Shown here piece by piece: positions 1 through 64,000 of a stretch of DNA of 64,000 nucleotides; within the stretch, counting starts at the first letter, position 1; each line of letters opens with the position of its first letter. The position numbers and the translations under genes are program-made. The stretch comes from the human T2T-CHM13v2.0 reference genome, Homo sapiens: positions 20,832,001-20,896,000 of the forward strand of contig CP086569.2 of NCBI GenBank assembly GCA_009914755.4, in the 5' to 3' direction. The notes below the pieces were generated by a model, which did no database searches, had not been told where the DNA came from, and saw nothing but the letters and a program-made list of their open reading frames with translations.

Positions 1-16489: not shown

Positions 16490-19400
16490 TTAATGCATAA
16501 TAATTGTATATATGTATGGAGTACATGCAATATTTTGATACATACATAAAATATGTAATGATCAGGTTAGGGTATTTAGAATATCCACCACATCAAATAT
16601 TTATCATTTCATTGTGTTGAAAACTTAAAATCTTCTCTTCTAACTATTTTAAAATATACAACATATTGTTATTAACTATAGTCACCCTATACTGCTATCA
16701 AACATTAGAGTTTATTCCTTCTATCTAACTATATGTTAGTACCCATTAACCCATCTCTGTTTACCACCCCCAACTTCACACAACCCTCCCAGTCTCTGGT
16801 AATTATCACTCTATTCTGTCTACTTTTCTGAGATCAATTATTTTAGCATCCACATATGAGTTACAACATTTAATATTTGTCTTTGTGTGCCTGGTTTAAT
16901 TCACTTCACATAATGACCTCCCTTTCCAGTTATGTTGATGGACACTTCATTTGATTTCATGTTACACTGTTGTGAACAATGCCACAAAAAAGCATGGAAG
17001 CACAGGTATTTATTTGATGTATTGACTTCCTTTGCAGTAGATATCTAGCAATGAAATTGTTGAATTGAATAGTAATTCTATTTTCATTTTTTTAGGAATC
17101 TTCATATTGTTTTCCACAGTGGCTGCATTAGTTTAAGTTTCCACCAACAGTATTTTAGAGTTCCCATTTCTCTCATCCTTACCAAGATTTTTTGTTCCTT
17201 GTCTGTAATAAAACCATTCTGATTGGGGTAAGGTGATAACCCATTGTGGTTTTTGATTTTGCATTTCCATGATGATTAGTAATGTTGACTGTGTTTCATA
17301 TGCCTGTTTGCCATTTGCACATTTTCTCTTTATAAAAGTCTATTAATATATTTTGCCCTGCTTTTAATGAGTTTTTTTATGTTAACATATATAAGATCTT
17401 TGTATATTTTGGATGTTTAGTGCCCTAAGAGATAAGTAGGTTGTAAACATTTCCTCTCATTTAACAGAAAGTCTTTCACTCTATTGGTTATTTCTTTTGC
17501 TGTGCAAAACTTTTTAATTTAAGTCCCATTTGTCAATTTTCATTTTTCTCTCCTGTGCTTTTGAGGTCTTAGTCACAATTTCCTCCTCTAGGCCAACATC
17601 CAAATGTATATTTCTGGGTTTTCTTTTAGTGCTTTAATGTTTCAGGTCTCACATTCCCAAATATTTCATATATCTTGAGTTGATTTATATATATTGTGAG
17701 AGATAAGAGGCACAGGTATTCTTCTGCATGTGGCTATCCAGTTTTCCAGCAATATATATTAGGACGATTTCTTTTACTGAGTTTAAATTCTTATCAGTTA
17801 TGTCAAAGATCACTTAGCTATAAATATCTTTAACTGTTACTTATGGCTGTATTCCTTATTACTAAAAGTAGTCTATGTGTCTATTTTCATACCACTAACA
17901 TGCTGTTTTGGTCACTACAGACTTGTATTTTTGAAGTCAAGTAGTATAATGCCTTTAACATTTTTCTATTTGCTCAAAATTGGTTTGTTTATATGTCCTC
18001 TTTTGCGTTTTATGAGAATTTCAGGATTAAAAAATATTCTGTGAATAATGATGTTGGTATTTTTATAGGGTTGCACTAAGTATACAGCTTGTTTTGGACA
18101 ATGTGATCATTTCAATGATACTTTATCTTTTAGACCATAAGCTTAGTCCATGTTTTCCCAGTTGTTTTTGTCATGTAAAATTTATTTCAACATTTTTTGT
18201 GTATGCAGTTTTCCTTGTATTAATTGTTCACATCCTTTTTAAAATTTAGTCCTAGGTAGTTTAATATTTTGCAGCTATTATGAATGAGATTGACTTCTTG
18301 ATTTCTTTCTCAGCTAGATGACTATTGTATGAAAATGCAAGTTGTTGTAACCTACAATTTTACTGAACTTATTTGTCAAATATAAATTTTTTGTGAAGTC
18401 TTTAGGTGTTTCTGCATTTAAGATCATATTGCCAGAAAAGAGGGACAGTTTGACTTTCTCATTTCTAATTTGGATACTTTTTATTTCCTTCTTTAGCCTG
18501 ATGGCTCTGGCTAATACTCGCAGTGTTGTGGTGAATAGGAGTGATGAACATGGGCATCTTTGTATTGTTCTATTTTTAAGAAGGACATTTAACGTTTTTC
18601 CATTTAGAGTGATGTTGGCTGTGGGTTTGTCATTTATACGCTTTATTATTCAATGTATGTTCCTCTATGTGTACTTGTTGAGTGTTTTTTTATGACAAAG
18701 TGCTGAATTTTATCAAATGCTTTTCCTGTGTCCTTTATTCTGTTGATGTGATATATTATGCTTAGTGATTTGCTTGTGTTGAACCAGTCCTGAATCTATG
18801 GTGTAGATTCCACTTTATCTTCATGCAACACTTTTTGATTTGCTGCTGGATTCTGTTTGGCGATATTTTGTTGAGAATTTTTGTATCTGTGTTCAGCAGC
18901 GATACACAACTGAAGTTGTTGTGCTATTATTATTATTGTTTTATCCTTGTTTGGTTTGGCTATCAGGATGATGCTGGCCTTCTGGAATGAATTGAGAAGA
19001 ATTTTCTCTTCTTTGATCATTTTTCAAATAGTTTCAGTAGAACTGATGTTAGTTCTTCTGTATACATGTTGCAGAATGTGGTGAAGAACCTATCCAATTT
19101 TTGGATTTTATTTGTTGGAAGACTTTTCATTATTGATTCAATCTTCTTACCCATTGTTGGTCTGTTCAGGTTTTCCATTTGTTATTGATTCAGTCTTGTG
19201 TAATTGCATGATTTCAAAAATTTGTTCATTTCTGCTAAACTTTCCAGTTCATTTATGTATGGTTGTTCATCATAGTCTCTGATAACCTCTTTGTATTATA
19301 TCACTTGTAATGTCTTTTTTTTATTTCTGATGTTCTTTATTTGGCTTTTCTTTTTCCTTTTGGTTTGTCTAGCTAGACATTTATCAATTTTCTTTATATT

Positions 19401-20286
19401 TTCAAATTACGTTTTGTTTCAATGTTTTTTTGGTCTCTTTAATTTTAGCTCTACTAAGATTATTTTTATTGCTTTATTCTGCTACATTTGGATTTTTTGT
19501 TCATGCTTTCTAGTTCCTTGAGGAACATTTTTAGATTGTTAATTTATAATATCTTTTTACTTTTTTGTGTAGGTATTTATTGGTATGAATTTTATCCTTT
19601 TAGTATTGCTTTTGCTGTATTGCACAAGTTTCATATATTGTGTTTCCACATTCAATTGTTTCAAGCAATTATTAAATAAATTTTAACAATTTTTTATTAC
19701 TTGGTGGTCATTCAAGAGTATGTTGTTTAACTTTTATGTATTTGTATAGTATAATTTCGAGAGTTTGGGTAGATATTGTTTCTACTTTTATTCTACTGTG
19801 GTATAACAAAAGTATTTGATATGATTTTGACTTTTTAAAATTTACAAAGACTGATGAATGCTGATATATGATCTATCCTGAAGAATGTTTTATGCGCTGA
19901 TTTTAAAAATGCCTATTTTGCAATTGTTGAAAAGAGTGTTCTGTAAATATCTATGTGGTTTAAAATATATCTTAACCCAATATATCTTTATTGATTTTTG
20001 GTATAAATGAGCTGTCTAATGCTGAAGCTGGGGTATTGAAGTTCTCTCAATATTATTGTATTGCAGTATATCTCTCTTCTTAGCCTCTCTTCTTAACACT
20101 GAGTGCTCCAATGTTAGATGCGTGTATGTATTTAAAATTATTACCTTCTCATTTGACTGATTCCATTATTATTAGGTAATAATCTACTTGATTTTTTTTC
20201 TTTCAGCTGTTCTTGATTTGAAGTCTGTTTTATCTGATATGAGTGCAGGTATTTCAATTGACTTTTGGTTTCTATTTGCATGGAAT

Positions 20287-20326
<40 letters not shown>

Positions 20327-23090
20327 CTTTATTTTTAGTCTCTGTGGTAAGGTGAGCTTCTTGTAAAAAGCATATCGATGGGTCATGATTAGTTCAACTC
20401 ATCCAGTCATTCTATGTCTTTTACCTGAAGATTGTAGTCCATTTACATTGAGATTTTCATTAACTGTGAGGTTTATTTCTTGTTATATTAACTATTTTCT
20501 AGGTGTTTATATATTTTCATTATTTTCTTTTTCTCATATTTCTCTCTTTATGGTTTATTGATTTCTGTGGTGACATCATTTGCATCCTTTCTTTTCTTTC
20601 TTTGTGTGACTGCTTTACATGTGAGTTTTACAATTCTGTGTGATTTTATAATGGGTAATGTCATCCTTTACTTCCAGATATAGGACTTCCTGGAAAATTT
20701 CTTGTCGGTCCAGTCTAGTGGTAACAAATTTCTTCAGAATTTCCTTGTCTTGGAAAAACATTATTTATTTTAGGAAGGATATTATTGCTGGGTATTTCAT
20801 TCTTGACTCCCAGTATTTTCTCTCTAAGCACTATGAATATATCATTTTATTATTTTCTGACTGAAACATTTAGGCTCAGAAGTCTGCATTAGTTTGGTGA
20901 TTTTTTTCCCTTTATAGGTAATTAGATGCTTTTCTATTGCTCCCTTTAAGATTCACTCTTTGTATTTTACTTTAGACAAATTATAAAATGTCACAAGTAT
21001 AACTTTTTGCACTGTGTTTACCTGGGAATCATTCAGACTCCTTTATCTGAATATATAAATATATTGATAGACTTGGGAAATCTTTATCTATTATTTTATT
21101 AAATAAAATTTCTAATTTAAAAATTTTCCATTCACCCTTATAATATTAATAATTTGCTTATTTACTTTCTGTACGTTGTCCTATATGTCATGAAGGCTTT
21201 TACTCATTTTTAATTTTTTAAAATTTTATCTAATCATGTTATTTCAAAATACTTGTCTTCGTGTTTCAATATTATTTCTTTTGCTGAGAGAGGCTATTGT
21301 AGTTTTAAAATGCATTTGTATTTTCTTCAATTATTCAGCTTCAGAATTCCTATATTTAATTTTTTAAATTATCTATTTGGTAAAATTCTCATTCATATTC
21401 TTAATTTTTTTCTGATTTGTTTGCATTAATTTTCTGGATTCCCTTGTTTTTCAAGGCTTCTTTAAAAATCAGCATTTTGAATTATTGACCCAGAATTTTG
21501 CAAATTTCATTTTAACTGAAACCTGTTACTTGAAAATTACTGTCTTTGATTAGTGGTGTTACATTTTCTTGTTTGTTATGTTTTCTCTGTCCTTACATTA
21601 ATATCTGCAAATATGGTGTAACAGTCACTTCTTCCAATTTTTTTAAACTACATTCATGGGGAGAATTTTTTCCTGAAGAATGTATATATTTTCTTGGTTG
21701 TATAGAATGATCTAACTTTAATTTTAGGTGCCTGTCATAGTGTGATCTCTGTATAAGTTGTTCAGGAATACACAGGATTAGTTGCATCTGTAATTTTCTC
21801 AGTGACTTTGTGTAGAGACTTGTGGTAAAATTTTGCTGTAGAGTAGAATCCCATGTGGGCAGTCTTTGGGCCCCAGTGGTAGCACCAGTGAGCCGAGTGT
21901 GACTGTTCATTGGTTCCAGAGGGGTTTATGCTGGCACTATACGATCCAGTTGTGGATTTTGTTGGGGGGTGGATTTTTTGACTCAAGGTAGCTTGTTATG
22001 ATAAGATGTAGGTAGTGGCAGTGATAATCCAGGCATATAGGTGATCCTTAGGACTCCTGAGCAACTGATGAGATGGGGTTGATGGCAGGAGCAGTGGTGG
22101 AGCAATTGATTAGAACCCTAGCAATTCATGCTGATATTGGTGGTGGCTGCAGTGGGTTGGGTGGGCCAGTCCTCTGGTCTACCGGTAACATGTACAGATT
22201 GATGTCAACTGGTGGTACTGGCTAGTTGTGTTAGCTTGTCCTTTCATCCAGGGAGGAGTAACTGGGCTGAAAAATTAGTAGGCCCTTGGATGTAATAGGA
22301 GCACAGGAACAGGCCAGCAGACTTGTTCTCAGACCCCTTGGTGGTGCATACAGACACTGACTGTGACTTAAAGAAAATAATATTCTTCAGGACACCAGCA
22401 GAGTGCTCAACTGTCAGCTATGACAGCTGTGCTGCATTGCTGCCACTGGGGAGTGTGAGGCCCCTGTCAGCTAGAGAAGTGTGGGGAGATAAGAGTGGAA
22501 ACTGTGGCCTGCCTTTACTTTGGTCTTGCAGCATCCTACTTCAGTGTGGTATTATTTGTTCTATGTATACATGGGAGTGCTCAGTCTTCCCTATCTTTTC
22601 TCAGACCAGTGACAGCAACAGCAGTGACCATATCATTCTGAACTCAGGACAGAACACAGATTCTGGTAGTTATCTCTCATAGAAATACCAGGCTGAAGCA
22701 ACTCTGGACTCACACGTTTGTGGTACTCTATTTGATCTCTCGTTCTGGAGCAATTTACCTTTGCAATACCTAGGCAGCTGTCTATGTCAGGTGTAATGAC
22801 CACACAAAAGGAGATGTTTTCTCACAGCTAAGATTGTTAAATCTAACGGTGCAAATGTGGAGTTCTTTCTTTTACTTTTTCCTGTGTCTAGTGTCTTCCC
22901 CTAACTCCAAGACAATTGGTTTACTCTCCTTCCTTACTTTTGGTTGTTCCTATTACATCTCTGTTGAGTCTCAATATTCCTTCTTAGATAATCCATTGTA
23001 TGAATATTTATTTGCTATTCGTGTTCTCTTGTGGGAAAAGTGCATACTAGCTGGATCTATTCAGCCATCTTGATTCCCTCTTTTCTCAAG
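16490..23090 (-). mobile_element. Near full-length old LINE-1 (L1PB/L1MA-like), minus orientation, 3' end at the low coordinate and a long 5'UTR at about 21850-23000
   Basis: Positions 16740-17600 are the reverse complement of the L1M 3' region (CTGGTAATTATCACTCTATTCTGTCTACTTTTCTGAGATCAATTATTTTAGCATCCACATATGAGTT ... CCACAGTGGCTGCATTAGTTTAAGTTTCCACCAACAGT). Positions 19000-20500 are reverse-complement ORF2 RT and EN (GATGCTGGCCTTCTGGAATGAATTGAGAAG; TGTTCTGTAAATATCTATGTGGTTTAAAATATATC). Positions 21850-22700 are G-rich sequence typical of reverse-complement old L1 5'UTR. A (GT)20 microsatellite sits at 20294-20333. Confidence 0.75.
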
Positions 23091-24880
23091 TGGGAAAGTA
23101 AAATTTTATCAAATGTTTTATTGTGTATAACGAGATGACCATAAGATTTTTGTCCTTCATTCTGTGGATGTGGTGTATCATATTTATTGATTGGTGTTTG
23201 CTGAACCATTCTTGCATACCTGTAACAAATCTCACTTGATTATGTTGCATAATCTTTTTGATGCACTATTGAATTTTGTTTCCTACTACTACATTGAGGT
23301 TGTTTGTATCTATATTCATCAGGGATAATGGTCTTTAGTTTTCTCTTTTTTATTGTATTCTTGTCCTTTGTTGGTCAAGGTAATACTCACCTCATAAAAT
23401 AAGTTAGGGAGTATTCCTTTCTCCTATTTTGAAATAGTTGGAGGAGAATTGGTTTTACTTCTTTGTAATTTGGTACACTGCAGGAATTAGGCTTTCCAAT
23501 CCTAGAGTTTTTTTGCATTGGAAGACATTTATTATTAATTCAATTGTTATTGATTGTTGGTCTCTTTTGATTTTCTATGTCTCCCTAATTCAATCTTGTT
23601 AGGTTATATATGTGTAAGAATTAATTCCGCTAGTGCTTCCATGTTGTCAATGGATAGCTGCTCATAATAGTTTCTGATAATCCTTTTTATTTTTGTATCT
23701 GTTGTAACTTTTTTTTGTTTTTGATTTTATTTATTTGATTTTTCTTCTTTGTCTTAGTCCAACTAGTGGCTTATCACTTTTTCCGCAAAAAAATTACATT
23801 TTGTTATTTTTAAAATATTTTTTAAGTCACTACTTGGTTCAGTTCTCCTCTGATATTTACTATTTCCTTATTTCTATGTGTTTAGGTTTTCTTTTGTTTT
23901 GCTTTTTAAAGCTGGTTAAAAGTGCATTCTTTGGTTGTTTACTTATTTCTTGTTTGCTTTTTTGATATGAGTATTTATTGTTATAAATTTTCCTCTTAGT
24001 ACTGCTTATGCTACTTGTTACTGTTGTTTGTTCCAAAAATTATTTGAATTTTTCTTATATCTTTATTGACTCAATTGTTGCTCAGAAACATAGAGTTTAA
24101 TTTTTCTATATTTAGATGGATTCCAAAGATCCTTTTGTTATTAATTTATAGTTTTTTCCAATTGTAGTCTGAGAAGATAATTAATATGATTTCATTATTT
24201 CTAATGTTGAGACTTATTTTCTGTCTTAACAAATTATCTATCCTAGAGAATGACCCATGTGCTAATGAGAAAAACTGTATTCTGCAACTGCTAAATAAAA
24301 TGTTCTGTAAAGGTTGGTAGTTCTGTTTGGTCTAAAGTTCAGCTTAAACCAAATTGTACTTTTTGTTTTCTGTCTAGATTTTCTCTCCAATACTGAGAGT
24401 AGAGTGTTAAAGTCTCCAAATATTATTGTACTGGAGTTCATCTCTGTCTTTCAATCTAATAATATTAGCTCTATATATTTGGATGTTTCAGTGTTAGGTG
24501 AAGATATATTTAAAATCGTTATATCATCTTAATGAAGGCTCCTTTTGTATTACATAATGACTTTCTTTTTCTTCTTACTTTTTTTGGCTTACAGTCTGGT
24601 TTACCAGATATAAGCATAGCTACTCCCACTCATTTTTGCTTTTTGTTTGAGTGAAATTTCTTTTTTTTTATTTCTTCACTTTCAGTCAATATGTTCCTTT
24701 AAAAACAAAGTGAATTCCCCATTGGCTGCATATAATTAAGTCCTGTTTTTCATATTATTCAGCCAGTCTACAAATATTGATTGGAGAATTTAATCTATTT
24801 ATACTGGATGTTACTATTGATAGGTTAGGACTTATTTTTGTCTTTTGTTAATTACTTTCTCATTTTCTTATTTTTCCTAC
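23090..24880 (-). mobile_element. LINE-1 fragment covering the reverse complement of ORF2 RT N-terminus through the endonuclease region, minus
   Basis: Collinear with the reverse complement of L1 ORF2: ...TCATATTTATTGATTGGTGTTTGCTGAACCATTCTTGCATACCTGTAACAAATCTCACTTGATTATGTTGCATAATC (reverse complement of the LIHHDQVGFIPGMQGWFN region) ... TGTTCTGTAAAGGTTGGTAGTTCTGTTTGGTCTAAAGTTCAGC ... CTATTTATACTGGATGTTACTATTGATAGGTTAGGACTTATTTTTG. Confidence 0.75.
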
Positions 24881-25698
24881 AACTTTGTTTTAAGTGTAAA
24901 GCATAATATGCAAGATTATTACACGGGGAAAATACATGTTCCTGGGGTTTAATGTATAAATGGGTTCAGCACCCAGTTATTGAGCATAGTGCCTAAGAAG
25001 TTGTAATCATTCTCTTCCTTCCACCCTCTGCCCTCAGTTAGAACCTTGTGTCTATTGATACCTTCTTTGTGTCCATGTGTACTTAAGGTTTATCTCACAT
25101 TTACAAGTTAGAAAATGTAGTATTGGGTTTTCTGTTTTTGCTTAAAATAATGGCCTCCAAAACCTATTCATATTGCCACAAAGACTATGGTTTCATTCTT
25201 TATATGGCTATGCAGTATTTCATGGTATACATGTACCACATTTTCTTTATGCAGTTCACCTTTGATGGAAATCTAAGTTAATTTCTTGTTTTACTTTTAT
25301 GTCTTCAATCTATATTGAGTTAATTTTTGTATGTGGTAAAATATAGGCATCTTGTTTCAATCTTTTGCATATGGTTAGCCAGTTTTCCAGTACCATTTAC
25401 TGAACAGGGAGTTCTCTTCCCATTGCTTGTTATTTGTGACTTTGTCAAAAATCTTAGAGTTATAGATGTGTAGCTTAATTTCTGCGTTCTTTATCCTGTT
25501 TCATTGGTCTTTGTGTCTGTTTTTGTAGCCATACCATACTGTTTTGGTTACTGTAGCCTTGTAGTATAGCTTGTATTTGGGTAGTACCATGCTTCCTCCT
25601 TCACTCTTTTTACTCAGTTTGCTTCAGTAATTCAGACACTTTTTTAATTCTATATTAATTTTGGATTTTTTTGTTTCATAGAAATAGCATTCAATCTG

Positions 25699-25929
<231 letters not shown>

Positions 25930-25950
25930 TTAGAAAAGTTTGTTCTTCCT

Positions 25951-27593
25951 CATTCCATGCTCATGCGTAGGAAGAATCAATATCGTGAAAATGGCCATAC
26001 TGCCCAGGGTAATTTATAGATTCAATGCCATCCCCATCAAGCTACCAATGACTTTCTTCATAGAACTGGAAAAAAACTACTTTAAAGTTCATATGGAAAC
26101 AAAAAAGAGCCCATGTTGCCAAGTCAATCCTAAGCCAAAAGAACAAAGCTGGAGACATCATGCTACCTGACTTCAAACTATACTGCAAGGCTACAGTAAC
26201 CAAAACAGCATGGTACTGGTACCAAAACGGAGACATAGACCAATGGAACAGAACAGAGCCCTCAGAAATAATGCCGCGTATCTACAATTATCTGATCTCT
26301 GACAAACCTGACAAAAACAAGAAATAAGGAAGGATTCCCTACTTAATAAATGGTGCTGGGAAAACGGGCTTGCCATACGTAGAAAGCTGAAACTGGATCC
26401 CTTCTTTACACCTCATACAAAAATTAATTCAAGATGGATTAAAGACTTAAATGTTAGACCTAAAACCATAAAAACCCTAAAAGAACACCTAGGCAATACT
26501 ATTCAGGACATAGGCATGGGCAAGGACTTCATGTCTAAAACACCAAAAGCAATGGAAACAAAAACCAAAATTGACAAATGGGATCTAATTAAACTAAAGA
26601 GCTTCTGCACAGCAAAACAAACTACCACCAGAGGGAAGAGGCAACCCACAGAATGGGAGAAATTTTTTGCAATCCACTCATCTGACAAAGGGCTAATATC
26701 CAGAATCTACAATGAACTCAAACAAATTTACAAGAAAAAAACAAACAACCCCATCAAAAAGTGGGTGAAGGATATGAACAGATACTTCTCAAAAGAAGAC
26801 ATTTATGCAGCCAAAAGACACATGAAAAAAATGCTCATCATCACTGGCCATCAGAGAAATGCAAATCAAAACCACAATGAGATACAAACTCACACCAGTT
26901 AGAATGGTGATCATTAAAAAGTCAGGAAACAACAGGTGCTGGAGATGATGTGGAGAAATAGGAACACTTTTACACTGTTGATGGGACTGTACACTACTAG
27001 TTCAACCATTGTGGAAGAAGGTGTGGTGATTCCTCAGGGATCTAGAACTAGAAATACCATTTGACCCAGCCATCCCATTACTGGGTGTATACCCAAAGGA
27101 TTACAAAACATGCTTCTATAAGGACACATGCGTGCATATGTTTATTGCGGCACTATTCACAATAGCAAAGACTTGAAACCAACCCAGATGTGCAACAATG
27201 ATAAACTGGATTAAGAAAATATGGCACATATACACCATGGAATATTATGCAGCCATAAAAAAGGATGAGTTCATGTCCTTTGTAGGGACATGGATGAAGC
27301 TGGAAACCATCATTCTCAGCAAACTATTGCAAGGACAAAAAAACAAACACTGCATGTTCTCACTCATAGGTGGAAATTGAACAATGAGAACACACAGACA
27401 CAGGAAGGGGTACATAACACACCAGGGCCTGTTGTGGGGTGGCAGGATGGGGGAGGGATAGCATTAGGAGATATACCTAATGTTAAATGACGAGTTAATG
27501 GGTGCAGCACAGCAACATGGCACATGTATACATAAGTTACAAACCTATACGTTGTGCACATGTACCCTACAACTTAAAGTATAATAAAAAAAA
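25951..27593 (+). mobile_element. 5'-truncated young L1PA LINE-1 (ORF2 C-terminal 1.6 kb plus 3'UTR plus poly-A) nested in antisense inside the old L1
   Basis: CATTCCATGCTCATGCGTAGGAAGAATCAATATCGTGAAAATGGCCATACTGCCCAGGGTAATTTATAGATTCAATGCCATCCCCATCAAGCTACCAATG ... plus ORFs [37 protein letters not shown]... and ...[20 protein letters not shown]... It ends GTATAATAAAAAAAA. The TSD TT(T/G)GTTCTTCCT is at 25939-25950 and 27594-27605. Confidence 0.9.
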
Positions 27594-28082
27594 TTGGTTC
27601 TTCCTTTAATGAACATGAACTGTTTCTGTATTTGTTCATGTCATAAGTGATGATTTTCATCATCAGTGTTTTGTAATCCTTTTTAGAAACCATTTACCTC
27701 CCTGTTGACCTGGATCCTTGGATATTTTATTATTTTTGAGGCTATTGCAAATGGAATTGTATTTTTGATTAGGCTCTTAGTTTGAATGTTATTAGTGTAT
27801 AAAAGTGCTGTGATTTTTGTGTGTTGCTTTTGTATGCTGAAACATTGCTGAAGTTGTTTATCAGTTTTAGAAGCCTTGAGGCATAGTCTATTAGGTTTTC
27901 TAGGCATAGAATTATATAATGTAAAAAGAGAGATAGTTTGACTTTCTCTCTTTCTATTTGAATGTGTTATATTCATTTTGTTGCCGATTGTTCTGGCTAG
28001 GACACTCTACCTTTCATTCTGGGTGTAGGTAGTAGTGTATACTTTGTATGATCTAGCTGGCTTTCAGCAGCATCAGTGGTAA

Positions 28083-28425
<343 letters not shown>

Positions 28426-29699
28426 TAATAGCGTTACTAGGCATTTTGGTACTTTGATCCCAAAAGTGGGTAAACCACACCTGTCCTTTGGACCACAGAG
28501 CATCCAGTGGTGTATGTTGACACCATTGTTAGAGAGGCCAGGATGGCCGATTCTTGGGCCTACATGCAACTTGTTCTGGTGACAACATTGGCAGCAGCGA
28601 ACTGAACAGATGGGTGGGTTCCCACACCCCTGGGCATTCTGTGTGGCATGAAAAATGGCTGTTGTGGTGAGACATTCCCTGTAATTTCAGGTGACGCATG
28701 CTGGTTTAAGTTGTGATAGTAACAAGCTAAGTGGGCCAGGGTCTAGGCCCCAAGGAGACATGTGTGAATGGGTGCCCATAGTGATTGTAGGAGTAGGCTC
28801 AAGCAGCTGATAGCTTGATTCTTTGTGAAACCCTCTGACGGTATGTGTACAGGTACTGTGTGACAGATAGGAAAGGCTTCACAACTGTATGTAGTGTGTT
28901 TACGTATTGTAATGGATTGGTGGTTGGTGGGATTAACCTAACTTCAGGCCTCTTAATAATGAACACAGGTGAAGGCTGTAATGGTTAGGGCAAGGCAATT
29001 CTCTGAATCATGAGTGGAGTGTCAGGTGGTGGAAGCATCACTTGTAGTTGTGGGTGGGGAGACTCTTCTCAGGGCACGTATAATGACATGGTGATTTTGC
29101 TGTGGGTGGAGCAATATGGCTGTCAGTGATACTGGTCTCAGACTCTGGGGAACATATATTTTGGCTTATTTTGGCTCAACCGTGTTCTCCTTAGTACACT
29201 GCAACTCTAATTTCTCAGGGTGTAGGATAGTGTGTGCTAGAGTGCTGGGGAACAGGCCACACATCTGGGTGAAACTAATATTATAACACTGTAGCCCTCC
29301 ATATAGACAGAGAGGATGTCAGTGTGATTCCAGACATATGGAGAGGCAGTTACTGTTGAATTTCAGGGCAAGATGCAGTCTAGAAAAAGCTGGGCTGTCA
29401 AAATGGTGCCATGCTGCAGCTCCTGTGTGTCAGAGGGATTGTGGCACCCAGTGTGAGCTCTCTTTCTGAAAGAATAATGTTACACAGACTCCAGAGAGCT
29501 ATTTATACTAGGCTCAGGGCCTGTGAGAGTGGGATGGTTTGATATAGCTAGGTTGCTGGAATCCATGTGGAAATGGGTGTGGCTAGGGATCTCTCAATTA
29601 TGCTTTATCCAAAATGAGAAGGTTCTTTTATCTCCAAGTAAATCCTGATTGTCTCATTTTTCTTTCCTCCTGTGCCTTAGGTATTTCTTGTCACTTTTC

Positions 29700-30270
29700 T
29701 CCAGAATTCAAGTGTTCTCTTTAAGATGCTCTATTTAAACTGTAATTATTGTAATTATTGTTTTGGCTCTTTGTAGAGGAGGTGTCTGTTGCTTCTTGTA
29801 AAGAACTATGATGCCTCCCTGTTTATTCCATGTGTTTCAGATCTACAACATGATGCTTTGATTTATATATACATTGTGAAATAATTACTACAGTCAAGCA
29901 ATGATTGTATTTATAATCTCATGAAGTTATCTTATTTTGTTGATTGGATATAACATTTATTACATTAGCAAATATCTAAAATATTAAAAAATTAACTATA
30001 GTCTTCATGCTGTACCTTAAATTTCTTTACTTATTTATCCTACATAACTATAACTTTGTGCTCTTTACCTATGGCTTCATAACCTCTACCCACACCTGGT
30101 AGCAACCATTCTACTGTCTATTTATTCAATATTTCTTCAGTTTCTGTATGTAATGGAAATCATGCAGCATTTGTTTCTGTGTTGGGCTTAATTTACTTAG
30201 CTTAATTTTCTCCAGGCTTATGTATTTTGTAAAAAATGACAGGATTTACTTATTGATTAGGGATGAATAA
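29700..30270 (-). mobile_element. L1M-type LINE-1 3'-end fragment, minus orientation
   Basis: CCCACACCTGGTAGCAACCATTCTACTGTCTATTTATTCAATATTTCTTCAGTTTCTGTATGTAATGGAAATCATGCAGCATTTGTTTCTGTGTTGGGCTTAATTTACTTAGCTTAATTTTCTCCAGGCTTATG ... AATGACAGGATTTACTTATTGATTAGGGATGAATAATATTTGATTATATG is collinear with the reverse complement of the old L1 3' region (GGTAACCACTATTCTACTCTCTGTTTCTATGAGTT...GCAAATGACAGGATTTCCTTC...GGCTGAATAATATTCCATTGTGT). Confidence 0.55.
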
Positions 30271-31024
30271 TATTTGATTATATGAAAAGCCTTCAAAAAG
30301 ATCATGTAAAATGTATATTATTTTAAATCTACACATGAATTTCAAAAACGTTTGCCCCAAATACATGAGTACTATCTTATTATAACACAACTGAACAATA
30401 TTTAGTTTAAGGTACTAAGAAGTGTAGTATATTGGTTTGAAAAGAGTCCCTGTCAGAGCAACATCAATTCTGTGAAAACTGAAACAAAAACAAATATCAA
30501 ATTTATAGTGAAGCTTGAATGAAGGAATAATACAATCATTGATGCTTCAAAAAAGTTTTCTATCTGTTAAAATTATTTGAATAAATGTTTTAGGATCTTC
30601 ATCCCACTTATTTAAAATTTTTATTGAATGCTCTTCTCTTATTGTTAGCTGACCTCGGTACAACAGTTTGGGACCTCATTCAATTAGAAGGTTTGCTCAA
30701 CTTTAATTTTTTAGTCAAAATTTAGTAAGTTAAAGTAGTTGAGATGTCTGTGATGTTGGCCGTTGTGTCTGACGTTAATCATCCGTTCTTTTTAGGACAT
30801 TATAAAGATTAATTTTTTTCTTGAAAATATGTGTGGATGGTCGGCTGCTAGAGGGTTAATTTTTAACATCTGATTTCTTCTTAAAATGAGATATGTTTGT
30901 AAACTGCTGATAAGACAACATAAAAATATATAAATTGTGATATCAAAAATTTTAAATATGTGAGGGAGTAAAAGTGTAAAGTTTTTGTATGTAATCAAAG
31001 TTCAGTTGTTATCAGCTTAAAGTA

Positions 31025-31090
31025 GCCTCTTTTAGCAAGGCACAACTCATTCTCAGCCTCTTTTAGCAAAGAACAACTCACTCTCACCAA
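31025..31090. repeat. 2 x 33-bp tandem duplication
   Basis: CCTCTTTTAGCAAGGCACAACTCATTCTCAG / CCTCTTTTAGCAAAGAACAACTCACTCTCAC. Confidence 0.85.
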
Positions 31091-31099
31091 GGGCTCTGG

Positions 31100-32500
31100 A
31101 ATCCCAGGAGGTTAGTTCATTACCACCATGGACATGTGAGTTGGCAGGGAGAGCTGCTTAGAGAAGAAGTAGGAACAGAACTCCAGCCAGTGTGATTCCT
31201 AGAGGGTTTGTTGTCTGTAGTGGAGCATGGGCAGGCACACCCATTCCCTAGGCCTGACTTGCTGCTGTAGGATACTTTAGCCATAGGGGAACTGTCAGAC
31301 CTCAGCTTTGCAGGGCCATCTTGCACATGAGATAGGGCTGGTCTAGCCTGAGCACCCTTCAGTCGGCTGTCCCCTGCTGGGGCCCCAGACTGGCCATGCC
31401 TGCTTGCAGTGCAGCCTTGAGTGCCCAGGTGGGAAGTACCTCCTGGGACCCATATCGTAGTTCCTGTGCCGGTGGAATGCATTTTACTGGCAGAGAGCTC
31501 CAGCAGAGTGTTGCTTTAAGAAACACACCATCCTGCCAGCTCTCTCCCCGCACTGCACCCTCCCCCATATCAATTTGCCTGCATGCACTGGCTCACAGTT
31601 ATCTCCAAATTTCCTTGACAATGCAGGTGTGCACAAGAGGACCTGGCCTTCCCATCTCTGCCAGTGTGTGTATGTGCACGCACATGCCTGTGTGCACTCT
31701 GCCATGCCACTACTGCCAGTGTGAGTGCATTCTGCTTTCCATGTCTGATGAACTGGCATGGCCATAGGAACATTGGTGGGCACAAAGTACACCAGCTCCA
31801 CCCCTGCTAGCACCCTGCCCCTGTGCAATGCTGCCACCAGTGTGAAACTAGCCATGGAAACCAGTGGACACACCCCAGCCCTGAGCATCCATAGCCATCC
31901 ATGTGAATGAGAACAGAGGGTGCACACAGCCCTGCACCCACCAGCATTCCACCCCCATGCTAACATATCCACTGGCACAAATGCTTACACAGACACCAGC
32001 AGGGGCACCCCACCCAGCTGTGCCATGCTAACACCAACTACTACTGTAAAAAACTGCACAAAGGCCAGTACCCTGGGACCTGCAACAGCCAACAGGAATA
32101 CACTCCATTTCATTGCCACTAGCACCGGAAAACAAGGACTGGTCCCCTTCCTTACTAAGCACTTTGGATGGCACCAACCATTGGATACAGTGACCAGAGG
32201 CCTGGAAGCACCTCAGTCTCTCTAGCACAGCAGATCCCAAACTTGGAGGAGCCAGAGAACAAAGCTGGGACTGCTTAACATTCACCCATAATTACAGGAT
32301 GCAGTTCAGAATTCCCGAGCTTAGCCTTACCTCCCAAATAAGACCTTTCAGAAATGAAGCCAGTCAACTGAACCCACCTAATACCACTATCCAACCCCAA
32401 ATGAAATCAAATAGGATAAAGAGAAAAACAAAAACTATCAAAGGACACAACTTCAAAGACAGAAGGAACATCAGCCCACAAAGATGAGTAAGAATGCACC
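31100..32500 (+). mobile_element. Probable old LINE-1 5'UTR fragment, plus orientation, ending at a degenerate ORF1 ATG (32484)
   Basis: C-rich sequence. ACAGACACCAGCAGGGGCACCCCACCCAGCTGTGCC resembles the L1PA 5'UTR segment GGCACCCCCCAGCAGGGGCACACTGACACCTCAC. The end CAGCCCACAAAGATGAGTAAGAATG resembles L1 ACCACAAAGATGGGGAAAAAACAG. No ORF1 follows. Confidence 0.4.
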
Positions 32501-32756
32501 AAAATGTAGCCACCTTTCTTGTGAGCTATCACCCAGCATTCTTTATCTCAAGTTCATGATGATTAACGATCATGGACACAAAGGTGAGGTTGGAGCAAAA
32601 GTTTAATAAGTGAAAGAAGAAAGCTCTCTGCTGACAGACAGGGGGGCCTGAATGGGTTAACCTCTGTGAGGCTGGGGTTCGGGGATTTTATGCATTGGGA
32701 AGGGAAAGAAATGTGCTTAGTCTGTGGGCTATCTTGGAAAAAGCTTGCTCAGGTTG

Positions 32757-32895
32757 GCCCACAACCTTGGCCCAGGACCAAACAGGAGCTGAAGAGAGGA
32801 TTCATAGAGGTAGCTTAGGTTAGCCTGGGAACTATCAGGAGCTGAAGTGAAAGGTTGGCCTGGGATTTTGGCCTGGAACCAATCAAGGAACTGAA
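32757..32895. repeat. 3 x about 35-40-bp imperfect tandem repeat in unclassified sequence
   Basis: GGCCCAGGACCAAACAGGAGCTGAAGAGAGG / GCCTGGGAACTATCAGGAGCTGAAGTGAAAGG / GGCCTGGAACCAATCAAGGAACTGAAGTGATAA. Confidence 0.7.
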
Positions 32896-33049
32896 GTGAT
32901 AATTAATAGAGGTCAAGCTCATCCTCTATAAAGGAAAGGAAAGTGCCCATCAGAACCCACTGGAGTCCACAGTGTTCATACCCACAAAAGAAGAAGAAAC
33001 TTTTTTCCTGGGAACTCACTGATTATACAAAGGACAAAGGCATTTCTGT

Positions 33050-33590
33050 GTCAATCCTTGTGCTGCTAATTTGCATCATGATCGTTCGGTGTGAAGAATT
33101 CCCTTTAGCATTTCTTATAAGGCATTTCTTCTCTCTCTCAGTTTCTGTTTATTTGGGAAGGTCTTTATCTCTCCTTAATTCTAAAGCACATCTTTGACAT
33201 ATACAGCACCCTTGGTTGATAGTTTTTTTGTTTTCCCTTCATCACTTTTGATATATCAGCCTACTCTCTCCTAGCCTATAAGATTTCTGCTGAGAAATCT
33301 GCTGCTAACCTTGGACTATCTTATATGTTCGGTCCTTCTTTTCTTTTGCTGCTATCAGGATTTGGTCTTTGTCCTCAATTTTTGACAGTTTAATTATAAT
33401 ATGTCTTTGTGTCATCTTATTTGGATTGAATCTGTTTGGAAACCTTTGATCTTTCTGTACTGAGATTTATATTTCTCCAATTTTTGAGAGTTTTCTGCTA
33501 TTATCATTTAAAATGAGATTTCGACCTCTCCTTCTTTTCCTTTTACATTGATTTCTGCCCTTTTGAAAATATAGAGACTTATTCTAGGCT
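33050..33590 (-). mobile_element. Old LINE-1 ORF1-region fragment, minus orientation
   Basis: GCATTTCTTCTCTCTCTCAGTTTCTGTTTATTTGGGAAGGTCTTTATCTCTCCTTAATTCTAAAGCAC ... AGATTTCTGCTGAGAAATCTGCTGCTAACCTTGGACTATCTTATATGTTCGGTCCTTCTTTTCTTTTGCTGCTATCAGGATTTGGTCTTTGTCCTCAATTTTTGACAGTTTAATTATAATATGTCTTTGTGTC is collinear with the reverse complement of the L1 ORF1 3' half (GCATTTCTTGCAAGGCTGGTTT...CTGGGAAAGTCTTTATCTCTCCTTCATTTCTGAAGG...GGTTTCTGCTGAGAAATCCACTGATAATCTTATGGGG...). Confidence 0.55.
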
Positions 33591-33594
33591 TTGC

Positions 33595-34440
33595 AGACTG
33601 GCTTTGTCTGGGAGTCTTGTCCTTGCAGACTGGCTTTGTCTGGGAAAGCCCTCTTCCAGTCATCCTTTCCTGAGATTCTGGATAGGATGCCTGGAATGTC
33701 TGAAGGTAGTCATTGGTCAGGCAGGAGTCATTGGGCAGGCTAACCTGGTGCCTTGGTCAGCAGGTAGAAAGGCCTGGCACCTACATCTGCATTGCTGGTC
33801 CTGAATCCTGTATCTACTGGGGTGGACCTGTGAATTGCATCTGTAGAGATGGGCCTGGAGGTTGGGTAAATGAGGATGAGCCAAAAGCTAGTATGTGTGG
33901 AGGTTGGCCTAAAATCTGGACCCACAAAGGCTGACATAACATCAGGGTGGGCCTTTAACTTAAGTGCTAAAAGTCTGGTTTGTCACTGGGGTTGTAGGAG
34001 ATTGGTGAAGGTGGTGGGAAAAATTGTAGAAAGATGCAAACCCTCTTGGAAAGCCAGGAGGTTTTACAAAAGCTTTGGAAAATGATTTGGCTGAAGGCAG
34101 CCAGATTCTCTTATCCAGTGCCTGAAAGCTTAGTTTAGATAACAGGGGGATGTAAAGAAACTTATCTAGATAAGTTAGTTTACTTAGGCCTAGTATCTGT
34201 GTACACAGGACTACTCTCTCAGGGAGGATGAGCATGTTAATTACCCACAAGTGTTTTTACTCAAGGCCTTTGTCATTAAATCTGTACTGAATAAATGCCT
34301 GCAGTGCCAGCTTGTCAGGGCCAAGGCTGCTGCAACTCTTTCTGTGGGTGGTCTGGTCCTCTAGCCCACTCTTTCACTGGATATCTATGTTGCAGTGCAT
34401 TTGTTAATTTGTTTCTTGGTCAGGATCTGTGGGTTGGACA
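33595..34440 (+). mobile_element. Candidate 5' LTR of the ERVK-like provirus (about 845 bp)
   Basis: Starts with a 2 x 21-bp tandem duplication GCAGACTGGCTTTGTCTGGGA at 33592-33646. AATAAA is at 34290-34295. It ends ...GGGTTGGACA at 34440, immediately followed by a TGG-initiated PBS-like sequence TGGCAGGTGGTGTCCTGT at 34441-34458. The gag ATG follows about 150 bp later. Confidence 0.5.
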
Positions 34441-34589
34441 TGGCAGGTGGTGTCCTGTGTGAGGAACACTGCAATAGATTGAGATGGAACCCTTGAAAAC
34501 AAAGGTGAGGAGACCATGCAGTCAGTAAGTCATGGGTGCCAACTCAGGATTTCCAGGCTTGAATGAATTGTTCAGGCTAGGGTTTCATT

Positions 34590-35291
34590 ATGGGGCAACT
34601 GTTATCAGCACAACAAAAGCAGTACATGAAAGCATTGAGGCCAGATGTGGTGGCTCACGCCTGTAATCCCAGCACTTTGGGAGGCTGAGGTGGGCAGATC
34701 ATGAGGTCAGGAGATCCAGACCATCCTGGCTAACATGGTGAAACCCCATCTCCACTAAAAAATACAAAAAACATAGCCAAGTATGGTAACAGGTGCCTGT
34801 AGTCCCAGCTACTCAGGAGGCTGAGGCAGGAGAATGGTGTGAACCTGGAAGACGGAGCTTGCTGTGAGCTGAGACCATGCCACTGCACTCCAGCCTGGGT
34901 GACAGAGCAAGACTCTGTCACAAGAACAATAAATAAAAAATAAATAAAAGTATTGAAACAGCTGCTTTAATCTATCAGAGCCTTGGTTTTGCAGGCTCAA
35001 TTAAGGGACCTAATGCAAACTGCTGTTTTCCATAACCCATGGTTCCCAGGAGAAGGTATGCTAGACACAGAGCTCTGGGAACAAGTGGGGAGAAATCTTA
35101 AACAACATCATGTGCTAGGGCAATTAGTCCTAGTAACATCTCTGATGTTATGGGTTTTAGTTAGGGTGGCTCTGGTCCTGCTTTACACAGCAGAGCCTAA
35201 AAAAGAGGAGGGAGGAGGAACCATCACCTATCTTACCACCTTATCGCTACTGAATAAATCCCTCAGCCCCACTATCACTGGGCCAAAATAA
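34590..35291 (+). pseudogene. ERVK (betaretrovirus-like) gag N-terminal (matrix) remnant, interrupted by an Alu at 34639-34950
   Basis: ATGGGGCAACTG... (MGQ start like the HERV-K gag MGQTKSK). After the Alu, [36 protein letters not shown] resembles HERV-K Gag LFQIIEQFCPWFPEQGTLDLKDWKRIGKELKQ. The gag body is missing, consistent with a large internal deletion. Confidence 0.7.
34639..34950 (+). mobile_element. Alu SINE inserted in ERVK gag, TSD about AAG(C/T)ATTGA
   Basis: GGCCAGATGTGGTGGCTCACGCCTGTAATCCCAGCACTTTGGGAGGCTGAGGTGGGCAGATCATGAGGTCAGGAGATCCAGACCATCCTGGCTAACATGGTGAAACCCCATCTCCACTAAAAAATACAAAAAAC ... with a tail AAGAACAATAAATAAAAAATAAATAAAAG. The flanks are AAGCATTGA and AAGTATTGA. 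Confidence 0.9.
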
Positions 35292-35299
35292 CAAAGAGA

Positions 35300-36455
35300 A
35301 AATGGAGGTATTTCATGAGCCCCCCTCCTACAATAAATTGGAAAAAAGACAGGAGATACACTACAGTTATGGGACCCTGTCTTAGGTAAGTGGCATTAAA
35401 AGGGGAGCTCTTAGCCTGCCCAGTAGTGCAAGATCAACAAAGCAATCAGGTACATAAAGAGATAAGGAAAACCATTAGAGATAATGGAGACACTAGCTCA
35501 TTTACAAAAGGATTAATTGAGGCCATAGCAGACAACTTATCTATGACTCCATGAGACTGCTCAGTGCTAGCTAAAACAACTTTAAACACCAGTCAATATC
35601 TCCTCTGGAGGGCAGAATTTGATGAATTCTGTGAACAGCAAAGCCTTTTCTAATCATAGCCACTGTTATTCCTCTCCTACCCTTGATGGGACTCTCTCAA
35701 GATCCAATTTGGGTAGAACAGTAGCCTTTAAAGGGAGAGAAATTACCAACAGCCCATGAGTTAGTTGAGGAGCAATTAAAAACCAGTCATATAGAATCGT
35801 CAAACAGCCCTTCAAATTCACCCATTTTTATCAATCCCAAATGGAAAATGGAGACTTTTTGCATGACTTACATGCTGTCAATGCTAATCTGCAACCTATG
35901 GTGCCCTTTCAGCAGGGGCTCCCTCACCTTGCAGTGATTTATCAAGATTGGCCTATAATCATTACTGACTTAAAAGACTGCTTTTATACTATCCCCCATG
36001 CAAAACAGGACAGAGAAAACTTCCATTTACAAGATCAGCTATCAATAAGGAAAAGCCAGCTCACCAATTTTATTGGAAGGTACTTCCTCAAGGTATGCTG
36101 AAGAGACATACCATATGTCAGTATCAGGTAAATCAAGCTTTACAGTAGAAAAAAAATTCAAATTACAAGATTATTCATTTTATTGATATTTTACTAGCAG
36201 CCCCAACAGAGCCAGTACTTTTCAAGTTATATGCCTCTGTCATAAAGAATACACAGTTAAGAGATTAAATCATAGCACCTAAAAAAAATACAGATGTCTT
36301 CTCTTTGGAAAAATCTTGGGTACCTACTACCTTCTTGGTCAGTAAGACCTCAAAATGTTAAATTAAATGCTAGCACCTTAAATGATTATCAGAAATTACT
36401 AGGCGATATTAACTGGCTTTGCTTCATCTTAGACATAACTAGTGATAAGTTACAG
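35300..36455 (+). pseudogene. ERVK-like protease and reverse transcriptase remnant (frameshifts and stops)
   Basis: PVWVEQWPLKGEKLPTAHELVEEQLKTSHIE resembles the HERV-K RT N-terminus [77 protein letters not shown] matches the betaretroviral motif [27 protein letters not shown] matches [31 protein letters not shown] matches HERV-K [15 protein letters not shown]. Confidence 0.8.
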
Positions 36456-37200
36456 AACCGGCTTTCTATGCTAAAAGGCAATGTGTCTGGAATTGGTTCC
36501 CTCCATTAGGTTCTTGGTCTTGCAGACTTCAATAATGAAGCCGCAGACCCTCGCAGTGAGTGTTATAGTCTTAAAGACCATGTGTCTAGAGTTCGTTCCT
36601 TCAGATGTTTGTGGTCTCACTGACTTCAGGAGTGAAGCTGCAGACTTCCTCAGTGAATGTTACAGCTCTTAAAGATGGCACGTCCAGAATTGTTTTTTAT
36701 CTCCTGGTGGGTTCGTGGTCTTGCTGAGTTCAGGAAAGAAGCTGCAGACCTTCACAATGATTGTTACAGCTCTTAAAGGTGGCTCATCCAGAGTTGTTCA
36801 TTCTTCCAGTGGGTTTGTGGTCTGCTGGTTTCAGGAGTGAAGCTGCAGACCTTCGTGGTGTTACAGATCATAAAGGTAGTGTGGACCCAAAAAGAGCAGC
36901 AGCAAGATTTATTGCAAAAAGTGAAAGAACAAAGCTCCCACAGCATGGAAGGGGACATGATGGGTTGCCGCTACTGGCTCTGGTGGCCACTTTTTTCCCC
37001 TTATTTGGCCCCACCTACATCCTGCTGATTGATCCATTTTACAGAGTGCTGATTGGTCCTTTTTTACAGAGTGCTTATTGGTGGATTTACAAACTTTTAG
37101 CTAGACACAGAGTGCTGATTGGGGCATTTACAATCCTTTAACTAGACAGAAAAGTTCTCCAAGTCCCCACCCAACCCAGAAACCCAGCTGGCTTCACTTC
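36455..37200 (+). mobile_element. LTR12-family (HERV9-type) solo LTR or LTR fragment inserted within ERVK pol
   Basis: Four tandem diverged copies of the about 70-bp unit GGTTC(T/G)TGGTCT(T/C)GC(A/T)GACTTCAGGAGTGAAGCTGCAGACCTTCGC.GTGAGTGTTACAGCTCTTAAAG. Then CATAAAGGTAGTGTGGACCCAAAAAGAGCAGCAGCAAGATTTATTGCAAAAAGTGAAAGAACAAAGCTCCCACAGCATGGAAGGGGAC. Then three (GAGTGCTGATTGGT.CATTTACAA.CCTTTA.CTAGACA) CCAAT/ATTGG repeats, and GAAAAGTTCTCCAAGTCCCCACC...CCCAGCTGGCTTCAC. The ERVK pol reading frame is contiguous across the element (before it ...NRLSMLKGN, after it ...SPKYLTPAARRETEEIEQA). Confidence 0.7.
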
Positions 37201-38700
37201 TTAGCAATACTGCCCTAGACTCTCCCAAGTATTTAACTCCTGCAGCACGAAGAGAAACTGAAGAGATAGAGCAAGCTATTTCTCAGAAGCAACTAGATTG
37301 CATAGATGCATGGTATTCAGTTCAGTTGTTTGTTTTTCCCACTCAACAGTCTCCTACAGGGTTAATAGGACCGATGGCCCCAGGGCTGTCTCTCTAGAAT
37401 GAGTTTTTTCCTCACAAATCAGGACTAAAACCCTCTCTCCCTAAATCCAGTTAGTTAGTTAATAAAGTCATGTATTCAGGCTGCAGATGATGCAATCAGT
37501 TGCTAGGTTATGACTCTGTTATCAGAATTTGTTTAAGTAAAAAGGAATTTGAAGCATTATTGCCCTTATTTATGGACTTGCAATTAGCACTTTCCAATTA
37601 TATAGGACATATAGAGCACACCCTTCCTGCTGACAAACTCCTTTAGCTCTTATCTTGTACTTCTATGGTTTTGCCTACTAAAATAGTTCAATACCCCATA
37701 CCTGATGCTTTAACACTGTTTACTGGTGACTCTGGTAAATGGAAAAACGGCTGTTTGGTGGAGACTGCATAATTCCCTCACTCCTTCTGGATTCGCTAGC
37801 ACTCAGAGAGCTGAGGTTGGAGCCTTAATATTGGCCTCAGAAACTTTTTCCACCCAGCCTATCAATATTGTTAGTGACTCTGCTTACTCTGCTTTCTTAT
37901 TGCAGAAACTTGAGACAGCCCTCATTAAGTCCACTCTGGAGCCCATCCTGTGTGTACTTTTTCACTGACTTCAGCAATTGCTAGATCAACGTACACATCC
38001 TATTTTTATTACACACACTTGGGCCCATAGCTCATTGCCTGGCCCATTGGCTTATGGAAATAATAAAGCAGACCTGCAAGTTATGACATCACAGCTTGAC
38101 TAAGCCACCTAATTGCATCAATTCTTTTCACCAAAACTGGAGAAACTTATCTAAACAATCTCAATTTACCCAGAGGTTAGCTAAACAAATTACCCTGCAA
38201 TGTCCAGATTGCCAGCTCACAGGTACATCTCCTCCTTCAACGGGTGCTAACCCTATAAAACTAGAACCTAATCAGTTATGGCAAACAGATGTTACATATG
38301 TCCCTGAATTTGGAAAACTTAAATATATACATGTATCCATTGATACATTTAATTAGCACTCATGCTTCTCCTGGAGAGTCCACCTGATATGTCATTAAAC
38401 ATCCTCTTTTAACTTTTGCATTTACGGGATGGCCCACAAAAATTAAAACTGACAATGGTCCAGCTTATGCCAGCTCAAAATGTCACATCTAGAACATCCA
38501 ACATTCCACAGGCATCCTGTTACAACCCACAAGGACAGGCCATAGTAGAACATGTCCATTCAACTCAGACTCAAGTATTGTCTTAGAGCAATGTAAAAGT
38601 GGACAAACAAAAATTCTAACCAGAAATGATACACTTAAGACATGCAGAATCAACACAAATTATAAAAATGCAGGTTAAAATCCCATTATTGTATTGTGCA
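37200..38700 (+). pseudogene. ERVK-like pol remnant: RT connection, RNase H and integrase
   Basis: LTPAARRETEEIEQAISQKQLDCIDAWYSVQLFVFPTQQSPTGLIGP resembles HERV-K [93 protein letters not shown] resembles [71 protein letters not shown] resembles [53 protein letters not shown] resembles [42 protein letters not shown] resembles [14 protein letters not shown]. Confidence 0.85.
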
Positions 38701-39289
38701 GCTTTACTTTAAATATTATTCTAGAATGTTCACTTCTCTTATTCTTATTGTTTAAATGAACTGAGAATCTTTATTTTGCATTGCTTTTTGGTAAATGACC
38801 TAGGCATTAACATAACATTAAGAAAAATAAGCAGCAGCAGAGAAAAATCATACAGTTCTAATTCTCAAATTAAAATAAGCAGGACATAGAAAATTTACAC
38901 TAGTTTTACCTGCTTAAGCTAACTTTCTGGGAAACAGTATGGGACAACTTAAAAATATGTTGCATTGGATTAAAAATGATAGTCTTAAAAGTTCCAAGTA
39001 GCATAAACTTGGGAATAATATGCTCATGTGTTTAGAATACTGTATAAAAAAAGAGGATGTTAAAATTAGAGATTCAATTCCAATTTATGAACAACTGATG
39101 TTTAATGATTTGTTCAAATAAAAAACAACCTGTAGCCTAAATGCTACAATTTGTCTTTCAAATGTATTATATGAAACAAAAACAAGCAAACAAAAATAAT
39201 AAATGTAAGTCCATGACAACATTTAGATCACATGGTCAATTAATTGTGTAAAAAAATTGTGTCCAAAGAGGTAACATGAATAAATCAAT

Positions 39290-41010
39290 TAGTGGTGATT
39301 TCTGGGATACTGGAGCACCCATCGCCAAGCAGAGTACATTACACCCAATGTACAGTCATTTATCCCTCACCCCCATCCCACTGTTCCCCGAGTCTCCAGA
39401 GTTAATTATATTGTTACGCTTTTGTATCTTCATGGCTTAGATCCTACTTATAAGTGAAAACATACATTTGATTTTGTATTTCTGAGTTACCTCCCTTAGA
39501 ATCATGGCTTCCAGCTACATCCAGGTTGTCACAAATGAAATTATTTTACTACTTTTATGGCTCAGTGGTATCCCATAATATCCGTATTTAACATTTTCTT
39601 TATTCACTCATTGGTTGAAGAGCATTTATGTTGGTTCCATATTTTTTTTTGCAATTGCGAATTATCCTGCTATAATCATGCTTGTGCAAGTGTCTTTTCA
39701 GTAGTATGTAGTATGGGATTGTTAGATCAAATGATAGTTCTATGTTAGTTCTTTAAGGAATCTCCATACTGTTTTTCACAGTGGCTGTACCACTGTTTAT
39801 ATTACCACCAGCAGTGTAAAACTGTTTACTTTTTGACACATCCATGCAAACATCTATTATTTTTTGATTTTTAAAATTATGGCCATTTTTGCAGGAGGAA
39901 GGTAGGAAGGCATTTATTTGTATTTCCCTGATAATCAGGGGTGCTGAGTATTTTTTAATTTGTTTGTTGTCCTGTTGTACATCTTCTTTTGAGAGTTGTC
40001 CATTCATGTTCTTAGCCCATTTTTTGTAGGCATCCTTTATTTTCCTCCTGCTGATATGTTTGTCTCTTGTAGATTCTGGATATTAGTTGTTTGTCACATG
40101 TCTAGATTGTGAAGATTTTTCTCCCCCTCTGTGGGTTGTCTGTTTACTCTGCTGATTCTTTCTTTTGCTGTATGGAAGCTTTCTAATTCAATTAAGTCCC
40201 ATTTATTTATCCTTTTTTGTTGTTGCACTTGCTTTTGGATTCTTGCTTAAGACTTTTTCTATGTCTACAAGAGTTTCTCTGATGTTACCTCTAGAACTTT
40301 TATGGTTTCAGATCTTAGATTTGAGTCTTTTCTCCATGTTTAGTTGATTTTCTTGATAAGGTGAGAGATGAGAATCCCCCTTTATTTCTCTGCATCTGGC
40401 TGGCAAATCATTTCAGCACTATTTGTTGAATAGGGTGTCCTTTTCTCACTTCATGTTTTTGTTGCTTTATGAGAGATTAATTGGCTGTAAGTTTTTGGCA
40501 CTATTTCTGGGTCCTCTATTCTGGTCCATTGTTCTGTATACCAGTTTTTATACCAGTACCATGCTGTTTTGGTAACTACAGCCTTGTACTGTAGTTGGAA
40601 TTCTGATAATGTGATACCTGCAGATTTTTTCTTTTTTTTTTTTTTTTTTTTGGTTTGGCTATGTGGGACCTTTTTTTGTTCTATATAAATTTTAGGACTC
40701 TGCTTTTTAGTTATGTGAAGGATGATTATGACAGTTTCTGGAAATTGCACTAAATTTATAGTTTGCTTTTGGCAGTATAGTCCATTTTCACAATATTAAT
40801 TTTATTCATCCATGCTTATGGGATGTGTTTCAATTTGTTTGTGTCATCTATGATTTTTTTCAGCAGTGTTTTGTAGTTTTCCTTATGGAGATCTGCCACA
40901 TTCCTGGTTAGGCATATTCTTAGGAATTCTTTATTTTATTTTATTTTGCAGCTGTAGTAAAAGGGATTGGTTCTTGAGTTGATTCTCAGCTTGGTCTCTG
41001 AGGGGTAGCA
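39290..41010 (-). mobile_element. Old LINE-1 3' region (L1MA/L1PB-like), minus, truncating the ERVK provirus. It contains a T-rich run of about 27 nt at 40623-40652.
   Basis: CCCATCCCACTGTTCCCCGAGTCTCCAGAGTTAATTATATTGTTACGCTTTTGTATCTTCATGGCTTAGATCCTACTTATAAGTGAAAACATACATTTGATTTTGTATTTCTGAGTTACCTCCCTTAGAATCATGGCTTCCAGC ... ACCAGTACCATGCTGTTTTGGTAACTACAGCCTTGTACTGTAG are reverse-complement ORF2 C-terminus and upstream sequence. Confidence 0.85.
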
Positions 41011-41191
41011 AGGGCCTGGTTAAGGGGAGAGAAGGATGTTTAATGGGCACAAAAAATAAAAATAATCAATAAGACTTACTATTTAATAGCACAAAAGGCT
41101 GACTATATTCAATAATAACTTAATTTTACAATTTAAAGTACTTAACGAGTGTAATATTTTATAACTTATTATTATTATTATACTTTTTTTT

Positions 41192-41458
41192 TGGATATGG
41201 AGTTTTCCATATGACATGATCTCAGCTCACTGCAACCTCTGCTGACTGGGTGCAAGTGATTATCCTGCCTCAGCCTCCCAGGTAGCTGGGATTACAGGCA
41301 CCCACCAACAGTGCCAGCTGATTTTAATATTTTCAGTAGAGATGTGGTTTCAAAATGTTGCCCAGGCTGGTCTTGAGCCCCTGACCTCAAGTGATCCACC
41401 TGTCTCGGCCTCCTAAATGGCCAGAATTACAGGTGTGAGCCACAGTGCCTGGCCTATT
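41192..41458 (-). mobile_element. Alu SINE (minus, diverged)
   Basis: Poly-T then GGATATGGAGTTTTCCATATGACATGATCTCAGCTCACTGCAACCTCTGCTGACTGGGTGCAAGTGATTATCCTGCCTCAGCCTCCCAGGTAGCTGGGATTACAGGCACCCACCAACAGTGCCAGC ... ATTACAGGTGTGAGCCACAGTGCCTGGCC. Confidence 0.9.
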
Positions 41459-41629
41459 TTTTGTAACTTAAAGGATAAATGGTTTAGAAGATTAATTCCC
41501 CATTCTTCATAATGTGCTTATTTCACATTGCATGCATATGTCAGAATATCTCATGTATCCCAAAATATATATGCCTATTAAATAGGGACAGACATTTTAA
41601 AAAAGAACATAATATCTTGCTTTATTTTA

Positions 41630-42960
41630 AAGAAATAGAAGGATCAAAACTATAGAAATAAGAGGTAATAAGAAATAAATAAAATTTTAGCAATTAAATA
41701 AAATGAATAGTCATAAGATAAAAAATAAATAGAAGTAAAATAAACAGGGCTATAATAAAATTAAAATGTAAAGATAAACAAAAATAAAATATGAATAAAG
41801 TAATAAAAATAAAACAGATAATATAAAGAAAAACAAAACTTTAAAAATAGGGAAGAAATGCAAACATAACAAAAGTGCAAAAAATGAAAAAAATTAAAAA
41901 CTAAAATGAAAATAAATAAAGAAGACTATAAATGGAGACATAATAGAAAATATAGTAAAAAATTAAAAAATGAATTAAATGCAGACAGAACAAAATGAGA
42001 TAATTGCAAATAAAATAGAAAATAATTAAGTTAGTATTCACAAATAAGTGAAAATAAAAATAAAATAAAAATAATCGAAAGGTAGTAAAACTAACTATAA
42101 ATTGAAAAAATAAATGGAAGAGAAAAAGCTAAACAAAAATAAATACAGTAAATATAAAAAACTAAAAAATAAATAAAAATGTAAAACAAGTGAGGAGAAT
42201 ATTTTTAAAAAATGAATTATAAGATGAATATGTGAGAATATAAAATAAATACTAATAGGATAAAATATACAAAAAATATAAAGAGAAATATGTAAAATTA
42301 ATGAAGATAATATGAGATAGAAGGTAGACATAACTTGAAGTATAATTAAATAAACATTTAATATAAAATAAGAGAAGTGAAAAGCTAAAGTTAAATGAAA
42401 AGTAGTTAGAAACATTTCATACATAATATAAATATATTAAATGAAGATAAATACGATAAAATTAATAATAAAATAAATAAAATATAAAATAAAATAAATA
42501 ATAAATGATGACTATAAAATTAAATTGGCTGTTTTGTAATAAGTGGAGGAATGAAAATAAAGGGAAACCAAATAAAATAAATTAAATAAAAAATAAATAA
42601 AATAAAAAAGAAATATAAGTAAAATAAAATATATATAAAAAGCAAAATAAAAGAAGAACAAAGGAAAAATCTAAAGAAAGAAACTAAAATCAGATAAAAA
42701 TGAGAGGTAAAATTGTAAAATGAAGTAAAAAATAATGTAAAGGGAAATAAAATGCAATTAAGGAAAATTAAGACATAAAAGTTAGACAATAATAAGTGAA
42801 ATAAACATAAAGGAGTGAAACAAATACAAATGCGATGAGAAAAAATCGAATATTCTTAACATAATTTTAAAAATAGAATATATGAAGAGAGAAACAAAAT
42901 AAAGAATAATTTAGAAATAATCATAATTTAAAATGAAGATAATAAAGAAAATAAAACTTT
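41630..42960. repeat. 1.3 kb A-rich imperfect simple-repeat tract of (AAAAT)n, (GAAAA)n and (ATAAA)n-like units
   Basis: Continuous text such as AAATAAATAAAATTTTAGCAATTAAATAAAATGAATAGTCATAAGATAAAAAATAAATAGAAGTAAAATAAACAGGGCTATAATAAAATTAAAATG. The minus-strand ORFs at 42095-42424 and 42520-42789 are F/L/I/Y-rich artefacts. It abuts the L1M 3' fragment at 42972. Confidence 0.85.
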
Positions 42961-42971
42961 ATAACAATTAC

Positions 42972-43566
42972 TTCTGGGAATGCAAGATGGTATGGTAATT
43001 TTGAAAAATAATTCAGCAGCTTCTTATAAAATTAAACCTGTACTTATTCCATGATCCAGGAATTTCAGTCCCAGATATTTACTAAAACAAATTGCAAACT
43101 AACGTTTAAACAATAATCTGTTTCTGAATGTTTATAGTCACTTTCTTTATAACTGTCAGAGGTGGAAGATTAACAGATATTCTTTAATAAGCAAATTAAT
43201 TAGAAAAAAAACCTGGTTCATTTGTACAATGAAATACCACATGTCAAAAAAGGAACTTGTTATGTATTTAAGTGGATCTTTCTAAGTTAGGGAGCTCAGA
43301 TTTAAAGACTGTACACTATATTATTCCATTTACATGACATAGCAAAAGGAAAATTATAGGAAGGGAAGATGAATAGTGGTTGCCCAAAGAAGGGATTGGG
43401 GAAGGAGTTGATTACAATGGGGAAGCATGAGACAATTTTTGACATGTTGTAAAACAGTTCTGTGTAGTAGTTTCGAGGTGAATATGTGACTGTAGACAGT
43501 TGTTAAAATCCACTTCATTGTGAACCACAATAAATAAATTTTTCTCTAGGTAATATTAAAAAAAAT
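42972..43566 (+). mobile_element. L1M-type LINE-1 3' end fragment, plus
   Basis: CTGGGAATGCAAGATGGTATGGTAATTTTGAAAAATAATTCAGCAGCTTCTTATAAAATTAAACCTGTACTTATTCCATGATCCAGGAATTTCAGTCCCAGATATTTACT ... GGGAAGGGAAGATGAATAGTGGTTGCCCAAAGAAGGGATTGGGGAAGGAG ... ends CCACAATAAATAAATTTTTCTCTAGGTAATATTAAAAAAAATT. It matches the canonical mammalian L1M 3' end. Confidence 0.85.
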
Positions 43567-44449
43567 TCACCAATATGTTGGAGAAACTAATGTAAAATAT
43601 AGATATTGAAAAATTTATTGAATTGTATTACGAAGTATGACATACTAATATTGAAGGGGTGGAGATGAAAGGTCCTAACTTAAGTAAGTTTAAAATAAAA
43701 AACAGTGTTTTTGTACAGTACTAAGAACTGTAAACAAACACTTTTTTTAGTATATATTAAAACACTTTTAAATATATATTAAAAAGTTAGCAATTCTGAG
43801 ACAATATTATGCTAGTAAGTAAATTATAGATAATTAGATTTGTTTCTCACTGTGTTTGAGGGGAAATAAAATATTAAAAAGAAAATACTAAAACCTTTTG
43901 ATGTTGGATTGTATTTGAAAATATTTGTAGAAACTTTTGTCACTCTTAATATATCTAGAAAAATGATAGATACAGATATAGATAAGTATGAAGAGCTGAG
44001 TTTATATTTACATGCACATTTCCTAACTCCATCAGCTGAGAGGGCCCAGAAGTAGTGGTACTCCAGTATTAGTGAGCACACCGTGATCTCACGTCTTGCT
44101 TTCTAAATTACATTATTTAATAAAATAAAATAGAAAATTTGGGGAAAATGGTTAATTACAGGGCTGTAAATGAAACATACCAAGTGAGTGTAGAATATCT
44201 TTTAGAGTTAGAAAGTTAGGAAATAACTTTAGCAGAAAAAAAAGACATATTAATAGGACCCAGACTTATAGGTCTCACAGTGGAGTAAGCTGGGGCAATG
44301 GCAGTGTTAGTAACAAAATAATTATAGTATTGAATAATTGTATAAACTAGAGACTAAATATCCATGAGTCCATATGGATATAAAAAGATTAAATAAGAAA
44401 AAAGAGAGAAATTAAAAACTGAAAGAAAAAAGAATGTGAAGAAGGAAAA

Positions 44450-47400
44450 ATAAAAGGAAGGGAAAAATGTTTTTGCCAGAATTTCATGTAATATATGTAG
44501 ATAGATAATGCAAAACAGAAAATCACCATTTGAGGAACACTACAGTAAGAATTACATTATCTCCAGGCCTGCCCCACAAGGGCTCCTGAAAGAAATCCTA
44601 AATATGTAGATTTAAAAATGGTGCTAGTCACATCAAAGACACACCAAAATATAAAGACCAATGATACTAGGAAGAAACTGCATTACCTAGTGTGAAAAAT
44701 AACAAAATAGTATCATTATGACAGGATCAAATTCACACATAACAATACTAAACTTAAATGTAAAATGGGCTAAATTCCCAATTAAAAGAGAAGACCCACA
44801 CTGGCAAATTTGATAGAATGAAGACCCATTGAAGTGTAGTATTCAGGAGATCCTTCTTATGTGCAAAGACACAAAAAGCTTCAAAATAATGGGATAAAGG
44901 AAAATTTAGCAAGCAAATGGAAAGCAAAAAAAGTAGGGGTTGCAATCCTAGTCTCTGACAAAACAGAGTTTAAATCAACAAATAATAAGAACAAAAAAAA
45001 CAAGGAAGGACATTACATAATGGTAAAGGGAATAATTCAACAAGAAGAGCTAACTATTCTGAATACATACACCCAATACAGGAGCAACCATATTCACAAA
45101 ACAAGTTCTTAGAAACATACAAAGAGACTCAGACTGCCACACAATAACAATGGGAGATTTTAACACCTCACTGTCAATATTAGACTGATTGATAAGCCAG
45201 AAAATTAACAATGACATTTAGGACATGAACTCAGCTCTGGATCAGGTGGACCCAGGAGAAATCTACAGAACTCTCTACCACAAATCAACAGAATATACAT
45301 TCTTCTCATTGCCACATGGCACTTATTCTAAAATCGACCACATAATTGGAAGTAAAACACTCTTCAGCAAATGCAAAAGAACTGAAATCATAACAAATAG
45401 TTTCTCAGACCACAGTGCAGTGAAATCACAGCTCTGGATTAGGAAACTCACTCAAAACCCCACAATTTCATGGACATTGAACAACCTGTTCCTGAATGAC
45501 TGCTGGTTAAATAATGAAATTAAGTCAGAAATCAAGAAGTTATTTGAAATGAATGAGAACAAAGAGACAACATACTGGAGTCTCTGAGACACAGCAGAAA
45601 TATCATTAAAAGGGAAGTTTATAGTACTAAATACCCACATCAGAGTGCTAGAAACATCTCAAACTGACAACCTAACACATATTTAGAAGAGGTAGAAAGT
45701 CAAGAGCAAACTAATCTAAAAGCTAATAGAAGACAAGAAATAACTAAGATCAGAGAAGAATTGAAGTAGATAGAGACACAGAAAACCCTTCAAAAAATCA
45801 ACAAATCCAGGAGGCGGCTTTTTGAAAAAAATTAACAAAATGGATAGATTACTAACTAGACTAATAAAAAGAATAGAGAGAAGAATTAAATAGTCACAAT
45901 GAAGAATAGTAAAAGGAATATTACTACTTACCCTAAAGAAATAAAAACTACCATCAGAGAATAGTATAAACACCTCTATGCAAGTAAACTAGAAAATATA
46001 GAAGAAATTGATAAATTCCTGGACATATGAACCCTGCAATTTACCAAGACTAAACCAAGAATTTGAATACCTGAATAGACGTATATCAAGCTCTGAAGTG
46101 GGGGCAGTAATTAATAGAATACTAACCAAAAAAAGCCAACCAACAGACAGAGCCATAGCTAATTCTACCAGCAATACAAAAAGGAGATGGTAGCATTCCT
46201 TCTAAAACAATTCAAAACCATTGAAATGGAGGGACTCCTTAACTCATTTTGTGAAGACAGCATCATCCTGATACTGAAATCAGGAAGAGACACACGCAAG
46301 GAAGAAAACTTCAAGCCAATATCCCTGATGCCATTATCCCTTCAAGCCAGTATCATTGAATAAAACTGACAAAACTAATCCAGCAGCACGTCGAAAAATT
46401 TATCCACCATGATGAGGTCAGCTTCATTCATGAGATGCAAGACTGGTTCAACATATGCAAATCAATAAACATAAGGCAACACATAAACAGAACTAAAGCT
46501 AAAAACCACATAATTATCTCAATAAATGCAGGAAAGGCCTTTGACAAAATTCAACATCTCTTCATGTTTAAAACTCTCAACAAACTAGGCATTAATGGAA
46601 AATATCTCAAATTAATAAGAGCTATTTATGACAAACCCACAGCCAATATCATATTGAATGGGTAAAAGTTAGAAGTATTCCTTTCAAAAAACAAGTACAA
46701 GACAAGAATGCCCTCTCTCACCTCTCGTATTCAAGATAGTATTGGAAGTTCTGGCCAGGGGAATCAGGCAAGAGAAAGAAATCAAGGGTATTCAAATAGG
46801 AAGAGAAGAAGTCAAGATGTGTCTGTTTGCAGAAAACTTTATTTTATATTTAGAAAACCATATCATCTCTGCCCAAAAAATTCTTGAACTGATAAGCAAT
46901 TTCAGCAAAGTCTAAGGACACAAAATGAATGTACAAAAATCACAAACATTCATTTCCAAGAACAATAGGCAAACAGAGAGCCAAATCATGACTAAACTCC
47001 TATTCACAGTTGCTACAAAGAGAGTACAATACCTAGAAATACAGCTAACAAGGATGTGAAAGACCTCTTCTGGGAGAACTACAAACCACTGTTCAAGGAA
47101 ATAAGAGAGGACACAAATAAATGGAAAAACATTCCATCCTTATTAATAAGAATAAACAATATCGTGAAAATGACCATACTGCCCAAAGTGATTTATGGAC
47201 TCAATGCTATTCCCATCAAACTACCATTGGCAATCTTCACACAATTATAAAAGGAAATTATTTTAAATTTCATATGGAATCAAAGAAGACTCCATAACAG
47301 TCAAGACAATCCTAAGCAAAAAGAACAAACTGGAAGCATCATGCTACATGACTTCAAACTCTACTAGAAGGTTACAGTAACAAAAACAGCATGGTACTTT

Positions 47401-48405
47401 AACCAAAACAGACATATAGAGCAATGGTTATTTGATCTAATTAAACTAAATTGCACAGCAAAAGAAACTATCATCAGAGTGAACAGGCAAACCACAGAAT
47501 GGGAGAAAAATTTTGCAATCTACCCATCTGACAAAGGTCTAATATCCAGAATTTATAAGGAACTTAAACATATTTAAAAGAAAAAACAAACTTCCACATC
47601 AAAAAAATGGGGAAAGGATATAAACAGACACTTCTCAAAAGAAGACATTTACACAGACAACAAACATATGAAAAAAAACTCAACTTCACTGATCATAGAG
47701 AAATGCAAACCAAAACCACAATGAGATACCATCTCATGCCAGTCAGAATGGTGATTGTTAAAACGTCAGGAAGCAATAGATGCTGGTGAGGCTGTGGTGA
47801 CATTGGAACTCCTTTACACTATTGGTAGGAATGTTAATTAGTTCAAACATTGTGGAAGACAGCATGGTGATTCCTCAAGAATCTAGAACCAGAAATATCA
47901 TTTCGCCCAGCATTCCCATTACTGGGTACATAAAGAAAGGAATATAAATCGTTCTATTATAAAGACACATGCACACAAATTTTTATTGCAGCACTATTTA
48001 ATACCAAAGACATGGAACCAACCCAAATACCCGTTAATGATAGACTGGATAAAGAAACTCTGGTACATGCACACCATGGAATACTATGCAACCATAAACA
48101 ATAATGAGATCATCTCCTTTGCATGGACGTGACTGAAGCTGAAAGCCGTCATCCTTAGCAAACTAACACAGGAACAGAAAACCAAACACTGCATGTTCTC
48201 ACTCATAAGTGGGATTTGAACATTGAAAACACATGGACACAGAGAGGAGACAACACACACCAGGGCCTGCTGGGGGCTGGGAGTTAGGGGAGGGAACTTA
48301 GATGATGAGTCAATAGGTGCAGCAAAGCATTATGGCACACATATCCCTATGTAAGAAACCTGCATGTTCTGCACAATTATCCTTTTTTTAAAGAAATAAA
48401 ACAAA
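44450..48405 (+). mobile_element. 5'-truncated LINE-1 (L1PA-older or L1PB, about 3.9 kb): ORF1 C-terminus, ORF2, 3' end
   Basis: CAGGCCTGCCCCACAAGGGCTCCTGAAAGAAATCCTAAATATG is the ORF1 C-terminus. The ORF2 EN domain reads MQRHKKLQNNGIKENLASKWKAKKVGVAILVSDKTEFKSTNNKNKKNKEGHYIMVKGIIQQEELTILNTY and ...[62 protein letters not shown]. The RT reads ...[75 protein letters not shown]. The 3' end is ...GAAATGCAAACCAAAACCACAATGAGATACCATCTCATGCCAGTCAGAATGG... Confidence 0.9.
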
Positions 48406-49379
48406 GTTGTTTCATCAGGTTTGTAAAATTTAACTAATAAGATAAAAATCTCATATATATTATAATAAATTTCATTAAGTTTTCTCAAAACAGCTATTTA
48501 ACATTCTCTGAAAGGGTATGCATCTCTACCTCTCTGAGATTGTTAAATGGCACTTTCAGTATGTTTTGTGAAGTGATTGTTTCCTACCCTGTCCTGATGC
48601 TTGCAGATGTTCACCTGTGCCTGTATGTTGAAAAATTTTAAGTATTTAACCTAATCTTTGTAGTCTGGGTTTATTTGTCCTTCTTGAGAAGGCTTTTTAC
48701 CTATTTAATAGTGATTAAGTGTTGTGATTTAAGTCTTTGCTCACTGCAGTCATATCTCCGTTGAAAGCAGTTTATTCCCAGGAGCAGTTTGCTATTTGCT
48801 GATTCATATAAGTAATGACTTGATGGTCTTAGATATGATATGGTAAAAATCTCTGAATTAGCATGTGGAGTCTCCTTATCACTTTTCTTAGTTTTCCGCA
48901 AACAAATGAGGTTTCTTTCTCCAGAATAAGCTGCCTGGAGTTGTAAGAGAGAGAACAAAACTTTCTCATAGCCACAATCATCAGAACTGTGCTTCTTCAC
49001 ACCTGAAGCTAGCACAGAATTGGGTCTTTCCCAAAGACTGTGGTAATTATTGCCTGACTGTTGATAATTATTAGTGATCCAGAGGTTATTTTAGCAGCAG
49101 CTAATATATCTTTCCTGGTCTGGTGTTTTCTTCCAGGGCAATGGGTTTCCTTCGGAAACAGTGTGGGTCTAGAAGTGCCATTCGGAAACCAGAGTGTGGA
49201 ATCAGAAACTTTCTGGATATTCTTGATGCTTCATTTTACTGTGGCAAAGTTGCTTTCCAAATTGCAATACGTAGTCCTCTTAACACTTTATTATCTTGTC
49301 CTCAAAAAGAGAAAGTAATTTTTGAACTTTTAAGCTGTCCTGCCTGGAATTGTGTGTGGGGTGACACAAACATTTTTTT

Positions 49380-50560
49380 GGACACCTAAGCTTGTGTCTC
49401 ACTGAATCAGATGCACTTTAATCTCACTGTCCCTGAGTCCAGAAAAGGTACCAGAATTTTCCCAGAAATTGCCATCTGTGTGGCCAAACTGCTTTCAAAT
49501 TTATTTGGGACTCTAGAGCATTTTAACTTTGGGGGCCAGCCACAACTCAGGTTCCAAATTTTGGGCTGAATAAGTCCCCCCTGGCTAGGGCTGATCTAAG
49601 TACTCCCTCCCTGGGCAGTGGCCAAATTCTGCCCTTGGAATTTCCTAGGTGGTAGGAGCATCTTTTGTTCTAAGGAGGTGCCTCTAAATGGGCTCCTGGA
49701 CAGCCTCAGGATGCAGGCTAGTTGATATGGAATGAATCATGAAGGTTGAACTTTCAGTCCCACCCCTGGACCTCCAAATAGGGGAGACAGGTTGAAGGTT
49801 GAGTTGATCACCAATGGCCAATGATGGGCCAATGGTCATGCCTACATAATAAAGCCTCCATAAAACTCCAGAGGACAAGGTTCATGGAGCTTCTGGATTG
49901 CTGAACACGTGGAGGTGATGGGAGGGCAGTACACTTGGAGAGGGCTTGGAAGCCCACCATAGAAATGCTTTTGTCCTTTATGCTTAAAGACATGTCTGCA
50001 GCTACACTGATAAAGGAAAAACTCCCAGTGTAGAAATTATTTGTCCTTTGTACAACCAGTAGGCTTACAAGAAATAGTCACTTCTCTTTTTGTGGCCATG
50101 TACATGGTAGGCTTTGTTGGGATACAGTGAGCACTTTTCCTTTCTTTTTTGGACAGGCTTTGACCTGTGAGCTAACCCTCTATAAATCATCAATCACTTC
50201 AGCCTCTGATTTGTCTTGGACCAAGGTCTTGGGCCAAGATTTCACTTCAGCTGCTAATTAGTCCCAGTCCAAGGTCCTGTACCAAGCTTTTTACTTCAGC
50301 CTCCTTGTTGGTCCCGGGCCAGGGTTCCCAACCAAGCTAAGTAATGCTTTCTCCAAGAACAGTCAGCACATTGCTTCTCTTCCCAGTCCATAAAAACCCT
50401 GGGCCTATCCTCATAGTGGCAACTCTTTTCTGAGTCCTCTCTCTGCTGTGGAGACATTTTTTTATTTTGCTTATTAAACTTTTATTCCAACCTCACCCTT
50501 TGTCTCTATGCTTCTTAATTCTCTTGGTCATGAGACAAAGAACTCCAAGTGGTACCTCAC
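49380..50560 (+). mobile_element. Unclassified LTR-like element (candidate solo LTR)
   Basis: Three tandem copies of about 48 bp at 50190-50340 (ACTTCAGCCTCTGATTTGTCTTGGACCAAGGTCTTGGGCCAAGATTTC / ACTTCAGCTGCTAATTAGTCCCAGTCCAAGGTCCTGTACCAAGCTTTTT / ACTTCAGCCTCCTTGTTGGTCCCGGGCCAGGGTTCCCAACCAAGCTAAG). A TATA-like CCATAAAAACC. A poly-A signal ATTAAAC in CTGTGGAGACATTTTTTTATTTTGCTTATTAAACTTTTATTCC. I cannot assign a family. Confidence 0.35.
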
Positions 50561-51049
50561 AATGAGACTGCTACATTGTGGTGCATTGTTGAGACTATAA
50601 CACTATCATCATAGTCCTCAGCAATACTTTACTTTTCAAAATAATGGACTCTCTTATGTGTGTCTTGTAGGACTCTACTAGTTGTGATAAACATCTTCAG
50701 AATTTGTTTTCAATTCTGGAACTTTTTTTTTTTTTATTTTGAAGTAAAACATTTCCAGATGAATTAGCTTTGTTTGGTAGAATTTTTTGTTTTATCACAT
50801 TGAAATTTGGGATATTTTTAGCTTTTTTTTATACAAATAATCTGTCTGCCACTCCTAAATATATCTAGTCAATAATGTCTAATAAATGTCATATTTTATT
50901 TTTTTGATATTTTAAAAATATTTTAAAAATATTTTTTGTGTTTATGAATCAATACGTCTTTAATTTCGTGATGATTTTGTTACCAGGAATTCTGCATTGC
51001 AATGGTTCCCTGAACTATGGACATAAACAGAGTCAGAGCTCTTAATGAA

Positions 51050-51740
51050 TAATCTTAGTTCTTGTGACAGTGAGCAAATAATTGCAAAATAACATCAAAA
51101 TACAAGTTTAAAAAATGTTTATTGAAGCACAGTAACACACTCCCAGAAAGACAGTGGAGTAATTTCTGTGAAATGAAATTATCCTCTCTTTACACAACTC
51201 GGTCTTTCATGGAGGTTTTGGAGGGAGGAGTTGAGGTTTGGGCTGTGTCTGAGTGACAAAATAGTGTTATTTGTTTAGCAGTTAATGGATATTTAGCTAA
51301 AATTAAACTATGACTGTTCTTAACCCTAATTCATTAAGAAAAGCACACTGAGTGAAGGGCAGTAAATCCCCATGTAATTTTTATTATAATAAGAGCATGG
51401 TGGGCTCAGTTTTAATTTGAGGACACAGTTCTGTGTTACTGGGCATGTGGCACTTTAGGTTATTTCCACCTGTGCACTAGTTTGTCCTGTTCCAGGCTGT
51501 GCTGGCCAGACCTTACCACAATCTCCATCCATTAAGTTTGAGTTAGAACAGCTCTGGGGCTAAACTTAAGTGGGTCATGGGCTGTCTTCGTGACATCCTT
51601 TCTGCTCTCTTTTCTAACTGCCTTGCTGATGCTAATATCTAACTACCTAATATTTTACCTTCAAGAGTAAAGGACCCAAATCTTTGATAGATGTGTAACA
51701 ATCAATCTGGTTACTTCCTGATGACAAGGACCAGTGGTAT
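51050..51740 (-). mobile_element. Candidate 3' LTR (minus) of the provirus containing env remnant A
   Basis: Lies immediately 3' of env-A on the minus strand. The minus-strand poly-A signal reads CTTCAATAAACATTTTTTAAAC (plus-strand coordinates about 51105-51120). Boundaries are not established. Confidence 0.25.
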
Positions 51741-51766
51741 TAGTTAAGTCCTCTCTCTCACTTTCT

Positions 51767-52442
51767 TTAAGCTAGAAGGTTGAACATAAGATAATGATAC
51801 ATGCCCAAAGAGTTCAGGTAGATTTCAATGTGGTTGGAAGCTCCTGGTATCTTTGTTGTACAATTATTTGAAGTTTTATGGATTATAAATAACAAGAAAT
51901 GAAATGTACACAAATGGCAAATAAACATGGACCAAAAAGGAGAAGTAAAATAGTTACCAGGTGTCCTTCCAGTAGAAGAAACCAAGATATAAAAGGCAAA
52001 TAACCCTTTACATTTGTCCATATAGGGTTTGATTGATTCGTGCTTGCTGTTTTGAGTCATGTAGCCACTTCAAGGACTCTATTGGCTTCTTTGGAAGAGT
52101 TGATATGAAAAAAACAGGAGGTATTGGCCAGGGCACAAAGTCCCCCTTGTTTGTCCAAAAGATAATCTAAGGCACTACGACAGTCTGCCACCTGAGCTGC
52201 CAAGGAGTCAAGGGATGTTTGTAAGGCTTAAAACCCTTGCCTGTATTTTCAGCATTATATTGTAAGTAGGTGGACACATCTCGTATAGTATGGGCATTAT
52301 AGGCTATGCCTCCTGCTAAACCCCCAAGGGCACTTACTGAAGTACTAATTCCCAGTGCTATTAGCCAAGGTCCTTTTTTATTTCTGTGATGGTTGAGACT
52401 GGGGGGAGTAAGGTTAGTATACATTTGGATGGTGTTTGGCAC
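51767..52442 (-). pseudogene. Gamma-retrovirus-type ERV env remnant A: SU/TM cleavage site, fusion peptide, immunosuppressive domain and membrane span of the TM subunit
   Basis: The minus ORF at 52167-52442 reads ...HHRNKKGPWLIALGISTSVSALGGLAGGIAYNAHTIRDVSTYLQ, a furin-like RNKK followed by a hydrophobic fusion peptide (compare syncytin AVWLVSALAMGAGVAGGITGS). The next frame reads ALQTSLDSLAAQVADCRSALDYLLDKQGGLCALANTTCFFHINSSKEANRVLE (compare MLV [35 protein letters not shown]). Then ...KCKGLFAFYILVSSTGRTPGNYFTSPFGPCLFAICV (compare [35 protein letters not shown]). It carries stops and frameshifts. Confidence 0.7.
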
Positions 52443-53749
52443 ATTTGTTACCCAAGTTAAGGAGTAGGTTCACCTGATTGCTGATTGGTCCAAGCTGCTT
52501 AGTCCTCATAGCTTGCATTTTTTTAAAATCTGCATTCAAACCATAATATTTGAAAAGCAGAGATAGTTGCATGGTTTCTGAGAATGAGTTTGATAATGTT
52601 GCGGAGTAAACAATTGTTAATCATATTACTTTCTGATACCAAAGGTCCCCAGGATGCCCTGGTCCATTTATAAGCCTTACCTAGGAATACCAGTTTGTGA
52701 GTATTCCACCTATCACATTAGCTCATATGTACTCGATGGCATGACTAACTGCTTAAGTTTTGTTATATTTGCATGTTTTCATTATCCTAGATTCATTTAA
52801 CCTTTAGTATGTAAAGGCCCTTGGTTTACAGTCTTAAGTAGCTGAGAGCAAATTTAATAAAGCCTTGAGTGGAAGAGTCTCAATTTTGACTTTTGGGATG
52901 TTCAGTAGCCATTTGACTTGGAAAATCTGTTTTTTTTAAATCAACAATAATAATATATTTGAGGACTCAGGAATATAACAGTCTTCAAAAAGACCGTGAA
53001 TACTGGTGGGGGCTGTTGTTCCAGAGATGACAATATAAAGATTTTTTTAAAGCTGTTAATGGTTTAATCATTCTTTACTCAGACTTTATCTTCTACCTCC
53101 AGACCTCAATGTTTCAGTAATTCATGATGTTATCACTGACTGTATGTCACTTATTTTCCCATACAGTATAAAATTGAGTCTATCATTAACCTATCTGAAA
53201 TCTGAATAATGTGAACGCCCCAGGTAGGCACAAGGAAGAAACAGGTGAAGTCTGTGGTTTTAACCTTCCAAGGTGCAACCTTCTCCTTTTTTTATTAGTT
53301 CCTGGGCTCCAAATAGAACTTAACTACCACCTCTCATTACCTGGAGTAGCTGGTCAGTAGATTCGTATCTTTCCCTTTCAAAATATAGTGGTGAATCTTC
53401 CATCTTTAAGCTGTCTTTTGGAAATGTCTCTGGGCCACAGTTTGTTCCTCTGAATAGAGGAATGGGAAATACATTTACCTCGCACAGTTTTTCTTGGGAC
53501 TAAATGGGCTAAAACATGGCATGTAAGCCTGCTTTTGTGTAAGCCTGGTTTTGTGAAACAGGCTGCTTGGTGTGCTGCAGTTGTTCTTGTTTGTTTGTTT
53601 TGCCTCTCACATAAGAAGCTATCTGATTTATACACCTATTACTTATGTTCCTATATGTTTAAAAAACACATAGAAAGACAACAGTTTTTTAAACATGTGT
53701 AAGGAGGTTTATATTCCTTCTAGCTAGTCTTTGTCTTCAACACAGACAA

Positions 53750-54520
53750 AAAAGAGAACTCTGGGAGTTACTGGTGGAGGATCTGGATTACAAGTCATAT
53801 AGGTTATTGGCATTTTGAACAAATAATTGTGCAAAATGCACAGAGAAAGCTAAACAAGAATAAACCAATCAAAGCATAGCTTTATTGAAATGAAAGTAAA
53901 CTCCAAAGAGTGGGTGTGGGCTCAAATAAGTGGCTCAAGAGAACTGATTATAGAGTTTTCTGGGGTTTAAATGCCTTCCAGAGATTTCCCATTGGTTACT
54001 TGATTTACACCCTATGTAAAGAAAGTAGAGACTCTTGACTGTCTGATTGGTTGTGAAAGGGGCCAATCAGTGGCTGAATTGAAGTTACAAAGTTATACCA
54101 TATGCAAATGTATGATTGGTTGTCAGAGGGATCTTAACAGAGGCAAAAGTGAAGGTAGAAAGTTTCACCCCTGTAAAAATGAGGACTAGACCCATGACTA
54201 GTCTGATGGTGATGGAAAGTTACAAAATCAGAGGACCTTACCATTTTTTATCATGCCACAGAAATGGAGGGTGGTTGCAAGGGTACTAGCTTTTTATCTT
54301 TTTGTTCCTTGGGCATAGAGAGTTGGGGCTTTCTTTTAATTTAATGCTAGTAAGTCAGCACAAGTTGGCCTTAGATTCCCTGCTTCCAGACTCTATTCTC
54401 CTACTTCATTTCTCCCCCGAGTGATGTTTTCCCCTTAAATGTTTACAGAAGGCTGAGGGGACCAATGGTCCTTCTTCTGTAACTGCTTTATGCAGACTTG
54501 GAGTGCAGTGCCTACTTACT
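53750..54520 (-). mobile_element. Candidate LTR (minus) 3' of env remnant B; contains ATTGG/CCAAT boxes
   Basis: CTGATTGGTTGTGAAAGGGGCCAATCAGTGGCTGAATTG and TATGATTGGTTGTCAGAGG at about 54030-54130. Located directly 3' of env-B on the minus strand. Boundaries and family are unresolved. Confidence 0.25.
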
Positions 54521-54806
54521 GGGTACCACAGAACCCTTGTCTTGCTTTGTCTAATGGAGACAGGGTAGCTTCTTAATGGCCAGGGATGGTGTCTTTACCG
54601 GGAAATGGCTGAAAATATTGTCACATAAGATGATTGATGGTTTCTAGCCAGGAGAAAATAAATTTGGCTAAGAGATTTAAAAAACATAGCCCCCAAACCA
54701 AGGCAAGAATAATCATTAATAATGGACTGGCCAAGGGAAGGAGACATGAACCCCAACTTGACATGTATGACCAGGAGCCCATGACTTGTATAGCTGTTAT
54801 TGTATC

Positions 54807-55200
54807 TTACAAGCTCAATTGGCCAGTTTTCAGGCAGCATCCCTTACTATTCCTTATTCGTTGATGTAAAAACAGCATTCTTCCTCCAGAAAATAAACAT
54901 AAGCCATCTTTTTCAATGGTTAAAATATCCAGTCCCCTTCTATTTTGTAAAGCAACCACTACCAAGATGTTTATTTTGTAAAGTGACAATACTTTGGGCA
55001 GTTTAATTCAAGCTTTCTGAAAGATCCTTGGACAAGTGGTTGTTAATAGGATAGGAAAGTTGCAAGAGTGCTAACTCTTGTTTCCACCTCTGCTCTTATT
55101 TGTTCACCTACCAAAAGACTTATGAGTTCTATGGGTCATTTGTGCCTGGCTGTTGCAGTTAAAGGCATAATGAGAGACTGGTTACTGTTTCAACCCAGCC
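54807..55200 (-). pseudogene. Gamma-retrovirus-type ERV env remnant B: SU/TM cleavage site, fusion peptide, heptad repeat and immunosuppressive domain
   Basis: The minus strand reads ...TATARHK*PIELISLLVGEQIRAEVETRVSTLATF (compare FeLV RHKREPISLTLAVMLGLGVAAGVGTG), then ...SKDLSESLN*TAQSIVTLQNKH (compare DKDISQLTQAIVKNHKNL), then the ORF at 54807-54989 ...[38 protein letters not shown] (compare [30 protein letters not shown]). It is about 60% similar to env-A at the nucleotide level, so it is a different or much diverged element. Confidence 0.7.
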
Positions 55201-56935
55201 AGTAAGGGTGTCTATTAGTTCTAGCAAAAATTTGTATGCTTTCAAAGCTGTCATCTAGGTGCAATCTAATTGCCAATCTCCCCCTCTAACTTTAGCCTAT
55301 ATATTCACACATGGAATCTCTTTTACAATTACTTTTTCATAAACCTTCCCCAACTCATTCAAATCCTTAGATTTGTCCTATCTCACTTAAAAAAACACTT
55401 TAACCTTCAACACTTATGCAAGTAATCCACATTCACATGCTTTTACCAAAAATACACTATACTTTTGTTATACAAATCCTCTTCAGATCTTAAACAGACC
55501 ATCTACAAATGTTTGGAATTTCTGACTTGTCCTATGTATCCCTCTTTTTAGACAACCAGTTATTTTAGTCCAGGACAAGAATTACCAGACAAGATCTTTT
55601 CTCATACAAAATTATTATTTTTATAACCTTCATTATCAAAAATACATGTTAACATAAATAAATTTCTTCATATATCTCTCCCCTACCTATTAGTTCATTA
55701 CTATCCTATTTTATAAATAATCTTTTTAAAAAGTCCACAATTTGAATTAAGTTTTAAGTAACTTTGTAACTACATAAAATCATTCTTTCTCACCAATAAC
55801 ACATCTTTTGGCACATTTTGAATACAGAACTATGTGTTAACTAACATTCTTATCTTTAGTAACCTTAAATTTTAGTGAATCCCTAAAAAGAAAGGAATCT
55901 TGAGTTTGTTATGTATTGAGTAAACTTTATTATTTTAATCTCTTCAATCCTGCTATATGCACATGATCTTTTTTGGATCCTGAGTGTTCAGAGGCTGGTG
56001 GGCAATGTCTATGCCATTTTGAGTTCTTTGGTGTAGTTGTACTCACCTGTAGAGAATGCCTGTTATTTATACCAGTATACTACTTGAACTCAATCTTACA
56101 ACACATTTCTTAGTGTTGTCTAATAATAATCAAACAGAAAAGTGATGATAATGTAAAATAACTCATATGTGTTTGTTCAGATAAAAGTAATTAAAGAAGA
56201 AAAATCACCAAAGGAAAAAAATGAAAAAAATTCTCATCACACTCACCTATCATCACTACACTCAATTTGTTTTCTTAGTCTCTATTTCTCACATAAGAAT
56301 GCTAGATATCACATTAAGCTCAAAACTGTAATTCAGTTTTGAGCCTAATGTAAATCAGGTTTGTCTTTTTTTAGAGTCAGTAGATTATTAATCTTTATTT
56401 CATCTTTGTCATATACGATAATATATTCCTAGGACCTGGTCCTTAGACATGGGCGTTATGGTGTGGCTTTATTCCATTTGCCAAATGTCCTGTTATATGG
56501 ATCTTTTTAATATGATTTTAGAACCTGTTAAAGTTTTGTTTCTGTCTCTGAAAAACCTTAAGTTTTTTTTTTTTTAACCTCAGGAGCAAATTGCTAAAAT
56601 TCAGTTCTCAATGTTAGAAGGAGACATAACATTTTGCTGTTTTATGGGAGATATTAATTTGCATTCATATTCTTTAATTGAGACTTCACTTTATATAGGG
56701 AATACCTTTTTATGGAATACTTTTTTATATTAGGAATACCTTTTTATGCCTTGAGATAATACTAAGGTATCTAATAGTAAAGATAATTCACCTTAACTTA
56801 ATGAGGATATATCTGTATCAGAACTGTTCATAAATTTTACTGAATAGTTCTGCTGTTACTTTTTCTTGTTTGTTTTTCTTTTTTTGCCTCTATATAGGCA
56901 CCACTGTGATGTCCAATTAATCCAAAATGGAATAA

Positions 56936-57240
56936 TACAGCTCTGGCCAGCTTCAGTATCACATGCCTGTAATCTCATCACTTTAGGAAGCTGGGGCAGG
57001 GGAATCAGTTGGGTCAAAAAGTTGGAGACCAGCCAGAGTAACATAAAAATATCCTGTTTCTATTAATTTTTTTGAAAGAAATTAACTTGGTGTGATGGCA
57101 CACTTCTCTGGTACCACTGACTTGAGAGGCTGAGGCAAGACAATCACTTAAACACAGGAGTCTGGTGCTGCAGTAAGCCATGATCACATCAGTGCACTCT
57201 TGCCCAGTTGAGAGAGTAAAATGTTGTCTCAAAAAATACA
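56936..57240 (+). mobile_element. Old Alu (AluJ/FLAM-like), diverged
   Basis: GGCCAGCTTCAGTATCACATGCCTGTAATCTCATCACTTTAGGAAGCTGGGGCAGGGGAATCAGTTGGGTCAAAAAGTTGGAGACCAGCCAGAGTAACATAAAAATATCCTGTTTCTATTAATTTTTTT ... GGTGTGATGGCACACTTCTCTGGTACCACTGACTTGAGAGGCTGAGGCAAGACAATCACTTAAACACAGGAGTCTGGTGCTGCAGTAAGCCATGATCACATCAGTGCACTCTTGCCCAG. Confidence 0.75.
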
Positions 57241-58767
57241 GCTGTATGAGACATACAAACATAATTTTAAAGAAATTAATGAAATTCTTATTCTGAGATG
57301 AAAGATTGTTTGACTATAATTTTAAGGTCACTTAAAATTATACCAGGCCATAAATATAAATGTGTAAGGCAATGAATACAGTTTGACATTTTTACCATGT
57401 ACTCAGGAAATTGCATCTTACTTGAAATACTGTTTTAAAGCCATCTTATGTTTATGATTTTATATAAAACAAATTGTATAGTTTATATAACAGGTGTTAT
57501 TTTTTCCCCAATTTGTAACCTAGAAGAGATACACATTTATCTCAATGTCTAGATCCACACAATGAATGATTGCCACCGAAATATACTGGAACCATCAGCA
57601 TAGTTGGGGTCTTCTATAATTTTTGACTTATACGAAGCTCCAGGATAAATCAGATTAAAGGCACAGTAATAACCATATTTTAAGTATTAAAGTATTGTAC
57701 CAGAAAAGCAGTAGCTGTACATGAAATATCAATATATAAAAAACTACTTGGTAACTATATATGAATCACCTTACTAATATATGTCCATATATATGTATAC
57801 ATAAATGTGTGCATATTACATATAAGTATACGTACTTATAATCATATACAATGGTAGAGGAAATAACACCAGTAAATCAACTGAACAAAAGATTGATCAC
57901 AAATGACGTAGGCTTAGATCACATGTCTGAAGCAAAGAGAATGTAGTGAAAGTCATTAGCCATTTATGAAGATTAAATTATGTTATGCATAAGAATATTA
58001 TAACATGGAGAGTATTAATGAAAAAAGTCTATTTTCTCATCTTTATAACAATGTCAAATTTACAGATATTTTTTTTAATAAATACCATAATTTATCCACA
58101 GATATTTACACTCAGCCATGTTTTAGATAAAATTTATATACAACCTACATAATAAAATAGCCTACCAGGGTTACTTTATTACAATCATAATTACTTGGTC
58201 ACCACTATTTTTACCATCTTTTGTGAACCGTGCTGTTTGACTCTTGACTGGTCATTGGCAATACAAAATATTTATGAAAAACACACATGGTAGGTGATGG
58301 GCTTTTGATTGATGCTGTGGCAATAGTTGGCAACATCAGAAAAGTGAACCCATAATTGTAGAAAACTGTACACCATTCTACCTAGTTTCATGAAACAATT
58401 TTGTAAAATATAGAAATGCCAGAAAAGCAATTTTGATAGTTATAACCAAATAACTGAAATACATATTGTTTGACAGTTTAACTTAGTAAAGGATGTAGCT
58501 GAAAAGACATTGTTTGCTAGTATAGATATTAATAATATCTATCAATTTAATTACTAAATCCCTAGAAGGAAAATAGTGTTAGAAATGTTACTGCAGATAC
58601 AAGAGAGAGAAATAACTAGATGGGCTTTATCAAAAGTTACATGTTACAAATTTTTAAATGCTCTAAGTATGTGCTTTTGTAGTATGCAACATTTTTCTCA
58701 TTTCAATTATGAAGAAAATATGAGCATGCCAGGTATATTTTCTGAAACCTGAAATTTGAACAGTTTG

Positions 58768-58845
58768 GGAGGCTGAGGAAGGAAGATTCCTTGAGGCTAG
58801 GATTTAAAGAGTAGTCTGGGTAACATAGTGAGGCCAACCTCTGGT
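58768..58845 (+). mobile_element. Alu/FLAM fragment (about 75 bp), cut by the L1 insertion
   Basis: TTGGGAGGCTGAGGAAGGAAGATTCCTTGAGGCTAGGATTTAAAGAGTAGTCTGGGTAACATAGTGAGGCCAACCTCTGG. Confidence 0.7.
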
Positions 58846-60382
58846 TTTTTTTTTTTTAATTATTATTATACTTTAAGTTCTGGTGTACATGTGCAGAATG
58901 TGCAGTTTTGTTACTAGGTATACATGTGCTCTGGTGGTTTGCTGCACCCATCAACCTGTCACCTACATTAGGTATTTCTCCTAATTCTGCCCCTCCCCTA
59001 TACCTCCACCCCCCGACAGGCCCCAGAGTGTGGTGTTCCCCTCCCTGTGTCCATATGATCTCCTTGTTCAACTCCCACTTATAAGTGAGAACATGCACTG
59101 TTTTGTTTTCTGTTCTTGTGTTAGTTTGCTGAGAATGATGGTTTCCAGCTTCATCCATGTCCCAGAAAAGGACATGAACTCATCCTTTTTTATGGCTGTA
59201 TAGTATTTCATGGTGTATATGTGCCACATTTTCTTTATCCAGTCTATCATTGATGGGCATTTGGATTGGTTCCAAGTCTTTGCTATTGTGAATAGTGCTG
59301 CAATAAACATATGTGTGCATGTGTCTTTACAGTAGAATGATTTATAATCCTTTGGGTATGTACCCAGTAATGGAATTGCTGGGTCAAATGGTATTTCTGG
59401 TTCTAGATCCTTGAGGAAGCGCCACACTATCTTCTGCACTGGTTGAATTAATTTACATTTCCAGCAACAGTGTAAAAACGTTCCTATTTCTCCACATCCT
59501 CTCCAGCATCTGTTGTTTCCTGACTTTTTAATGATGCCCATTCTAAATGGTGTGAGATGCTATCTCATTGTGCTTTTGATTTGCATATCTCTATGGACCA
59601 GTGATGATGAGCTTTTTTTCATATGTTTGTTGCTGCATAAATGTCTTCTTTTGAGAAGTGTCTGTTCATATATTTTGCCCACTTTTTGATGGGATTGTTT
59701 GATTTTTTTTTGTTTTCATTGGTTGGTCTCATCTCACCAAGCTTGAGCATCCTAGATCCATCTCAGACTGCTAGACTGCTACGGTGCTGGCCGTGAGAAT
59801 TACAAGCCAGTGGATCTTAGTTTGCTCCAGTCCATGGGGCAGGGCAGGGGTGGCGGGGGTGGGGAGCAACTCGCGGAGTCAGGCCACTTGGCTCCCTGAC
59901 TTCAGCTCACCTTTCCAGGGGAGCGAACGGTTTTGTATCGCTGGCGTTGGAGGTGCCACTGGGGTATAGAAAACAAACAAACAAACAAACAAAAAAACTC
60001 TTGCAGCTAGTTTGATGTCTGCCCAGTTTCATGCTTGAAACCCAGGGCCCTGGTGGGGTAGATACCAGAGGGAATCTCCTGGTCTCAGGTTGCGAAGACC
60101 GTGGGACAAGAGCAGTATCTGGGCCGGAGTGTGCATGGTTTCCCAGGTTCAGTCCCTCACAGCTTCCCTTGGGTAGGGGTGAAAATTCCCCTACCCTTTG
60201 CATTTTCTGGGTAATAGCAATGCCCTACCCTGCTTTGACTCGCCCTCTGTGGGCTGCGCCCACCGTCCACCCAGTCCCAATGAGTTAAACTGGGTACTTC
60301 AGGTGGAAATTTACCCACCTTCTGCATCGATCTTTCTGGGAGCTGCAGACCGAAGCTGTTCCTATTAGGCCATCTTGCCAGC
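58845..60382 (-). mobile_element. Internally deleted L1PA LINE-1 (minus): about 670 bp of 5'UTR starting near L1 position 8, joined directly to the last about 870 bp (ORF2 C-terminus plus 3'UTR plus poly-A)
   Basis: Poly-T at 58845-58858 followed by the reverse complement of the L1 3' end (TATACTTTAAGTTCTGGTGTACATGTGCAGAATGTGCAG...). The minus ORF at 59068-59541 reads ORF2 C-terminus (...[67 protein letters not shown]...). The junction is at about 59712-59725. Positions 59725-60382 are reverse-complement L1 5'UTR (GCTGGCAAGATGGCCTAATAGGAACAGCTTCGGTCTGCAGCTCCCAG...TTTCCACCTGAAGTACCC resembles GGAGCCAAGATGGCCGAATAGGAACAGCTCCGGTCTACAGCTCCCAGC...TTTCCATCTGAGGTACCGG). Confidence 0.85.
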
Positions 60383-60385
60383 AAT

Positions 60386-60527
60386 CTTTCTTTTCTTTTC
60401 TTTTCTTTTCTTTTCTTTTCTTTTCTTTTCTTTTCTTTTCTTTTCTTTTCTTTTCTTTTCTTTTCTTTTCTTTTCTCTTCTCTTCTTTTCTTTTCTCTTC
60501 TCTTCTTTTCTTTTCTTTTTTTTTTTT
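60386..60527. repeat. (CTTTT)n / (TTTTC)n microsatellite (about 25 units, imperfect) ending in a poly-T
   Basis: tctttcttttcttttcttttc...tctcttctcttcttttcttttctttttttttttt. The plus ORF at 60375-60587 (FSFLFFSFLFF...) is an artefact of this repeat. Confidence 0.95.
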
Positions 60528-60650
60528 ACAAAGGGCATCATAGGTAGAAAAACTACCTACTGGGTACCATACCCATTACATCTTTGACAGAATCCATACC
60601 CCAAAGTCAGCATCACACAACGTGCCCACTTAGCAAGGTTGCACATGTTC

Positions 60651-60753
60651 GGCTCGTGGCAACCTCTGTCTCCCTAGTTCAAGTGATTCTCCTGCCTCAG
60701 CTTCCTGGGTAGCTGGAACTACAGGCACGTGCTACCACGCCCACCCAGAAATT
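60651..60753 (-). mobile_element. Partial Alu (about 100 bp, minus)
   Basis: GGCTCGTGGCAACCTCTGTCTCCCTAGTTCAAGTGATTCTCCTGCCTCAGCTTCCTGGGTAGCTGGAACTACAGGCACGTGCTACCACGCCCACCCAGAAATTT. Confidence 0.8.
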
Positions 60754-61849
60754 TGATACTGCAAGCAAATGGGATGGAGGGGTACTCTCATGAGCTACAG
60801 AAAGAATGGGTAGGGGTTAAGATAAAACACAAGGCAAATTTATTAGAGTTATTAAAAAGCCAGCAATGGTGATCTTCTTGCTGGTCTTGCCATTCCTGTA
60901 CAGAAGTGCTCCATGGCTTCTGCAATGCTTACACCATCTTTCACCTTGCCAAAACTAAATTTTACCTTGCCAAGGGCAGTTTTATTCTGTCTTTAAACTT
61001 TGCAAACAGCTTGATGGAGACACAAACCAAAAGCTTACTGTTGACTGTGATATGGAAAATCACCATGGGGCTCACTGTGGCTGGTGGTGTTGGCATCTGT
61101 GAAGGATCTCACAGTTTCTTTACTTTCTTTCTGAGTCTCACATTTATCTCCAGACATCACCAAACAGTGTGAGAAGCCCATGACAGCCCTCCCTGAAAAG
61201 ATACCATACAGAATCTCTATTTTGGTTGTGCAGATGTGGCTTGCAGTGCTAACTCCATATTGCTGGTCTTGAATTTCCAGCAGAAGTTTGTCTTGTCCTG
61301 GGGCTTCAGTGGTTATAATCTTGAAGATGAAAGAGGAAAAGTTATTTTCCCCAAATTATTTTACTTCTCAGGGCATGGAGCACCCAAATAAATGCTGGTT
61401 ACAACTGATTATTTGCCATCAGTAAAGAGGAGGCTGTATTTTTCTGGAAGGACATCAACACTTTTCATGAGTCTGCCATAAGGCTGAAAGCAGTGCTGAA
61501 CCTCTAGGGCTGGAGAACTCAGAGCCTGGCTCATGGGAAGCATAACATTATAGTGGCTGAATGACACCTAGTTGTGTCTGCAGTGGTGAACTGCAGAGAT
61601 CACAAGCCCACATCTTCCTCTGTACAATGACATTTGGTACTGGCAAAACCTGTGTTTCTTCTTTTTCATAGATAGCCAAGTGCCTGGGCACCAGATGTCA
61701 GACTCTATCCACAGAACTCAGGGGACAAATTTCCTGTCAAAAATTGTGTCCCAGCAAATCATACTCAGGGCTTCTCACAAAATGGAGGTTTTCTTCTGTA
61801 TCCTTGATTACACTGAATTCAGCCCCTAAAGCCATTTTTTTTTGGTGAT

Positions 61850-62400
61850 TGGTTGGTCTGGTGCATTATTTACCCAGGGCTAGAAACTGTATCTGCTGAT
61901 AGCTGAGGCTCAGGTGCCACATCTTTTTCTTTCCTAATGCAGCAAATACGGAGCTGGTTTTCATCAGTGCCAGGTGTGTATTTCTGACCACATGCTGTTG
62001 ACAAAATAACCTCATGACTGACACCCTCCACGAATTTACAGGCTTCAACATTTTTGGTGTCATTGTCTTTCAACTGTCCCTTTTCATTTGTACCCCAGCC
62101 AGAATGCTTCCCTTCTGTGGCTATGAGAGGGCTGTAGGCCACACATAAGCCCCAAATCACTTACCTCTGATGAAGATTATGGTAAGCACTTTGTTGTTTA
62201 TGGGCTTCTTTTCCACCTATCAATTCCCAGTTGGTTGCCCCCAAAATGAAGGCTGCCATTTCCACGTAGACCCTTCAAGTTTGTCATACTTCTTTGTGTG
62301 CTCAGCTTTGTAGTGACCACAGCTGTGCCACCTGCTTTGCTGGCTGCTGGGTCTGCTGGGAAGGGTGATTTCTCTGCAATGGCCACGTCAAGCTTCAGAA
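61850..62400 (-). pseudogene. Possible ancient processed-pseudogene fragment resembling the C-terminal about 120 aa of a class-I fructose-bisphosphate aldolase (closest to ALDOA by eye), truncated at 62403 by the young L1
   Basis: Minus-strand translations with frameshifts and stops: ...LHFGGNQLGIDRWK / ...SFWGQPTGN**VEKKPINNKVLTIIFIRGK (compare ALDOA [36 protein letters not shown]). ...AFWLGYK*KGQLKDNDTKNVEACKFVEGVSHEVILSTACGQKYTPGTDEN (compare [41 protein letters not shown]). At the DNA level GTCAACAGCATGTGGTCAGAAATACACACCTGG against GCCAACAGCCTTGCCTGTCAAGGAAAGTACACTCCG. A 9-T run at 61837-61845 (poly-A on the minus strand) follows about 40 nt after the stop. The similarity is weak, and this is the least certain call in the list. 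Confidence 0.25.
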
Positions 62401-62411
62401 CATCTTTATTA

Positions 62412-64000
<1,589 letters not shown>

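What the first reader, a model, noticed from the sequence alone, without database searches (positions are those of the whole stretch)
51050..55200. Two separate gamma-retroviral env TM remnants on the minus strand 2.8 kb apart, each followed by LTR-like sequence
Remnant A (51767-52442) still encodes a recognisable cleavage site RNKK, a fusion peptide, the immunosuppressive-domain/CX6CC region (ADCRSALDYLLDKQGGLCALANTTCFF) and the membrane-span signature LFGPCL. Remnant B (54807-55200) carries RHK(stop)PIELISLLVGEQ (a FeLV-like RHKR-EPISLTLAV), a heptad segment and a very well preserved [19 protein letters not shown]. The two are only about 60% identical to each other in nucleotides, so they are different or very diverged elements. 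This is not a recent tandem duplication. The arrangement LTR?-env-A then LTR?-env-B in the same orientation, with no recognisable gag or pol between them, suggests either two 5'-deleted proviruses or an env-LTR recombinant. I could not name the families. HERV-H, F, W, 9, E, T and ERV3 all share the ISD motif.
Basis: partly seen in the sequence, partly recalled or inferred. Interest (0 to 1): 0.55.

Follow-up and report, generated by a model that had tools for sequence, protein, structure and literature searches.

The report
Two decayed endogenous retrovirus envelope fragments
Two unrelated, long-dead endogenous retrovirus fragments (each the tail of an envelope gene plus a likely 3' LTR) sit side by side in a primate-type genome; this is ordinary genomic fossil material, not a working gene or a new kind of element.

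Summary
Both minus-strand blocks encode gamma-type retroviral Env TM remnants: Pfam TLV_coat E=4e-15 for A and 2e-33 for re-stitched B, and tblastn with database Env proteins reaches 4.5e-16 and 6.8e-14. Each is followed by a polypurine tract and an LTR-like block with AATAAA; B's also has CCAAT and TATA-like motifs.

They are two different elements. They share 27% protein identity, their DNA similarity is at shuffle level, and their LTR-like blocks are not alike. A fragment of the ancient host SINE MIR (53427-53518, opposite strand) lies between them, which argues against one contiguous provirus.

New points:
- B's TM runs on to 54621 and keeps ISD+CX6CC once a 1-nt frameshift is corrected.
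- An integrase-core fragment (55189-55284) is fused almost directly to B's cleavage site, so the rest of integrase and all of SU are deleted.
- A keeps about 45 aa of SU.

Both are dead: A has 1 frameshift and 3 stops, B has 4 frameshifts and 6 stops, and CpG o/e is 0.09. A's stops are shared with a 97.6%-identical orthologous locus.

Nearest named relatives are a squirrel Env (A, 43%) and rodent syncytin-B (B, 48%). Repeat-family names need Dfam/RepeatMasker, which was not available. Verdict: ordinary truncated ERV1-type relics, low interest.

The parts
55189..55284 (-). Element B: integrase catalytic-core fragment (GGDWQLDCT*MTALKAYKFLLELIDTLTGWVE), about 40 nt upstream of B's Env cleavage site. 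A weak collinear piece, KDLNELGKVYEKV, may extend it to 55368.
   Evidence: An a priori core motif hits once here and 0 times in 300 simulated windows. Local alignment to the database integrase in P0025 scores 60 against shuffles of 26.1+-4.1, with 0/2000 reaching it. Not detected by Pfam, PDB or the large protein search.
55136..55147 (-). Element B: SU/TM furin-type cleavage site, now RHK* (AGG CAC AAA TGA). TGA is one CpG transition from CGA, so the original site was probably RHKR.
   Evidence: Its position relative to the fusion peptide matches the syncytin-2 alignment.
54621..55135 (-). Element B: Env TM remnant. It contains the fusion peptide, a heptad region (LSKDLSESLN*TAQSIVTLQNK), ISD+CX6CC ([26 protein letters not shown]) and a membrane span (LLPLASPLLMIILALVWGLCFLNLL). 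It lies in 5 pieces across 3 frames, with 4 frameshifts and 6 internal stops.
   Evidence: Pfam TLV_coat E=2.3e-33, 116 bits, profile positions 389-559 of 560. Syncytin-2 E=1.7e-27. 48% identity to syncytin-B over 166 aa. Piece coordinates.
54409..54418 (-). Element B: core of the polypurine tract (GGGGGAGAAA) within a longer purine-rich run, followed directly by TG at 54408-54407.
53760..54408 (-). Element B: 3' LTR-like block of about 650 bp. Read on the minus strand it has TG at 54408-54407, three CCAAT boxes with low ends at 54115, 54046 and 53991, a TATA-like ATTTAAA with low end at 53966, and AATAAA with low end at 53881. The 3' end is approximate, somewhere in 53580-53860.
   Evidence: Sequence reading and motif positions. 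Motif order fits U3-R-U5 on the minus strand. No similarity to block A's LTR. No sister copies were found to fix the ends.
53427..53518 (+). MIR SINE fragment (consensus positions 110-202) in the opposite orientation. This is old host repeat sequence lying between the two ERV remnants.
   Evidence: Local alignment scores 59 against shuffles of 23.6+-3.6 (max 43), with 0/500 reaching it.
52386..52505 (-). Element A: last ~40-45 aa of SU before the cleavage site (GLSSLDQSAIR*TYSLTWVTNVPNTIQMYTNLTPPSLNHH).
   Evidence: tblastn with squirrel Env P0116 residues 280-375 aligns to 52505-52227; the two HSPs together give E=9.6e-39. SU further upstream is not detectable.
51814..52385 (-). Element A: cleavage site RNKK (52374-52385) plus the Env TM remnant. 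It contains the fusion peptide, a degenerate ISD (VADCRSALDYLLDKQGGL), CX6CF (CALANTSCF, third Cys lost) and a membrane span (LVTILLLLFGPCLFAI). It has 1 frameshift and 3 internal stops.
   Evidence: Pfam TLV_coat E=3.7e-15 and 4.3e-15. Syncytin-2 E=6e-21. 43% identity to P0116 over 211 aa, E=1e-49. Coordinates.
51749..51768 (-). Element A: polypurine tract (AAAGAAAGTGAGAGAGAGGA), just downstream of env.
50975..51748 (-). Element A: 3' LTR-like block of about 720-770 bp. AATAAA has its low end at 51118. The block ends ...GGTAACA at about 50975, where GC drops to 22-28%. The 5' start is uncertain: 51748, or about 51693 (TGTTAC...GTAACA ends).
   Evidence: The block is present and collinear in the 97.6%-identical orthologous contig L001.

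Best explanation
These are two independent, ancient, non-functional remnants of class I (gamma-like, ERV1-type) endogenous retroviruses. They lie in the same orientation on the minus strand, about 1.3 kb apart.

Each began as a germline provirus integration (inferred). Later deletions removed the 5' LTR, gag and most of pol (inferred).

- Element B (about 55370 to 53760) now reads: integrase-core fragment, then an internal deletion of the rest of integrase and all of SU, then Env TM, a polypurine tract and a 3' LTR-like block.
- Element A (about 52505 to 50975) now reads: last ~45 aa of SU, Env TM, a polypurine tract and a 3' LTR-like block.

Between them lies non-ERV sequence that includes a MIR SINE fragment.

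Neither can make protein. Both have decayed neutrally, with frameshifts, stops and CpG loss. They do nothing as genes. Any residual activity would be limited to promoter or polyadenylation motifs in the LTR-like blocks, which was not tested.
For: Shown:
- Both are Env TM.
- They belong to different lineages: 27% protein identity, no blastn similarity in env or in the downstream blocks. Their nearest relatives also differ: A matches squirrel Env P0116 at 43%, B matches syncytin-B and the P0006 group at 46-48%.
- A polypurine tract plus TG, CCAAT/TATA-like motifs and AATAAA lie in the right order after B. A polypurine tract plus AATAAA lies after A.
- No primer-binding site lies on the minus strand in 50-57 kb.
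- No gag, RT or other pol is found except the integrase core next to B.
- A MIR fragment lies between the elements.
- GC marks an ERV-type block at about 50975-55400 between AT-rich flanks.
- Disabling lesions were counted and CpG o/e is 0.09.
- A's three TGA stops are identical in the orthologous contig (97.6% identity over 2475 bp), and real codon changes are 2 synonymous and 4 non-synonymous.

Context: truncated proviruses and closely situated defective proviruses are common in the human genome (PMC4724089).
Against: - The LTR identity of the two downstream blocks rests on landmarks only. No sister copies or consensus could be aligned, and the exact ends are not fixed.
- About 1.1 kb (52506-53426 and 53519-~53760) is unassigned. 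It could still be decayed internal sequence of A, which would leave a nested-integration history open.
- The integrase fragment is too short for Pfam or PDB to detect.
Confidence: 0.85

Rival explanations
1. Nested or secondary integration. Element B integrated into the pol/env region of an older provirus A (or next to its 5' part), and later deletions removed the rest. The stretch between B's LTR and A's SU would then be decayed A-internal sequence rather than host DNA.
For: The two share an orientation and lie close together. The intervening 1.1 kb has GC of 33-42%, closer to the ERV blocks than to the outer AT-rich flanks, and is largely unassigned. Secondary integrations are a common source of mosaic HERV loci (PMC4724089).
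Against: A MIR fragment sits in the intervening stretch, and an exogenous retrovirus genome would not be expected to carry one. No pol, integrase C-terminus or SU signal is found there. No A-type sequence is detectable upstream of B.
Confidence: 0.08
2. A single recombinant or mosaic retroelement (an env-LTR-env-LTR composite of the Harlequin kind) that transposed as one unit.
For: Mosaic class I HERVs that reintegrated after recombination are documented (PMC4724089). The two remnants share an orientation.
Against: There is an internal LTR with a polyadenylation signal, no shared flanking LTRs, no PBS and no 5' LTR. There is a MIR fragment inside. No second copy of the arrangement was found in any collection searched.
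Confidence: 0.04
3. One of the env remnants is a co-opted, syncytin-like host gene, or still encodes a functional immunosuppressive or fusogenic peptide.
For: The ISD+CX6CC block of B is well preserved in sequence (6 of 6 invariant residues). A Logan gene call (P0003) appeared to give an open 148-aa frame over part of A.
Against: B needs 4 frameshift corrections and has 6 stops. A has 1 frameshift and 3 stops. SU is missing from B and almost entirely missing from A. The 'open' orthologous ORF is an artefact of reading TGA as Trp, and the same stops are present in both species, with no excess of synonymous change.
Confidence: 0.01

Closest known systems
Gamma-type retroviral Env TM subunit (Pfam TLV_coat PF00429; prototype MLV p15E; defined by the 26-residue ISD + CX6CC block, PMC11575397)
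   Same: Both remnants match the TM half of the profile. Both show a cleavage site, a fusion peptide, a heptad region, an ISD, a Cys motif and a membrane span in the canonical order. B keeps all six invariant residues.
   Different: Both are pseudogenes. A has lost two of the six invariant residues (N to C, and the last C to F). The SU partner with its CXXC motif is absent.
Syncytin-2 / HERV-FRD Env (PDB 7oix) and syncytin-1 / HERV-W Env (PDB 8ouh, 6rx1)
   Same: These are the best solved-structure relatives of both remnants. Syncytin-2 gives E=1.7e-27 for B and 6e-21 for A, and the alignment runs from the fusion peptide through the membrane span.
   Different: Identity is moderate, and several other gamma-type TMs (MPMV, HERV-T, XMRV) score almost as well on the ISD core. 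This shows domain-level kinship, not family membership. The syncytins are intact and under selection; these remnants are not.
Rodent syncytin-B (P0046 cluster, e.g. NP_775596) and an unnamed primate-type Env group (P0001, P0006, P0016)
   Same: These are the closest sequences to Env B in a 1.84-billion-protein representative library: 46-48% identity over about 160 aa, sharing LSKD.S.SL...I..LQ.QI and FLEEECCFY(I/V)NQSGIVRDAA.
   Different: Identity below 50% means a different family. Syncytin-B is an intact placental gene. The P0006 group carries a C-terminal tail of the HERV-9/W/V kind (an attribution from memory) that B lacks.
Squirrel Env XP_047407916 (P0116; the source calls it 'endogenous retrovirus group V member 2 Env polyprotein-like', Sciurus carolinensis)
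   Same: It is the only good relative of Env A: 43% identity over 211 aa, E=1e-49. It shares the unusual ALDYLLA..GG.CALANTSCCF version of ISD+CX6CC and the R-x-K-[KR]|GP cleavage context.
   Different: P0116 is an intact 528-aa protein in a rodent, while A is a broken fragment in a primate-type genome. The source's name is automatic and was not tested. SU upstream of the last ~45 aa does not align.
Truncated, closely situated defective HERV proviruses as catalogued in the human genome (Vargiu et al. 2016, PMC4724089)
   Same: Partial proviruses that keep a 3' portion plus one LTR, lie near other defective ERVs, and can be mistaken for mosaics. The window holds at least one further ERV pol remnant.
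   Different: Nothing material. The exact Repbase/Dfam family names for A and B could not be determined here.

Membership tests
Gamma-type retroviral Env (TM subunit) | Significant match to Pfam TLV_coat (PF00429) above the gathering score of 22.5 bits | tested here: met
   A scores 56 bits, E=3.7e-15. B scores 94 bits and 116 bits, E=2.3e-33, after re-stitching.
Gamma-type retroviral Env (TM subunit) | 26-residue ISD + CX6CC block with six invariant residues (N, R, D and three Cys; PMC11575397): element B | tested here: met
   [17 protein letters not shown] + CLFLEEECC has all six invariant residues and the correct 17+9 length, but only after removing a 1-nt insertion at about 54890.
Gamma-type retroviral Env (TM subunit) | 26-residue ISD + CX6CC block with six invariant residues: element A | tested here: not met
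   VADCRSALDYLLDKQGGL + CALANTSCF has 4 of 6: N is replaced by C and the last Cys by F. Its relative P0116 has all six (ENRLALDYLLAQEGGVCALANTSCC), so the losses are most simply explained as decay.
Gamma-type retroviral Env (TM subunit) | Furin-type R-X-K/R-R cleavage site directly before a hydrophobic fusion peptide | tested here: inconclusive
   A has RNKK|GPWLIALGISTSVSALGG (P1 is K, not R). B has RHK*|PIELISLLVG, where the stop is TGA, one CpG transition from CGA. Position and context are right, but neither is a canonical site today.
Gamma-type retroviral Env (whole protein) | SU subunit with a CXXC (CWLC) motif that pairs with CX6CC | tested here: not met
   No SU is detectable for B: the integrase fragment abuts the cleavage site. 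Only the last ~45 aa of SU remain for A. No C[WFY][LIVMT]C motif and no SU match were found in 52380-53800.
LTR retroelement / provirus | Polypurine tract immediately upstream of the 3' LTR | tested here: met
   B has GGGGGAGAAA at 54409-54418, followed directly by TG. A has AAAGAAAGTGAGAGAGAGGA at 51749-51768. For A, the TG start is not adjacent or is uncertain.
LTR retroelement / provirus | LTR with U3 promoter motifs, a polyadenylation signal and TG...CA termini | tested here: inconclusive
   B has TG, then three CCAAT boxes, a TATA-like ATTTAAA and AATAAA in the correct order, but its 3' end is not fixed. A has AATAAA and ends in ...GGTAACA at a composition break.
LTR retroelement / provirus | Two matching LTRs, a PBS after the 5' LTR, and target-site duplications | tested here: not met
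   The two LTR-like blocks are not similar. Both elements lack their 5' halves, so no TSD can be defined.
Retroviral Pol (integrase) adjacent to element B | Integrase catalytic core with the first two acidic residues of the D,D-35-E triad (WQxDxT ... [LIV]D[TS]xxG) | tested here: met
   The motif occurs once, at 55198-55275 on the minus strand, and 0 times in 300 simulations. Alignment to a database integrase had 0/2000 shuffles reaching the observed score. Pfam rve does not reach significance on so short a piece.
Named HERV families (HERV-W, -9, -FRD, -H, -E, -T, ERV3, etc.) | Nucleotide match to the family's Dfam/Repbase internal and LTR consensus (RepeatMasker call) | not testable with these tools
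   No repeat library is available. Protein neighbours give only supergroup-level placement. Literature string searches found nothing.
Co-opted env gene (syncytin-like) | Intact ORF conserved across species under purifying selection | tested here: not met
   Multiple stops and frameshifts. The same TGA stops occur in the orthologous contig, with 2 synonymous and 4 non-synonymous changes.

The most novel reading that the evidence does not exclude
Env A is a fossil of a little-characterised ERV1 lineage marked by the ALDYLLA..GG.CALANTSCC form of ISD+CX6CC. Its only close intact relative in a 1.84-billion-protein library is a 528-aa squirrel Env. If the lineage entered primates and rodents separately, or if the squirrel copy is a co-opted gene (possibly related to syncytin-Mar1, which was not tested), this locus would help date and trace that lineage.
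Probability: 0.12. Interest if true: 0.3.

Novelty: already known. Interest (0 to 1): 0.08.

Why it matters
It matters little beyond annotation. The locus is a textbook case of how neighbouring defective proviruses can look like a mosaic element: two unrelated env tails in the same orientation, each with its own LTR-like block.

Three practical points follow:
- Protein-level evidence, not the roughly 60% nucleotide identity, is what shows homology here.
- Short pol fragments can hide next to env, because an internal deletion has removed SU.
- Automated gene calls in public assemblies can make dead ERV frames look open, as when TGA was read as Trp.

Tried and rejected
1. Pfam scan of long stop-masked minus-strand frames (52.4-56 kb) for gag, pol or SU: only B's TLV_coat was found.
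2. Integrase fragment against Pfam, PDB and the 5.8-billion protein index: no hits, because the fragment is too short. It was resolved with in-window and pairwise statistics instead.
3. Possible integrase C-terminus upstream of A ('LEPRN..WKV', about 53150-53330): rejected, with scores at shuffle level against two integrases.
4. Rest of A's SU using P0116 residues 1-330, and a CXXC motif: nothing above noise.
5. Sister copies of either env in viral, metagenome or prokaryote-genome contigs: none. Within the window: none.
6. Literature search for diagnostic peptides (GIVRDAA, CCFYINQSG, ALDYLL): nothing useful. For syncytin-Mar1, no sequence text was available.
7. Naming through cluster look-ups: these returned only exogenous or co-opted Env names such as REV Env, syncytin-B and 'syncytin-1-like', with no HERV family names.
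8. The idea that the LTR-like block after B is the 5' LTR of A: rejected. There is no PBS, the block does not resemble A's 3' block, and a polypurine tract lies directly upstream of it.
9. A tRNA-Glu-PBS-like 18-mer on the plus strand at 54587-54604: at chance level (4 hits found in the window against my rough estimate of about 6-7 by chance).
10. The 'open ORF in the ortholog' (P0003): an artefact of an alternative genetic code.
11. A TM sequence I remembered as HERV-Fc1 turned out to be syncytin-B, so no memory-based family comparison is used in this report.
A profile built from exact window pieces plus database proteins was used instead.

Full report
**Context.** The window is primate-type genomic DNA. 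It has L1 ORF2 remnants and Alu-like text on the minus strand upstream of the finding, AT-rich background, and at least one further ERV pol remnant on the plus strand at 35.7-38.4 kb.

**Observation check.** The only slip is ...ANTTCFF, which should read ...ANTSCFF. Stitched reconstructions, with X at stops and frameshift joints, match Pfam TLV_coat far above its 22.5-bit cutoff:
- A scores 56 bits, E=3.7e-15.
- B scores 94 bits, E=1.3e-26, rising to 116 bits, E=2.3e-33, once a missed frame (LSKDLSESLN*TAQSIVTLQNK, 54970-55044) is included.

phmmer against PDB puts full-length syncytin-2 (7oix) first for both (B 1.7e-27, A 6e-21). It is followed by syncytin-1, MPMV, HERV-T and XMRV TM cores. 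tblastn of database Env proteins against the whole window hits exactly these two places (A 4.5e-16, B 6.8e-14).

**Anatomy of B (minus strand, 5' to 3').**
- *Integrase fragment.* GGDWQLDCT*MTALKAYKFLLELIDTLTGWVE (55284-55189) lies about 40 nt upstream of the cleavage site. Pfam, PDB and the indexed protein search do not detect it. Three other tests do:
  - An a priori core motif hits only here and 0 times in 300 simulated windows.
  - A database integrase (in P0025) aligns with score 60 against shuffles of 26.1+-4.1, with 0/2000 reaching it.
- *Cleavage site.* It reads RHK* (AGG CAC AAA TGA). TGA is one CpG transition from CGA, so it was originally RHKR.
- *TM.* It continues through the fusion peptide, the heptad region, a complete ISD+CX6CC ([26 protein letters not shown], needing removal of one inserted base) and GIVRDAA*KLAN. 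A membrane span then leads to a stop at 54621.
- *Lesions.* In total there are 4 frameshifts and 6 internal stops.
- *Downstream.* A purine-rich tract ends in GGGGGAGAAA (54418-54409), followed directly by TG. Three CCAAT boxes, a TATA-like ATTTAAA and AATAAA at 53886-53881 follow in that order. The order fits U3-R-U5.
- *Reading.* B is pol(integrase core), then a deletion of the rest of integrase and all of SU, then TM, a polypurine tract and a 3' LTR-like block. No RT, RNase H or gag is detectable upstream. GC falls to 21-33% beyond about 55400, so B is 5'-truncated there.

**Anatomy of A.**
- *Best relative.* An exhaustive profile search of 1.84 billion representatives followed by local ranking found one good relative, P0116. 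It is an intact 528-aa grey-squirrel Env (XP_047407916), 43% identical over 211 aa (E=1e-49).
- *Shared motif.* P0116 has ENRLALDYLLAQEGGVCALANTSCC; A has ADCRSALDYLLDKQGGLCALANTSCF. A has therefore lost two of the six residues that are invariant in gamma-type Envs (PMC11575397).
- *SU.* The P0116 alignment extends about 45 aa into the SU C-terminus (to 52505). The remaining SU is not detectable.
- *Lesions.* A has 1 frameshift and 3 internal stops.
- *Downstream.* A polypurine tract lies at 51768-51749 and AATAAA at 51123-51118. A terminal ...GGTAACA at about 50975 coincides with a drop in GC to 22-28%.

**One element or two?**
Shuffled controls give the same per-column identity, and the alignment score is only about 3.8 SD above shuffles.
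- blastn finds no significant similarity between the env parts or between the LTR-like blocks.
- At the protein level A and B are 27% identical (E about 8e-7), and they have different nearest relatives. They are different lineages, not duplicates.
- No primer-binding site lies on the minus strand in 50-57 kb. The LTR-like block after B is preceded by its own polypurine tract, so it is B's 3' block and not a 5' LTR of A.
- A local alignment places MIR SINE consensus positions 110-202 at 53427-53518 on the plus strand: score 59 against shuffles of 23.6+-3.6, with 0/500 reaching it.
- From established knowledge, MIR is an old mammalian SINE, and an exogenous retrovirus genome would not be expected to carry one. 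Its presence between the blocks argues against a single contiguous or composite provirus. It favours two separately truncated insertions with host DNA between them.
- About 1.1 kb around the MIR remains unassigned, so a nested-integration history cannot be fully excluded.

**State of decay and age.**
- CpG o/e is 0.09 in the block, the same as in both flanks.
- A Logan contig (L001) is 97.6% identical to window 50644-53117 along its whole 2475 bp. It is the same locus in a closely related species, so A was already fixed in a common ancestor.
- The 148-aa 'open' protein called on that contig (P0003) is an artefact. The three stops in the window are TGA codons, and they are identical in the ortholog, where they were translated as Trp. 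Real codon differences are 2 synonymous and 4 non-synonymous. There is no sign of coding constraint.

**Comparison with known systems.** Both are members of the gamma-type Env TM class by profile and architecture. B meets the ISD+CX6CC definition; A meets it only in inferred ancestral form.
- Nearest solved structures: the syncytins.
- Nearest sequences to B: rodent syncytin-B and an unnamed primate-type group, at 46-48% identity.
- Nearest sequence to A: the squirrel Env, at 43%.
- These identities are too low for family membership, and cluster names gave no HERV family label.
- Assignment to Repbase/Dfam families needs a repeat library, which was not available.
- The arrangement matches what Vargiu et al. 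describe as partial proviruses and closely situated defective proviruses. They note that such loci can mimic mosaics (PMC4724089).

**Verdict.** The feature is an ordinary pair of ERV fossils. Novelty: already known. Interest: low.

Noticed in passing
window 35769-38353 (+): A separate decayed ERV pol on the plus strand. RVT_1 E=0.0026 (35769-36098), RNase_H E=7e-5 (37714-37965), Integrase_Zn E=1.2e-5 (above its cutoff) and rve E=1.2e-5 (38087-38353). Motifs such as KYIHVSIDTFN and TDNGPAY look beta-like (class II). GC is raised across about 28-38 kb.
   Followed up: partly
window 53427-53518 (+): A MIR SINE fragment (consensus positions 110-202, about 68% identity) between the two env remnants: score 59 against shuffles of 23.6+-3.6.
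   Followed up: yes
window 4708-4791 (+): A weak Env C-terminal tail remnant (KVWVIKLQTFVQMEPW..IYWGPLDR) that resembles the IEAIKLQMVLQMEPQ...YQGPLD tail of P0001 (E=0.009). It was not recovered with other Env queries.
   Followed up: partly
window ~59000-60300 (-) and ~63200-63700 (-): L1 ORF2 C-terminal coding remnants (for example [23 protein letters not shown]... and ...[18 protein letters not shown]). Alu-like text appears at about 56900-57200 and about 58800-58900.
   Followed up: no
window ~60400-60550 (-): A purine-rich simple repeat that translates as (KEKKR)n in all three minus-strand frames.
   Followed up: no
window 42001-44000: Extreme composition: GC 0.228 with GC skew +0.32 and AT skew +0.26. 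This is probably a low-complexity or satellite-like stretch. It was not examined.
   Followed up: no
L001 508-954 (Logan ERR1759394), equivalent to window 52613-52170 (-): The public gene call P0003 is 'open' only because three TGA codons were translated as Trp (an alternative genetic code applied to a eukaryotic contig). This is a caution for using such protein collections to judge whether an ERV ORF is intact.
   Followed up: yes
window 52506-53426 and 53519-~53760: About 1.1 kb inside the finding is unassigned. It has no Pfam, SU, integrase or PBS signal. Its GC of 33-42% is higher than that of the outer flanks. It may be decayed internal sequence of element A, or old host repeats.
   Followed up: partly
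P0116 (XP_047407916, Sciurus carolinensis): This intact 528-aa squirrel Env is the only close relative of Env A. Whether it is a co-opted gene, for example related to syncytin-Mar1 of the squirrel clade, could not be tested.
   Followed up: no
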